From an uncultured Nitrososphaerales archaeon (lineage in GTDB: Archaea > Thermoproteota > Nitrososphaeria > Nitrososphaerales > Nitrososphaeraceae): a stretch of DNA of 64,000 bases. The position numbers and the translations under genes are program-made. The notes under the pieces were generated by a model. It did no database searches, was not told the origin of the DNA, and saw only the letters and a program-made list of their open reading frames with translations. Below, piece after piece: positions 1 through 64,000 of the stretch. Numbering within the stretch: position 1 is the stretch's first letter; each line of letters begins with the position of its first letter. The DNA is taken from assembly GCA_963709405.1 (NCBI GenBank), contig CAVPXM010000055.1, forward strand, positions 128,001-192,000, read 5' to 3'.

Positions 1-558
1 ATATACTTCTAGAATCAGATCTACTTCTTTTTGAGCTTCTTCACTGCTGTCATGCACGGTGTGCCCTTCTTGCCACAAAAATTCTGAATTCCGTATGAAA
101 GGCTTCGTTGCTTTAATTTCTGCCCTAAGCGCAGTATTCCAGAAATTGATCTTGAGCGGTAAGTCTCTATAACTAGATATCCACTTTGCAAACGCCCAGT
201 ATGCTATTGTTTCAGAAGTAGGGCGAAGCGCAAGTTTTTCAGTCAAATCATTACTACCAGCTCTTGTTACCCAGAATACCTCAGAACTAAATCCTTCAAA
301 GTGTTCTTCTTCTTTTTTTAATAAACTCTCTGGTATCAGAACTGGTAAGAAGCCATTCTGGTGACCTGTAATTTTTAGAGATCTGTCGAGGATTTCTCTA
401 ATCGATTCCCAGATAGAATAGCCGTACGGTCGCAAAATAAGAGTCCCCTTTGTCGATCCATAATCTGCAAGTCCACTCTTGAGGACAAGTTGACTATACC
501 ATTCACTAAAGTTATCTTCTTTTCTTACAGTTAGCCCGACTTCCTTTACGGAACTCAA
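1..558 (-). CDS. proS: Proline--tRNA ligase, N-terminal part (runs off window)
   Basis: Manual translation from TTG 558: MSSVKEVGLTVRKEDNFSEWY...LRPYGYSIWE...LALRPTSET...PFIRNSEFLWQEGHT, archaeal/eukaryotic-type ProRS motifs. Confidence 0.93.
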   Translation of the reverse strand, partial: MSSVKEVGLTVRKEDNFSEWYSQLVLKSGLADYGSTKGTLILRPYGYSIWESIREILDRSLKITGHQNGFLPVLIPESLLKKEEEHFEGFSSEVFWVTRAGSNDLTEKLALRPTSETIAYWAFAKWISSYRDLPLKINFWNTALRAEIKATKPFIRNSEFLWQEGHTVHDSSEEAQKEVDLILEVY

Positions 559-605
559 TAGTTACGTCGAATGGCCTTTTATTTATGAAGCTTTGGTCGT
601 GGGTG

Positions 606-893
606 TTAAAATGGCTCTCCTTTACAATAGACCTGTCCAGTTATTCTACTATGAAAATTCTTACAAACGTAGCACTGGATAAACCCCACCTCTTTCTCAA
701 GAACAGGACAGTCTACTGCTTCTAACTTCATCCGTTTTAGCATTTTAGGACTGACACCCTTTAACTTCAACTTCCCTTTATCATCCATCATTCCAACACT
801 ATGTAATTCGGCCTTAGCCTGATCGGTGAGCTTCAGCGATTTTTCAACTTGCTTCACTGGAACCACGTATTTTGATTCCGATGTATCATCCAT
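606..893 (-). CDS. Hypothetical protein with Cys motifs (putative Zn-binding)
   Basis: 95-aa ORF, VDCP...CYVCKNF...YCKG; fits the intergenic gap. Confidence 0.65.
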   Translation of the reverse strand: MDDTSESKYVVPVKQVEKSLKLTDQAKAELHSVGMMDDKGKLKLKGVSPKMLKRMKLEAVDCPVLEKEVGFIQCYVCKNFHSRITGQVYCKGEPF

Positions 894-1071
894 GGAGCAA
901 AGAAATGCCGCGGTAGTATAATACTCTTATTAACTAGTCATGGATTCCTACCGCACACCAGAATAGTTACATAGAAAAATTAATGTAAATAATCTAATAT
1001 TAGTCGGAACAACTGATTTGTGTGACAAGATTAATATATCTTAGGGAAGGTTTTGGCAATAAGCACGCTAT

Positions 1072-1728
1072 ATGCTGATTATCTTTGATGTAGAGGGCGT
1101 TTTGTTAAATGCAGAGTATCTCCCAGTGCTAGCACAAGTCTTTGGTCAGGAAAAGGAAAAAGAGATCTGGGATATCACGAAACAGGGAATACGAGGTGAG
1201 ATAAATTGGGAGGAGGGATTAGAGAAGCGTGTGGCTGCGTTGCGAGGCGTAGAATTTGAAAAAGCAAAACAAATCGCCGAGAACCTTGAAATAATGCCTG
1301 GAGCCAAAACCTTATGTTCTGCGCTAAAAAGGGCAGGTTGGAAGCTAATTGCTGTGTCTGGTGGTTTTACGATAATTACTGACAGATTAAAGGCTGAGCT
1401 GGGATTAGATAGAATATTCTCGAACAAGCTCTTATTCAAGGATGGGAAGCTGCAGGGTGTAAGCCTTACTGTGACATCGGATAAGGCAGCAGCTGTAGTC
1501 CCAACAATTAGAGAATGGAATTATTCCAAGGAGGATATTGTTGTAGTAGTCGACGGCGCAAATGATCTAAAACTTTTCGATCTATCTGGCTATACCGTCG
1601 GATTCTGCCCAGTTGACAAGGTGAAAGAAAAAGCTGACGCCGTCATAGAGGTGAGGGATTTATCGATCTTATTGCACTTACTGGAAAAGAAGTTTGGCAA
1701 GGCAGTACTATTAGCTAAGTCCTCATAA
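1072..1728 (+). CDS. serB: HAD-superfamily phosphoserine phosphatase-like protein
   Basis: FDVEGVL motif I, VSGGF motif II, DGANDL motif IV. Confidence 0.8.
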   Translation: MLIIFDVEGVLLNAEYLPVLAQVFGQEKEKEIWDITKQGIRGEINWEEGLEKRVAALRGVEFEKAKQIAENLEIMPGAKTLCSALKRAGWKLIAVSGGFTIITDRLKAELGLDRIFSNKLLFKDGKLQGVSLTVTSDKAAAVVPTIREWNYSKEDIVVVVDGANDLKLFDLSGYTVGFCPVDKVKEKADAVIEVRDLSILLHLLEKKFGKAVLLAKSS

Positions 1729-1764
1729 AATAAAAATTTATACTAGTAAATCAAGTCTACATGC

Positions 1765-2526
1765 TTGGTCACAAGAATCGAAATTATTCCAATTAACGTT
1801 CATAAAGATGTATGTGTAGGTGACGATCTGGTAGGGCTAATTATCCAGGCTGTGGACGAAATAGGAGAATGCATTAAGGATGGCGATATCCTAGTTATTG
1901 CGCATAAGATCGTATCAAAATCTGAAAACAGGTTCGTCAACTTAAAAGACATTGAACCATCCGCAGAGTCGATGGCACTAGCAGCAAGAAGCTGTAAAGA
2001 TCCCAGACTAATTGAACTGATTCGTAGAGAATCTAAAGAAATAGTCAAAATGTCAAGAGGAATTGTAATTGTAGAGACGAAATTAGGATTCATCTGTGCA
2101 AACGCTGGAATAGATCAAAGCAATGTTAGCACCGAAAGCGACATTGCTCTAATGTTGCCTGAGAACCCTGATAATTCAGCTAACATGATAAGAAAATGCA
2201 TAAAGAATATAACTGGAAAGGAAGTAGCGGTCGTAGTTAGTGATACCTTTGGAAGGCCATTCAGACAAGGTCAGACGAATGTTGCCATCGGACTCGCTGG
2301 TATTGAACCAATTGAAAGTTACATTGGAAGGCCAGACATTTTCGGCAAGAAGTTGAAAGTAACTGAAATAGCCATCGCCGATGAAATTGCTTCAGCGGCT
2401 GAATTGGCTATGGGAAAGATTGACAAGATTCCAGCAGTCATAATAAGGGGCTATTCTTATTCAACATCCAATGATTCTAGTGTTTCAAGTCTGATTAGAA
2501 ATAGAGAAATGGATCTTTTTAGATGA
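1765..2526 (+). CDS. cofE: Coenzyme F420-0:L-glutamate ligase
   Basis: KIVSKSE, ANAGIDQSN, SDTFGRPFR, ADEIASAA motifs. Confidence 0.92.
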   Translation: MVTRIEIIPINVHKDVCVGDDLVGLIIQAVDEIGECIKDGDILVIAHKIVSKSENRFVNLKDIEPSAESMALAARSCKDPRLIELIRRESKEIVKMSRGIVIVETKLGFICANAGIDQSNVSTESDIALMLPENPDNSANMIRKCIKNITGKEVAVVVSDTFGRPFRQGQTNVAIGLAGIEPIESYIGRPDIFGKKLKVTEIAIADEIASAAELAMGKIDKIPAVIIRGYSYSTSNDSSVSSLIRNREMDLFR

Positions 2527-2608
2527 ATTAGATGAAAAATCGTGACACAAATGTCATGTTTCTAAACCTTTAATATATTGAAATTGTTATTTATCTTGCT
2601 AAAGTGAA

Positions 2609-2857
2609 ATGAACGAAGCCAATAGTGACCTTTTTAATAAGACTATCGATGTGCGTGGTCTCTTCTGTCCTGAACCCGTGTTTAGAACCAAAATGGAAAT
2701 GGAAAAATTGCATATAGGAGATAGAATAAAAATAGTTGCAGATGACCCTGCCTCGGAGGAAGATATATCCAGATGGGTGAACAGGAATGGTCACGAATTG
2801 CTATCCTTGAAAAAAGCAGAGAATGATTTGGAATTCATAATAAAAAAGGCTAAATAA
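2609..2857 (+). CDS. TusA/SirA-family sulfur carrier
   Basis: DVRGLFCPEP and ADDPASEEDI motifs. Confidence 0.88.
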   Translation: MNEANSDLFNKTIDVRGLFCPEPVFRTKMEMEKLHIGDRIKIVADDPASEEDISRWVNRNGHELLSLKKAENDLEFIIKKAK

Positions 2858-2860
2858 AAA

Positions 2861-3871
2861 ATGACTGCTTTAACCAGTTCCAATCTAATTGAACGAATCG
2901 GCAATACGCCCGTTGTAGAATTAAAGTCATTTTCAACCAAGAACGTAAGATTTTATGCAAAGCTGGAATGGTACAATCCGTATGGTTCTGTGAAAGACAG
3001 GGCAGCATATTGGATGATCAAACGAGCAGAGAAGGAGGTTGTATTGAAGAAACATAAAAGCATTATTATTGAACCCTCTTCTGGAAATACTGGGATTGCA
3101 CTCGCCGGGATTGCGAGTACCTTGGGATATAAAGTTGAGATCGTGATACCTGAAAAGGTGAGTACAGAAACAAAGAGCATTTTGAGAAAGCTAGGCGCCA
3201 CAATACACGAGACATCAGATGACTTATGTCCTAGGGTAGGAGCAGGTACAGATCAAAGTATTGCTCTTGCAAAGGCGATTTCAAAACCAAGACCAGATAT
3301 CTACTATATGCCTAATCAGTATGAGAACGATGCTAACTTCATGGCGCATTATGAAAGCACAGGGCCAGAAATTTGGAAACAGATGAATGGACATTTGACC
3401 CATTTCTTCACCGGATGTGGAACCGGGGGAACTGTGACAGGAACCGCAACATTTCTGAAGGAACAAGATCGTAATATTAAAATTGTTGCGGTGCAAGCCC
3501 AGAAAAATCATTTACTTCAAGGCCTTAGGAACTTTGAGGAATCTGCCATGCCAGAGCTGTTTAGACGACGACAACAGATTGTTGACGCATGGATAACCGC
3601 AAGGAATGATGACTCATTTCGTATGGTTAAAGAGTTGGCAACGAAGGAAAAGCTGCTTGTCGGGCCTTCTTCCGGAGCTGTTATGGCTTCCATGGTAAAT
3701 GTCGCAAAGCAACTGGACAACGGAATTATGGTCGGCATATTTGCTGATGATGGCAGGAAATTCAAAAGCCTTTACGTTGAGCAAGATGTGTTTGACCAGA
3801 CCGAATACGAGCAATTGTTGCGAGTTAATAAATTTCTTCCAGACACGGCTTGTCCTTATGCAGATGGCTAG
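2861..3871 (+). CDS. PLP-dependent cysteine synthase family protein (CysK/CysM-like)
   Basis: NPYGSVKDR (PLP Lys), SSGNTG, GTGGT, GPSSG. Confidence 0.88.
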   Translation: MTALTSSNLIERIGNTPVVELKSFSTKNVRFYAKLEWYNPYGSVKDRAAYWMIKRAEKEVVLKKHKSIIIEPSSGNTGIALAGIASTLGYKVEIVIPEKVSTETKSILRKLGATIHETSDDLCPRVGAGTDQSIALAKAISKPRPDIYYMPNQYENDANFMAHYESTGPEIWKQMNGHLTHFFTGCGTGGTVTGTATFLKEQDRNIKIVAVQAQKNHLLQGLRNFEESAMPELFRRRQQIVDAWITARNDDSFRMVKELATKEKLLVGPSSGAVMASMVNVAKQLDNGIMVGIFADDGRKFKSLYVEQDVFDQTEYEQLLRVNKFLPDTACPYADG

Positions 3872-4872
3872 GTTTTTTTCTCTGTAAGCAAGTTCATCTT
3901 AGATACATGTTTCTTTTCAGTCAGCCATTTTTCAATGTCCAGAGCAGCCATGCAACCAAAACCTCCGGCAGTTATAGCTTGTCTATATCTATAGTCGTGA
4001 ACATCTCCGGCTGCAAAAACGCCATCTACACTTGTTAATGTGCGTTCCTTTAAAATTATATAACCTTTGTCGTCTAAATCGAGCTGTCCTTTGAAGATGT
4101 CTGTATTCGGCTCATGCCCAATTGCTACAAACAAGCCTCCAGCAGAAATGTTTTGTTCTCTTCCAGTCATAATGTCTCTAGCGACAATGCTCTTAATTTT
4201 CTTATCTCCAGAAATGTTGGCTACTACATGATTCCATAAGAAATCAATCTTGGGGTTTTCGAATGCCTTTTCCTGAAGAATCTTGCTCGCTCGCAGCGAC
4301 TGTTTTCTATGTACAATCTTGACAGACTTGCCAAATTTTGTCAAGAAGGTTGCCTCCTCAATTGCCGTATCTCCTCCTCCGACTACGACTATATCTTCTC
4401 CCTTAAAGAATGGCCCGTCACACGTCGCGCAATACGATACGCCCCTTCCTGCAAATTGCTGTTCTGCTTCAATGCCTAGCTTCCGAGGCGAAGCACCAGT
4501 ACACACAAGAACTGCTTCGGCCCGAAACGATTGCGAGTTGGTCTCTATCTTGAAGGGATTAATTTTAAAATCAACTTTTGTGACTTCATCATCTATAAAA
4601 GATGCCCCGAATCTTTCGGCTTGCTGCCGCATATTCATCATAAGTTCAGGTCCAAATATTCCATTTGGAAATCCTGGATAATTTTCGACCTCGCTAGTTG
4701 TCATTAATTGGCCACCAGGAAGTGAACCAGATATTATTAGCGTGCTGAGCTTAGCGCGAGCAGTGTATATTGCAGCTGTGTAGCCTGCTGGGCCCGAGCC
4801 AATGATTACAACATCGTAGAATTTCGTAGGCTCAGTATTGTTGGCTTCATGTTCTTCATTAACTCCATGCAT
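3868..4872 (-). CDS. trxB: Thioredoxin-disulfide reductase
   Basis: GSGPAG, CATCDG, GGGDTA, FAAGDV. Confidence 0.95.
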   Translation of the reverse strand: MHGVNEEHEANNTEPTKFYDVVIIGSGPAGYTAAIYTARAKLSTLIISGSLPGGQLMTTSEVENYPGFPNGIFGPELMMNMRQQAERFGASFIDDEVTKVDFKINPFKIETNSQSFRAEAVLVCTGASPRKLGIEAEQQFAGRGVSYCATCDGPFFKGEDIVVVGGGDTAIEEATFLTKFGKSVKIVHRKQSLRASKILQEKAFENPKIDFLWNHVVANISGDKKIKSIVARDIMTGREQNISAGGLFVAIGHEPNTDIFKGQLDLDDKGYIILKERTLTSVDGVFAAGDVHDYRYRQAITAGGFGCMAALDIEKWLTEKKHVSKMNLLTEKKT

Positions 4873-5154
4873 AACGTTACGAAGAGTAAGGATGCATTAA
4901 CCTGTTATTAATTTGTTCGGAATGAGCGAATCTGACTTTCAATATCGTGTAAACCTATTCGAAATAAATTAAAATTTGACTTCATGTTTCGTTATACTTA
5001 AAAATGATCGTTTAGGAATATGGAATTATGGTCCTCTAATTCATCTGAATCATTTTTGTCTGTATTTGAGAACTCTTTCTTAAAACAAAAGAGAATTAGC
5101 ACCAAAACAAACCATACTTTTTAGAAAAAAAGGGCGAAGCTGTCCTCGAAGGCC

Positions 5155-5970
5155 CTACGGACTCGCCTTTAGTTCTGGTTTTGTATAAATCTCTTGGAGT
5201 TTGTCGATTGCTACTTGCGCGGCTTTCTTTCCAGAAAGCAGCATGGAACCAAACGTTGGTCCCATCCGAGGTAATCCATGAGTTTCAGTTACCGACATAC
5301 CTGATGCGATTAGACCCGGAAAGACCTCTCCAGTTCGTTCTACTACTAGATCCTCGCCACCATTTACCCACATTGGTTCCATACCCTTCCATTTTATATA
5401 GCCACGATCCATCAAACGCTTAACCGCAACAGAATCATGTCCAGAGGCATCAATTACAATTTTGCTTTCTAAAGCTATCGGATCTACGCAAGTAACGTTT
5501 CTTGGCAAGGCGGAGACGGGCATCCAGTTGATGACCACTCCGGAAACTCGTCCGTTCTTCAAAACTAGGTCATCAAACTTCGATAATTGCAAGAATCTGA
5601 CACCAGCATCGCACGCTCCGGCAATGAGCTTTGAACATGCATGCGGGCCCCATGTTGCAAATAATCCCTCAGTCACCCTCCTATAAGGAACTCCAAGTTC
5701 ATCCCAGATCTTTTGAGCAGGAGCCCGCACAGTTACGGGATTCATCATGTACCCTCCTACCCAATAACCCCCGCCCAAATAATTATTCTGCTCAACTATG
5801 AGAGTTTTTACCCCAAACTTTGCCAATTCCATTCCTGCTGTTAGACCCGAGGGCCCAGCCCCGATAATGATAACATCTGAATCAGCATAATCTGCGATCG
5901 TCTCACCAAACATTTTTACAATAGTTCTGGTAATCTCCTTCTCCCCAATCTCACTAAATATTTTTGTCAT
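5155..5970 (-). CDS. thi4: Thiazole synthase Thi4 (start probably ATG 5970)
   Basis: GAGPSG, DASGHD, PRMGPTFGSMLLSG; Cys-containing CVDP motif. Confidence 0.92.
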   Translation of the reverse strand: MTKIFSEIGEKEITRTIVKMFGETIADYADSDVIIIGAGPSGLTAGMELAKFGVKTLIVEQNNYLGGGYWVGGYMMNPVTVRAPAQKIWDELGVPYRRVTEGLFATWGPHACSKLIAGACDAGVRFLQLSKFDDLVLKNGRVSGVVINWMPVSALPRNVTCVDPIALESKIVIDASGHDSVAVKRLMDRGYIKWKGMEPMWVNGGEDLVVERTGEVFPGLIASGMSVTETHGLPRMGPTFGSMLLSGKKAAQVAIDKLQEIYTKPELKASP

Positions 5971-6125
5971 GTGAAGAGTCAAATAGAAATATTATAAATA
6001 CATTATTAAATTTACCTTTAGAATCGTTGTGATTATAGTCTACTATATTCCAGTTGAGTTTGCATAGACAAAGTTATTCGAAGGTGGCTCTTGCCGTTTA
6101 AGCTATGGAGTCACTCAAAATAATA

Positions 6126-7259
6126 CTAAAGATCTTCAGCTTTGTTAGATACTGCACCATTTCTTACCTTTATATCCATTCTGTTTATTAGCTCTAGCAG
6201 ATTTGTCTTGTGAGAATTCAAATATTCCTGTCCCTTATCTCTGAGGCGTATTAGAAATAGCCTAAGATCTCGGTGCTCCTCAAAGAATTGCTCCACGACT
6301 ATATTACCGTGGATCGCAGGATTAATTAGCTGTTCTAAGCTCTCCATAGTTAGCTTGATGTCTCCTTTTTCTATCGCCTCTCTGGCTTTCGAAAGAATCA
6401 TGCTGATATCATGCAACTGTTCGATCGGAGCTAGCATTTGCTGGTTTTTCCTCAAGAAGCCTACCTTTTTCGTATAGCCGACCTTTTCTGCTATTTCCTT
6501 AGTAAGCTCGTAATATTCCTCTTTACCTCTAAATGGGTAAGTCCTCTCCTTCCGAACAACCAATCCCTTTGTGAGAAGTCTAGTCATTGCATCTTGGATT
6601 TCCTCCCTGTCCATACTTGTCGTCCACACGATCTTGCCCACGTGATCATGGCCCTGACGTATTGACTCCAAAACCACAACCTCTATTATACGTCTGAAGC
6701 CATCTTCGTTCCTTGCATTCTGTAAGTCTCGATCGCTTACAGCTTTCTTTGCGTAGGTGATATCGATTTCTATCGAGCGTTTCAACGCCTCTACGCCGTC
6801 ATCTACTCTTCCACTAAGTATCAAGAAACAAGCTTCGTTATACCAAGACATGCCATCGGTAGGATCAAAATCAATAGCTTTTTCGCATGCCTCGATGGCT
6901 TTTTCATAATTTTTCATTTTATAGTATGTAAGACCTTTAAGATTCCACGCTTCTGGATTAGTGAGGTCAACTTCCAGGGCTTTGTCGTAGGACTGAATTG
7001 AAGCGGGGTATTGTTCCAAGTGAAAATGAGCATAACCCTTCTTTATCCAAGCATCAACATATTTCGGATCTATTCGTAATGCTAATTCAAAATTACGTAT
7101 AGCATCTTCTAACTTATCGTTTGCCATTTGGCTCACTCCTCTTTTAAACAGCTCATTTTTTTGAAATTCAGACTTTTCAGAATTAGAGGCAGGCTCATCG
7201 TGAGCTGAGGGCTGTAATGACGTATTTTTAGGCTTCCTGCGAAGGAACGGGCCCATCAA
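6126..7259 (-). CDS. Tetratricopeptide-repeat protein with a possible C-terminal wHTH-like region
   Basis: Repeated AW..KG...A...Y.KAL..DP TPR units. Confidence 0.8.
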   Translation of the reverse strand: MMGPFLRRKPKNTSLQPSAHDEPASNSEKSEFQKNELFKRGVSQMANDKLEDAIRNFELALRIDPKYVDAWIKKGYAHFHLEQYPASIQSYDKALEVDLTNPEAWNLKGLTYYKMKNYEKAIEACEKAIDFDPTDGMSWYNEACFLILSGRVDDGVEALKRSIEIDITYAKKAVSDRDLQNARNEDGFRRIIEVVVLESIRQGHDHVGKIVWTTSMDREEIQDAMTRLLTKGLVVRKERTYPFRGKEEYYELTKEIAEKVGYTKKVGFLRKNQQMLAPIEQLHDISMILSKAREAIEKGDIKLTMESLEQLINPAIHGNIVVEQFFEEHRDLRLFLIRLRDKGQEYLNSHKTNLLELINRMDIKVRNGAVSNKAEDL

Positions 7260-7873
7260 TTAGGCTAATTCACATCGCAGATAAATAGATTTGGACTTGG
7301 TGATCGGCCAATGACTTGGCGAATACTTTTCTATATTCATCTGTTCCATTTATGAGCAACACTGCTTTTTAATTCATTTCATTGTGGTCATGTTTATTGA
7401 CACTATGATCTAATTATCAGCATAATGTTATTTGAATTGGACTATCATGAGAGCTATCATCTATCTAAATTTTACATCATCATTGATTCGTCGTTAGAAT
7501 CCACAAGCAATTACTTTAAGCAGAATGCCTTAGCCTTACTCAAAATTCGAGCATTAGATGTTTTTAGCAATTAAATCCTACTCAACTATCATACTATTGG
7601 GGGAAGTTGAAATGAGAATAAAAAGGTCGCATATTTACCAATATTGGAGCGTTGGAGGGAAAAGCGGCAAGAAACTTTGGATGAGGTATTGAAGTTAGAT
7701 AGATTAACACTGCCGGAACCGATGCACAGACCAGAATCGTCAGAATGATCAACCAGACAGCTGTCATTTTTTCTACCATGAGCCAGATTTTCTTGATTAC
7801 ATATATAAGTTTTCAACGAGGACTACAGTTTAGAAATAGGATTATAAATGCCTGCGATAGAATCCTGCCCTAC

Positions 7874-9001
7874 ATGCGACTACTTGAACATCAAGGAAAG
7901 GAGCTATTTAGGCAATACGGGATTCAAGTTCCCCGATCTGCAGTAGCATTTTCCACCGACGAAGCATATCGCCTTGCTATGGATATAGGCTACCCCCTCA
8001 TTCTAAAACCACAGCTAACCGTAGGTGGACGTGGAAAAGAAGGTGCTATTTTGAAATGTATGGCCAAGACAGATATTACGAACAAGTTTGAGTATCTTCT
8101 GAATAATAAGGTGAAAGGGGAGTTACCCAAGGGAATACTTTTGGAACAAGCAGTTGATATTAAAGGCGAACTATATATTTCGTTTTTTCTCAATAGAACC
8201 AAGAGATGCTACTCCCTAATCGCTTCTTCGGAAGGTGGGGTAGAGATTGAAAGCACAGAAAATAAGGTAGTGGTGGATATCCCCCTAAGCGGGATTTCAT
8301 CGGAAATGGCTTATGATGTCGCAGTCAAACTTTCTATTCAACATGATCTAAGGGACGCCCTTAAAGACTCCATAATGAAGTTATCGAAGCTTGTAGTGGA
8401 AAAGGAAGCAGAATTAGCTGAAATTAATCCCATAGTCGTCGTCAAGGATGGATCCATCATTGCACTTGATTCTAAGGTGATAATAGATGATAACTCTCTC
8501 TTTAGACATCCTGAACTAAAAAAATATGAACACCTTTCGGAGCAGGAATCTCAGGCACGAAGAAATGGATTCTCGTTCGTGAAATTGGACGGAAACGTCG
8601 CAATCGTCGGTAACGGCGCCGGTTTGGTTATGTCGACTCTTGATATGGTATCAGATCGAGGCGGTAAGGCCGGCGCATTTCTCGACTTTGGCGGAAGCGC
8701 TACCCGAGAATCTATATATGAAGCGCTTAGGCTAATTAATGGACTAAACCAAATCGAGGTTATATTAATAAATCTATTTGGAGGCATAGTAAAAACTAGT
8801 CTCGTGGCAGAGGCTATTTTTGATGCATACAAAGAGGGGATTATTTCAGTACCTTTGTTCGCAAGGGTATCTGGATCAGAATCTGATAAAGCTAAGGAGA
8901 TACTTAGCCAAGGAAGGGCCAGAATATACGATTCAGTTGAGGAATCTATAACTGCAGCGCTGGACGCCATTCGTCCTAAGGAGAGGAATATCCATGGATA
9001 A
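7874..9001 (+). CDS. sucC: Succinyl-CoA synthetase beta subunit
   Basis: MRLLEHQGKELF start, GGRGKEG, EINP, GNGAGLVM, NLFGGI. Confidence 0.93.
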   Translation: MRLLEHQGKELFRQYGIQVPRSAVAFSTDEAYRLAMDIGYPLILKPQLTVGGRGKEGAILKCMAKTDITNKFEYLLNNKVKGELPKGILLEQAVDIKGELYISFFLNRTKRCYSLIASSEGGVEIESTENKVVVDIPLSGISSEMAYDVAVKLSIQHDLRDALKDSIMKLSKLVVEKEAELAEINPIVVVKDGSIIALDSKVIIDDNSLFRHPELKKYEHLSEQESQARRNGFSFVKLDGNVAIVGNGAGLVMSTLDMVSDRGGKAGAFLDFGGSATRESIYEALRLINGLNQIEVILINLFGGIVKTSLVAEAIFDAYKEGIISVPLFARVSGSESDKAKEILSQGRARIYDSVEESITAALDAIRPKERNIHG

Positions 9002-9909
9002 TTTTGACATAATGAAAATACTGGTAGGGATTCCCGGAGAAGATGATTATATGAATAAACAAGTCATAATTCAGGGTATTACTGGCAGCTTCGGTTCGAC
9101 ACATACAAGATTAATGAAGGGATATGGGACCAATATATCTGCAGGAGTCACCCCGGGGAAAGGAGGTACTTTCTTTGATGGCATTCCTGTATTTGATTCT
9201 ATGAAGGAGGCAGTGACGTTAACTGGTTCAAAGATTACTGGGATCTTCGTACCCGCTCCATCATTTCTTTCTGCAGGGAAAGAGGCCCTTGAATGCGGAA
9301 TAAAGGCTAATAGTGGCTATCCCAGAACATGTCCCTGTTCGGGACTCTATAGAGCTATTTGAACTATCAAGAAAATACGACGCAAGGATAATCGGCCCAA
9401 ATACACCAGGTATTATACTTCCAGAAGTAATGAAAGTTGGAATAATGCCGGGGCAACCGTTCAATAGAGGGAATACGGTCGTATTGTCAAGGAGTGGAAC
9501 TCTTATGTATGAAGTATCATATAATCTCTCGAAAGCTGGTTATGGACAGCATCTATGTTTGGGCATAGGTGGTGATCCTATAAATGGGACTAATCTTATT
9601 GAAGCCTTGGAGATGGTTCGCCATAATGAAGATATAGACTCGGTGGTTATTGTGGGTGAAATAGGTGGCGATGCTGAAGAACAATTTGCCAAACATTTAT
9701 TGGAAATTGGATTTAGCAAGCCAGTGATAGCGTATATCGCAGGCAGATCTGCTCCAAAAGAAAAGACAATGGGGCACGCTGGTGCAATTGTATATGGGAA
9801 TTACGGGTCAGCCGAATCCAAATTTTCTAGCTTCCACGAGGCACATATTCCTGTAGCGAAGAGCCCTTCTGAGGTCCCAGTGTTACTTCGCGAAGAACTT
9901 GCGCGATAG
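8994..9909 (+). CDS. sucD: Succinyl-CoA synthetase alpha subunit (frameshift near 9305)
   Basis: QGITG, GVTPGKGG in ORF 8994; IGPNTPG, MGHAGA in ORF 9313; one extra base. Confidence 0.9.
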
Positions 9910-10031
9910 TCCTTGAAATTGAATGCCCTTGACGTGCCCGACTCGACAGGAAGTCTGTACAAAACAGAGGATCGAACCTGGATCTCATACCTACGGTGAA
10001 TGTTTAGACTTTTATAGTATCCTTTTGAGCG

Positions 10032-10205
10032 ATGCATTCAGAACTACGATTCTGTGACAAGTGTTTGTCAAAAAGTATACATCAAATTTTTGAAGAAGAT
10101 GATATTATTTATACATATAAACGCAGAAGGCTATACCGATGCGTTCAATGCGGAAATCGAACATTCAAAAGATCCTTAAGGCCATCCGCGGAATCAGTAT
10201 ATTAA
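10032..10205 (+). CDS. 57-aa Zn-ribbon small protein (not in ORF track)
   Basis: MHSELRFCDKC...RLYRCVQCGNRTFKRSLRPSAESVY; two CxxC pairs. Confidence 0.7.
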   Translation: MHSELRFCDKCLSKSIHQIFEEDDIIYTYKRRRLYRCVQCGNRTFKRSLRPSAESVY

Positions 10206-10394
10206 TTCTTAGTTGAAAATGATTTTACTGTACTTTGGCGAGCGCCGTGGTGCTGTTGAAATCATAGAGCTGGTTGTATAAGAATGCAGTATATTGCGAT
10301 TTCGCAGTATAGATGGCCAAAGTTCCCGTCGTCTTGGCTCTGCAACTACGAGAAAAGACTTATCCCTATATCGATATATTTCAAATATGATCCA

Positions 10395-10958
10395 ATGAAA
10401 AGATACATGGTCTATTTATTTAATGATAAGTTTAAACCGGAAGATGCGAGAGAGATATTGAAAAAGGCTAGGAATCTGGCTGTTGACTCCAATGTCATAC
10501 TGCGAGATGTTAGAGTAGCAACTGATTTCTTAGAGATCGACGTCAGTATCCCCGATGATGCAGTATTACCGGAAATCTTGTCCTCACTTGGCCAAATTGG
10601 ACGAGTCATAGAATATCAACAGATAGAGGACAAATATATGGAAAAAAAGGACTCTATCGATTATGCAAGAATTCTTTTTAACTCGCAAAAATATTGGAGA
10701 GCGCACGAGGTACTTGAAGCAATCTGGAAACGTTCAGAAGACGCTGAGAAACAAATCCTTAACGCCATTATCTTGATATCTGCAGCATTTGTGCACTATC
10801 AAAAAAATGAAAACAACGTATGTATCTCAATTTTGGAGAGGGCCTTGCAGAAGCTCGATAAAATTGATGGAATTTACTATGAAATAGATCTTGACAGAAT
10901 TAAGGCTCACATATCCAAGAACATTAGAACAGGCATCGTAGAAAGAACAACTATTTAA
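10395..10958 (+). CDS. DUF309-family protein
   Basis: FNSQKYWRAHEVLEAIW motif; start chosen at ATG 10395. Confidence 0.75.
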   Translation: MKRYMVYLFNDKFKPEDAREILKKARNLAVDSNVILRDVRVATDFLEIDVSIPDDAVLPEILSSLGQIGRVIEYQQIEDKYMEKKDSIDYARILFNSQKYWRAHEVLEAIWKRSEDAEKQILNAIILISAAFVHYQKNENNVCISILERALQKLDKIDGIYYEIDLDRIKAHISKNIRTGIVERTTI

Positions 10959-11153
10959 TTTAATTAGAATATTAAGGGTAAAAAAGACGAAAGGGCAATT
11001 TTGAATTTAGCATAAGAATAATTTTATTGTAATCAGGATCGAAAATTTATTCCAATTTGGAAGATCATTGCAAAGGTTCGTAATAAGCTAATTAGTCAAC
11101 TTAAGTTCAATACGGAATAAATAAAGGGAGGCTGGTATCACGGTATAATAGGT

Positions 11154-12848
11154 ATGAGTACCGAATTAAGGGTCCATCCTTCGTTTTTTAGAGAGTTTGC
11201 GACTAAGACTTGGGTTTCGCCAAACGAGATAGTCAAAGAGCTCATAGAAAATGCATTTGATGAAGATGCAACTAAGGTTTTGCTCACTATCTTGGCTAAT
11301 GGATTTGTGGTCATAGAAGATGATGCAGGAATGGACGAGCTTGCTATGGAAAAATTCTTACTATTAGGTTCACCTCACAAAAGGGACGACCACATCTCTC
11401 CGAAGTTTAAGAGGATCAGGACAGGTAGATATGGGACTGGCAGATTATCATTTCTCACCTCATTTGAAAAGATGAAGATCAGGACAAAACATGAAGCCTT
11501 TGTGAAGTCGATAGTAATTGATGCTGGTACTCTTGATAAGCTATATAATGGAAATGTGGTACTGGATGAGGTCAGGGATGCCTCCTTGGGGAGGAATGGT
11601 ACAGAATTACTCCTCAGCGATCCGAAAGTTACGATAGATAGCAGTAAACTGATAAAAGAAATCAGAAAGCTTGCTATACTTCGACAGCCTATGTTTGAGG
11701 TCTATTTTAAGGTATCCGAAAACTATCAAGAATGGAATTTTCAAGGAGCGTTCGTCGTTAAACCACCTGAAATTCAGGGCCATAGAATTCCAGTTGATCT
11801 GGATGACGCTAGGATATCGGGTGAAATAGTTATAGCAAGAAGGCCATTGTCTGAAGACGAGAGAGGCATTGCGATAATGGTTGGAAGCCATACCGTAACT
11901 AGAAGCAACTTCGGATTCGATACTAAGCTAAATAGAGTGTCTGGCTATGTAAGGTGTGATTCATTGACATCTCGATTTGCTGATAAATCAGCATTGATAG
12001 AGGATGCTGAATACTCTAGGTTTAATGACATAATGAAGTCATTTGTACACTCGACTGTTCTGCCAGGTTTAAGCCAATATGAAGACGTGCTAATTACTCG
12101 CGAAGAATCAAGAATCTACAAGGAAATTGATAAGGTACTGGGACAAGCCTTAGTTGAGAGTACTGAAACCCACGAAGAAATCCAAGAATTGAGCACCGTA
12201 GATGTTACGGGGGTAACCGAATCCAATAAGTCTGACATATATGAAGGTAACCCTACCGAACTAGATCAGTCAGATACAGAGCCTGTGATCCGTGATACTT
12301 CACGAACCGATTTCGAGCAATCAACAACTGATATAGCTCGTCATAACTTAACTGGGCAGTTAAATAGATCTGCTATGCGTGAGGAAGATGAAAATAATAA
12401 TGCACTGCCATCGAACACTTCAGGAGGGGCCACCATTGTACCTAGTATTAGCAATCAAGCTGCGGTATACGGAATTGAATCATCAGATAATCGCGGAAGC
12501 GTTAATCTTGGAGAGGTCTCTGTCAAAACTAGGAAATTTCGCACACCTGTGGTCAAGAGAACCTTTGCTCTAAAGAAAGTGGGTTACAAGGTTATTCCAT
12601 ATGAAGATGGAAGTGATTCAAGGTATAGCTTTACTAGCGAGAACGTGGTATTCGTCAACAAAGCAAATTCTACATACAAAGCTGAGGCGAACAGAGGAGA
12701 TGAATTTCTCCTAAGACACATTATCAATATGGTGGCTGAAGCTGTAGCTCAAGCAAAACATCCAGAAGGTAAGGAAGCATTGGAATTGCAAAACCACCTT
12801 ATAGGAGAAGCCATTAGAATACATGATGGCTCGACGGTTAAAAAGTGA
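11154..12848 (+). CDS. GHKL (HSP90/MutL/MORC-like) ATPase
   Basis: KELIENAFDE (N box), IEDDAGM (G1), GRYGTG (G2), NGTEL. Confidence 0.8.
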   Translation: MSTELRVHPSFFREFATKTWVSPNEIVKELIENAFDEDATKVLLTILANGFVVIEDDAGMDELAMEKFLLLGSPHKRDDHISPKFKRIRTGRYGTGRLSFLTSFEKMKIRTKHEAFVKSIVIDAGTLDKLYNGNVVLDEVRDASLGRNGTELLLSDPKVTIDSSKLIKEIRKLAILRQPMFEVYFKVSENYQEWNFQGAFVVKPPEIQGHRIPVDLDDARISGEIVIARRPLSEDERGIAIMVGSHTVTRSNFGFDTKLNRVSGYVRCDSLTSRFADKSALIEDAEYSRFNDIMKSFVHSTVLPGLSQYEDVLITREESRIYKEIDKVLGQALVESTETHEEIQELSTVDVTGVTESNKSDIYEGNPTELDQSDTEPVIRDTSRTDFEQSTTDIARHNLTGQLNRSAMREEDENNNALPSNTSGGATIVPSISNQAAVYGIESSDNRGSVNLGEVSVKTRKFRTPVVKRTFALKKVGYKVIPYEDGSDSRYSFTSENVVFVNKANSTYKAEANRGDEFLLRHIINMVAEAVAQAKHPEGKEALELQNHLIGEAIRIHDGSTVKK

Positions 12849-13012
12849 GAATCCTTTACACATTTTATCAATATTTCATTTTCTGTGTTAGAGATGAACA
12901 ACTCGATACGGCAATGCGAACACAACTATGGGCTAAACCTATAACGAGTTTATGGTAAAGGTCTAATAGAAACGACTAAATCTAACTGGTATAAGATATA
13001 TCATGAAAATAG

Positions 13013-13609
13013 ATGGCATTTCAATTTATGCCTGGTGCGACTGCGGTCGGAATCACTTTTTCTGAAGGAGTTGTGTTAGCGGCAGAAAAGCGTGTTTCAT
13101 ATGGAAATTTTGTGATAAATAAGAATACAAAGAAAACGTTCCCGATAACAGACTATGTTGGAGCTGCATGCGCTGGAATGATTGCGGACATGCAAGTATT
13201 GGTCAGGCAGGTTGGAGCTTTAGCGAAGATAAGAAAGCTTGAGACGAGACGCAATGTGGCCCCAAATTCTATTGCCAAACTAATGTCTGTGATAATGTTT
13301 GAGCGTAGATTTTTTCCGCTTTTAACTCAGGTCATCGTTGGCGGAATCAATGACAAACCCCGAATTTATACACTGGATCCTGTTGGCTCTGTTCTCCCAG
13401 ATGACTATGCGGCCGTTGGTACTGGAGCAGAAATGGCTCTGGGGGTACTAGACTCAGAATTCAAACAAAAAATGTCTCAGGATAAAGCCCGTGAATTAGC
13501 TGTCAAGGCGATCAAATCATCGATTCAAAGAGATTCGGCTAGCGGCGATGGGATAGACGTCCTTATCACGACTCACGATGGATATACCGAAGAAACTATG
13601 AGCTTCTAG
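13013..13609 (+). CDS. psmB: Proteasome beta subunit
   Basis: GATAVG, AAEKR, AGMIADMQ, GTGA, RDSASG. Confidence 0.93.
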   Translation: MAFQFMPGATAVGITFSEGVVLAAEKRVSYGNFVINKNTKKTFPITDYVGAACAGMIADMQVLVRQVGALAKIRKLETRRNVAPNSIAKLMSVIMFERRFFPLLTQVIVGGINDKPRIYTLDPVGSVLPDDYAAVGTGAEMALGVLDSEFKQKMSQDKARELAVKAIKSSIQRDSASGDGIDVLITTHDGYTEETMSF

Positions 13610-13716
13610 ACTTGTTACTCGACAAGGTGGAAAGTCTTTATAATACTCTACAAGCGAGACTGTGGATTAATTAGAAAAAATAAATATGCATCAACCGAAC
13701 ATGTTATTGTTGAGCT

Positions 13717-13827
13717 ATGTCTGAACCCGTAAATGAAGAGGTAGAAGAAGAATTCGAAGATGACTTGGATGAAGATATCGACGAAGATATTGATGACGAA
13801 GGTACAGCCGTGGCCGATGGTAACTAG
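13717..13827 (+). CDS. 36-aa extremely acidic micro-protein (not in ORF track)
   Basis: MSEPVNEEVEEEFEDDLDEDIDEDIDDEGTAVADGN*; TTTATAA box upstream at about 13637. Confidence 0.55.
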   Translation: MSEPVNEEVEEEFEDDLDEDIDEDIDDEGTAVADGN

Positions 13828-14203
13828 ACATTCAATAACACATTCGTCGTTCTGAAGATAACAACAAATTGGTTGCAGATGAAGTACTCAATGCATCTTT
13901 TAATAGCCATACCTCACGATAAAAAGCAAAACAACGTCAATGTTTATAATCACTTAGTATATCCCTGTACCTCGGGTCTTTATATGCAATATATTTAACG
14001 TATTCACCGTACGTCATATATAGAGCGCAGCTTTCACATCGAACAAAAGAAAAGTCGTCCGATAGTTCCGCCACCTTCTTACAATCAGGACAGTGAACCT
14101 TCAATGCCAATGGTTATGCATTAAACAATAATAAAATTCTATCTGAATACATCTATTGTAAACCCATCATGGAGCCTGTTTGACATAAAAGTTGCGGCAG
14201 TAT

Positions 14204-14365
14204 CTATAGAGCTTTAACCTGCTTTACTATAGGTTGACGCGATTTCCTAAAAACGCGAAAGCCACAGATACACTTAATTTCCGGTAATCTTGAGAGCTCT
14301 TCAACCGAAACTGACATGCCGCATCTCATACACTCATAGATTACGTCCCCAAGACTTTCAGCCAT
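14204..14365 (-). CDS. rpo12: DNA-directed RNA polymerase subunit Rpo12/RpoP (not in ORF track)
   Basis: YECMRCG...IKCICGFRVFRKSRQPIVKQVKA, 53 aa. Confidence 0.9.
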   Translation of the reverse strand: MAESLGDVIYECMRCGMSVSVEELSRLPEIKCICGFRVFRKSRQPIVKQVKAL

Positions 14366-14609
14366 TGAATTAATTAATAAAATAAACTAGATTTAAAGAT
14401 TATGAGTTTGAATTGTGAAGTGATTCGTAAATAACTGCATTTAGAAGTTATTTACTTTTATACGGTGTGCGAAAACGCCGTTGACCGACAAAGAATCAGC
14501 AGGAAATAAGCCAATGGTGATCCCCTTCTTGGTCGTGTCTGTATCTGCTCGCCTATAACCTCTAACACCAGGCAGAGTTTGGCAAGACATGGTATCCGGA
14601 AGCAGTTAA

Positions 14610-15845
14610 TTAGGGATTAGCCGGAGTTCGAGGTTGCCTCTTCTTTCGCGCTGACACAATGGAAAGGATGTCTCTGTCCTTTAGATGATAAGTAGTTGGT
14701 AATCTCAGGCCGTCTCGAACGTCTATGGCATAGAGCAAGCCTTTAGCTAACTCTGTATGAATATCCTCAGCTAGATCCTTTATTGTTGAGCCAGTTTTCA
14801 TCAAATATACATCCGGCAAAACATTACCGTACTTGTCAGACATCTTTGTTGGGTCTGCAACCGGATATATAGCGTTCATCCTCAATAGCTTGAACACCGC
14901 CACGTTTATTGCGAACTGAACGCCCGTCCTCATATATTCATTAAGTACATCTTTCCTTATGAAATTCAGAGCCCATTTTTGTTTGTCATTCAAACTTGAT
15001 TGATCCGTCATTTCGAACCGTTCGTCACCTGGTAGATACTTTATCAATCCACGATTCTGAGCACGACGCAACGTCAACTCAGCATCTGCGCTAGTAGGTA
15101 CTATTATCGAATCCTTATACTCTTCTCGCAACCTCCTAAAATTCTCAGTTGCTACTGGCAGGTCAACCTTGTTTGCTACTATGAGTGTAGGTTTTGAAAT
15201 TTCCCTCAAGCTCCAACAAAAATTTCTCCGATTTTCTGGATTGAAATCGTCAAATTTTACATTCAGCAAATCGTTCGCATGAAGGGCATATTTGACATGA
15301 TCCTCTCTAACACCAATCCCTCTAAAAATCTCCGTGATTGACGTGACCATATCATTGGATGAATTGATTGCCCTTGAAATCTTGTCATAATTTCCTTCGA
15401 GCAATTTCAGATACCACATTATTACTTCTTCTTCTATATCCGCAACATCGGCAACAGGGTCGCCTGTCCCAGGTTCAGCAATCTTGCCAGAGGCGTCAAT
15501 GCTCCCTGATGCATCTACTATATGTAGGAGGGCATCCGACTGAGCAGCTACAGACAAAAATTGATTTCCAAGGCCTTTACCTTCCCATGCACCTTTTATT
15601 AGTCCGGGCAAATCGACCAATTCTATAGGGATAAATCTCCATCCGTCAACACACCTTGAATTTCGTGGTGAATCAAGAACTCCTAGCTCTTTGTGGACAC
15701 ATAGTGTAATGGCGTTCGCATTACCCACATTAGGTTGCTTGGTTACAAAGGGGTAATTAGATATCTCAGCCGATCCCAGTGTAGCCGCGTTAAAAAAAGT
15801 CGTCTTGCCTGTATTAGTTTTACCAATCAGACCTATCTTTATCAT
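14610..15845 (-). CDS. ychF: YchF/Obg-family GTPase with TGS domain
   Basis: GKTNTGKT, YPFVT, DLPG, NKVD, IHTEL. Confidence 0.88.
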   Translation of the reverse strand: MIKIGLIGKTNTGKTTFFNAATLGSAEISNYPFVTKQPNVGNANAITLCVHKELGVLDSPRNSRCVDGWRFIPIELVDLPGLIKGAWEGKGLGNQFLSVAAQSDALLHIVDASGSIDASGKIAEPGTGDPVADVADIEEEVIMWYLKLLEGNYDKISRAINSSNDMVTSITEIFRGIGVREDHVKYALHANDLLNVKFDDFNPENRRNFCWSLREISKPTLIVANKVDLPVATENFRRLREEYKDSIIVPTSADAELTLRRAQNRGLIKYLPGDERFEMTDQSSLNDKQKWALNFIRKDVLNEYMRTGVQFAINVAVFKLLRMNAIYPVADPTKMSDKYGNVLPDVYLMKTGSTIKDLAEDIHTELAKGLLYAIDVRDGLRLPTTYHLKDRDILSIVSARKKRQPRTPANP

Positions 15846-15914
15846 AAAACATTCGATTAACTAAAGTTTATAAATATATTCGTCAGGTTGCTATAGGTTA
15901 TCAGGATGACAAGA

Positions 15915-17598
15915 TCACTTTGCGGCTAAAGGAACTGTTATAGCTCCAATTGAAGCAGATTGGACCAAGGAAGCATACTTTGCGAGTGCCCCGAACTTAT
16001 AACGTGGCCGTATTGGCTTCCACGATTTCCTTCTTTTGATAATCTCTGCCGAGGTTAACCGTGTACTCAATTTTCCCTTCAAAATGTCTATTTCAATTAG
16101 GTCACCGTTTCTTATAAGCGCAATAGGTCCACCGACAAAAGCTTCTGGGCTTACATGTCCTACCATAAAACCTCTCGTTGCTCCTGAAAATCTTCCATCT
16201 GTAATCATTGCTACTTTTTCTCCCAAGCCTTGTCCTACAACGGCAGCCGTCACAGCAAGCATCTCTCTCATACCAGGTCCTCCCTTGGGTCCTTCATACC
16301 TTATAACGATGACATCGCCTTCAATGACTTTGTTCTTCGTCAAGGCTTCAAATGCGTCTTCTTCAGAATTAAAGACTTTCGCCTTGCCGACGAATCTTGT
16401 TTTGTGAATGCCTGCAATCTTTATTACGGCTCCTTCTGGTGCAAGGGTTCCTTTCAGAATTTTCAGGGTTCCCTCTTTATGGATAGGATTTTCGATGGGT
16501 TTCACCACTCTCTGGGAATCTACACCATCAAATTGGATCATTTTAATATTTTCGCTGATACTTTTGCCGGTTACCGTAATAGCTTCCCCATGTATCAATC
16601 CCGCTTTCAAAAGACTATTAGTCACAATCGGGATACCACCAATATCATCCAAATCTCTCATGACATACATTCCTCCCGGCCTCAGATCCGCAATATGTGG
16701 AACTTTTCGGCGTATTCTCTCGAAATCATCTAGACGTAACTTGATGCCAACCTCCTTTGACAATGCCAGCAGATGCAACACTGAATTAGTTGATCCACCA
16801 ATTGCATTCACGATTGCGATCGCATTCTCAAATGCTTCAAACGTCATGATATCCTTCGGTCTGAGGTTGTTCTCGATCAGGCGGTAAATTTGCTTACCTG
16901 CGTCATAACATAACCTTTGTTCTTAACTCACTTTCAGCAGGCGGAGACGAACTGCCTGGAAATGATATGCCTATTGCCTCGGCAACTGATGCCATTGTAT
17001 TTGCAGTGTACATTCCTGCACATGAACCTGCGGAAGGACAGGCAACATTTTCCAAGCTGAGAAGTTCTTCCGCAGTCATCTTGCCAGAATCATACATTCC
17101 CACGGCTTCATATACATCCTGAATAGTTACTTGTTTTCCATTCCAAGATCCGGGCAAAATAGTGCCTCCGTAGACAAAAATTGAGGGCAAATTTAATCTT
17201 GCCATGGCCATCATGGTGCCAGGCAGACTCTTGTCACAGCCTGAAATGCCAACTAATGCATCATATTGATGTGCACGCATCATAACTTCTATAGAGTCAG
17301 CAATGATTTCCCTACTAACAAGAGATGCCCTCATACCTTCATGACCCATCGCTATCCCATCAGAAACCGCTATTGTAGTGAACTCTCTCGGGGTACACCC
17401 ACCATCCTTTGCTCCCTGTTTTGCTACCTGTGCTAGTCGTCCTAAGTGGATGTTACATGGAGTAGCTTCATTGCAGGAAGAACAAATTGCGACCATGGGA
17501 CGGGCCAGGTCCTCATCTACCAGGCCCATAGCCTTGTACATTGCCCTGTGAGGTGCTCGGGAGAGCCCTTGAAGAACCGTTCGACTGGGTAAATCCAA
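15915..17598 (-). CDS. ilvD: Dihydroxy-acid dehydratase (frameshift near 16910)
   Basis: [36 protein letters not shown] split over two ORFs. Confidence 0.92.
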
Positions 17599-17663
17599 TT
17601 CAGATTGTATTTCTCTTTTGTATATTTTAAGATTCGTTGCCGAATACCAATTTTACAAGGATC

Positions 17664-17867
17664 TTATTCAAGCGTAGCGGTAATTTTGATAGCATCAAGC
17701 CCTTCTAGCTTAAAAATAGTCTCGCACATTCCACATTCGGCATTCCCACTGGAGAGGTCGTTAGCTGAAATTTCTTCATTCTGGTAGTCGCATTTGGGGC
17801 ATCGAAATGAAAAGGATATATCAAAATTATCAAGTTCTACTGTTTCGGTCATGGTATCTACTAGCAT
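17664..17867 (-). CDS. Small Zn-finger protein
   Basis: CPKC...CGMC. Confidence 0.6.
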   Translation of the reverse strand: MLVDTMTETVELDNFDISFSFRCPKCDYQNEEISANDLSSGNAECGMCETIFKLEGLDAIKITATLE

Positions 17868-18037
17868 GAATATATTATATTTAAGATCTGCTGTGTGTTA
17901 ATTCGCGACCTGGCCTCACTTAATCTCAATAAAATAACCATGGTACTAGTATCATGCTACCAAACTTCGTTAATCTTATCTATTACACATCCTGAAATAA
18001 ATATATAATATATAATTAATTATCCGTAAATAGAATA

Positions 18038-18490
18038 TTGCATAAAACACCGTCGTGCCTTTTTTGTTCTATAATTCAAGGGAAGGCACCAGTAGCACTA
18101 GTGTATACGGATAATGAGTTCGTGGCACTAATGGACAAATATCCAGTAAATCATGGACACACACTATTGATACCCAAGGTACATTATAATGATCTTCTGT
18201 CTATGCCGTTAAATCAAATCGGTAGAATGTACTGCGTTGCCGCAAACTTAGCCAAGGCAATAGTTTCCTCGGTTAGGGCTGACGGGTTCAACCTCGGTCA
18301 GAATAATGGGCGTGCAGCAAATCAAATTGTCCCTCATGTTCACGTCCACATTATTCCTCGATATAACTATGATAGTCCTAACGGAAATTGGCCGTCTAGA
18401 AAAGTCGCATCACTCGCAGACCTTACCAAGATCGCTGAATCAATCAGAAATTCCATAGCCAAGCCATTAGCTTCTGGTTATCTTCAGTAA
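18038..18490 (+). CDS. HIT-family hydrolase
   Basis: CLFC, GHTLLIPK, HVHVHIIPR. Confidence 0.92.
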   Translation: MHKTPSCLFCSIIQGKAPVALVYTDNEFVALMDKYPVNHGHTLLIPKVHYNDLLSMPLNQIGRMYCVAANLAKAIVSSVRADGFNLGQNNGRAANQIVPHVHVHIIPRYNYDSPNGNWPSRKVASLADLTKIAESIRNSIAKPLASGYLQ

Positions 18491-18633
18491 GGATTAGTGA
18501 AGATCTTTTCGGCTCCCTAGCATGTTAATTCAATATTATGTGATTAAGCTTAGGCTTCCAGTCCATTCGATGTTCATTTGTTGTAAAAAAAAACCAAGTA
18601 GATTCCTTTTAAACTGTACTGTAAACATGTTTT

Positions 18634-18867
18634 ATGGTGGATTCAGTCCAGATAAACAGGAGTTCCAAGTATAACACGGTTGAATTAGTTTATTCCATGA
18701 TACAAAAGCACAGTGGAGAACTGACTTCGAAACTATTAGAAAAGGAAATTGGAAATAAATATGTAGTACATTACGCAATCACACGTTTGACAAAGGACGG
18801 TAGAATAAAAAGAGTGCGCGGATTCGGACCAAATCGAATAGAATTTTTTTACTTGGATATTGGATAA
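18634..18867 (+). CDS. Small basic winged-helix-like protein
   Basis: 77 aa, VHYAITRLTKDGRIKRV pattern. Confidence 0.55.
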   Translation: MVDSVQINRSSKYNTVELVYSMIQKHSGELTSKLLEKEIGNKYVVHYAITRLTKDGRIKRVRGFGPNRIEFFYLDIG

Positions 18868-19002
18868 ATCTGTAGTTTGATCATGCGAACTACAAATATA
18901 GCATGATTCTCCAATTTATTGATTGCAAGACACAGAAAAAAAGGACTTGAGTTAAGGCCTTTCGTCATCTAAGTCCTAAAAGTGCCCTCATGATGTCCAG
19001 TT

Positions 19003-19188
19003 CTAGAATATTTCCTCATCTTTTCTTAGACCACCCAGACCAGTCTTTACCTGAGCAGAACATTCGAGGCAAATGCTTTCGGAAAATGGGAAGGTCTTCA
19101 GGCAATGTTTGCAAACTGGTCTTTTGCAACTAGGGCAAACCAGCGTGTACTTTCTAAGGTTACAAAGGTAACAAAGACTCATCATCAT
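19003..19188 (-). CDS. Cys-rich Zn-finger small protein
   Basis: Four CxxC pairs (CYLC, CPSC, CKHC, CLEC). Confidence 0.6.
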   Translation of the reverse strand: MMMSLCYLCNLRKYTLVCPSCKRPVCKHCLKTFPFSESICLECSAQVKTGLGGLRKDEEIF

Positions 19189-19269
19189 AACTATATGGGG
19201 TAAATGGTGTAAAAGTTTATCGAATCGAATCAGAATACTAGCTGGCTAGTCGCTAATTAATAAATTACT

Positions 19270-19449
19270 CTACTCTTCAAAGACCCTCAAATCCTGATGC
19301 TTCTTAATTTTTTTTATGTAATGGTTCAGATAGCTTTTTGCTTCACGTTCTGTGTCGAACCGTGCTTCACCTCTAAATGATCCGTTTTCATCGATAAAGG
19401 ATACTGCAGACCATATCCCATTTTTTCCCATTTTCTTTACAACGAACAT
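19270..19449 (-). CDS. 59-aa hypothetical protein (not in ORF track)
   Basis: MFVVKKMGKNGIWSAVSFIDENGSFRGEARFDTEREAKSYL...RVFEE*. Confidence 0.6.
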   Translation of the reverse strand: MFVVKKMGKNGIWSAVSFIDENGSFRGEARFDTEREAKSYLNHYIKKIKKHQDLRVFEE

Positions 19450-19615
19450 CTCTTAGTTATTGTAATTATTGAATTAAAAGATACTCAATTCATTCCCACG
19501 TTTCAGTACATGGTGACGTCTTAGTTTGTCACCATTTCAGATTTGTATGGACAGGCCTAATAATTAATGTGGTTACGGGCAGTATATCGCTATGTCAAAT
19601 AAGAATCTTAACGAA

Positions 19616-20005
19616 TTATTCAGTTACCAAATTCTTAAGCTGGGACATCTGAATCGGTTTTATCAGGACTTTTATATTCTTATCAGAAAAAAAGGTATCA
19701 TTTTTCATTTCTTGCCTGACTTTATCAAAAGCTGTTAAGATAATGATTTTCGCCTCAGAGTGGGCAGTGAGTATCACTTTTGCAGCTTGCAGCCCGTTTC
19801 TAATTCCAGGCAACTTGTAATCCATTATTAACAAATCGGGCTGATAAGAATTATAATCTACAAGGATTTCATCGGCGGTAGTCGAGGTGACCATGACTTC
19901 ACATCCCTTTTTTTCGAGATAATCCTTGTAAAGGATCAGTAAATCTTGCTCATCCTCAACTATCATAACTTTTCTTGGATCCGGAACCTTTTTTAACTTC
20001 TTCAT
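19616..20005 (-). CDS. Stand-alone response-regulator receiver (CheY-like)
   Basis: IVEDE, MDYKLP..NG, LTA, KP. Confidence 0.9.
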   Translation of the reverse strand: MKKLKKVPDPRKVMIVEDEQDLLILYKDYLEKKGCEVMVTSTTADEILVDYNSYQPDLLIMDYKLPGIRNGLQAAKVILTAHSEAKIIILTAFDKVRQEMKNDTFFSDKNIKVLIKPIQMSQLKNLVTE

Positions 20006-20039
20006 AATTTTATGGATGTAATTTAGTATAAAATCTTGT

Positions 20040-21327
20040 TCAGTTTACAGTACTCTTGGCCCTAAACCTAAGTATTGCACCTATCTTACCCAGGCTAGCC
20101 ATTTGTGTTCCTTCCTCAGACCTACCAGATATAACTTCGATTTTGCTACCAGTCATTGTAGTCAGCTCTTCTAGATAATCAACAATATCTTGCTCACTTG
20201 TTTCGTAGTCTAAACCTTGACACGAGGGGCAGGGTGTAGAGATCAAATCCTGTTTTTCCGCAAAGACCTTACTTTTATCTATTATAATTTCCCTAGAATA
20301 GCCACATTTCTTGCATTTAGCTGATACACGTACAAGCGTGACGTCATCAGTAACGATTACCAAATCGACGGCTCCCTTTTGTAAGGCCTTTATAATATCA
20401 TTTAGTCCGTAAATACCGAGGCCGCTTTCAGAATGAACTTCACTCATAAATTTCTTCACCAGCTTCTTTTCCTCCATGAGTCTATATTCTGACATTATTC
20501 CTTGGTCATTTATTTTGTCCACGATCTCTCTCACGCCCTCATCGCCCGAATACGATGTATCTAAAGTTGAAATCACGTTGTTTCGTAGGCGGTAATCCAG
20601 ATATTCTTCCCTTAAAAAATTCTCCTTAGTAGGACCTGGCCCTCCTACGATGATCCCCTTAACTGCGTATTGGTCGATAAAGATGGTCTGTGCTCTATTT
20701 GCGACGCGATGATAGTACTCATTAAGTTCATTATCTCTCAGGCGTTCAAATCGTCTAGCAGACTGACCACCTTGTCTATGCTTTCCAGCAACCCCCGAAG
20801 TTAGCTCATCGACTGTTTCCCATCGATCACCTGTTAGGACACCCAGACCAGCTTCCTGTGTATCCAAAGCCAAGATAGCAATAACCCTATCGTCTCTTAA
20901 CATGTCCTTTAGATGATCAATCCAAAAATGATCATCACATCTGTACAACTGAATTTGTACCGGCTTAGGAGGAATCACTGGAAAAATCTCTATTTTTTCA
21001 GTCCCCAGGCCCTTCCCAGTGGAAAGAGCGCCACAAAAAATGACTAATCCATTTTCTGGTGTAGTTTTGTATAGCTTTAGATACTCAATCGTTCTGCTCA
21101 ATGCATCCTGCACGTGTGTCCTTGTCAGATCAGATTTGATATTTGACGCTGTACCAGATTCATCTCGGAGTTGGGATATAACTTCAAAGATAGGCCGACG
21201 TGGAGGTATATAGACAGTTACGAGCTCGGTACCATGACCACTAATCTTCGATAGCTCATTTAGCATTTTCTTTCAGCTTGTACCTCTTCACCGAGTCCCA
21301 CTTTGTCTCTGCAGTCTCTTTACTCAT
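20040..21327 (-). CDS. prf1: Peptide chain release factor aRF1 (N-terminus out of frame near 21270)
   Basis: GTASNIKS, YRCD, GGQS; upstream segment MSKETAETKWDSVKRYKL is in another frame from ATG 21327. Confidence 0.93.
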
Positions 21328-21447
21328 TAATAATTGCGATAACAAAATTCTACACGTAAGCAATATAAGGCTATCAAGTAAGCAGAAACGCATTTTTGAA
21401 TGCGCACTCAAGATTATAAGGTAATATATTGCATAAGCAAACATGAG

Positions 21448-22005
21448 ATGATGCTTCCTAGACTAGAATACATCAAGCAACTGAGGACTAGACTGGGAAT
21501 AACGCAGCGGAAGCTCGCCACTCACGCAGGTATTAGTGCATCGATGATTAATCAGATTGAAACCGGAAGATGCAAGCCTAGCTATGAGACCGCGAAAAAA
21601 ATCTTTGAATTCCTAAATTCACTTGAGGGGCAGTCCTCTATGAAAGCCGCTGATATCTGCAGTAGGACATTAATATCCGTTCAGAAAAACGAATCGATCC
21701 ACGCGGCGATTAGCAAGATGAGAGGTCATTCAATAAGCCAGCTTCCCGTCTTTGAGGATGGAATAGTGGTAGGAATATTGAGTGAAGATCGGCTTGCGAA
21801 GACTATTGCTGAAGGTAACAACAAGAACCTTAGTGATATGTCGATTGCCTCTGTTATGGAACCTCCACCGCCGATCGTTGATATATCCACTCCAGCAAAA
21901 GCCTTGATTCCTCTCGTCAGGTTTTCAAAATGCGTATTGGTAAGTGAGACCGGGAATGTAATCGGCGTAATCACCTTAACGGATACACTAAAAATGGTGG
22001 AGTAG
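21448..22005 (+). CDS. HTH (XRE) plus CBS-pair transcriptional regulator
   Basis: LGITQRKLA...IETGRCKPSY; ISQLPV, GVIT. Confidence 0.88.
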   Translation: MMLPRLEYIKQLRTRLGITQRKLATHAGISASMINQIETGRCKPSYETAKKIFEFLNSLEGQSSMKAADICSRTLISVQKNESIHAAISKMRGHSISQLPVFEDGIVVGILSEDRLAKTIAEGNNKNLSDMSIASVMEPPPPIVDISTPAKALIPLVRFSKCVLVSETGNVIGVITLTDTLKMVE

Positions 22006-22007
22006 TG

Positions 22008-22202
22008 TTATTCCTTTGCGTCCTCTAGTCCAATGCAACAGTCCGCACTCTTGATACATTCCGGACATAGGCTCACAGAACAATTCGGCACTAATGACAG
22101 ACCGCATAGGGCACATCTCTTTTTAGCTGCAGTGTCGATCAAGTTGTTATACGCCACGAAAATATATGACGTCGACACTATATAATTCATAATTTTAAAC
22201 AC
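22008..22202 (-). CDS. Possible small Cys-rich protein
   Basis: CALC..C..CPEC..CC; start uncertain. Confidence 0.35.
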   Translation of the reverse strand: MFKIMNYIVSTSYIFVAYNNLIDTAAKKRCALCGLSLVPNCSVSLCPECIKSADCCIGLEDAKE

Positions 22203-22265
22203 ATATCATACTTGGAAATTCGAGGAAAAGCGATGCAATCTTCCGCAAAAAACTTCTTTAACTTA

Positions 22266-23253
22266 AAACCTATCCGAAAACTAGTTGAGTTTTATTGGGT
22301 TATAAGCAAACTGCATTTAATCAATAAAGCTAAGCTGTACTGCACTTTCTTCTGAGTTGTATTGATATCAGGTGCTACTGGAGTTGATTCATCGTACTCC
22401 ATACCTGATATTGTATGGGACAGACAGAATCATTGCATTGCGCTGCTACCGTCACCATCATCAATACATTGGAATAGAAAAAAGACTGGTCGTCCAAGAA
22501 TGAATGACAGGACGGCCATGAATGCTATTTTCTACGTCTTAAGAACTGGATGTCAATGGAAGGCTCTACCAAGAAGTCTTGGTGCTTCAAGTACAGTACA
22601 TGATAGATAGATTCCAAGAGTGGAGGAAAGAAGGTGTATTCAAACGCATGTGGATCGATGGATTGTCAGTATATGATTAAAATAATAGAATAGATTGGAA
22701 ATGGCAGGCTATGGATGGATGGTGTTATTACAAAAGCACCTCTTGGGGGAAAAAGTACAGGACCAAATCCCTACACACAGACAGACAGAAGTAAATCAGG
22801 TACAAAGCGTAGTATATTGGTGGTAGATGGTAAAGGAGTTCCTATTGGTGTATCCGTAGATGGTGCTAACAGACAGACATGATATGAAAATGAGTAAAAC
22901 AACACTTCAGAGTATAGTAGTAATCTATAGACCTGAACCAACAATCAGATCAAAGCAGCACATGTGCCTTGACAAGGGTTATGACTTTCCTGAAGTATAC
23001 GAATTACTAGAAGAAGAGTATGGTTATACAATTCACATCCGATTAAGAGGAGAAGAAAGTAGCAACATAAAAAGAGAAAAATTACCTAAATATAGAGCTA
23101 GACGATGGGTCGTTGAAAGGACTCATTCTTGGATGAACCGGTTTAGACGCTTGTTAATTAGATGGGAGAAAAAGGTAGAGAACCATACTGCGAAGTTACA
23201 TTTTGCTTGTGCTTGGATCACTTACAGAAAAGCAGGAATTTTCGGATAGGTTC
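22266..23253 (+). mobile_element. IS5-family insertion sequence (IS427/IS1031-like), decayed
   Basis: Terminal inverted repeats AAACCTATCCGAAAA (22266-22280) and TTTTCGGATAGGTTC (23239-23253), TTA on both sides, transposase remnants inside. Confidence 0.9.
22362..23249 (+). pseudogene. IS5-family DDE transposase pseudogene
   Basis: GRPR..DR...AIFYVLRTGCQWKALP, LDKGYD, RWVVERTHSW; internal stops (22608 TAG, 22678 TAA) and frameshifts. Confidence 0.9.
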
Positions 23254-23557
23254 TTAGTCAAATTACAACGGTTCACCCTCCATATCTAACATTACTTCTT
23301 TCATGATGTTTCAATCCAGTATTAGTCAAATTATAACATTTTCTCGCATCTCATAGAGTTTAATGTTACTAATTGCGAATCCGGGAGCAACTAAGTTTCA
23401 ATCCTATATTAGTCAAATTACAACCATCAAGGCGAGATGTGTGAACACCGCCTAGTCATTGTTTCAATCCTATATTAGTCAAATTACGACACAACAACAT
23501 ACACACCTACAATCTCAGATGAAGAGTGTTTCAAATCTATATTAGTCAAATTACAAG
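23254..23557 (-). CRISPR. Orphan CRISPR mini-array; repeat GTTGTAATTTGACTAATATAGGATTGAAAC (minus strand)
   Basis: Plus-strand GTTTCAATCCTATATTAGTCAAATTACAAC at 23308-23337, 23395-23424, 23461-23490, 23528-23557, plus a half repeat at 23254-23269; unique spacers of 38, 57, 36 and 37 nt; ATTGAAAC 3' end. Confidence 0.9.
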
Positions 23558-23581
23558 CTCAACTACTTTTCGGATAGGTTC
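23558..23581 (-). mobile_element. Inverted 24-bp copy of the IS left end (solo end)
   Basis: CTCAACTACTTTTCGGATAGGTTC is the reverse complement of 22266-22289 (AAACCTATCCGAAAACTAGTTGAG) with 2 mismatches; followed by TTA. Confidence 0.85.
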
Positions 23582-23986
23582 TTAATGGGCTCGTCTGCTA
23601 TCCTCACACAATTCTACTAAAACCCCGTTCATCGATTTAGGGTGAAAAAATGTGATTCTTCTATCATAAGAGCCCTTTCGGACATCTCCCAACATCCTAA
23701 TCCCATTGCTGCATGCCCTGGAAACGTCCTCCTGTATATTATCGGCAGTAATTGCGAGGTGATGGAGTCCCTCTCCATTTCGGTCAAGGAATTTATTGAT
23801 GGGACTATCTTTAGCAGTAGGTTCCATCAATTCTATTCTAGTATCTTCCAAATTCAGTATAGCAACTTTTACCTTCTCGTTCGGAACATCTTCTATGTGT
23901 ATCTGATTTATTCTAAACAACTTTTCATAGTTCTTCAAAGCTAGCTCTATATTATTAACTGCTATGGCAACATGATCAATCCTCAT
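23582..23986 (-). CDS. mce: Methylmalonyl-CoA epimerase
   Basis: IDHVAIAV, IELMEP, GLHHLA, FFHPKS..GVLVEL; adjacent to mcm. Confidence 0.92.
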   Translation of the reverse strand: MRIDHVAIAVNNIELALKNYEKLFRINQIHIEDVPNEKVKVAILNLEDTRIELMEPTAKDSPINKFLDRNGEGLHHLAITADNIQEDVSRACSNGIRMLGDVRKGSYDRRITFFHPKSMNGVLVELCEDSRRAH

Positions 23987-24125
23987 GGTTTAGTATTAGA
24001 TTGGCTCTACTTATTATTATTAACTTACTTTGAACGATTTCGGCTCTTATCGGTCACATAGGTGTCTAAAGATATTCTAATTTACCAATGAAGCGTATAT
24101 AAGTTGCTATATCGAAACTAAATAA

Positions 24126-24224
24126 ATGAAACAACCAACTCGCCGGACCTTTGCTTTCAGCTCTAAACGCAGTGGAAGCAAGAAGATTGCCAAGGCTGAC
24201 AGACGACTTCGAAATAAGCCCTAG
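24126..24224 (+). CDS. 32-aa highly basic micro-protein (not in ORF track)
   Basis: MKQPTRRTFAFSSKRSGSKKIAKADRRLRNKP*; TATATAA about 25 nt upstream. Confidence 0.5.
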   Translation: MKQPTRRTFAFSSKRSGSKKIAKADRRLRNKP

Positions 24225-24343
24225 CCAGCCTTGGTCATTTCATACTACTGCTTTTTCTCATGACATCTCTACTTTTGTTTATTGATTCGATCATTTTGAA
24301 AGTATATGCTGATCGATTGATCTAAACGAGCTCCCAGAAAATC

Positions 24344-25942
24344 CTAAAATGATATCCTAGGCTGGTATGAACCGAATACCTGCTTGAACGAATTGTTTAT
24401 CTCTCCTAAGGTTACGTGATATTTGATGGCGTTCACAATGTGCGGCATTACATTATCCTGCCCTTCAGCGACAGTTGTGAGTTTATTCAAGGCTGCATTG
24501 ACTTTTGATCTATCACGCGAGTTCTTGAACTCTTTTAATCGCGTAACCTGTCTACCTTCAATGGTTGAATCTACGAGGTTTAGGTTGGGTTCAACGCTTG
24601 ACGAGTCCTGAAATTTGTTCACTCCTACAATTATACGCTCATGCTTATCGATCTCTTGCTTCAGTTGGTATGCATTGGTTCGAATTTCATCTTGAAAGAA
24701 CCCCTTCTCGACCGCAGCCAATGCTCCCCCCATCCTTTCAATTCTTTTCAGGTACTTCTCTACTCGGTCTTCAATTTCAGAAGTGAGGTTTTCCACAAAA
24801 TATGAACCTCCTATAGGATCTACAGTCTTGGTAACACCTGTTTCAGCTGCTATTATTTGTTGAGTTCTTAGTGCTATCTTGACGGCATCCTCAGTAGGGA
24901 GAGCCAAAGCTTCATCCTTAGAATTTGTATGAAGAGATTGACAACCTCCGAGTATTGCGGCCATAGCTTGAGTGGCAACTCTAATGATGTTATTATCAAC
25001 CTGCTGCGCAGTCAGAGATTCTCCGCTAGTCTGTACGTGAAACCTTAAGTGTAGAGACTTTTCATCCTCCGCATGAAATCGCTCCTTCATTATCCTGGAA
25101 TATATTCGTCTCGCCGCTCTGAATTTGGCAATTTCTTCAAAGAATTCCATCGTGCAGCAAAAGAAAAACGAGAGCCTAGGGGCAAATTGATCAACTTTCA
25201 ATCCCCTCTCAATGCAGGTATCAATGTATTCGATCGCGTTAGCAAATGTAAATGCTAGTTCTTGTACCGCATTTGCACCAGCTTCTCTCATGTGGTACCC
25301 GGAAATGCTAATTGGATACCAAAGTGGGACATGTTGAGAGCAATACTGTATCATGTCCCCAATTAATCTAATCGATGGCTTGGGCGGATATACATAGGTG
25401 TTTCTCGCGATGTATTCTTTGAGGATATCATTTTGTGTTGTTCCTCTCAATTGGCCAGGAGAAACGCCTTGAGATTCCCCAACGACTAAATATAATGAGA
25501 GCAGAGTAGATGCCGTAGAATTTATCGTCATTGAGGTACTTACCTTTTCTAGAGGTATAGAGTCAAAACAGGTCATCATATCATTAATTGAGCTTATGGC
25601 TACGCCCGTTCGACCAACCTCTCCCTCGGCAACAGTATCATCCGAATCGCGACCAGTCTGTGTTGGGAGATCAAATGCTAAGGAGAGTCCAGTTTGGCCA
25701 TGATCTAACAAAAATTTGAATCTTTCATTTGTTTCCTCCGCACTACCAAAGCCACTATACTGACGCATCGTCCAGAGTCTTTCCCTATACATCTTGGGGT
25801 AAATCCCTCTAGCAAAATACAACACTCCAGGCTCATCATCCTCGATTTTGTCGGCAGGCAGATCTCCTTTCTTGTATACTTCCTTAACAGGTATTCCTGA
25901 ATCAGTCTTAACTTTACTTGTTTTCATATAGTTTTCCATCAC
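24344..25942 (-). CDS. mcmA1: Methylmalonyl-CoA mutase large subunit
   Basis: WTMRQYSGFG, GLSLAFDLPT, QNDILKEY, QSLHTN. Confidence 0.95.
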   Translation of the reverse strand: MMENYMKTSKVKTDSGIPVKEVYKKGDLPADKIEDDEPGVLYFARGIYPKMYRERLWTMRQYSGFGSAEETNERFKFLLDHGQTGLSLAFDLPTQTGRDSDDTVAEGEVGRTGVAISSINDMMTCFDSIPLEKVSTSMTINSTASTLLSLYLVVGESQGVSPGQLRGTTQNDILKEYIARNTYVYPPKPSIRLIGDMIQYCSQHVPLWYPISISGYHMREAGANAVQELAFTFANAIEYIDTCIERGLKVDQFAPRLSFFFCCTMEFFEEIAKFRAARRIYSRIMKERFHAEDEKSLHLRFHVQTSGESLTAQQVDNNIIRVATQAMAAILGGCQSLHTNSKDEALALPTEDAVKIALRTQQIIAAETGVTKTVDPIGGSYFVENLTSEIEDRVEKYLKRIERMGGALAAVEKGFFQDEIRTNAYQLKQEIDKHERIIVGVNKFQDSSSVEPNLNLVDSTIEGRQVTRLKEFKNSRDRSKVNAALNKLTTVAEGQDNVMPHIVNAIKYHVTLGEINNSFKQVFGSYQPRISF

Positions 25943-26862
25943 CCTAGTAGATTATCTGCTAATAGTTCAGCAGCACGGTATGGATCGATCCTTTTGTGAA
26001 CAAGCTCGTCAACCAGACGATTATACATATCATTTTTGCTCGTTAACATCATATGAAATTTCTGAGTGAGTATATCTATGGCCATTTCTTTAAGTTCAGA
26101 CTCCAGCATTATCTTTTCTTTTGCTTTGTAATTAATATTTTTTGAGTTTAGTAGATTTGAAATTGTAAGAGCAAGGTCTTTAATTCCCTTTCCCGATCTG
26201 ACCGAAGTCTTTGTGATTATGGGCTTCCTGTCAATGTTACCAACTAAATCTAAGATAGAATTGAATAGAGTCATAGATCCTTCGAGATCTGCTTTATTTA
26301 TAACGTACAAGTCTCCAATTTCGTTAAGTCCGGCTTTTACAGCTTGAATTTTGTCACCTGTCTGAGGACTCAAAACTACGACTGTTAGATTGACTACATT
26401 GGCTATGTCAACTTCTAATTGCCCAGCACCTACACTTTCTACTAAGATTAAACCATATCCTGCCGCATCCAAGACTCTTATAACGTTTCTCAGTGACTTT
26501 GAGATTCCTCCCGAAGCCCCCCGCGATGCCAAACTCCTCATGAAAACGCTGTCATCATCAGATATCCCTTGCATCCTAACCCTGTCCCCTAAGATAGCTC
26601 CACCAGTCACCGGACTAGACGGATCAACAGCTAGTACCGCAGTCTTGTGACCTAATTGCTGAAAATATGATATCAATTTTCCTATCAGTGAACTCTTTCC
26701 TGCCCCTGGAGCGCCGGTAAATCCCACAGTCTTTGCTCCTCCTGTCATACTAAAAATTTCCTTGATCAATTCGTGCGATTCTGGTTCATTATTGTCTATA
26801 ATCGTTATGGCCTTAGCCAATGACCGTCGATCCGAATTAATAACCCCTTCTACCAAAGACAA
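25939..26862 (-). CDS. meaB: Methylmalonyl-CoA mutase-associated GTPase MeaB/ArgK
   Basis: GAPGAGKSS, VDPSSP..GGAILGDRVRM, NKAD; start chosen at TTG 26862. Confidence 0.92.
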   Translation of the reverse strand: MSLVEGVINSDRRSLAKAITIIDNNEPESHELIKEIFSMTGGAKTVGFTGAPGAGKSSLIGKLISYFQQLGHKTAVLAVDPSSPVTGGAILGDRVRMQGISDDDSVFMRSLASRGASGGISKSLRNVIRVLDAAGYGLILVESVGAGQLEVDIANVVNLTVVVLSPQTGDKIQAVKAGLNEIGDLYVINKADLEGSMTLFNSILDLVGNIDRKPIITKTSVRSGKGIKDLALTISNLLNSKNINYKAKEKIMLESELKEMAIDILTQKFHMMLTSKNDMYNRLVDELVHKRIDPYRAAELLADNLLG

Positions 26863-26992
26863 TATAGTTAATCCATCAATGAAGATTCTAAATACCTTTT
26901 TGCTATAACAATCGAGAGGAATGTACAAAAGAATTGAAGTCTGAAAAACAGCATGTTTAAACCTAATATATCTAGTATAACTAGTTCTTACG

Positions 26993-27418
26993 ATGCTATC
27001 AGGACAACAGAGACAAAAGCCCATCAGAGTGCTTGTATCAAAGCTTGGACTGGACGGCCATGATAGAGGAGCACTTGTTATTTGTAGAGCACTTAGAGAT
27101 GCTGGTATGGAAGTCATCTATTCAGGCTTATTTTGCACACCTAGCCAAGTGACAAAAATTGCAGTTGAAGAAGACGTTGATGCCATAGCAATGAGTTTGC
27201 TGAATGGGGCCCATTTAGTACTATTCTCGAAAGTGGCTCGTCTTCTCAAAGAAAGAGGTGTTAATGATGTACTGGTAGTGGGCGGAGGTATCATTCCCGA
27301 GAAGGATAAGAAATTGCTCGAGATGGAAGGAGTAATGGGGAATTTTGGTCCTGGGACCCCACTATCGGACATTATCAGCTACATATCAGATAATGTCGTA
27401 AGACGCAAGATTCGATAA
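26993..27418 (+). CDS. mcmA2: Methylmalonyl-CoA mutase small (cobalamin-binding) subunit
   Basis: KLGLDGHDRG, GGGII, FGPGT. Confidence 0.93.
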   Translation: MLSGQQRQKPIRVLVSKLGLDGHDRGALVICRALRDAGMEVIYSGLFCTPSQVTKIAVEEDVDAIAMSLLNGAHLVLFSKVARLLKERGVNDVLVVGGGIIPEKDKKLLEMEGVMGNFGPGTPLSDIISYISDNVVRRKIR

Positions 27419-27661
27419 GATAAGAACGGGTTAGTTAGTGTACATATTAATTGGCTTTCGATAACTCGATTAACTGGCACTAATCCAGGAATAATCTTAG
27501 AGAATATTTGTGAGGCCTCGCGAAATCGCAGCGCGATAAAATAAAGGTAGGTTGGTTCGTTTAGGGCGTGGCCCAGCATTGAGAAATTTCATTGCAATTG
27601 CCACCGGTTTATGATATTCAAAAAAACCGGGGATATAGGATTGACTTGAATGTCCAGTTTG

Positions 27662-28210
27662 TTACCTTACATTTGGGTATCTTTTTATTCTAACTGGATA
27701 TTCTACCTTACTGAGTATCTGTATCCGCCTTATGCCATCCACTTTCTCAATTAGTAACGCAACGCTAGAAGGAACTAACTGATTCCATGGCCTCTCGCGC
27801 GCAATTAGGTTCCTAATATTCGTACCGTTGTAGGCTCGCTTTTTCACGAATGTCGGAGACTGAACTTGAACTTGAGTCCCAACTAAATATTTTACGAATT
27901 CATTCCCGGAATACAAAACATGAAATTCAGGAACTAGAGATCGGAGATGTGCATACCACGTTGAATTATTTTCATCATTGATGACTGGAATGATGTAGCA
28001 TCGTTCAACGGGAATGCTTGACTGCAAAAGAGCGCTATGAATCATCAATATCCTCTCGCCCGCAGTGAATGGGTCGGTATACAGGTAATTGAATTGCGCG
28101 CTGCCCACAACTATTATTAGCTCTTGACAATCCTTGAAAACAGAATCCACGAGGTAGAGATGACCTTTATGAAACGGTTGAAATCTTCCCACTATTAATC
28201 CTCGTTTCAA
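27662..28210 (-). CDS. nadM: Nicotinamide-nucleotide adenylyltransferase
   Basis: GRFQPFHKGH, PFTAGER. Confidence 0.9.
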   Translation of the reverse strand: MKRGLIVGRFQPFHKGHLYLVDSVFKDCQELIIVVGSAQFNYLYTDPFTAGERILMIHSALLQSSIPVERCYIIPVINDENNSTWYAHLRSLVPEFHVLYSGNEFVKYLVGTQVQVQSPTFVKKRAYNGTNIRNLIARERPWNQLVPSSVALLIEKVDGIRRIQILSKVEYPVRIKRYPNVR

Positions 28211-29887
28211 TCCTTCCCAAGATCACCTAAAGTGTCAATTTTTAGTCTATCGATTGTTTCTTTTTCAATTTTTTTGAACAGAGGTACTACGTTTCCTATG
28301 TTGTGGGCCGGTTCTATTGTCATTTCTGCAGATGAAGACCATCTTTGTTGGTGGACGCTACCTCCAATATTCAATTGCGCCCAAATTTTATCTGATGAAA
28401 TTGGAATGAATGGTGCCAAAACAATTGCAAGAGTCCTAACGGCGTTTATAGAAATATACAAGGTTGTACCTGAAGAAGAGCTACTACTCCAAGGCTCGCT
28501 TACCCTGAAAATACTGGTTCAAACATGAACTGAATAACAAGATCTCTTTAATTGCTCTATTCATCTGGTTCGCGCTAATAAGAGTCCCTACTTCTGCACC
28601 TATATTTTTGATCCTTGTAATGGTTTCTATATCGGAAGTTTCTAGGCTTGAAAATTGAGGCACCGATTTTGCGAATGTATTTTTAATGAATGAAAGAGTT
28701 CTGTTTATGAAATTACCTACATTTGCGATAAGTTCGTTATTAATCTTTTCATAAAACACATCCCAATCAAAATTTACGTCATCTTGCGAGTATGGAGTTA
28801 TAGATGCAAGATAAAATCTAAGGTAATCCGGATCAAAATTCTCAGTGAAGTCGTTAATACTGATATACCAGTTCCTACTTTTGGAAATCTTTTTATTTTT
28901 TAGCATTAGATGTCCTCTTGTCGGTAAATAATCAGGCAGCTTGTATTCTTCGTTAATTCCTAGCCGAATTGCTGGAAGAAAGAGGTAGTGATGATAAACT
29001 ATATCCTTCCCAATAAAATGATATATCGTCGATTCATTCCAAAGCTTCTTTCCATCTCTATGTGACTCCCTAGCAAGTGCCAATAGTGAAGAAATGTAAC
29101 AAATATGATTATCAAACCAGCCATAAAAAACTTTACCATTGGCATCATTAGTTGGTATCGGGATCCCCCATTCAATGTCTCGAGTAATATCCCAATCGAC
29201 CAGCCCATGATCTATCCAATTAAGAACGTACTTTATTACATCATGTTGTAAGTTGGCATTAAGAGTCAACCATGATCTCAGCTTATCAGAGAATTCTGAT
29301 AGTCTAAAGAAATAATGATTGCTAATTTTCTTTATTGGAGCAGCTCCGCAAATTCCACATCTAGGGTCAAGAATTTCTTCCGGAACCTTCCCACAATTTT
29401 CGCAGAGATCGGAATATTGGCCTTCTGCACCACAATTTGGACATTTTCCAACCACAAATCTGTCAGGCAAGAATTTATTATCAACTGGACAAAAGGGTTG
29501 AATGACCTCTTTTTCATAAATATGTCCGTTTTCCAATAATTTATTAAAAATGCTCTGCACCAGTGACTTATTATCTGGCGAACTTGTCTTTGAGAATAAA
29601 TCAAAAGTTATACCGAGAGAATGAAAATCATTAACATCACGCTTGTTCCAGTACTCGACATATTCACTAGGTGATTTTTTTTCCTTTTCAGATCTTATAA
29701 GAATTGGAGTGCCATAGTCGTCAGACGCACATATATGAAATGTCGTCAAACCTGCAAGACGACTATATCTGGTAAAAATATCCGCTGGGAGGTAGGTAGA
29801 GGCAATATGACCCAAATGGATCTGTCCATTTGCGTACGGAAGGGCGCTTGTAACAATGATACTCTTTGAGTGAGTTTGATTTGGCAT
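28207..29887 (-). CDS. metG: Methionine--tRNA ligase (frameshift near 28497)
   Basis: ALPYANG..HLGH, Zn knuckles, GKDI, KISKS; C-terminal LAPFIP in the next ORF. Confidence 0.92.
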
Positions 29888-29994
29888 TCCTTGAGCTACT
29901 ATAATAATAAAACGTCATAATTTATCTTTATTATCGAGTATTGATGATCGTTCTCCTTGTCACCGGCTTGAGCTACGAGATGATTTTACAAAAG

Positions 29995-31260
29995 TCATTC
30001 AAGTCGTTTATTAACACAAGTCTTGATCACAATGAAATCCCTGTGTAACGCCTGCTGCATGTTAGTCAATTTATCAATCTCTATGTTCATAGCTTTGAGG
30101 GCGTACTGAGCAACTAATTGATCTATTTCTTTAGGAACACAATGTATGCCAGGCTCCATAGCCTCGTAATTTCTAGCTATATGATTAATTGACAATAGCT
30201 GATTAGCAAAAGACAAGGCCATAATTTCAGGCGGACTTCCCTCTGATCCCACAAGATTCAAAACCCTCCCACCAGATACCAAGTAAACGATCTTACCATC
30301 GAAATGAAATTGTTCAACGTATGGTCTTACTTTTACTGGAGATCGATCTCTCGAAAATAGGTATCCGACATCGATCTCTACGTCAAAATGGCCTGCATTT
30401 GCAAGTACGACGCCATTTTTCATTTTTAAAAAGCTGTTTGTACCAATAACATGTTTCTGGCCTGTACAAGTTATAACAAAGTCCGCCTTGTCTACAGATG
30501 CGGAAAGCTTCGTTACATAAAAGCCATCCATGGATGCTTCTAATGCTCTTATAGGATCAACTTCGGTTATGCTAACAATCGCCCCCATACCCCTAGCCCT
30601 TGAGGCAATACCCTTTCCGACCCAGCCATAACCGCAAACTAGAATATGTTTACCCGCAAGGAATAATCCAGTTGCTCTCAAGAGACCGTCTATTGCACTT
30701 TGTCCTGTGCCGTATCTATTATCGAACAAATGTTTTGTGCTTGCGTTATTTACGGCAATTACTGGATATGTAAGCTCTTTTTTTGAATGAAGGATATTTA
30801 GTCTTGATACTCCAGAAGTAGTCTCTTCTGTTCCGCCCATAATAGGAGTTGGTCCTAATTGATGGATTGTATGATGCAAATCTCCCCCGTCATCTACCAC
30901 TATATCTGGATGAAATCGTACTATTTCCCTAATACATTCATGGTACTCCCTATTTGACTCTCCTTGCCATGCATAAGTCAATATTTTTTGAGAAGAAAGA
31001 AAAGCAGCAATATCGTCTTGGACAGACAATGGGTTAGCAGAGCATATCGCGACTTCAGCACCCAACTTTTGCGCGCACATAACCAGTACTGATGTCTCCT
31101 TTGTAATATGTAAACACAAGCCCAGCTTTATTCCCAATAGTGGCCTAGATTTTCGACTTTTCTTTGATATGTAATCGAATATTGTCATATGAGCACGTGC
31201 CCATTCATACGACCTTTTTCCTAATGGTGCTAGCTTCGTATCAGCGATTTTTCCCAACAT
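29995..31260 (-). CDS. ahcY: Adenosylhomocysteinase (copy 1)
   Basis: HITKET, DDGGD, EETTSG, KHLFDNRYGTGQS, GHFD. Confidence 0.9.
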   Translation of the reverse strand: MLGKIADTKLAPLGKRSYEWARAHMTIFDYISKKSRKSRPLLGIKLGLCLHITKETSVLVMCAQKLGAEVAICSANPLSVQDDIAAFLSSQKILTYAWQGESNREYHECIREIVRFHPDIVVDDGGDLHHTIHQLGPTPIMGGTEETTSGVSRLNILHSKKELTYPVIAVNNASTKHLFDNRYGTGQSAIDGLLRATGLFLAGKHILVCGYGWVGKGIASRARGMGAIVSITEVDPIRALEASMDGFYVTKLSASVDKADFVITCTGQKHVIGTNSFLKMKNGVVLANAGHFDVEIDVGYLFSRDRSPVKVRPYVEQFHFDGKIVYLVSGGRVLNLVGSEGSPPEIMALSFANQLLSINHIARNYEAMEPGIHCVPKEIDQLVAQYALKAMNIEIDKLTNMQQALHRDFIVIKTCVNKRLE

Positions 31261-31402
31261 CCTTAATATTCTAGGCAGAATGCTGACTATAAAACCGCTC
31301 TACGAGCCGTCGCGGTAATTTGAAACAAGAATCTAAGACATTAATTAAATTCTCATAACAATTTATAGCCCTTATATATCATCAGAAGTGTAGTTCTGAA
31401 AA

Positions 31403-31708
31403 ATGACATTGACACGCATAGCTGGGGTAAAAGAGATTTCAAATGGTTGTGGTAAAGAAGTTAATATAAAAGGCAATAGGATAGCAGTATTCTGTGCTAA
31501 CTATAATTATTATGCGATTGAAGCTCTATGTCGTCATCAAGACGGATCTTTAGCGCCTGGAAGGGTTGATGGTGAGGTCGTAGAGTGTCCGCTTCATTCG
31601 TGGCATTATAACATAAGGACTGGAGAATTGCTAGATTTCCTACAGGACGTGAAATTAAATACGTATAAAGTCGAGGTTAAAGGTGAAGACATTTATATTG
31701 ACATCTAA
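31403..31708 (+). CDS. Rieske [2Fe-2S] ferredoxin
   Basis: CRH...CPLH. Confidence 0.9.
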   Translation: MTLTRIAGVKEISNGCGKEVNIKGNRIAVFCANYNYYAIEALCRHQDGSLAPGRVDGEVVECPLHSWHYNIRTGELLDFLQDVKLNTYKVEVKGEDIYIDI

Positions 31709-31760
31709 ACGGACAACAACCTGGCCTATTTAGTAAGTCATTTGATGGGAGATATTATTT

Positions 31761-33158
31761 GTGAATATATACGATACACTCACGAAGGAATATCAGAGCT
31801 TACCATGCGATAGTAACGAAATAGGAATATATGTTTGTGGAGTTACCGTATACGATAGATCCCATATAGGACATGCAAGAACGATAGTCGTCTTTGATGT
31901 GCTTAATAGGTATCTAAAGTCAAAAGGTATTGCGACATATTTAGTAGAAAACTTTACAGATATAGATGACAAGATCATAAACCGATCTAGAATAGAAGGA
32001 GTCGAACCAAATGAATTGGCATCAAAATATATTCGGCTCTATTTCGAGGATTTCCATGCATTAAATGTTGCGGATGCGAACATGCACCCACGTGCTACTA
32101 ATCATATTAACGAGATCATACAAATTATTTCAGGGTTACTTGCCAAAGGCTACGCGTATTTGTCTACAAATGGCGTATACTTTAGGGTGAGATCGTTTGC
32201 AAGATACGGTGAGTTGTCTAAAAAAAGTGTCAGCCAATTGGAAGCAGGTGCGCGAGTTGAAGTAGATAGGTCAAAGGAACATCCGCTTGACTTTGCACTC
32301 TGGAAATTTTACTCTGATCAACCTAGTTACAGAAGCCCGTGGGGCGATGGTCGGCCAGGATGGCATATAGAATGCAGTGCTATGGCACTAAAATATCTGG
32401 GCGAATCTATCGAAATTCATGGAGGGGGAAACGATCTTATTTTTCCCCATCATGAAAATGAAATTGCTCAGTCCGAGTCCTACACTGGCCGCAGGCTTGC
32501 AAAAATTTGGATGCATGTTGGAATGGTCACTATAAACACCGAAAAGATGTCAAAATCTCTGGGTAACATAATTTCAATAAGAGACGCCTTGCAAAAGTGG
32601 GGATCTAATACTATCAGATTGTTTTGTCTGTCAGTAAGATATACAAAACCATTAGATTATCAAGACTTGTTTCTGAAAGAAGCTGCTCAAAAATGGAAAC
32701 AAATTGAGAGCTGTACCTGGGAATTAGAGAACTGGACAGAAGGTTCATCCAGCACTGCTGATATGATCGCGAATTTGTGCACTCAAACAAAACGGTCGTT
32801 TGATCAAGCTATGGATAACAATCTAGATACCCCATCTGCGATTAGAGTATTTATGAAATTTGTGAATGAAATCAGTAGAATGGCGTCCGTGGATGCTATT
32901 CATGAGGAGGTTGTGATAAGAGCAAAGCCAATAATTCATTACATGCTGAATATTCTAGGCTTGAGGATCGCCTCGATAACACCTGAAGAAAGGAAACAAA
33001 TTGACAGCATGATCGAAATGAGGGAAAAATTACGAAAAATGCAAAAATATAAGGAAGCTGATTCTGTGAGAATTGAACTAGCAAACAAATATTCTGTCGA
33101 ATTAACAGATCACAAGTACAAAACTACATGGCGAAAACGTGAGTTTAGCGATATTTAA
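31761..33158 (+). CDS. cysS: Cysteine--tRNA ligase
   Basis: CGVTVY, HIGH, GWHIEC, KMSKS. Confidence 0.95.
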   Translation: MNIYDTLTKEYQSLPCDSNEIGIYVCGVTVYDRSHIGHARTIVVFDVLNRYLKSKGIATYLVENFTDIDDKIINRSRIEGVEPNELASKYIRLYFEDFHALNVADANMHPRATNHINEIIQIISGLLAKGYAYLSTNGVYFRVRSFARYGELSKKSVSQLEAGARVEVDRSKEHPLDFALWKFYSDQPSYRSPWGDGRPGWHIECSAMALKYLGESIEIHGGGNDLIFPHHENEIAQSESYTGRRLAKIWMHVGMVTINTEKMSKSLGNIISIRDALQKWGSNTIRLFCLSVRYTKPLDYQDLFLKEAAQKWKQIESCTWELENWTEGSSSTADMIANLCTQTKRSFDQAMDNNLDTPSAIRVFMKFVNEISRMASVDAIHEEVVIRAKPIIHYMLNILGLRIASITPEERKQIDSMIEMREKLRKMQKYKEADSVRIELANKYSVELTDHKYKTTWRKREFSDI

Positions 33159-33560
33159 TAGAACCAGTACCGTGCACTGTATTGTGGTAAAGTCGATCAA
33201 AAAACCAACTAGGGAGCGATTATTTTTGATGAAAATGGAAGCCCATAAAACTATCGATGGACCTTGTATCATGTTTGCTGAACTCTTCGGAAAGCGACTT
33301 ACCATTTAAGATATCGGCGGTGATCAACAGACAGAATCCGTAGTCTTGTCTAGAAAACCGTAGTGATAAACATCCTATCTGACTAAATTGAATAACCTAT
33401 GATGCCAACAATTTCAGCTGTGAATTAATTTGATTATTTTACTACTTAGTCGCAGATCCAATTTTTTGACATTATCGACCGGATCTATTGTTCTGAAGTC
33501 TTGAGATACTTGATTTGATCTACATGTACGGTTAGTTAAAAATGAGTAAAGTTTGATCGT

Positions 33561-34586
33561 TCAATTTTCAGCCTTTTCGGGCCACATCATTTGTCTAATG
33601 TCTCGACCAACCCTTTCGACCTGATGATCTTCGATTTCATTCATATACTTGGAAAAAGATCTCTTGTTGTCTTTCTTATACGCGTCCTGCCACTCCTGTG
33701 CAAACATGCCAGACTTTATTTCTTCTAGTATTTTTTTCATCTTCACTTTCGAATCGGCGTCGATGATTTTTGAGCCACGAGTGAGTCCGCCGTACCGAGC
33801 AGTCTCACTAACCCGTTGATACATTCCAGTGATGCCGTATTTTTGGATAAGATCTACAATTAGCTTAAGCTCATGGAGGCATTCAAAATAAGCAACCTCA
33901 GGCTGATAGCCAGCCTCTACTAAAGTTTCGAAGGCACTTATAATTAATCTGGGACAGCCACCACATAGGTCAACCTGTTCTCCGAACCAATCAGTCTCAA
34001 CCTCTTCTTTGAACGTGGTTTGGAATACGCCTGGTCGAGTACTTCCTATTGCTTTGGCAATTGCCAATACCCTCTCCCAAGCCTTTTGAGTATAATCCTG
34101 ATAAACAGCTACTAAGGAAGGTGTGCCAAAGGATTGTTGGTAAAGCTCTCTGACCAGCTGACCTGGACCCTTTGGTGCGACCATGATGACATCCACGTCT
34201 TTAGGTGGGCTAATCCAGTTCCAATGTACCGCAGCACCGTGCGAGAAGCTTAACGCATTTCCTTTTTTCAAAAATGGGGCTATCTCCTTTCTGTATATTT
34301 CAGCCTGTTCCATATCAGGTATCAAAATATGAATTACATCTGATCTTTTGGTAGCTTCCGGTATGGTAACGACATTATGACCATCGTTTTCAGCAGATTT
34401 CCAGCTATTTCCATCCTTCCTAAGCCCAACCAATACGTTTAGCCCTGAATCTTTCATATTTTTTGCTTGGGCTGATCCTTGAATACCGTAACCGATTACG
34501 GAGAATGTCTGGCCCTTTACCCAATCCAAGTTAACGTCTTTATCTAACCATTTCTTCGCAGACAACAAAAGAACTTTGTACGCCAT
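33561..34586 (-). CDS. ilvC: Ketol-acid reductoisomerase
   Basis: GYGIQG, APKGPG, ETDWFGEQ, ECLHE. Confidence 0.95.
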   Translation of the reverse strand: MAYKVLLLSAKKWLDKDVNLDWVKGQTFSVIGYGIQGSAQAKNMKDSGLNVLVGLRKDGNSWKSAENDGHNVVTIPEATKRSDVIHILIPDMEQAEIYRKEIAPFLKKGNALSFSHGAAVHWNWISPPKDVDVIMVAPKGPGQLVRELYQQSFGTPSLVAVYQDYTQKAWERVLAIAKAIGSTRPGVFQTTFKEEVETDWFGEQVDLCGGCPRLIISAFETLVEAGYQPEVAYFECLHELKLIVDLIQKYGITGMYQRVSETARYGGLTRGSKIIDADSKVKMKKILEEIKSGMFAQEWQDAYKKDNKRSFSKYMNEIEDHQVERVGRDIRQMMWPEKAEN

Positions 34587-34731
34587 CTATATATGCTGTA
34601 TGAATTTTTCGATCAGCCGTTACTTGCACAGCCTTAGACAAGTGCAGATCTGTTAGGACGGAAAAGCGACAAAGGACATAAAGATTAATTTCAGTCAATT
34701 TCAGTACCAGTACCATGCTATACAAAGCGTC

Positions 34732-35706
34732 CTATCGATGTTTAGAAACTTTGTATGCTTTTACAAGGTCAACAAAATAAAAAAGGTATGCTCGATCGGC
34801 TATTTTCAATATCCACGGGATAAAAGTTTCTGTCTTTTTAGTCTTTTCAAAAATCTCAAAACCTGAATCACACAAAAGAGTCCTAAATGCGCTACCATCT
34901 AATTGGATCTTTGGTTTAGGTTCCCGTTTGTAATCATAAGGATCGGCAAAGATAACGTCAGCATGCGGTTTGAGAAGCCAGTGTATCGAAGATAGTAGTT
35001 TATTGGGCTCTACCAACTCTAACAAATTTAGGACTAGAATCAGATCAAATTTCATGGCTCCAAATGGAGGATCAATTGAATCAGCGACGCAAAATTCTGA
35101 GTTTTTGATATTTGATAGCGCCATTCTCCTCCTTGCCTCCTTGACAGAAGAGAATGATAAGTCTATGCCTATGACGAAAGAGTACTTTTGGGAGAGTTCA
35201 AGAGTAGTATACCCCATTGAGCATCCTAAATCAAGTGCTATTCCTTCCGTTCTGATTGGCAACGGCCCTATGATTTTATCATATAGATCGGTGGGTTTAA
35301 TATCTCGCTTCAGAAGTTTGAGAAAATAATCATCTGGAGTGTAATCGTATTGGGCCCATTTATACGGGGCAAACCAGTAACCATCTTCTTCGTAGCGATC
35401 ATTAGAAACTAGATCAGGAATCAGTCTAGGTGCTATATTTTTGAGAAAGTCCTTCATTTCTGAGGTCCTACTTTGCAACAACCACCTTCCGTATGCATTC
35501 CCCCTATTGCTAGCATACTTCACAAAATCCTTAACTAATATAGGAACCCCTTCAAGTATAGGATATTGTGTATTGCATAACTCACACCTTAATAATCCTT
35601 CGATGCACTCATTTTCGCCTTCTACGCTAAGCGAACTTAGGACTAGCTTAATCTGCTTATCACGATGGTGCAGGCATTTTAGATGATTAATGAACCTTAT
35701 ATTCAT
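34732..35706 (-). CDS. Class I SAM methyltransferase with N-terminal Trm112-like domain
   Basis: LRCELC..YPILEGVPIL; LDLGCSMG. Confidence 0.8.
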   Translation of the reverse strand: MNIRFINHLKCLHHRDKQIKLVLSSLSVEGENECIEGLLRCELCNTQYPILEGVPILVKDFVKYASNRGNAYGRWLLQSRTSEMKDFLKNIAPRLIPDLVSNDRYEEDGYWFAPYKWAQYDYTPDDYFLKLLKRDIKPTDLYDKIIGPLPIRTEGIALDLGCSMGYTTLELSQKYSFVIGIDLSFSSVKEARRRMALSNIKNSEFCVADSIDPPFGAMKFDLILVLNLLELVEPNKLLSSIHWLLKPHADVIFADPYDYKREPKPKIQLDGSAFRTLLCDSGFEIFEKTKKTETFIPWILKIADRAYLFYFVDLVKAYKVSKHR

Positions 35707-36126
35707 AAGAATCTACTAGATTATATGATCGACAACGTTGGTACGTAAGAACGTTTGCAAATGTGTATGCGACAAAGATGAAAATGAGAAGTTCTACAAA
35801 GCAGGTAGAGATAATATTCTATCGTAGTACTGGAATTGGTCAAAAGAGATGCTGCCAGAAGCTTCGTTGGTTTTGAGATTAAGCTGCGATTTTGAGGAAT
35901 TGGTCAAAATAACGGCCAAATCGAAGGATTATATTCATCATTTCCGTAACGAAGGCTCTGACATTTCGATTGCAGAGGCAATGAAGGTACGACTTGTGTA
36001 AATCGTACCACACGCAGAACGACACACACGGAATTAGATCCTCGGAAACATTGTTGGAAAGATTTGGGAACGCAGCGATCATCGTAAAATCTGCTCCATT
36101 GGTTTCTGAATCGAAAGGACGTTGCA

Positions 36127-36327
36127 GTGACTATGTTAGAAGATTCCCTGTCAAAAATTGTACGAAAACACCTAACAGAAATCCTGAGCGAAATGCCAAG
36201 GTCTACTTTGGAAACTCATGTCAAGGACACCCAAGGCTCGTCCGATCATTATTTCATAGAAGGGATAATGGAAACTATTGATAGTATTGATAAGCACACA
36301 CAAATGGCTGAGTACCTGTTCAAGTAA
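36127..36327 (+). CDS. Hypothetical protein or remnant
   Basis: 66-aa ORF in an intergenic gap; no motif recognised. Confidence 0.35.
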   Translation: MTMLEDSLSKIVRKHLTEILSEMPRSTLETHVKDTQGSSDHYFIEGIMETIDSIDKHTQMAEYLFK

Positions 36328-36596
36328 TTTCAAGATGAGATCACAACACATAGTTACATAGGCAGATTTTTTTATTACAGCAAGGGCATTTCTTACCAAA
36401 ATGAATAAATGTACATCTCTTCCCGTGCAGTTCACATAGTAAAATCTTATAATGATCTACGTCTGCATCTGTATATTTATGCATTCGAACCGTACTAGCG
36501 GTGAATATTCATTAAGATAGCATGCGAACTACTTTGGAGAATCCAGCTAAAAAAGATGTACTAACCTAATATGTATTTTAATACTTCCGTTAGTAA

Positions 36597-37484
36597 TTAC
36601 TTTCTATATCTCTCTCGGGGTAATGCCCCGAATACGTCGTAGATTTTTGAATAAGATAAATCAAGGTCTACATTTCTGGCTAACGCTGCCTTTGTATCCT
36701 CAATCAATGACTTGATTTTTGGCTTGTCGCGATTAAAGATGTACTCAGCAAGGATCGCGGATTGTGAATTGTATCTTTTAACGAGATCAAATGCGAGTGG
36801 GTTTTCTACTAGTAGTGAGGTGATCAAACTGGACTCGTCAGACAACATACTTTCACTCAGTAACGATTGTATTGCAAAACTGGTACCTGATAACGCCTTT
36901 AGAGTGGCTATATCCTGACCAGCTAAAATCCCTGCAAATAGAATATTTATGTAGTACACCAATGACAGTAAGACAGACATATATTCATCGTGAATTTTCC
37001 AATCTTTAATAATAATGATTTTAATATCTGGAAAAAGACCGTACAGAATGTGAAGTTCTATTTTTTTATTCTTGACTGGTATCATTAATATTTTTCGTGT
37101 ATTTCGCTTGACCGACCCTGGGCCAAACATCGGATGGATACAAAGCAAATTAATGCGTCGCTTTATTTGTTTGAGAGCTCTATATGTATTATATTTGACA
37201 GAAGAAATCTCTATCAAAGAAGCACCTATACGCATAATGGCGGCACACTTTCGTATCATGACAGAAGTCTCGTTAAGAGGAACGCAAATGATAACTACGT
37301 CTGCGTGCGCAACGCATTCGTTTAACGATTTACATACGATAACCCCAGAGTAACCATATGCACTGTTAGATCGTATGTCAAATACTAGTAGAGAATTTTG
37401 AGTCTTTGACAAATATCTAACAAACCAATGACCCATTTTCCCTAGGGCGCCGACGATTCCGATTGTTCTTGACGACGAAGCTAT
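36597..37484 (-). CDS. tyrA: Prephenate dehydrogenase
   Basis: GIVGALGKMG Rossmann motif (upstream of first ATG), EISSVK, HPMFGP; start uncertain. Confidence 0.85.
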   Translation of the reverse strand: MASSSRTIGIVGALGKMGHWFVRYLSKTQNSLLVFDIRSNSAYGYSGVIVCKSLNECVAHADVVIICVPLNETSVMIRKCAAIMRIGASLIEISSVKYNTYRALKQIKRRINLLCIHPMFGPGSVKRNTRKILMIPVKNKKIELHILYGLFPDIKIIIIKDWKIHDEYMSVLLSLVYYINILFAGILAGQDIATLKALSGTSFAIQSLLSESMLSDESSLITSLLVENPLAFDLVKRYNSQSAILAEYIFNRDKPKIKSLIEDTKAALARNVDLDLSYSKIYDVFGALPRERYRK

Positions 37485-38861
37485 CGTGAAGACCAGATCC
37501 TCTCAAATTTTTCCAGCCCTTCAGAAAGCAAAGTCTCCGGCTGACAGGCGGATAGTCTTATGAAATTGTGGTAAAGACTTCCAAAACCGCTTCCAGGCGC
37601 AACTGCCACTCCTGACTGCAAGAGCTTTTCTACAAGGGATAAATCCTGATTTTCTGACCTTGCTGCAATCTTCGGAAAAACATAAAAAGAACCATCGGGT
37701 TTCATGCACGGTATAGATAATCGGCGAAAGCTATCCATAATCAAATCAATCCTTCGATCAATAAGCTGAGTATTGTCTTCGACTTTGCTTTTAAGAGCAG
37801 CTAAGGCGCAATATTGAATGGGTTCCGACACACTTGTTAATGCTAATGCTTGGACATTTGCGATCTTTCGTATGATATCTTTTGAAGCAACAACGTACCC
37901 GATCCTGAACCCAGTCATAGCAAAGCGTTTTGAAAAGCTAGAAATCATGATGTTTTTCTCGTATTGGTACTCCAGAATGCTTCTGAATTTTGTAAATATA
38001 CAACCCGAGTAAACCTCATCACTAAGTAGATAGATACCATTCTCCTTTGCAATGCGATGTATCTTTTCGATTACTTTCTCTTCCAAAATTTTTCCAGTAG
38101 GGTTGTTAGGATAATTTATCACTATCATTCTTGTATTAACATTAATCATTGATTCAAGCTCATTAACACTTGGAGTCCACGCGTCTTCAAGAGTTGTTCT
38201 TAACGCTCTTAACCTTGCACCGATAAAATTTGTACAATCCCTGTAAGCAGGCCAGGCGGGTTCAACCGATATCACTTCCTCGTCAGGTCGTATTAATGCT
38301 ACTATGGCTGCAAAGACCCCAAATCTTGCACCAGGTGTGACAACGACATTCTCATCGCTTACGCCATACCCTACGTCTTTGGCTATATTTTGTCGTAATT
38401 TAGGTATTCCAGCAGTCTCGGTATAATGATAATGTCCAGAATCATAAGCATCAACCAATGCGTTGCGTGTAGCTGATTGGAGCTTGAAAATCTGGTTCCC
38501 CAACTTCCATATGTATGATGCGTTTACCAGTCGCTTCCATTTGCCTGGCTTTATTAAATATGCTCAAATGTGTTTGTTTTCCGTCATTCTGCTGCGTTTC
38601 TTGGATCCTAACAGATCCTGCAAGTAATATATTGAGTAGTCGGCTAGCAAAAGTTGAATCTAATCCAATTTCTTTGCATAACGACATCACCGATCTCCTA
38701 ATATCGTCTTCAGCATTCTGATCGATTATGTCTATAAAGAGATCTGACTTAATCGCACCTATCTCTTCGGAAATCTCCATCCTCTTTTGAACCTTGAGAA
38801 ATATATCATTTGTTATGTCTCGCATTTGATTCCTCAATTTCTCCAGCTCCGTGTTGGTCAA
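37481..38861 (-). CDS. Chorismate mutase / class I aminotransferase fusion (frameshift near 38480)
   Basis: AroQ-like N-terminus then HMEVGEPDF; NYPNNPTG, SDEVY, SFSKRFAMTGFRIG. Confidence 0.85.
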
Positions 38862-38868
38862 TGTTATG

Positions 38869-39969
38869 TCACCTCTTTAACACTGGAGGAACCTGTCCGC
38901 ATCTAATTGCGTGATCCGCTAAGACCATGGAAACCATTGACTCAACTACTGGCGCTGCTCGAGGCACTACACAAGGGTCATGTCGTCCTGGAACGCTCAA
39001 TTCTACCTCTTCGCCGGTGGACAGGTTGAGCGTTCGTTGGGGCTTTAAAATCGAGGCTGCTGGTTTAAATCCTATTCTAATAATAAGAGGCATACCATTT
39101 GACAAACCACCTAAAATGCCTCCAGAATTATTGGTCTTTGTTACTATTCTATTTCCGACCTTATAAAACGAATCATTATTTTCTGAACCATGAAGAGAAC
39201 AACCTTTAAACCCTGAACCAAATTCAACTGCCTTTACAGCTGGTATGCTAAATAGAGCTCTACTAAGATCGGATTCTAAAGAGCCAAAGATTGGCTCTCC
39301 CAAACCAACTGGCAGTCCAATAGTCATGGATTCGACAATTCCTCCAAGAGAATCTCCTTCTCGTCTAGCTTTTAAAATTGCCTCCCTCATCTCTATCGCT
39401 ATTTTGATATCCGGGCATCTAATATCATTTGCATATCTATTCTTCCGTGCGTCGTCGAGCTGTACGTCTTCCAAGGAGATGTTCCCTATTTGTTTTGTGT
39501 ACGCTAAGGTCTCAACTCCAAGGGTATGATGCAATAGCTTCTGGGATACAGCACCTGCCATTACAAAGGTGGCCGTCAATCTACCAGAAAACCTTCCGCT
39601 TCCTCGATAGTCTGCGAATCCTCCATACTTGATGAGAGATGTATAGTCAGAATGTCCTGGTCTTGGGATCATTCTCATAGCATCATAAGTTCTAGAGTCA
39701 GAATCTTTGTTCCAAATTATCATGCATATCGGCGCTCCTGTCGTTATATTATTAAACAGACCTGAAAGGATCGTGACTTTATCTGCCTCCATCCTTTGGG
39801 TAGACACCACAGATTGTCCTGGCTTCCTCTTATCCAGTTCTTGCTGAATGTCAGATTCGGTCAGCGGTAAACCCGCAGGGCAGCCATCAATCACCGCACC
39901 TATGCAAATACCATGGCTTTCTCCAAAACTCATGGTTACAAATCGTTCACCAATCAAATTCCCCGGCAT
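38869..39969 (-). CDS. aroC: Chorismate synthase
   Basis: FGESHG, PRPGHSD, GGILGG, RHDPC. Confidence 0.95.
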   Translation of the reverse strand: MPGNLIGERFVTMSFGESHGICIGAVIDGCPAGLPLTESDIQQELDKRKPGQSVVSTQRMEADKVTILSGLFNNITTGAPICMIIWNKDSDSRTYDAMRMIPRPGHSDYTSLIKYGGFADYRGSGRFSGRLTATFVMAGAVSQKLLHHTLGVETLAYTKQIGNISLEDVQLDDARKNRYANDIRCPDIKIAIEMREAILKARREGDSLGGIVESMTIGLPVGLGEPIFGSLESDLSRALFSIPAVKAVEFGSGFKGCSLHGSENNDSFYKVGNRIVTKTNNSGGILGGLSNGMPLIIRIGFKPAASILKPQRTLNLSTGEEVELSVPGRHDPCVVPRAAPVVESMVSMVLADHAIRCGQVPPVLKR

Positions 39970-40120
39970 ATTCCTATCCTCCTCAACCTTCTGTTATGTT
40001 ATAGGATCTCCTTTGACTCAGCTCTGATATATATAGTCAATCTCGTATCGTGAGGCAATTAAGGTGGCCTCGAAAATATCCTTCTATCGGGTGTCTTTAC
40101 GAGATAAAGGTGGTCCTATT

Positions 40121-41446
40121 CTATATCGGTATATCAGGCAAGGTTGTAATATCGGCTCCTAATCTTTTCGTTTCATTAATAAAGTGGGGATACGAAACGT
40201 CAACTGATTCGGCCCCACCTACTGTAGATTGGTTAGTAAGCATTGAAGCGATAGCAAAGGCCATAAATAATCGATGATCATTATGAGCGTCCAACGTCGC
40301 ACTTTTTAAATTCTTGGGCGCACTTATTGTAAGTCTATCAGATTCTTCTTTTACGGAAACCCTCATTTTTGCAAGCTCTTGTGATATTATTGCTAACCGG
40401 TCTGTCTCCTTTAATCTGGTGTGTTCAATACCCTCGATGCAAACTGGTGAAGATGCCTTTAAGGCCAATATAGAAACTACTGGTAATAGGTCAGGACTGT
40501 CAGTAAGGTTAAAATGCCCTCCATCCAGCGTTTCACAACCATAGATCGTGGCCTCTCCTTTGTTGGTATCAATCATAATCCTACCTCCCATTTGTTTAAT
40601 AATACTAATGATTTTTGAATCCCCTTGAGGTAATTGAAAATCCAGTCCTTCAATGGTGAGTTGGCTACCTACTAGAATACCGGCAGCCATTAGGAGAGCA
40701 GCAGATGAAAAATCAGACGGTACGTTGAACGTCGTTGCTTGATAAGTTCCAGGATTAGTGGTTATAGCAGTCTCCAAGCTTCCATTAACTTTGGCACCAA
40801 ACCTGTCCATCGTAGTGATCGTTGCATCTATATATGGCCTTGATACTTGTCGCCCGTAAATCTCAATCGTAGTTGGCGAATCGGCTCGCACACTAGTAAT
40901 GAGCAACGAAGATACAAACTGGCTTGAGATATTTCCTGGAACCTTTGCTGTTCCTCCTCTCATGCCTCCTCCCTTTGTAATCAGAGGGGGAGTACCATCC
41001 AGTTTTGACGAAAAACATTTAACTCCTAACTGCCGTAAGCCAAGAATAAGCGGATTCATAGGACGTCTTCTTAAACTGTCATCACCGGTCAATATTGTAA
41101 AACCTCCGCTTGTCAAAGATGATATCGCAGCGATTATTCTTATTGTCGTTCCCGAGTTCTCTGCGTCAATGACATTTTCCGGAACCTCTAAACGATCACG
41201 TCCTTTTATCGACAAGATATCATTTTCATAGTGAATCTCTACTCCCAAAGCCTTGCATGCATAGACAGTGGCCAAAGTATCCCGTGCTAATAATGGATTT
41301 CTGATTGTTGAGATGCCATCAGCAACTGAAGCTATAGCTATCGCTCTATGAGTATAACTCTTGCTTGCAGGACACCGAATCTTTCCACAAAGTTCTGATC
41401 TTTTAACAATAATACTAGTCAAGTACTTCCACGTTTGCTTTCTCAT
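40121..41446 (-). CDS. aroA: EPSP synthase
   Basis: SKSYTHR, NSGTT, SSQF, KETDR, DHR; start approximate. Confidence 0.93.
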   Translation of the reverse strand: MRKQTWKYLTSIIVKRSELCGKIRCPASKSYTHRAIAIASVADGISTIRNPLLARDTLATVYACKALGVEIHYENDILSIKGRDRLEVPENVIDAENSGTTIRIIAAISSLTSGGFTILTGDDSLRRRPMNPLILGLRQLGVKCFSSKLDGTPPLITKGGGMRGGTAKVPGNISSQFVSSLLITSVRADSPTTIEIYGRQVSRPYIDATITTMDRFGAKVNGSLETAITTNPGTYQATTFNVPSDFSSAALLMAAGILVGSQLTIEGLDFQLPQGDSKIISIIKQMGGRIMIDTNKGEATIYGCETLDGGHFNLTDSPDLLPVVSILALKASSPVCIEGIEHTRLKETDRLAIISQELAKMRVSVKEESDRLTISAPKNLKSATLDAHNDHRLFMAFAIASMLTNQSTVGGAESVDVSYPHFINETKRLGADITTLPDIPI

Positions 41447-42257
41447 TGTTCAATTTGGAAGCAAGTACTCTCCCATCGTATCGCGCAAGCACATCCATTA
41501 TATTGTTCCTGTTCTCTTCTGAAGTTACAGCTGCTATGGATGGGCCATTACCAGAGATCGATGCTGACAGTGCACCGGCTCTGAGCGCGTCCATCATAGG
41601 CCGGGAATCAATTCCTGAGACGCTCGACATTATTACTCCATTTAAATTCATGGCCTTCCAATAGTTTCCAGCCATCGCTAAATTAAATGAATCGAAAAAG
41701 AGATCAGACATAATCGGGAGGCGATGCATGAAATTTCCTCTTTTTTGATGTGATGGCAAGAATATCAAGGCGTAAAGATCTTCAGGGGCTCTCTCCAATT
41801 TGATTATTTCACGTAAATAGTTGTTAGTAATAACAAAACCTCCGTAATAACATGCGGCTGAATCATCAAACGCACCCGTGATAGTGACACCAGCTTTGAC
41901 AGAAGCTGTTACTGCTGAATTCAATACAAATTTATCATCTATATTAGTCTGGACAAGTTTTAGACATGCCAGAGATAGTGCGCTGGTAACAGCACTTGAG
42001 CTTTTCAAACCATAGCCTGGAGGGATTTCAGATAATATACGAATTTCTACTTCATTCTGTGAAACGATATTTTCTGGCAGGATCGTTAAAGCCACATCTT
42101 CAAGTAACTCTTTACCTAATTCCGACTGAACTCTGATCCCGCTTCCGTTCGAGAGACCGACTTCTGCAACAACTCGTAGGGAAATTCCTACAGCAGAGCC
42201 AAATCCTGTAGCGATTGCGTTTACGATCGATATTGCTCCATGCACTGTCGCCCTCAC
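41415..42257 (-). CDS. aroK: Archaeal (GHMP) shikimate kinase
   Basis: GAISIVNAIATG, GLKSSSA, TGAFDD, SGNGP. Confidence 0.92.
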   Translation of the reverse strand: MRATVHGAISIVNAIATGFGSAVGISLRVVAEVGLSNGSGIRVQSELGKELLEDVALTILPENIVSQNEVEIRILSEIPPGYGLKSSSAVTSALSLACLKLVQTNIDDKFVLNSAVTASVKAGVTITGAFDDSAACYYGGFVITNNYLREIIKLERAPEDLYALIFLPSHQKRGNFMHRLPIMSDLFFDSFNLAMAGNYWKAMNLNGVIMSSVSGIDSRPMMDALRAGALSASISGNGPSIAAVTSEENRNNIMDVLARYDGRVLASKLNNEKANVEVLD

Positions 42258-42271
42258 TAGCCTCTTCAGAT

Positions 42272-43135
42272 TTATTCACCGTAAGGGCCGAGCAAAGACT
42301 TCTTCATTATCTCCACAGGAGCTGGAATTCCGGTCCAAATTTCAAAAGATTTCGCACCTTGTTCCAGCAGCATCTCATATCCGTACACCGGGATTGCCCC
42401 GGCTTGTTTAGCATTCTTAAGAAGTTCAGTAACTACCGGCCGATAGACAACGTCATAGACTATACTACCTTTTGAGATATGTCGAAAATCGATGAGGGTC
42501 TTCTCGTTATGCATTCCCAATGGTAACGTATTGACTATCATATCAGCTCGACCCGAAAACAACTGCACATCACCCAGATTCAACGACTCGCAATTTGCTC
42601 CCATTGTATTTCCAATCCTTGCCAATTCTCTAGCTCTGTCTTCACTCCGATTCGCGATTGATATCTTCAGTTTCTCTGTTTTGCTTGACAGCGCAGTAAC
42701 CACTGCACGAGCTGCTCCACCAGCTCCTAATAGCAAGACATTCAATCCGTTCAATCTAATCCCTCTCTTCAATAAAGGCTGGAGGAATCCGTCTACATCC
42801 GTATTATAGCCGTAGAGTATGCCGTCATGATTCAGAACCGTGTTTACTGCACCTGCTTTTCTCGCAACCTGATCCAAGACATCAATATATTTCAAAATAT
42901 TTGTCTTGTGTGGAATAGTGACATTGAACCCAGCGACCTTTACCTCCTTCAACGAACCTATAGATGCTTTCAATTCCGAATACGCGACCTTGTAGGCAAT
43001 ATACGTGCATCTTAACTTCAGAAAATTGAAGGCAGCGTTCTGCATTACTGGGGATAAGGAATGCTCTATGGGATCACCAATTATGCAATACGTCTTAATG
43101 GATTTCTCCAATTCCATTCTTCGTAAACATTCCAC
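42272..43135 (-). CDS. aroE: Shikimate dehydrogenase
   Basis: HSLSP, NVTIPHK, NTD, GAGGAA; start approximate. Confidence 0.93.
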   Translation of the reverse strand: MECLRRMELEKSIKTYCIIGDPIEHSLSPVMQNAAFNFLKLRCTYIAYKVAYSELKASIGSLKEVKVAGFNVTIPHKTNILKYIDVLDQVARKAGAVNTVLNHDGILYGYNTDVDGFLQPLLKRGIRLNGLNVLLLGAGGAARAVVTALSSKTEKLKISIANRSEDRARELARIGNTMGANCESLNLGDVQLFSGRADMIVNTLPLGMHNEKTLIDFRHISKGSIVYDVVYRPVVTELLKNAKQAGAIPVYGYEMLLEQGAKSFEIWTGIPAPVEIMKKSLLGPYGE

Positions 43136-43796
43136 AATATAACTTTCTCATCTGATATACTGACAACTGTCCTGGTGCAATTTCGGTTCCTAGTGAAGCA
43201 TAGGTAAATGGCGTGGTCTTGTATAATCCGCACAATACTCTCGATAAAATTCCCTTTTCTCCCATTGCGAAGGCAATTAGTTTTGAATCATTTGCATCTT
43301 TATACAGATCCAATATGGAAATCGAGTCCTCGATACTTTTCGCCATCGTTACAATCTTGATAAATTTACTAAAATGCTTCATATTTGATAGAAGCCCCCT
43401 CAGCTCTTGCAGGTTGGGCGTGTATTCAGTGTTATGCCACGAGACAAGTAACGAAGAATTATTTTTCTCAAAATAGTGTAAAAGATTGTGATTAGTTTTT
43501 AAGGTATTGTATTCTATATCTAACAGCATAGGCCGCGCATCGGCAAGCCTACTTAACCAGAACACTCTTTCCTCAAAATCTCCGCGAAACTTTCCTGACT
43601 CCTTCTCATCTCGTAACGTGTATATAGATCTGCTCTTAACTGTGTTGGCTCGTCGAAGGGCTTGATCCAAGTCAGAGCTGCTCAAAAAGTCAAAGCGGAT
43701 TTCTAAAAATTCAGCACCAGAGTCTAGCGCTTCTGACAGGTTCTTTTCAAGTTGCTCCAAGTTCTCGGCTGCTATTGAGACACATATCTTAGGCAA
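43095..43796 (-). CDS. aroD: Type I 3-dehydroquinate dehydratase
   Basis: EIRFD, SWH, KIV, AMGE.G..SR, APGQ. Confidence 0.92.
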   Translation of the reverse strand: MPKICVSIAAENLEQLEKNLSEALDSGAEFLEIRFDFLSSSDLDQALRRANTVKSRSIYTLRDEKESGKFRGDFEERVFWLSRLADARPMLLDIEYNTLKTNHNLLHYFEKNNSSLLVSWHNTEYTPNLQELRGLLSNMKHFSKFIKIVTMAKSIEDSISILDLYKDANDSKLIAFAMGEKGILSRVLCGLYKTTPFTYASLGTEIAPGQLSVYQMRKLYCGMFTKNGIGEIH

Positions 43797-44142
43797 CAGT
43801 ATCTATTAACATGAAATTAGACTAATTAATTTATTTGCAAACTAGCATTTGATATAGATCTGTCAATCAATCGAATCTTATCATGCAACATGAAAATCAT
43901 TGCGGTTTTCAAATTCGCGCCTACAGAACCAATATTATATACGGACTAATTAGTCCAACGAAAAGGCATTGCTTGAGCATATAAGAATTCGGCTCCTTAA
44001 AATAGACTGTGTGACTATTAATTGCAGATTTGCCCAAGCTAGTATGAGGAAATGTCTATCCAGTTCGTTCATATCTAAAACAATCAAGCCAGGATATAAT
44101 CTGCAAACAAGAGATTGGGTATCATGGATTCATGGGAATTTA

Positions 44143-45018
44143 TCACCGATGAATATAGTGAGAAGGAATCTTTCTCCAGTTTGCAATTAGAGCCTTTGGT
44201 CTAATATGAAGTTGTTCTTCCCTCAATCTTTCTCTAGCTAATTTGACATAATCCTCGACGATATCCATTCCAATGTACCTCCGTCGGAAATGTGAAGCAA
44301 CCTTTGTAGTTTGGCCGCTCCCATTAAAGGGATCTAGGATGGTATCTCCTTTGTACGAATATAGCTTCATTAATCGATATGGGATCTCCTCAGGAAATGG
44401 ACATGGATGATTAATGTAACCTGGTGGAACTGGGGCTATATGCCATACTGAATTTGCGATTTCTTTAGTCCATTCTTCGTGAGTGGCAGGCAGTGCATCC
44501 CTTCTTTGGTTTCGACCGGAGTTAACATTTCCTTTTCTGAGGACCAGAATGAATTCGTGCATTATATTGGCCCGATAGTACTTTGGATACGGGTTTATTA
44601 CAAACGAGCCATATCTGTTAGTTCCACCGGTAACTTTGTGCCAAATGATTTCCTCATGGAGGTTCCATGTTCCATATGGTTCGACCAATTTAGAAAGGAG
44701 CATGTGAGGTAGAGGTAACAGAGTCCCATTAACTAATTCGTTACCAATGACTATACAACAATATCCACCTTCTTTAGTTACACGAAATATGCTTTCGTTA
44801 AATATTCGTACCATCTCATCTAGATATTCACTAGTCTCTTGTCTCAATCTGCCACGATAGTACCCTCCACTCTTCGAAGCATGCATGTCGTAGTCAATTG
44901 CATTTCTATAAGGGGGGGACGTAATGGTTAGCTGGATTGATTCAGGGGCAATCCTCTCCAACGTTGATCTGCAATGGCCCACAGTAATAGTGTTGAGAAG
45001 GCTTTCTTGAAGTAACAT
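44143..45018 (-). CDS. Orphan beta-class DNA methyltransferase (N4-C/N6-A)
   Basis: TSPPY catalytic motif lies before HP.PFP and the DPFNGSG SAM motif. Confidence 0.85.
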   Translation of the reverse strand: MLLQESLLNTITVGHCRSTLERIAPESIQLTITSPPYRNAIDYDMHASKSGGYYRGRLRQETSEYLDEMVRIFNESIFRVTKEGGYCCIVIGNELVNGTLLPLPHMLLSKLVEPYGTWNLHEEIIWHKVTGGTNRYGSFVINPYPKYYRANIMHEFILVLRKGNVNSGRNQRRDALPATHEEWTKEIANSVWHIAPVPPGYINHPCPFPEEIPYRLMKLYSYKGDTILDPFNGSGQTTKVASHFRRRYIGMDIVEDYVKLARERLREEQLHIRPKALIANWRKIPSHYIHR

Positions 45019-45112
45019 GAATATTAAGAAATGAGGGTATCAATATGAGGAATACTTTAAAATAATAAACATCCAGATAAAGAAATATTATTTCTGTATT
45101 TTGTCAAGTATC

Positions 45113-46178
45113 TCATTTCTCTATCAAATACTCATCGATTTCTATGCCAAAATGTCTGCCTGATCCTTGCCTTGCGGAGCCAAGGATCTTGTCACCGATT
45201 TTTAATTCTGTAACTGCTACCAGGGATCCATCTGGTTTTACAAGTCTTATTGTTTCAGCATTCTGTAAGATTATCGTGCCAACTTTACCGCCAGTCTCAC
45301 CTTTTATAAGTCTAAGAGGACGAGTTTCAATTTTTGATCTCCCCACTGTAACTCGTCTGGAGGCGCCCTTATTATTAACAGCCAAAATTTCTGTACCCGC
45401 TTCAAGCTCGGATAGATACTTCGTCTTACCGTCGGGAGTAAGAGTATAACAATGCACCGCTCCGGCATTTACTCTGAAAGGCCAGCGGCGAGGTAAACGA
45501 CGAACCGATCGATTCGTTGTGTATCAAGAACATGAAGTTCGACTTACTACCAATCAACATTCCTTCGCCTAAGGTGAGAATTGATGTTGTATCTACACAA
45601 ACCCGCTCGCCAATGCCGACATCAATAACGTCTGTAACACTAATTTCGTGAATAGGTAGAGTCAGACTCTCCATATAACTCTTGGAATCACTTATTTCCT
45701 GCAAGTCATTAGTATCAAGTATAACACCATCGACCCCTAGCTCGAGGACTCCGAACATTGTTCGCACTTCCTCGGAATCTTTGGCTGTTGTGTAGATCTT
45801 GGTCTTTGATCGGCGTACTTTTGCTATTATGTTTTCGAGTGGAATAATTTTCCAATCTACAGATTTAACGATAACAAAGTCTGCGCCCATCTCAGATGCT
45901 ACTAACAAATCATTAATATCGTCATCACTTTTTACCTCTTTAAATATTCCATGAGGTTTTCCAGATTGTGTCGATTTGCCTAACTCCGCAGACGATTTGC
46001 AAATGACCATATCTGCGTCCTCTGATTCGTACATACTCTTAAACTTAGTTCCACGTAATGTTTTGGGGTTAGCATAAAGCACGTCAATATCAACTAATTT
46101 CGTAATAAAGCTCGCAAGTTCAGATTCGGAGACCTTTGGATTGATAACCAGAGTTTTGTTATTAATGTTGCTTGTCAA
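45113..46178 (-). CDS. aroB': 3-dehydroquinate synthase II (frameshift near 45480)
   Basis: WKIIPLEN, ERVCVDT, YLSEL, LQNAETI. Confidence 0.9.
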
Positions 46179-46953
46179 ACTCCTTCATAGCCTCCTCCGG
46201 AGTTTTACCTCTCATTATTATTTCATATAGAGCTCGTACCATCGATGGTGGGCAAGAATGTTGAAATATATTTCTGCCAAATGTTACACCTTTAGCTCCT
46301 GCTTGCATTGCATCGTGACACATATCTAGAATTTCTCTGTCAGAATCAGCCTTGGGCCCTCCTGCAATAACAAGTGGTACCGGACAGCCTCTCACAACTT
46401 TCTTAAATGAGGAGATATCGCCTGTATAGACAACTTTGATCAAATCAGCGCCTGCCTCTGCTCCAATTCTCGCCGCGTGAGCCACCACATCGGGGTCATT
46501 TGGATCCTTCACATTTTCTCCTCTGGCGTACATCATAGCTACAAGTGGCATGCTCCATTCATCGCACTTGTCTGATATTGTCCCCAGTTTATGCAACATT
46601 TCCGGTTCCTCTTTAGCACCAACGTTTATGTGAACCGAAACAGCATCGGCACCAAGTCGTATAGCCTCTTCAACACTTCCCATGAGCATTTTTCGATTAG
46701 GTGCAAGCCCAAGAGTTGTACTCCCTGAAAGGTGAATTATTATGCCAATTGAAGTAGGTCTGGGCATTGACTTTACTATCCCTTTATTAACAAGTACGCA
46801 AGTAAGCCCAGCGTCTTCGCATGAATATATAAGATCATGTGCATTTTCTAACCCTTGAATTGGTCCCAAAGTGATGCCGTGGTCCATCGGTATGCAGAGC
46901 ATTTTCCCCTGATTTGTTATTCGGTGTAATCTTATATCTCTGCCAAATACCAT
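46162..46953 (-). CDS. aroA': 2-amino-3,7-dideoxy-D-threo-hept-6-ulosonate synthase
   Basis: PMDHG, AGGPK, GRNIFQ; heads the shikimate cluster. Confidence 0.88.
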   Translation of the reverse strand: MVFGRDIRLHRITNQGKMLCIPMDHGITLGPIQGLENAHDLIYSCEDAGLTCVLVNKGIVKSMPRPTSIGIIIHLSGSTTLGLAPNRKMLMGSVEEAIRLGADAVSVHINVGAKEEPEMLHKLGTISDKCDEWSMPLVAMMYARGENVKDPNDPDVVAHAARIGAEAGADLIKVVYTGDISSFKKVVRGCPVPLVIAGGPKADSDREILDMCHDAMQAGAKGVTFGRNIFQHSCPPSMVRALYEIIMRGKTPEEAMKEFDKQH

Positions 46954-47092
46954 TCTAATTACATGACTTTCATTCCTCCATAAAAGTCATCTGGCATCAT
47001 GTCGCTCGAAGTCATACGCTATTAGCAGACGTTATTGCAGTTTCGTCGCATCATTACTTTAATATACAAATTTGTAGAGATAATACTTGTAG

Positions 47093-48302
47093 TTGATTGA
47101 TGCAAGAAATATAGGCCTTAGGAACATAGAGGTCGCTGATACTAAGATCTGTTCGATTGATGGTGATAATGGCAAGCTCATTTACCGAGGCTATGATATT
47201 CTGGATTTGGTTAATCATTCCACTTTTGAAGAAACTGCATATCTGTTGCTATTTGGTGATTTACCCAATTCTGAGGAGTTGGAAGACTTCAAACATCGTT
47301 TGACAGAAGCAAGATCCTTACCTGGTCCAGTGCTGAAAAATCTCTACAATCGACCAAAGCGTGCTGACCCTATGGACGTTATTCAATCCGCTATAACTGA
47401 GCTTCCAGATTACGATCTCAATATGGAGGAGGATTCAAAGACCGCAAATATAAGAAGGGCAATTATTCTGATAGGCAAGATTCCTACGATTATAGCCGCA
47501 TGGGATAGGATTAGACATTCGCAAGATGTGGTTGAGCCCTCAGAGGAAGGAAGTCATGCCGAAAATTTTCTCCGTTTACTTCGCGGGGACCAACCTACCA
47601 AAGAAGAAGCAAAGATGTTCGATATTTCGCTTATACTGCATGCTGAGCATAGCTTTTAATGCTTCGACATTTGCTGCAAGAGAAATTGCATCAACCAGAG
47701 CTCATATGTACGCCTCCATTGCCGGTGCGGTGGGTGCTCTGTCAGGAGAACTTCATGGAGGAGCCAATGTCCAGGTCATGAAAATGCTTCTGGAAATAGG
47801 AGAGGCCGGAAATGCAAGAAACTGGGTGCGAAAAAGATTGAATGAGGGCGGCAGGATTATGGGTATGGGTCATGCTGTGTATAGGACTACGGACCCAAGA
47901 GCCGAGATCCTCCGTACATTATCACGCATAATTTCTAAGGAACGAAATACGAAATGGTTTGAAATTACCGAAAATGTTGAAAAATCAACTCAAGACTTTA
48001 TGATTGAGAATAAAAGGCAAGCGATTTATGCAAACGTGGATCTTTATAGTGCATCACTTTATTACAGTTTGAACATTCCCTTAGATCTAAATACCCCAAT
48101 TTTTTCAATTGCTAGATCAGCAGGTTGGACAGCTCACGTTATAGAGGAAAAATTCGCCGAGGCAGCACCAAAACCAGCACTGTACAGGCCCAAAGCCTCC
48201 TATGTTGGCAAGTATTGCGGTCCAATGGGGTGCGAATATATACCGATAACTAACAGATTAAGTGAGCATCCTAATGAAAATGAGAATGATGGAAATGTGT
48301 AA
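47093..48302 (+). CDS. gltA: Citrate synthase (frameshift near 47655)
   Basis: YRGY, HAEH-SFNAST, LHGGAN, GMGHAVY, NVD. Confidence 0.92.
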
Positions 48303-48353
48303 TGTAGAAAACCATATGTATTCTGAAGAAAATAATATCGAGTTAGCACAAAC

Positions 48354-48831
48354 TTGAGGGTAAGCGTTCTTTCCAAGACAGATACTTCCAGGTTAATTGA
48401 GTTAATGCATATAAACTGGCCTTCTGATAGCATTCCAAAAATAAAGACCCTAAAGGTATATGAAGCTGATCAAAACAAGTTTTTATTAAAATCTGACGAT
48501 TTTGTTGCCAAGGGTTGGTGATGATATTGTTCCATTTCTGGGGAAGGAGGAGCTTCTTCGACACTTTCCATTTGTAACTGTTGACATGAGAGCAGTCAGG
48601 TTTGTGTGCAATGGAGCTAATATTATGAGACCAGGAATAACAGCCTTCCAATCCTTTAAAAAAGGATCCGTTGTAGTGGTTAAGGATGAGAGTCATCTCA
48701 AGTCATTGTCTGTTGGAATAGCAGTAGAGAATAGCGATGATGCAGCTTCTAAAGACAGAGGTTGCGTAATCAATAATATTCATTACGTGAGCGACAGGCT
48801 CTGGGAAGCATATAAGGAAATAAAAAACTAG
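48354..48831 (+). CDS. PUA-domain RNA-binding protein (frameshift near 48510)
   Basis: TTG 48354 MRVSVLSK...; VDMRAVRFVCNGANIMRPGI, HYVSD. Confidence 0.8.
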
Positions 48832-48907
48832 ATAAATAGATGTATGGAGATACTCCATTCTAATTAGTTAAACGCATATTCCTCTCGTATCGAGGGTGTA
48901 CACATAT

Positions 48908-51577
48908 CTACAAGTATTTTGAACTGTAAATTGGAGCTGACCTCATTTTGATGCTAGATTGGGCTGCCGCCAGGATAGCTATTGGGATCCTCCGCGGGGA
49001 TGTACTGATATAATCTAGCCCAATTTCGCTAAAAAAATTGATCGAGATCGGATCGCCTCCGTGTTCTCCGCAGATTCCTATCTTAACTTTCTTATTAGCC
49101 TGTCTAGTTTGGATCGTAGCAATTTTCATTAGCTTCCCAACTCCGTCTTCATCAAGTGTTTGGAATGGATTTATAGAAATTATTTTCTGATCAATATACG
49201 TTGCAAGAAACCTACTTTCTGCATCTTCCCTACTAAAGCTAAAGGTAGCTTGAGTTAGATCATTGGTACCAAAACTCATAAAGTCAACACAAGATGATAT
49301 CTTATCAGCTATAAGACAGGACCTTACGACTTCAATCATACATCCAAATTCGATATTTAAGGGGAATTTGTACTTCACTTCTACATTTGTTTTTACAGTT
49401 TCAAAAATCTTTCTAATGCTTTTTAATTCTTGTATCATACTTACTTGAGGTACCATGATCTGAGGTCGAACCGCAATACCATTCTGCTTCAATTCTGCGG
49501 TTGCTTCACAGATCGCATTTATCTGTGATTCATATATTTCTGGATAGGAAATCCCGATTCTAACACCACGATGTCCCAGCATCGGGTTAGACTCTTTAAG
49601 TTCGCGCACTCGTCTTAGAATTTGTTGCTTTTCTTGAGTCAAGCGAGTATCTTGATCGGATTTAGTCCTGGTCTCTTGCATTTCAAATATCAGATCCTCT
49701 TCCTTAGGAAGAAACTCATGAAGGGGGCCATCAAGTAATCTAAATGTTACTGGAAGACCTTGCATCTGTTTTAGAATACTTTGAAGTGCTGGCCTCTGGT
49801 GGAGATTTAACTCTAGTAACATGGCCTTTCTTTCGTTGATATCATCGGTCAGAATCATTCTTCTAAACGTGTTTGCAATTTCCTGTTCATTGAACATTGT
49901 TTCGGTTCTACACAGGCCGATGCCTTCTGCACCGTATCTTCTAGCAAGAGCCGCATCATCGGGAGTGTCTGCATTCCCTCGAATGGCAATATTTTTCTCA
50001 GCACCTGCCCATTCAAGCAATTCCTTTAACTCATTCGTTATATTACTTGAGGTACTCTTGATTTCTCCCAGGTACACTTTGCCTGTCGAACCATCAATCG
50101 TAATCTTTTGTCCCTCAATTAAGACAAATTGGCTTTTGAATGGCTGATATTGTCTTTCGATGCCCCTAATAATTTGCGAACAACCAACCACACATGGCTT
50201 TCCCATACCTCTTGCTACTACAATAGCATGAGATGTTTTACCACCCTTAAGAGTTAAGATGCCGGCGGAGTATGCAAATGCATGAACATCTTCAGGTCTT
50301 ACTTCCTCTCTTACTAGAATTATCTGGTCTCCATCCGAGCTCAGTTTTTGCGCCGTCACCAAATCAAATACCACAATTCCACATGTTGAGCCTGGTGATG
50401 CACCTATGCCTAAGGCTATGGGCTTTTCACGCGTTTCATTTTCGATACTAGGATACATCATCTGTTCTAAAGCGGCAGGATCGATTCTAGATAGGGCACA
50501 GGTCCTGTCTATTAAGCCTTCATGACATAAATCGACAGATACCTTTACATTTGCTACTGCACTCATCTCAGCAGCTCTAGTTTGCAATAAATACAAGTTG
50601 TTCTTTTCTACAGTAAACTCTATCTGTTGTGGCTCTTTAAATTCCGTTTCCAGAGCTCTGGAAACATCTCTTAGCTGTGTCTCTATCTCTGGAAATTGCC
50701 ATGTTAAACTTTCGACTTGATTTGGGATAGATCCCCCTGAAAACAATTCATCTCCTTGTGCGTTGATAAAATACTCGCCGTAAAGCTTTTTTTCTCCAGA
50801 TTCCGGATTTCTTGTGAAAGCGATACCAGTCATACTTGTTCCCCCCAAATTTCCGAACACCATTCTCATTATTATTATGGCAGTTCCGTTTGCCAACTCA
50901 GATGGAATACCCTTAAACTTTCTATACTCCGTAGCTCTTTTGCTTGACCATGATTTTAAGACTGAGATTATCGACAGCTCAAGTTGTTTATATGGATCTT
51001 CTGAAAAGCCCCTTCCTGTCTTTTCAATCCACAACTCGTTAAAGGATTGTACAATTTTTTGAAGGCTTTTTACATCTTGATCATTGTATTCAGCTAATAT
51101 CTTCAATAAGATTTTTTCATCAATATCTAAGACACTCTGGGTTAACATTTGAATGAACCTGCGATAACAATCCCAAGCAATTACTTCTGATTTCTTCTGG
51201 GATGCTAATCCCATTACAATCTTCTCGTTCAAACCTACATTGAGAATCGTAGCCATGGCTCCAGGCATTGATACTGAGGAGCCAGATCGGACTGAAACCA
51301 AAAGCGGATTATTGGGGTCGCCATACTTAAGGCCAACCTTCAGTTCAAGCTCCTTGATGGCCCCCCTAACCTCGTTCATAAGGCCGTCAGGCAATCGCAT
51401 GCCTGCCTCGAAGAATTTTTCACAGATCTCTGTAGTAATTATAAATCCTTGCGGAACTGGCAATTTCATTGCTGTCATGCGGGATAAACCAGTCCCCTTG
51501 AGCCCCAATAATTTTGAGCCTTCGTTGACGCCTTTCTCAAAAGAATATATTGGCATATGTGAACGTTGCTCATACAT
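48908..51577 (-). CDS. ppdK: Pyruvate, phosphate dikinase (divergent)
   Basis: VSVRSG, TSHA (phospho-His), NPMLGHRG, GTNDLTQ, GICGEHGG. Confidence 0.88.
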   Translation of the reverse strand: MYEQRSHMPIYSFEKGVNEGSKLLGLKGTGLSRMTAMKLPVPQGFIITTEICEKFFEAGMRLPDGLMNEVRGAIKELELKVGLKYGDPNNPLLVSVRSGSSVSMPGAMATILNVGLNEKIVMGLASQKKSEVIAWDCYRRFIQMLTQSVLDIDEKILLKILAEYNDQDVKSLQKIVQSFNELWIEKTGRGFSEDPYKQLELSIISVLKSWSSKRATEYRKFKGIPSELANGTAIIIMRMVFGNLGGTSMTGIAFTRNPESGEKKLYGEYFINAQGDELFSGGSIPNQVESLTWQFPEIETQLRDVSRALETEFKEPQQIEFTVEKNNLYLLQTRAAEMSAVANVKVSVDLCHEGLIDRTCALSRIDPAALEQMMYPSIENETREKPIALGIGASPGSTCGIVVFDLVTAQKLSSDGDQIILVREEVRPEDVHAFAYSAGILTLKGGKTSHAIVVARGMGKPCVVGCSQIIRGIERQYQPFKSQFVLIEGQKITIDGSTGKVYLGEIKSTSSNITNELKELLEWAGAEKNIAIRGNADTPDDAALARRYGAEGIGLCRTETMFNEQEIANTFRRMILTDDINERKAMLLELNLHQRPALQSILKQMQGLPVTFRLLDGPLHEFLPKEEDLIFEMQETRTKSDQDTRLTQEKQQILRRVRELKESNPMLGHRGVRIGISYPEIYESQINAICEATAELKQNGIAVRPQIMVPQVSMIQELKSIRKIFETVKTNVEVKYKFPLNIEFGCMIEVVRSCLIADKISSCVDFMSFGTNDLTQATFSFSREDAESRFLATYIDQKIISINPFQTLDEDGVGKLMKIATIQTRQANKKVKIGICGEHGGDPISINFFSEIGLDYISTSPRRIPIAILAAAQSSIKMRSAPIYSSKYL

Positions 51578-52060
51578 ATTTTATGATAACATCTGCCCCA
51601 ACTTAAGTCCTCTGAATGTTTCGACCTAGCCGGAATTCCACTCAGATGCGTAAAAGTTTGTTTTGACTGGTTCTATCTTAATGAATGAATAGCATTTAAT
51701 TTGACTCCCACTATTCATCCTACTCATCATAACAAATTATTTCGACTTGTTGATATCAATCTTCTGAAATAGTAAATTATTTTTATAAAAGGTCACCCAA
51801 TTGTCACTACTAAGCAGGTATGGAGCCATCTATTGAATCTAACATAACAATTAGGTCGAAATGGCACTTATAATAATTGGAAGTATTTCTATATTACCAC
51901 AACTAGTATGGGAGACCGACAAATCTGGATGAAATATAAAGGTAATTAGTACTAAGGATTGTAGAAAGTTGCATTCCTCACTTAAAATAACTGATAGACA
52001 TAAAGGGACTTTCCCAATCAGAGATAACATAGCGAATAAGAATTATTTTCCCAACTTAAA

Positions 52061-52744
52061 CTAGGCAATAGATGGGACATCGTTATTCACAACGTGACCT
52101 AGATTTTTTCTTACGAATTTTAAAGCGGCGCCATCGATAGATCCGTATCTAGCTAATAATAGTTCTACATCTCGTCTTGTGTCCATATCGATCGTTGTCC
52201 TATCAGACAATACAACAATGACCGTGGCCTTAACAGCCAATGCCTCTTCAATGTGTCTAGTATAACTATCATCATCATAATGAGTTCTTATCAGGTTGAT
52301 TGGCTTTCTGAGTAGAATGTTTGATCCATCGTGTCGAAGCGAGGGAGAGATTACCAGGCATTTCTCATAATTTTTAGTCGATCTGCATATCATATCAACT
52401 TGTGCTGGTAGAAGGAGAGGCAAATCATGTGGTATTACAATGGTAGCATCCGCACCATTTTTGTTACTGAAATCATCTCCTGCACTTACTGCCTGATCTA
52501 CTCCATTGTCGATATCCTGCCTTAGGAATGTTACACCCATCCGATCACTTACTGAACGTGCACGATCGTCCCCAGAAACGATAACTATAGTATCTAATGT
52601 GCTAGATTTCATAAGAATAGATATGGTATCAACAAGAAGCAATTCTGCAAGTCTAATTCTAACTTGTTTAGATAACAATAATCTTAATCTAGATTTGCTA
52701 TTCTCAAATCTCTTGACTGGGACCACAGCGAATATCTTATTCAA
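52061..52744 (-). CDS. cofC: 2-phospho-L-lactate guanylyltransferase
   Basis: VPVK...KSRL, DLPLL, DMDT..D; next to cofD. Confidence 0.85.
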   Translation of the reverse strand: MNKIFAVVPVKRFENSKSRLRLLLSKQVRIRLAELLLVDTISILMKSSTLDTIVIVSGDDRARSVSDRMGVTFLRQDIDNGVDQAVSAGDDFSNKNGADATIVIPHDLPLLLPAQVDMICRSTKNYEKCLVISPSLRHDGSNILLRKPINLIRTHYDDDSYTRHIEEALAVKATVIVVLSDRTTIDMDTRRDVELLLARYGSIDGAALKFVRKNLGHVVNNDVPSIA

Positions 52745-53664
52745 TGCTTCGCACAGTGCTTTAGAATATAATTGGCCAGCATATTTTCTTGATATCTGTT
52801 TTTCATAATAATATTTGTCCGATAAACACTAAGATCTAAATTTGATATCTCGGGAGATATTGCACTGTCTAATTCAGAAATAACGAATTTACTCAAGAAT
52901 TTCCTATAATACTTTGCTACTCCTACCGGCGAGACATGCATACCAGCAGATTTCATATATTTAGCAGCTGGCCCAGAGATTACACTGTTACCAATTATGG
53001 GAGACACAGCAACAACTCTTTCCTTTAAGGATATAAGTTCGGCTCTAAATTCTTTTAATGACAGCATTGGCCCAATGCTTGTAATTGGATTCGCAGGAGC
53101 TATGATAATTGTTCTAGACCGCCTCACGGCTTCCACTGCTAGAGGATTTACTATAGCTGTAGTACTTCCTTTATAGTAAACGGATCGAATTTTGGGCTTT
53201 GCTTTTTCTCTGACCCAAAATTCTTGAATATGTAAGTCTCCTATATCAGTTCTAAATCTGGTTTCGATATGATCATTCGAAACAGGAAGAATTCTAGGCA
53301 ACACTTTAAGTTTTCGCCTCAAATAATCCGTGACTTGTGAAAGGTCCTTACCCTCCCCCAGCATTTTAGTTCTTAATGCATGAGTTGCTAAATCCTTATC
53401 ACCTAACTTGAACCAAGTATCTTCACCAAGCATTCTCATTTGATTAAGAAAGTAATATGAGTCGTGTTGTATTCCCCATCCATTACTTAGATCTAGAATA
53501 TTACTGAGGCCATAGAGTGTGGTGTCTATGTCTGGACAAACGTACATCCCATTCAGCCAGATATTGTCAGCCACGTTCGAGATTATGACGAGATCTTTAA
53601 CAGCTTTAGCCAAGCCACGAATCAGCTTTATGGAGCCTGTTCCCCCTCCTATGACAGCGATCAA
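52741..53664 (-). CDS. cofD: 2-phospho-L-lactate transferase
   Basis: GGGTG, CPDIDT, WFKLGDKD, NPITSIGP, SGPA. Confidence 0.92.
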   Translation of the reverse strand: MIAVIGGGTGSIKLIRGLAKAVKDLVIISNVADNIWLNGMYVCPDIDTTLYGLSNILDLSNGWGIQHDSYYFLNQMRMLGEDTWFKLGDKDLATHALRTKMLGEGKDLSQVTDYLRRKLKVLPRILPVSNDHIETRFRTDIGDLHIQEFWVREKAKPKIRSVYYKGSTTAIVNPLAVEAVRRSRTIIIAPANPITSIGPMLSLKEFRAELISLKERVVAVSPIIGNSVISGPAAKYMKSAGMHVSPVGVAKYYRKFLSKFVISELDSAISPEISNLDLSVYRTNIIMKNRYQENMLANYILKHCAKH

Positions 53665-53928
53665 ATTTAGATAGCTAAGGCGAATGTATAATGTATAACT
53701 TTCGAAGTGCTGTGGTAGGAATCTCAGAATAAAATAGGCAATTCCTATAAGATCTCTAGTGGATCATCACGCCCTCCTTTCATATACTCAAACGTAGTAA
53801 ACTTGCGGCGCAGATGAATTAAATTATGCAAATCTTTATTGGCGACCCAGACAATCGAAAGAATTATTAAGGCTAGATGAAATAAGGTCGCAACAAAGAT
53901 TATAAACAGGGCTCATGAGAGTTTTCAT

Positions 53929-54965
53929 GTGAAGGCTGCGACATTCTCTTTATATGCGTTTATCATAGCTATTTTGTTGGGGGGTGGTGTGTCCTGTGTG
54001 AATGGCGTCCAGATGACAACTTTATTGATCCCCTCTCAGAACTCGGCACAAGGAGATCTAGTTGGAGTCAGATTCATTGAACTTAAATATGATCCAAGTA
54101 GTACAATCAGCTAAACAACTCGCTGGTAAAACAGAAAACGTTAGGTTTACGCTTAATTCTTCCGATCCTGCTATGGCTAAAATTGTTTCTATTATCAACA
54201 GCGATATTGCTTCGCAGAAAAAAAGTCCTGTCAGGTTCACTAACGCAACTTTAGTGTACACAGGCCAGATAAGAGGAGATCCTAACAGCGCTACACTATC
54301 TTATAAAGTGGATATCAAACCCACCATCAGCAACTTTGTGCTTGACAAGAATAGTCAGGGAGCTGTTGTTGACCTAGACTGGCGAGGATTCGTTATTGAC
54401 GAACCCTTACTTGTTAATGTGCCAAAGTATGGAAATATGAGTATTAATTATCCAATAGGCCTTTTGCAAGCTACGCATTCGGATTTGGCAAAAAAATTCC
54501 TTGCATCAGCCTCCTCATCCGTCATGAAAGATCCATTGCTGGATTTTCATGATGTCGCAAAATCTATGGATACCTGGCATTTCTTGTTTGACCCGACAGG
54601 AAGTCAGGCAGGAGCTGCAGGATTTAAGGAAATCGGTGGTGCTCGTGCAATTTCTATTTATTCACTGGGTGAGAGGCAGCTTTAGAGAAGGCACTATGAC
54701 CGAAACAGTATCTGACAGCACAGCTAATATTGACGGTTCTCCAGTAGGAGTTCACTCCAGTACTCCTCCTCCAAGTGCCCAAATCCAGATTAGCGGATTT
54801 TCTAACATTCGAAAGTCAGGAAACAGCGAACTGGCCTTTGTTTCAGATAAGGCTCCTGAAGGAACAGTTACAGCTACCGGAGGATTTCCCATTCAGGTAC
54901 TTCTCGTCTTGGGAGGAATGATGGGGGCTGTAGCCGTGTTTGTTCTTCTCAAGGCAAGGAAATGA
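53929..54965 (+). CDS. Secreted protein with C-terminal membrane anchor (two frameshifts, near 54108 and 54675)
   Basis: Signal peptide in ORF 53929, continues in ORFs 54062 and 54549, ends with a TM helix plus KARK. Confidence 0.7.
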
Positions 54966-55021
54966 ATGATGTAGGTATGATTAAAATTGAAGACTTCAAG
55001 TGTTAAAGGAGAGAGATTGCA

Positions 55022-55552
55022 TTATCCATCCCCTTGAAGCCTCAGATAATATCCAATATCTAGCAATGTGTAAACTGTGATTGACCCCTCGTTGAATATT
55101 TGTGCTGCAGGAACCCTAGCCCTGCCCACGGCGACAGTTTCCCTCTTATCGTTTAGGATCACTAGAAACTGACTTGCTAGAATGTCTGGGCTCGCATCGG
55201 TAATCGATTGTCCGAACAGATCTCTTCCGTATAGGACCAATCTCTCTCCGATCTCATTAACAACCACGAAAGGAAGCTTTCTACCGACTCTATAAAAGAT
55301 GTCTGCTCCTTGCAAGGATGGAATAAATTGCTTCCCTAGATGACCAATCATTAGACCTACATAAGTGGGAGAAACCGAAAGCGCTACTGCCCCAGCGCTG
55401 TCTGACGCTAAATAGACCTTCCTTTCTTTAGTCTTCAAGTGTTCCTTTATCAATATAGATTTGTCTTTGAAGAAGTCAAAGCATCCCAATTTATCATAGG
55501 TCCTCTTAAGAATTGTTAATTCTCTTCGAGTGGGCTTTCTGTACACATTCAT
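55022..55552 (-). CDS. Nip7-like/PUA ribosome-biogenesis protein
   Basis: LYGRD, DIGYYLR; translationally coupled to the m5C methyltransferase. Confidence 0.75.
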   Translation of the reverse strand: MNVYRKPTRRELTILKRTYDKLGCFDFFKDKSILIKEHLKTKERKVYLASDSAGAVALSVSPTYVGLMIGHLGKQFIPSLQGADIFYRVGRKLPFVVVNEIGERLVLYGRDLFGQSITDASPDILASQFLVILNDKRETVAVGRARVPAAQIFNEGSITVYTLLDIGYYLRLQGDG

Positions 55553-56541
55553 TCACTTTTTTTGATACGAATCTTTGCTATGTAGAAGCCAGATGTATTA
55601 TGTAAATGAGGATAAAACCGACGCGTATTAACTAAACTTTCATCCATTGTTAAATCGCCGTACTTGACCAATCCAGGTTCGCCATATTTTTGTGGTTCAA
55701 GACTAATATTGCTCCGTAGGCTTAACAATTTGTTGATCACTAGTTCGTTTTCTTCCGGAGCAAAGGTACAAGTTGAATAAACTATGAGGCCTCCCCTCTT
55801 GACAAGCTCAACTGCGCGGAGTAGCAGTTCGATTTGTCTTTGCATGCACTCCTCTATCTTTTGAGGCTCCAAACTGGTCTTTATAGTAGGATCCTTTGCA
55901 ATTATACCTTCACAACTGCACGGCGCGTCGAGAAGAACCCTATCGAACTTAAGCCCCAGTCTTTGTGCATAATGAGCATCTAACCCGTAAATACATGCAT
56001 TTATTATTCCACATCGCGACAAATTGAATTTCAAAGATTTGATCCTTCTTGGATTTGGCTCCAAAGCTACAATACAACCAGAATTTTTCATTTTTTGTGA
56101 AATGTAGGTTGTTTTGCCTCCTGGTGCGGAGGCCATATCTAAATTTAATTGATAAGGCAGGACGTCCAATTCATCTACTGCAATACAAGAGGTCAAATCT
56201 TGAATATAATAATAGCCCAGAAGATATTCTGTCGTTGCCCCTATAGGATAACGAGATCTCTTCACAAGTAGGACTTCATTCAAAATTGTATCTTCGTACC
56301 CTACACCTTTATCTATTAGCCTCTGTATAAGATCATTTTTAGTTATTTTTAATGTATTGATCCTAATATACTTTGGTAAACCTCTCTCCATAGATATCAA
56401 ACAGGCCCTTAGATTTGGAATAAACTGCAAAAACCTGCATACCATCCATTCACTATAGCCAAATTCTTGTGAAAGCTCTTTTGAAACGGACGATTCAGGA
56501 AAAACTTTAACATCCAATTTATCGTCGAGTATATCAATCAT
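55549..56541 (-). CDS. RsmB/NOP2 RNA m5C methyltransferase
   Basis: ASAPGGKT, DAPCS, YSTCT, ENE; start approximate. Confidence 0.92.
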   Translation of the reverse strand: MIDILDDKLDVKVFPESSVSKELSQEFGYSEWMVCRFLQFIPNLRACLISMERGLPKYIRINTLKITKNDLIQRLIDKGVGYEDTILNEVLLVKRSRYPIGATTEYLLGYYYIQDLTSCIAVDELDVLPYQLNLDMASAPGGKTTYISQKMKNSGCIVALEPNPRRIKSLKFNLSRCGIINACIYGLDAHYAQRLGLKFDRVLLDAPCSCEGIIAKDPTIKTSLEPQKIEECMQRQIELLLRAVELVKRGGLIVYSTCTFAPEENELVINKLLSLRSNISLEPQKYGEPGLVKYGDLTMDESLVNTRRFYPHLHNTSGFYIAKIRIKKSE

Positions 56542-56681
56542 TTGATATTTTATTGTATGTAAATCCCAATATTCTGAATCTATACAACACTTAAATTCGT
56601 ACATTCATTCAAACTAATTAATAATTCTCTACAAATTATTCAGGTTGGATACTACTGCAAGGTTTAAACTTATGGGATAAG

Positions 56682-56967
56682 GGTGTGCTAGCAATAACCC
56701 TCCTTTTGTTTTAAGCGAGATTTCGCTGAGCGGCCAACCTGAGGTATTGCAGGAATAATCGCCCTCTATTTGGCCTTGCTCCACCCGGGTCGGCAGTTTC
56801 ATTCTAGCGCACACCCTTCAGATTACTCACCATCATTAGGATACAGGAGTGTCTAGATTTCTTTTCTATTCCGTAGCCAGCTGTCTCCAGCTAAATATCA
56901 CTATATCGAGTGCCTGCGATGAGGGAGGAGTTTCCTCTCTTTCGAGTAACTCGCCCACTAGCTCACC
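56682..56967 (-). ncRNA. rnpB: Archaeal RNase P RNA
   Basis: Minus strand has GAGGAAACTCC near the 5' end, TGAAAC and GAGCAAG internally, AACAAAAGGAGGGTTA near the 3' end; the termini pair as P1 (GGTGAGCTAG / CTAGCACACC). Confidence 0.9.
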
Positions 56968-57005
56968 AAATCATCTGTTTTCATACAAAGGTAATTTTAA
57001 TATTC

Positions 57006-57503
57006 TTATTGGAAGTAGTCTCTTTCAATCTGCATAATTTTTTCTTGATCCATAGCACAAGAATATTCTTCTAATGGCTCGGCATTAAGTTCAAGGAACG
57101 TATGACCCCATTTGAACTTGTTCATGAGACTGATCGATAATCTTCTGTTTCCAAGTATATATACACATCCAGCCAGCGCCTCGGCTGTAGTTAATTTTCC
57201 TACTTTAGAATAATTCGTTGGATTACCAGCGAGCAGACATGGAAGTCGTCGATTATTCAAATATGTAAAAATGGTTTGACTTTCTATTATATTACGAATG
57301 TTTTCCCACGAGCAGTCCACAGCGCAAATGGATCTTGAGGAGAATCTATCACCTGCTGATAGTAATATCTTTGAAAAAGGGTTAAGGACAAGGCTTTGTT
57401 TACTGATTGTTCGGACTCTTTTCGCAAGCCCGAATTTCACTAATTTTAATGCAGTGCACTTTATTGGATCATCTTGTTTAAGCAGAACTACCTCTAGCTT
57501 CAC
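57006..57503 (-). CDS. tsr3: 16S rRNA aminocarboxypropyltransferase Tsr3
   Basis: QDDPIKCT, DCSW, RLP.LLAGNPTNY, EALA, FKWG. Confidence 0.9.
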   Translation of the reverse strand: MKLEVVLLKQDDPIKCTALKLVKFGLAKRVRTISKQSLVLNPFSKILLSAGDRFSSRSICAVDCSWENIRNIIESQTIFTYLNNRRLPCLLAGNPTNYSKVGKLTTAEALAGCVYILGNRRLSISLMNKFKWGHTFLELNAEPLEEYSCAMDQEKIMQIERDYFQ

Positions 57504-57658
57504 AATCTATTATCGTTACATCGAGTCTGATATAAGGTTAACAATATTGATGCCGTTCAGCTCCATGAATTTCCCAAAAAATAAGAGGGATGACAAAATC
57601 TACAGATCCTATTTAAGTTACATATCGTTAGCGTGGATATACCAAATTGGTGTATCGA

Positions 57659-58318
57659 TTATCCAAAACGATTCTTTATAATTTCCTGTATCGTTGCTTT
57701 ATCGATTGGAAGATCCTTACCGATTGACGAATTCATATCACCTATTTGATTGGGTTGTAATTCTGGAGTATTATTTGAGGTTGATTGTGGAGTAGTATTT
57801 GAGGTTGATTGTGGAGTAGTATTTGAGGTTGATTGTGGGGTAGTATTTGAGGTTGATTGAGAACCCGGCATATCACCTATTTGATTGGGTTGTGATTGTG
57901 GAGTAGTATTTGAGGTTGATTGTGGGGTAGTATTTGAGGTTGATTGTGGGGTAGTATTTGAGGTTGATTGTGGGGTAGTATTTGAGGTTGATTGTGGGGT
58001 AGTATTTGAGGTTGATTGTGGGGTAGTATTTGAGGTTGATTGTGGGGTAGTATTTGAGGTTGATTGAGAACCCGGAAATGAATCATTGTAACAACTGTCT
58101 AGCTCAGTCTGGGTAAGATCGCCATCCTTTGCCGCTTTAGATTGACAACTGGACAATTGCTTTAGGTCTTTCTTGGATACACCAGCGCCTGAATTGGAAT
58201 CACCTGTCTGCGTTTTATCCTGTGCAAATGCGTACCGACCTAATGCTGGGCTTGTTACCACCAATATTAAGAGGCCAATTCCTATTGAGAGGAGACTGGC
58301 CTTTCTAGCCGTATTCAT
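57659..58318 (-). CDS. Secreted Ser/Thr-rich repeat protein
   Basis: Signal peptide ending AFA; 11 QSTSN(T/N)TP units. Confidence 0.75.
   Translation of the reverse strand: MNTARKASLLSIGIGLLILVVTSPALGRYAFAQDKTQTGDSNSGAGVSKKDLKQLSSCQSKAAKDGDLTQTELDSCYNDSFPGSQSTSNTTPQSTSNTTPQSTSNTTPQSTSNTTPQSTSNTTPQSTSNTTPQSTSNTTPQSQPNQIGDMPGSQSTSNTTPQSTSNTTPQSTSNTTPQSTSNNTPELQPNQIGDMNSSIGKDLPIDKATIQEIIKNRFG
57734..58073. repeat. 24-bp coding tandem repeat (7+4 units) in two blocks, each followed by QPNQIGDM
   Basis: GAGGTTGATTGTGG(G/A)GTAGTATTT repeated head-to-tail. Confidence 0.95.
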
Positions 58319-58544
58319 AACAGTGACTCGACCATATAGATAATATGGACTCTGTTAAACAATTTCATAAGTATGAACTTGCTGAATATAGGTCCAATTT
58401 CTTCTTGTGAATGTATTAGTAATATTCTCACCTGACTCAAACGAGAATGTGAGTGTATAAAAAGAAAAAAGACAACTAACTTGATCGAATATCAATCAAC
58501 CATCTTCTGGAATATGCGCTTATTTTGAAACGTTGAGATCTGTT

Positions 58545-59222
58545 CTAATCAGTTCCCACAATACCAGATCTAAAACTAGCAAGTGACATAAGAGGGGCTA
58601 TCATTCTAAAATATGAATCAATATCAGTCTCGATAACTTTCCCTTCGTCTATATTGATGACATAAATCATATGTAGCCTCGCGTTTAGAATTTCATCCAT
58701 GTCCAGTTGAGGGGATTTGTAATACTTGTCACATAATGCTTTGACCTGCTTTACATCCCCCACTCCTCTCACTCTTGGAGGCATGGAAAAGATAACCGGA
58801 ATCGGTAAAAGGTTTACCCCCGGAGTTGCCAAAATAAATTCGCTTGCATGTTTACTGTATCGAGAAATTTTGCTGGCAATTCTAGAGATATAGTAAGAAA
58901 CAGGATCTAACGCATGTTCGGGAGGCATGAATCCAGTTTCAATTTCTATTATGACCTGACCATCACCCTTGGTTGCGAAGACATCGCACACAAGCGAGTC
59001 AGTCAATTGCTTCTCAACATCGACAAAGTATCCATATTGAATAAGATGCTTTGCACAGATTAATTCCATAACAGAATGATTGATCTTTACAATATTTCTC
59101 TTATACAATCCAATTAATCTATCCTTAACGAAATTTAGTCTTTGGATATCATCCTCTTGACAACCGGACATTAATCGTTCCGATAGGTTCGTTACGTCTG
59201 CAGTAAACCGCTCAACATCCAA
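58545..59222 (-). CDS. Hypothetical protein with PD-(D/E)xK-like motif
   Basis: VEK....CDV......IIEIETG. Confidence 0.65.
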   Translation of the reverse strand: MDVERFTADVTNLSERLMSGCQEDDIQRLNFVKDRLIGLYKRNIVKINHSVMELICAKHLIQYGYFVDVEKQLTDSLVCDVFATKGDGQVIIEIETGFMPPEHALDPVSYYISRIASKISRYSKHASEFILATPGVNLLPIPVIFSMPPRVRGVGDVKQVKALCDKYYKSPQLDMDEILNARLHMIYVINIDEGKVIETDIDSYFRMIAPLMSLASFRSGIVGTD

Positions 59223-59309
59223 TATGTTTGTAATTACTCAGCGTGACTTTAAGTGTACCCCTTCAAAAAAAGAGTAAAATTAAGGTGTGGTCAAACAGTA
59301 TTTGATTAA

Positions 59310-60459
59310 ATGTCTAGCATTAAGAAAATAACAATCATTGGGTCTGGCACCATGGGTCACGGCATTGCTCAAGTCTCTGCCATGGCAGGCTACAATATAT
59401 CACTGCGAGACGTCGACCAAAAATTCTTGGATTCAGCTATCGGAAAAATAAGATGGTCTCTTGAAAAACTTATCGAGAAACAAAAAATAACCAGATTAGA
59501 CATGCAAAAGATACTCGATCGCGTTCAATTAACGACAGACCTAAAAGAAGCGCTACGAGATTCAGATCTCATAATAGAAGCTGTGCCTGAAGATTTGGTT
59601 GTAAAGAAAAAAGTGTACGATGAGATGGATCAACTTGTGGAAGACAAGACACTTTACGCATCAAACACAAGCACATTGCCGATTACAGAAATCGCATCAC
59701 TCACCACAAGACCTGAGAGATTCATAGGACTGCACTTCTTTAACCCCCCACAATTGATGAAATTAGTCGAGGTGATTCCTGGAAAGGAGACTAAAGCAGA
59801 CATTGTTGATAGAGCTATGAACTTCATAAACTCGTTGGGAAAGCGAGCCCATTCTATGCCGCAAGGACGTTCCGGGATTCATAGTAAATCGGATCTTTAT
59901 ACCGTTAGTTCATGAAGCGGCATACTGCTTGGAGAGAGACAAGACAGACATAGAAGCTATAGATTCAGCAGTCAAAAACAAGATGAAATTTCCCATGGGA
60001 ATTTTTGAGCTTGCAGACTATACGGGTCTAGATGTAATACATAAGGCAACTATGGAGATGTATTCCAGAGACAAGCTTGTTATAAACCCTCATCCAATGA
60101 TAAAGGAATTATTTGAGCAGGGAAAGTACGGTCAAAAGTCCGGACAAGGATTCTACGAATACAAAAATGAAAAATATGAGCGCGTTAATATTTCCCCTAA
60201 CGAGATTCGTCAATATGATCCTATAAGGTTAGTAGCCTTTGCGACCAATAATGCAAGTTGGTTGATTTCCAATGGAGCCTGTGACAGAATACATCTTGAG
60301 GAGGCATTAAAGCTTGGCATGGGGCTGAAAGCTGAACTATTCGAAACTGTCAAAAGCTATGGCGTTGAATCTATAGTCGATACCCTGAAACAGATGGCCC
60401 AAAATTATGGTCCTGTATATGAACCAAATAAGTATTTAATGGACAATCTCAAAGACTAA
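59310..60459 (+). CDS. 3-hydroxyacyl-CoA dehydrogenase (frameshift near 59845)
   Basis: GSGTMGHGIA, EAVPE, SNTS, HFFNP, PMGIFELADYTGLD. Confidence 0.9.
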
Positions 60460-60731
60460 AATACCGATCATAATAGGTTTATATTCTAGATTGGATGGGA
60501 GCAAAGGCCGTATCTTATGCCGATTGTTGTCTCAATCAAATGTATTCTCTGCAGTTAGTAGTGTTACTATGAGCCTAAATCTACAATTTGGGACATGATT
60601 GTTAAAATGTATTTTTAGTACTACTCATCTATTCGGTATCTGATATAAATAACAAACTATTTTTGAAATTAGTTCATTCATACAATGATTAAATAAAATA
60701 ATATATGGGTAGGTTAAGCCTCAATCACAGA

Positions 60732-61990
60732 ATGGCTCATTATCGAATTAAGAATCAATCTCTTGCCCAACTAGGAAAAAGGAAAATTGACTGGGCAGAA
60801 GAGCATATGCCTGTATTAGCTTCACTTGGCGATAAATACCGCCTGGAAAAACCCCTTGAAGGCATACGTATTTGTGGTTGTTTACACGTGACGAAAGAGA
60901 CTGGAGTATTGATAAGAACTTTGAGATCCTCCGGTGCAGAATTGTCATGGTGTGGCTGTAATCCGTTGAGGTACCTCAGGATGACGTTGCCGCCTCAATT
61001 GCAATTGACGAAGGAATTTCAATTTATGCTAGTAAAGGGGTCACCACAGATCAATACTATGAAGATATACACAGCACAATGGAAATTAAGCCTAATATCA
61101 CAATAGACGATGGAGCCGATTTGACGGTTGAGGTCCACAGATTTATTGACGATTTTAAGCCTGGATTGTATGGAGGGACGGAAGAGACAACTACCGGTGT
61201 TGTTAGATTGAGAGCTCTCCAAAAATTGGGCAAGCTAATGTATCCTATATTCGCAGTAAATGATGCAGAGACAAAACAAGACTTTGACAATTTTTATGGA
61301 ACAGGACAATCTGCTCTCGATGGCATTATCCGCGCTACAAATATACTATTGTCAGGAAAGAATGTTGTTGTTGCAGGTTATGGACACGTAGGGAAAGGTA
61401 TTGCGAAGAAGGCAGCAGGCCTCGGAGCAAATGTCACCATTACAGAAATCGATCCCATCTCTGCATTAAAAGCTAAGTTAGATGGATTTACTGTTTCGAC
61501 CATGAAGCGTGCATCCTTATTTGGAGATGTTTTTATTACAACTACCGGTTGCAAAGATGTTATTGGCAGTGAAGCTATTAAGGAACTAAAGGACGGAGCA
61601 ATCTTGGCAAATGCCGGCCATTTCAATGTTGAAATATCAGTTCCAGAATTAGAGCGACAATCGGTAAACAAAAGCCAGGTTAACGATAATATAGTACGGT
61701 ACAACTTGAATCATAAAAAGGTATATCTAATAGGAGAAGGCCGGTTGGTGAATTTAGTGGCAGCTGATGGTCATCCCTCCGAGGTTATGGACATGAGTTT
61801 TGCCAATCAATTCTTATCAGTGCTAAAGTTAGCGGAGTCCAAGGGTTCGCTTCAGCCTCTGGTTTACAGTATTTCCAGAGAGCAAGACCAAGAAATCGCT
61901 TTGGCCAAGCTAAAATCCATGAATGTAGAAATTGATACTCTGACTGCGGACCAAAAAACATACATTGGCGGATTTAGTCAAGGAACTTGA
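60732..61990 (+). CDS. ahcY: Adenosylhomocysteinase (copy 2; frameshift near 60970)
   Basis: HVTKET, DDGAD, EETTTG, FDNFYGTGQS, GHPSEVMD. Confidence 0.9.
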
Positions 61991-62129
61991 AACTTCGAAA
62001 GCATAAGTGGTTTCTCTGGAAAATTCAAAACCAGAAGTTAACAAACATCAATCTACATTAAATATGCATGGTTATAATGCTTAGATATTTATTTCGTATC
62101 GAGTTTGCATTATTTTCGGTCCTATTACC

Positions 62130-62204
62130 GGATGGGTGGTCCAGCTTGGTTAAGATACCTGTCTCACACACAGGTGATCGAGAGTTCAAATCTCTCCCCA
62201 TCCA
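62130..62204 (+). tRNA. tRNA-Val(CAC)
   Basis: GGATGGG/CCCATCC acceptor stem, CCTGT-CTCACAC-ACAGG anticodon arm, GTTCAAATC T-loop, T-rich tail. Confidence 0.93.
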
Positions 62205-62223
62205 TCTCTTTTTTTCTATCAAA

Positions 62224-63984
62224 TCATGACAGGAGCAACATAACCACATATATAACGCCTGTTATTAATACAAAAAATTTGGTGAGTTGCATAGATTTAT
62301 TCAGTGCCGTCGCATACTCGTCAAATTGTCTTTTCCCCATCACTTTAACGCATGTTCTTGTCGATAACAACTCAAACGTGGAAGAGCTAACATTTTCAAT
62401 GGATTTTTTTGACAGAGAATAAAAGACTTCTGATACGACTTGGGCATCTGTAATACTGCCAAATGCAAAGTACCCCTGTCTAGTCCGCTTGCCTGAGGTA
62501 GAGTGGGTATCAGAGGTACAGATCTCTAGCATTTCAATCCCCTTCTTAGACATATAAGAAACTACGTGTCCTCTCAGGGCATTATCCATATTATTTGAAT
62601 CTGCCCAGCCGATCACATAATAGCGAGCATTAACATTAAGAACGACAGTCGCTAAGCCGGATCCTCCAAGATCATGCTTCAAGGAATCCTCTTTGTAGGA
62701 GATATCGCCGAGATTTGCAAAACCGATTCCAAAAGGATACTCTTGGGATTGATTTAGCTCTTTCAAACATTGTCTTCCTGCGATTAATAGGGATTCGCCA
62801 TTCGCTTTACTCAACGGTGGACCCATAGCGTTGTGGCAGTCTATAACAAGAGTATTCTTGAACCCAAGCGAACGTGAATACTCTTCCAATGATTTCAGCA
62901 TCTCTTCCGAGAGGTCATCCATCCCTTCTGGGGCGCTAGAAAGGAGTATTACTGCTGTATTTCCAAATTTGAGTCCGGTCGCAGTAAAGCCAAAAATACG
63001 TACTTGGCAGGGTAACGAACACATATTATGCTCGTAGCTGAGGTCATGTTTATCGAGTGACCTGACATACTTATCTAGCTCAGATTTGGAAGGAATATTC
63101 AGAGAGTGGTCGGATAGGCTATGGAGAACGATTGCCCTTCTTGAAAATGCTGTAAACAACACCTGAGGAAGGTTGCTTCCCCCGACAGGGTTAAACGGAC
63201 CAGGATGAATATCTGGAAGAATTACATTGACAGCACCACCTCTGTCATCCTTGAACCTTGCGATCAATGTCTTAACTGTTTTTGGTTCAGATCTCGATTC
63301 AGTAAACATTTCCATCCTCCCCGCATCATTATCAGTCCATGCGACTAGAAATGCTTGCAACAAATCAAAGGTGCTTGCAACACTCGGTCGTCCGGCCCTG
63401 TCTGCTAATAGCGTCCACAAGATGCTAATTCCGACAAACGTCATACCAAACAATGGAGAAAGATCTAATTGGTATTTGACAGTGTAACTGGAGAATGGAA
63501 CAATAATTACAACAGCAGCCAATATTATTGGCTGAATTATTCCGACAAAGATTGATCTGGGAAGTCGAGCCCCGAATACAGACCTAAATATCGCAACTCT
63601 CAAACCGATTGCAAGAAACATTCCTTCGATCACATACGAAAGTTGAGAGTCTGTTCTTGCTGACAAGATATGCAAAGCCAAACCCAACATTACTGTGCCG
63701 GACCAGAATAGACTTGAAAAAGCAGATACATGAAAAACTTTCGACAATTTATTAAGAGGAGTCTTGCGTAGAGCCCAAAAATCCAGAAGCGTTAACCCGC
63801 ACATAGCAGGCAGCCCAACCACAAGGGTAGGCAATAAATCGTCAGGTTGTTTGAAAATCCAAACTTTAACTGTGAATATTAAAACCGCGGTACTAATAAT
63901 TGAGATCAGTAATGATGTTCTAGTAGAAGATGGATTAAGACGCGTGAAAGACCATCGCTTATGTATACTAGAAACACTTTCCAT
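62224..63984 (-). CDS. DUF2070-family membrane protein
   Basis: N-terminal TM helices; HPGPF..GGS, DCHN, DSNN, TSDTH. Confidence 0.85.
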   Translation of the reverse strand: MESVSSIHKRWSFTRLNPSSTRTSLLISIISTAVLIFTVKVWIFKQPDDLLPTLVVGLPAMCGLTLLDFWALRKTPLNKLSKVFHVSAFSSLFWSGTVMLGLALHILSARTDSQLSYVIEGMFLAIGLRVAIFRSVFGARLPRSIFVGIIQPIILAAVVIIVPFSSYTVKYQLDLSPLFGMTFVGISILWTLLADRAGRPSVASTFDLLQAFLVAWTDNDAGRMEMFTESRSEPKTVKTLIARFKDDRGGAVNVILPDIHPGPFNPVGGSNLPQVLFTAFSRRAIVLHSLSDHSLNIPSKSELDKYVRSLDKHDLSYEHNMCSLPCQVRIFGFTATGLKFGNTAVILLSSAPEGMDDLSEEMLKSLEEYSRSLGFKNTLVIDCHNAMGPPLSKANGESLLIAGRQCLKELNQSQEYPFGIGFANLGDISYKEDSLKHDLGGSGLATVVLNVNARYYVIGWADSNNMDNALRGHVVSYMSKKGIEMLEICTSDTHSTSGKRTRQGYFAFGSITDAQVVSEVFYSLSKKSIENVSSSTFELLSTRTCVKVMGKRQFDEYATALNKSMQLTKFFVLITGVIYVVMLLLS

Positions 63985-64000
63985 GACCCGATAATGATAT

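What the first reader, a model, noticed from the sequence alone, without database searches (positions are those of the whole stretch)
22263..23584. IS5 composite element carrying an orphan CRISPR mini-array as cargo
Seen in sequence: TTA | IS left end (22266) - transposase - right TIR (23239-23253) | TTA shared with a half CRISPR repeat - 4 spacers and 4 further repeats - inverted 24-bp copy of the IS LEFT end (23558-23581) | TTA. The IS right end cuts the first repeat exactly at its internal TTA, and the missing half (GTTTCAATCCTATA) is not found at the IS left end. The IS therefore appears to have inserted into an array elsewhere. Inference: two inverted IS copies captured an array fragment, the unit moved using the two outer left ends with a TTA duplication, and the second IS was later reduced to its tip. 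This would be a transposon that moves spacers independently of cas genes, none of which occur in these 64 kb.
Basis: partly seen in the sequence, partly recalled or inferred. Interest (0 to 1): 0.85.

Follow-up and report, generated by a model that had tools for sequence, protein, structure and literature searches.

The report
IS5 transposon carrying CRISPR mini-array
A decayed jumping gene in a soil ammonia-oxidising archaeon has picked up a short piece of a CRISPR array and copied it to at least fourteen places in the genome, showing one way that CRISPR arrays can end up far from their cas genes.

Summary
Window 22266-23581 holds a 988-bp IS5-family IS with a broken transposase, then TTA plus the last 13 nt of a 30-nt CRISPR repeat. 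Four spacers and four full repeats follow, then a 24-bp inverted copy of the IS left end. TTA flanks the whole segment.

All 6 congeners lack the segment. The 4 inspected at base level have a single TTA there, the mce stop codon. Contigs from three soil metagenome studies match both outer junctions.

The element is not unique. The genome has no long array with this repeat, but 15 scattered sites with 1-4 repeats. They draw on about seven shared "spacers" in one fixed order. Of these, 11 end in the same 24-bp IS end, and TWA follows in 9 of the 11. All 6 right ends of this IS sublineage join the half repeat.

Related repeats form ordinary arrays in other Nitrososphaeria. This genome has one type I-B effector locus with a related repeat, and no cas1, cas2 or cas4 was found.

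Best reading: a non-autonomous composite transposon with a CRISPR fragment as probably neutral cargo. Expression and function were not shown.

The parts
22263..22265 (.). Left copy of the 3-bp target duplication (TTA)
   Evidence: the congeners inspected have a single TTA at this site.
22266..23253 (+). IS5-family insertion sequence of sublineage 'IS_A', 988 bp, non-autonomous (broken transposase)
   Evidence: 91-98% identical copies on C21, C97, C50, C40 and C30; the ORF fragments hit DUF4096 and DDE_Tnp_1; an intact relative on C58 scores 234.9 bits on NF033580 (IS5 family); frameshifts and a stop.
22266..22289 (+). IS left terminal inverted repeat (outer end of the unit)
22362..22610 (+). 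Transposase fragment 1 (DUF4096 N-terminal domain)
22715..22882 (+). Transposase fragment 2 (region around the first catalytic motif, in another frame)
22860..23249 (+). Transposase fragment 3 (DDE domain C-terminal part)
23239..23253 (+). IS right terminal inverted repeat (now internal to the unit)
   Evidence: all 6 IS_A right ends in the genome are followed by TTA plus the half repeat.
23254..23269 (-). Truncated CRISPR repeat (last 16 nt in plus-strand reading, first 16 nt in the transcribed sense), starting with the junction TTA
23270..23307 (-). Spacer 1 (type S_a, 38 nt), shared with C21, C40 and C63 copies
23308..23337 (-). Repeat 1 (3 mismatches to consensus)
23338..23394 (-). Spacer 2 (57 nt). 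It begins like spacer type S_b and ends like type S_f, and appears to be a fusion after loss of a repeat.
23395..23424 (-). Repeat 2 (consensus GTTTCAATCCTATATTAGTCAAATTACAAC on the plus strand)
   Evidence: weak Rfam CRISPR-DR2 match, 24 bits, below the cut-off of 37.
23425..23460 (-). Spacer 3 (hairpin type S_c; one arm is mutated in this copy)
23461..23490 (-). Repeat 3 (1 mismatch)
23491..23527 (-). Spacer 4 (type S_d, 37 nt), nearly invariant between copies
23528..23557 (-). Repeat 4 (3 mismatches); leader-proximal in the transcribed sense
   Evidence: Orientation inferred.
23558..23581 (-). 24-bp inverted copy of an IS left end ('IRL24'), the second outer end of the unit
   Evidence: 11 copies in the genome, all abutting a repeat; 9 are followed by TWA.
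23582..23584 (.). Right copy of the target duplication (TTA), which is the stop codon of mce on the minus strand

Best explanation
Window 22266-23581 is one copy of a non-autonomous composite transposon of the IS5 family. Its two outer ends are the left inverted repeat of a decayed IS ('IS_A') and a 24-bp inverted copy of an IS left end ('IRL24').

Between the IS and IRL24 lies a fragment of a type I-B-like CRISPR array. It starts with a repeat cut at its internal TTA, which is the kind of site this IS family inserts into. The whole 1316 bp inserted as one piece into the TTA that is the stop codon of mce, and duplicated it.

Shown:
- the anatomy;
- the empty site in congeners;
- both outer junctions in independent metagenome contigs;
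- the multi-copy family with one shared, ordered spacer repertoire;
- the TWA target next to IRL24 at most loci;
- the strict linkage of IS_A right ends to the half repeat.

Inferred:
- an ancestral IS hit a repeat of a genuine array, and the array piece between that IS and IRL24 became cargo;
- transposase is now supplied in trans by related, recently active IS copies ('IS_B', 97-100% identical to each other);
- arrays later shrank by repeat-repeat recombination;
- loss or excision of the IS left 'solo' arrays with one IS end.

The CRISPR part most likely rides along as neutral cargo. Repeats, spacers and IS have diverged to a similar degree. No adaptation genes were found. No target of any spacer was found.
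For: Anatomy.

Empty site with a single TTA. All 6 of 6 congeners lack the unit; 4 of 4 inspected at base level have one TTAATGG.

Junction contigs in 3 studies.

Family: 37 repeat hits in 15 clusters and no long array. Spacers fall into about 7 types, always in the order S_a/S_a' < S_b < S_f < S_e < S_c < S_d < IRL24.

IRL24 is present at 11 of 15 clusters, and TWA follows directly in 9 of those 11.

All 6 of 6 IS_A right ends are preceded by 'gactaa', which is the half repeat.

IS sublineage and adjacent spacer type agree for 5 of the 6 copies. C55w, C40 and C21a are 95-96% alike and carry S_a. C97 and C50 are 98% alike and carry S_a'. C30 also carries S_a' but is equidistant in the IS matrix.

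A second architecture, IRL24-array-half repeat-TAA-IS_B2, on C63 has matching TAA on both sides.

IS5 family membership and the TWA target.

The repeat is genuinely CRISPR. It is 23 of 30 identical to the repeat of the cas6-cas8b array on C46. It is 25 of 30 identical to a repeat forming an array of at least 10 repeats with unique spacers in G017. Related repeats lie beside cas1 in G144 and G193.

Neutral-looking divergence: repeats have 52 mismatches in 37 x 30 nt. S_d has 93% pairwise identity. IS_A copies are 91-98% identical.
Against: No transposition was observed, and no contig with the empty allele was seen in the four runs laid. Mobility is therefore historical inference.

All six IS_A copies have broken or truncated transposase genes. 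Movement needs a helper that I did not test.

Four of 15 clusters lack IRL24. Two of them, C97 and C50, are 98.4% identical to each other yet end exactly at the last repeat with unrelated flanks. C50 also lacks the first ~35 bp of the IS. The two-end model does not explain this.

A metagenome contig (L024) has the same truncated repeat with two different spacers and no IS end nearby. The half repeat may therefore predate the IS junction.

The TSD is only 3 bp and the target is nearly always TAA or TTA, so a matching TSD alone has about a 1 in 2 chance.

Neutrality is judged from small counts. The loop of the hairpin spacer is far more variable than the rest, which a simple neutral-cargo reading does not predict.
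Confidence: 0.7

Rival explanations
1. The mini-arrays are functional. They are transcribed, in the window by read-through from mce, which lies on the same strand as the canonical repeat orientation. The transcripts are cut by the genome's Cas6. The products then either guide the type I-B Cascade-Cas3 of contig C46 against competing mobile elements, or act as repeat decoys (RNA anti-CRISPR) that blunt host interference. On this reading transposition replaces the missing adaptation module as the way guides spread.
For: The genome keeps a type I-B effector set (cas6 fragment, cas8b, cas7, cas5, cas3) but no cas1, cas2 or cas4 was found. The 3' 17 nt of the mini-array repeat, including the ATTGAAA handle, is nearly identical to the cas-linked repeat. 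Spacer lengths of 36-38 nt match the cas-linked array. All 14 clusters with element features (a spacer, an IS end or a half repeat) keep at least one full repeat. Virus-borne mini-arrays and single-repeat decoys are established precedents (PMC11656645, passages read).
Against: The repeat differs from the cas-linked repeat at 7 of 30 positions. Known viral mini-arrays carry repeats identical to the host's (PMC11656645). Repeats are no better conserved than spacers or the decayed IS. No spacer matches anything else in the genome, in 300 other Nitrososphaeria genomes at E<=0.01 beyond repeat hits and a few ~25-40-nt borderline hits at E 0.001-0.009 that I did not examine, or as exact cores in IMG/VR. 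The only sequence upstream of the first repeat inside the element is the 24-bp IS end, so there is no leader or own promoter. The recently active IS_B lineage is array-free.
Confidence: 0.2
2. IS and array did not travel together. An array-plus-IRL24 element, or a native small array, sat at each site first. IS copies were then drawn next to it, because the repeat contains the preferred target GAC-TAA, giving the same junction repeatedly.
For: The IS target preference cTWAg is real, and the repeat contains gacTAA. Two different IS lineages, in opposite orientations, abut the same half repeat. Five arrays with IRL24 have no IS. L024 shows the same half repeat without an IS.
Against: An insertion into a full repeat would leave the other repeat half on the far side of the IS, and it is never there. 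All 6 of 6 IS_A right ends are joined to the half repeat, and no IS_A copy is free of it. IS sublineage and adjacent spacer type co-vary. Congeners have neither IS nor array at the mce site, and the TTA duplication brackets the whole unit.
Confidence: 0.07
3. The pattern is produced by assembly or by rearrangement. Either a single chromosomal array riddled with IS insertions was fragmented by IS-IS recombination, or it was fragmented by metagenome binning and mis-assembly.
For: The genome is a 100-contig assembly, 91% complete with 3.7% contamination. Contig C46 starts with ~900 bp at 60-68% GC joined to 31-39% GC sequence, an apparent chimeric join. IS-rich genomes do rearrange.
Against: Fragmentation would scatter different spacers. 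Here the same spacers recur at up to 12 loci with 2-10% divergence and unique flanks. Both outer junctions of the window copy occur with 0-2 differences in contigs of three studies. The insertion is flanked by a target duplication at a site that is empty in congeners.
Confidence: 0.03

Closest known systems
Composite transposons, 'transporter IS' and mobile insertion cassettes (IS ends mobilising passenger DNA)
   Same: Passenger DNA lies between two inverted IS ends. A target duplication flanks the whole unit and an empty site exists in relatives. The element is non-autonomous and depends on a related transposase. (The class description is recalled knowledge; the anatomy is.)
   Different: One side is only a 24-bp end, not a second IS. 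The cargo is non-coding CRISPR repeats and spacers rather than genes. The IS-cargo junction lies inside a CRISPR repeat.
Mini-CRISPR arrays and single repeat units carried by viruses and proviruses (review PMC11656645, passages read)
   Same: A short array of 1-4 spacers sits on a mobile element without cas genes, in a host that has a matching-type effector.
   Different: The carrier is an IS5-family transposon, not a virus. The repeat is only 23 of 30 identical to the host's cas-linked repeat. No spacer target was found. The same spacers are amplified many times within one genome.
Stand-alone CRISPR arrays on integrative-conjugative elements of Thaumarchaeota (PMC6563490, passages read)
   Same: Same phylum and the same type I-B repeat family. 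The arrays are carried by integrated mobile elements without cas genes.
   Different: Those arrays hold 69-96 spacers and still acquire spacers in trans. Here there are 1-4 fixed spacers, the carrier is an IS, and no adaptation genes were found.
Transposons that target CRISPR arrays or use CRISPR (Tn7-like elements inserting into CRISPR repeats, PMC11837452, listing and abstract start only; CASTs, PMC11656645)
   Same: A transposon end sits inside a CRISPR repeat, so there is a physical link between transposition and CRISPR sequences.
   Different: There is no Tn7 machinery, no tniQ and no cas genes in the element. Insertion follows the ordinary TWA preference of the IS, with no sign of RNA guidance.
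Isolated or orphan CRISPR arrays 'away from cas genes'. The proposed origins (MGE transfer, cas loss, off-target integration) are as summarised in 10.64898/2026.04.27.721218 (passages read); the primary paper is not held and is recalled only.
   Same: Arrays lie far from cas genes and an origin through a mobile element is likely.
   Different: Here the vehicle and the mechanism can be read at base level (IS ends, TSD, empty site), and the array has been copied many times within the genome.

Membership tests
IS5 family insertion sequence | DDE transposase matching the IS5-family profile | tested here: met
   An intact relative on C58 (280 aa) scores 234.9 bits on NF033580 (cut-off 110). It also hits DUF4096 and DDE_Tnp_1. 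The window fragments hit DUF4096, DDE_Tnp_1 and DDE_Tnp_1_2.
IS5 family insertion sequence | Terminal inverted repeats and a short target duplication at a preferred site | tested here: met
   The 15-bp terminal IR has 1 mismatch. There is a 3-bp TAA/TTA duplication at 7 of 7 complete array-free IS_B copies, within a cTWAg context. Assignment to a subgroup (IS427 or IS1031-like) is recalled from ISfinder and was not tested.
IS5 family insertion sequence | Autonomy (intact transposase) | tested here: not met
   The window copy has at least 3 frame changes and an in-frame stop. The other IS_A copies are also broken or truncated.
Composite transposon | Two IS ends in inverted orientation bracketing cargo, with one target duplication around the whole unit | tested here: met
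   IRL at 22266-22289 and inverted IRL24 at 23558-23581, with TTA on both sides. A second example on C63 has TAA/TAA.
Composite transposon | Two complete IS copies | tested here: not met
   Only 24 bp of the second end exist, in all 11 copies that have it.
Composite transposon | Empty site in relatives | tested here: met
   The check on a second copy (C63) was inconclusive because the intergenic DNA is not alignable.
CRISPR array | Regularly spaced direct repeats of 23-47 nt with spacers of similar length | tested here: met
   30-nt repeats with start-to-start spacing of 68, 87, 66 and 67 nt.
CRISPR array | Repeat belongs to a repeat family found in cas-linked arrays | tested here: met
   23 of 30 identical to the C46 cas6-cas8b array repeat. 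25 of 30 identical to the G017 array repeat. Related repeats lie beside cas1 in G144 and G193. The Rfam CRISPR-DR2 match is only 24 bits against a gathering score of 37.
CRISPR array | Adjacent cas genes and a leader | tested here: not met
   There are no cas genes on contig C55. The leader position is occupied by the 24-bp IS end.
CRISPR array | Spacers unique to the locus, recording past acquisitions | tested here: not met
   The same ~7 spacer types recur at up to 12 loci.
MGE-borne mini-array used for inter-element conflict | Repeats identical to the host's cas-linked array | tested here: not met
   7 of 30 positions differ.
MGE-borne mini-array used for inter-element conflict | Spacers match related mobile elements | tested here: inconclusive
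   No matches were found in the own genome. None were found in 300 other class genomes beyond repeat hits and a few borderline ~25-40-nt hits that were not examined. None were found in IMG/VR, though those scans were for exact 22-24-nt cores only. The soil archaeal mobilome is poorly sampled.
CRISPR-associated transposon (CAST) | Tn7-like or Mu-like transposition genes plus a nuclease-deficient CRISPR effector inside the element | tested here: not met
   The element holds only an IS5 DDE pseudogene and the array.
MITE | Short non-coding element with two terminal inverted repeats and a TSD | tested here: not met
   The IS-less 'solo' arrays keep only the IRL24 end. Their other boundary varies: inside the half repeat, inside a spacer or inside a repeat.

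The most novel reading that the evidence does not exclude
The IS-borne mini-arrays are not junk. They would be transposon-spread guide-RNA or decoy cassettes read by a type I-B effector that has lost its adaptation genes. The 24-bp IS end, which sits exactly at the leader-side repeat boundary, would have begun as a CRISPR spacer acquired from the IS itself. On this reading, immunisation against an IS created a new transposon end that then mobilised the array.
Probability: 0.1. Interest if true: 0.9.

Novelty: new variant of a known kind. Interest (0 to 1): 0.62.

Why it matters
Where CRISPR arrays that sit far from cas genes come from is usually argued from indirect evidence. Here the vehicle can be read base by base: IS ends, a target duplication, an empty site in sister species, and at least 14 descendant loci.

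It shows that an ordinary IS, not only viruses, plasmids, ICEs or Tn7-like elements, can pick up and amplify CRISPR repeats and spacers.

It also carries a practical warning. Mini-arrays with identical spacers at many loci can be transposon cargo, not records of infection, and array-based host-virus linking or strain typing would be misled by them.

If the arrays turned out to be expressed and loaded into the adaptation-less type I-B effector, this would be a new route for spreading or jamming CRISPR guides.

In six full-text searches and the passages I read from three papers, I found no description of an IS5-type element carrying a CRISPR array. The primary survey of isolated arrays (Shmakov et al. 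2020, recalled) is not in the library, and supplements were closed, so a prior mention cannot be excluded.

Tried and rejected
- Spacer targets. blastn-short of all 33 extracted spacers against the own genome gave only 14-18-nt chance hits outside the mini-arrays. Exact 22-24-nt cores of four spacer types (S_d, S_a, S_a', S_e), the hairpin pattern and the repeat gave 0 hits in viral contigs. These scans are exact-match only, so diverged protospacers would be missed. Types S_b and S_f were not scanned.

- Source array. The exact 28-nt repeat core gave 0 hits in genome contigs. A degenerate 3' part found only the congener G006. The exact repeat in metagenome contigs found one contig, L024.

- L024 flank as a decayed IS left end. 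The local alignment score was reached by 260 of 5000 random 40-mers of the genome, so this idea was rejected.

- Empty site for a second copy (C63 unit). The congeners lack it, but the intergenic DNA does not align, so there is no base-level answer. The flanks of the solo array on C21 are themselves repeats, so that check was uninformative.

- Expression. Run X18, an RNA library, has contigs over flank, IS and array at similar depth (4-6). The tool warns that DNA can be present, so nothing can be said about transcription. No contig joining 22265 to 23582 (the empty allele) was listed in the four runs. With contigs this is not evidence of absence.

- Spacers of the cas-linked C46 array against the genome. 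The best hit was an 18-nt match (E 0.001), which I did not pursue. The coordinates used were 3 nt out of register.

- Rfam. Only a sub-threshold CRISPR-DR2 hit.

Supplementary files were not consulted.
Full report
**The observation.**
- TTA at 22263-22265.
- A 988-bp element at 22266-23253. Its left end is AAACCTATCCGAAAACTAGTTGAG and its right end is ...TTTTCGGATAGGTTC (15-bp terminal inverted repeat, one mismatch at the tip).
- TTA at 23254-23256, followed directly by GTCAAATTACAAC. Together these are the last 16 nt of a 30-nt repeat, GTTTCAATCCTATATTAGTCAAATTACAAC.
- Four full repeats at 23308, 23395, 23461 and 23528, with 3, 0, 1 and 3 mismatches.
- Spacers of 38, 57, 36 and 37 nt.
- At 23558-23581, an inverted copy of the IS left end. 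One search reports arms of 26 nt, 92% complementary.
- TTA at 23582-23584, which is the stop codon of the minus-strand mce ORF 23582-23986.
- The other half of the cut repeat is not at the IS left flank.

**What the IS is.** The ORF fragments hit DUF4096 and DDE_Tnp_1. A related copy on contig C58 has a single 280-aa ORF scoring 234.9 bits on NCBIfam NF033580, IS5 family transposase, against a cut-off of 110. The window copy needs at least three frame changes and contains an in-frame stop, so it is non-autonomous.

Aligning the ends of all copies in the genome shows a 3-bp duplication, TAA or TTA, usually within cTWAg. The CRISPR repeat contains gac-TAA-t (equivalently a-TTA-gtc), which is a good half-site for this target.

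**Is it an insertion?** All six same-genus genomes have the HTH-CBS gene and mce next to each other without the 1316 bp. At base level, G003, G005, G002 and G001 each carry a single TTAATGG at the site, which is the mce stop. The G003 left flank (…CAAAAACCACCTGATT|TTA) aligns with the window's (…CAAAAAACTTCTTTAAC|TTA). So the whole segment from the IS left end to the 24-bp end lies between the two copies of a duplicated TTA. The target was the mce stop codon, and the duplication preserved it.

Contigs of three soil metagenome runs from three studies match 21900-22296 with 0 differences. They match 23460, 23492 or 23505 to 24000 with 0-2 differences. The outer junctions are therefore not an assembly artefact of this genome, although one of these runs may be its source. 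No contig with the empty allele was listed.

**The main new result: it is a family.** The window's genome (4.83 Mb, 100 contigs, 91% complete, 3.7% contamination) has no long array with this repeat. Instead there are 37 repeat copies (up to 6 mismatches) in 15 clusters of 1-4 repeats on 11 contigs. Printing them side by side and extracting the spacers shows that the 'spacers' are a small shared set, which I labelled S_a, S_a', S_b, S_f, S_e, S_c and S_d. They are 2-10% diverged between loci and always occur in the same relative order, ending in the 24-bp IS end (IRL24). Different loci keep different subsets, as expected from one ancestral array that lost units by recombination between repeats. 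The window's 57-nt second spacer begins like S_b and ends like S_f.

IRL24 directly follows the last repeat at 11 of 15 clusters. The IS target TWA directly follows IRL24 at 9 of those 11. That is what repeated transposase-made junctions would leave.

**Three IS lineages.** The IS copies fall into three lineages.
- IS_A (the window's type) has six copies, 91-98% identical, all broken or truncated.
- IS_B has seven copies, 97-100% identical and array-free, so it was recently active.
- A third type on C63 is 91% identical to IS_B.

All six IS_A right ends in the genome are joined to TTA plus the half repeat, and no IS_A is free of the array.

The IS_A copies that are 95-96% alike (C55 window copy, C40, C21) all carry S_a next to the half repeat. 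The 98% pair C97/C50 carries S_a', as does C30, although C30 is equidistant in the matrix. IS and array have therefore been inherited together.

On C63 and C59 the array is joined through the same half repeat to the left end of the third IS type, in the opposite IS orientation. The C63 unit (IRL24-array-IS) has TAA on both sides. That is a second valid pair of inverted outer ends.

Five loci have the array and IRL24 but no IS. Their IS-side boundary is ragged, lying within the half repeat, a spacer or a repeat. A sixth retains a ~20-bp stump of the IS_A right end. I read these as what remains after the IS was excised or deleted. This is inference.

**Is it really CRISPR?** Yes, by descent. Contig C46 carries a type I-B effector locus:
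- a cas6 C-terminal fragment;
- a five-repeat array;
- cas8b, cas7, cas5;
- cas3 with HD and helicase domains.

The C46 repeat, GTTTAAATCGAACTATTATAGGATTGAAAG, is co-oriented with the cas genes. It is 23 of 30 identical to the reverse complement of the mini-array repeat, GTTGTAATTTGACTAATATAGGATTGAAAC. This sets the canonical transcribed strand of the window's array as the minus strand, the same strand as mce.

A search of 300 other Nitrososphaeria genomes found related repeats in ordinary arrays.
- G017 (same family) has at least 10 repeats, GTTTCAATCCTATATTAGTCAGATTCAAAG (25 of 30 identical), with unique spacers and a degenerate repeat at the end that corresponds to our half-repeat end.
- In G144 and G193 the related arrays lie beside cas1.

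Rfam gives only a sub-threshold CRISPR-DR2 hit. Cas1, Cas2 and Cas4 were not found in the window's genome (the genome is 91% complete). Cas6, Cas3 and Cas7 matched above cut-off only on C46. Among the 40 nearest relatives, only G006 has the repeat, as a two-repeat array with a different spacer. One metagenome contig, L024, has it with two other spacers.

**How it most likely works.**
- Shown: a segment bounded by an IS left end and an inverted 24-bp IS left end, carrying a CRISPR fragment, was inserted with a TTA duplication. Sister copies of the same construct sit at many other TWA sites.
- Inferred: an ancestral IS landed in the TTA of a repeat in a genuine array. The piece of array between that IS and IRL24 then moved as cargo whenever a transposase paired the two outer ends. 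Today the transposase would have to come from the intact, recently active IS_B relatives, whose ends differ at 1-3 of the first 19 positions.

The array itself shows no sign of selection.
- Repeats carry 52 mismatches in 1110 positions.
- S_d copies are 93% identical pairwise.
- IS_A pseudogenes are 91-98% identical.
- No spacer has a match in the genome.
- None has a match in the 300 class genomes, apart from repeat hits and a few borderline ~25-40-nt hits that I did not examine.
- None has an exact-core match in IMG/VR.
- The currently active IS lineage carries no array.

I therefore favour neutral cargo (about 0.7 for the whole reading). I keep 0.2 for a functional role, as guides for the adaptation-less I-B effector or as repeat decoys.

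**What does not fit.**
1. C97 and C50 are 98.4% identical over ~1167 bp, yet both end exactly at the last repeat with unrelated flanks and no IRL24. C50 also lacks the first ~35 bp of the IS. Some process with a breakpoint at the repeat edge is implied, perhaps ectopic recombination with solitary repeats such as the one on C13.
2. L024 has the same truncated repeat without any IS end in 5.6 kb. The truncation may therefore be older than the IS_A junction, or it may be a footprint.
3. IRL24 starts exactly at the leader-side repeat boundary in all 11 copies. A random deletion endpoint would rarely fall there. This keeps alive the idea that it began as, or within, a leader-proximal spacer taken from the IS. 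Against that idea, a 21-nt solo remnant of the same IS end exists without any array at C37:26555 and C96:4381, so short solo ends can arise in other ways.
4. The hairpin spacer S_c (8-bp GC-rich arms) has arms 87-89% identical between copies but a loop only 62% identical, with 12 distinct loops among 13 clustered sequences, one of which is a mis-clustered S_f. Either the ancestral array held several related hairpin spacers, or the loop mutates unusually fast.

**Comparison with what is known.** The element works like a composite transposon or transporter IS, but with a 24-bp second end and non-coding CRISPR cargo. It resembles virus-borne mini-arrays and the ICE-borne stand-alone arrays of Thaumarchaeota in being an array on a mobile element without cas genes (PMC11656645 and PMC6563490, passages read). 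It differs from them in carrier, in having fixed amplified spacers, and in a repeat that is not identical to the host's. It is not a CAST, because it has no Tn7 genes and no effector. It is not a MITE, because the solo forms have one end only.

Six full-text searches returned no paper describing an IS5-type element carrying a CRISPR array. A 2026 preprint (passages read) lists MGE transfer as one proposed origin of isolated arrays without such a case. The primary survey of isolated arrays is not in the library (recalled only), and supplements were closed.

**Verdict.** This is a new variant of known kinds, with solid anatomy but untested function. Interest 0.62. A specialist would find an IS-amplified CRISPR fragment in an ammonia-oxidising archaeon unexpected, and useful as a worked example of how isolated arrays arise. 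The most likely reading, however, is passive cargo in a decaying element family.

Noticed in passing
G000:C46:1-7567 (L020), outside the window: Type I-B effector locus: a cas6 C-terminal fragment, a 5-repeat array lying between cas6 and cas8b, then cas8b, cas7, cas5 and cas3. No cas1, cas2 or cas4 was found anywhere in the 91%-complete genome. The first ~900 bp of the contig are 60-68% GC against 31-39% afterwards, an apparent chimeric join that cuts cas6.
   Followed up: partly
window 23425-23460, and 11 other loci listed: One spacer type is a hairpin with 8-bp GC-rich arms. The arms are 87-89% identical between copies, but the ~13-nt loop is only 62% identical, with 12 distinct loops among 13 sequences. 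Degenerate look-alikes lie at C30:43371 and C63:86053.
   Followed up: partly
G000:C97:2765-3965 and G000:C50:67546-68717: Two IS_A-plus-array copies are 98.4% identical. Both end exactly at the last repeat, with unrelated flanks and no 24-bp IS end. C50 also lacks the first ~35 bp of the IS. The two-end transposition model does not explain this.
   Followed up: partly
L024:1920-2068 (metagenome contig): A mini-array has the identical repeat and the same truncated 16-nt terminal repeat, but two different spacers, and no IS end within the 5.6-kb contig. A more degenerate repeat-like stretch lies just upstream (about 1870-1895).
   Followed up: partly
G000:C37:26555-26576 and G000:C96:4381-4402: A solo 21-nt remnant of the same IS left-end variant, preceded by TTA, lies next to a peptidase-like gene with no CRISPR repeat. 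The two loci are 96% identical over 1.5 kb.
   Followed up: no
whole genome G000: 169 matches (up to 2 mismatches) to the 14-nt IS end motif. At least four IS5-type sublineages with related ends are visible, nearly all next to TWA. There are also ~440-bp elements bounded by two such ends, with TAA on both sides (C37:45881-46318, C65:8912-9349), which look like MITEs.
   Followed up: no
G000 IS_B copies, e.g. C25:61400-62340 and C58:12587-13527: Seven array-free IS copies are 97-100% identical, suggesting a recent burst. Most need one frame change at an A-run (GGGGAAAAAAG) between the DUF4096 and DDE parts, which may be programmed frameshifting. The C58 copy reads through as one 280-aa ORF.
   Followed up: partly
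window 23582-23584: The insertion target was the stop codon of mce (methylmalonyl-CoA epimerase-like ORF). The duplication keeps the stop. The array's canonical strand is the mce strand, so read-through from mce would transcribe the array in the crRNA sense.
   Followed up: no
L001:1500-1600 (G006:C190): The only congener with this repeat has a two-repeat mini-array with an unrelated spacer. The first repeat has three changed bases at its start.
   Followed up: no
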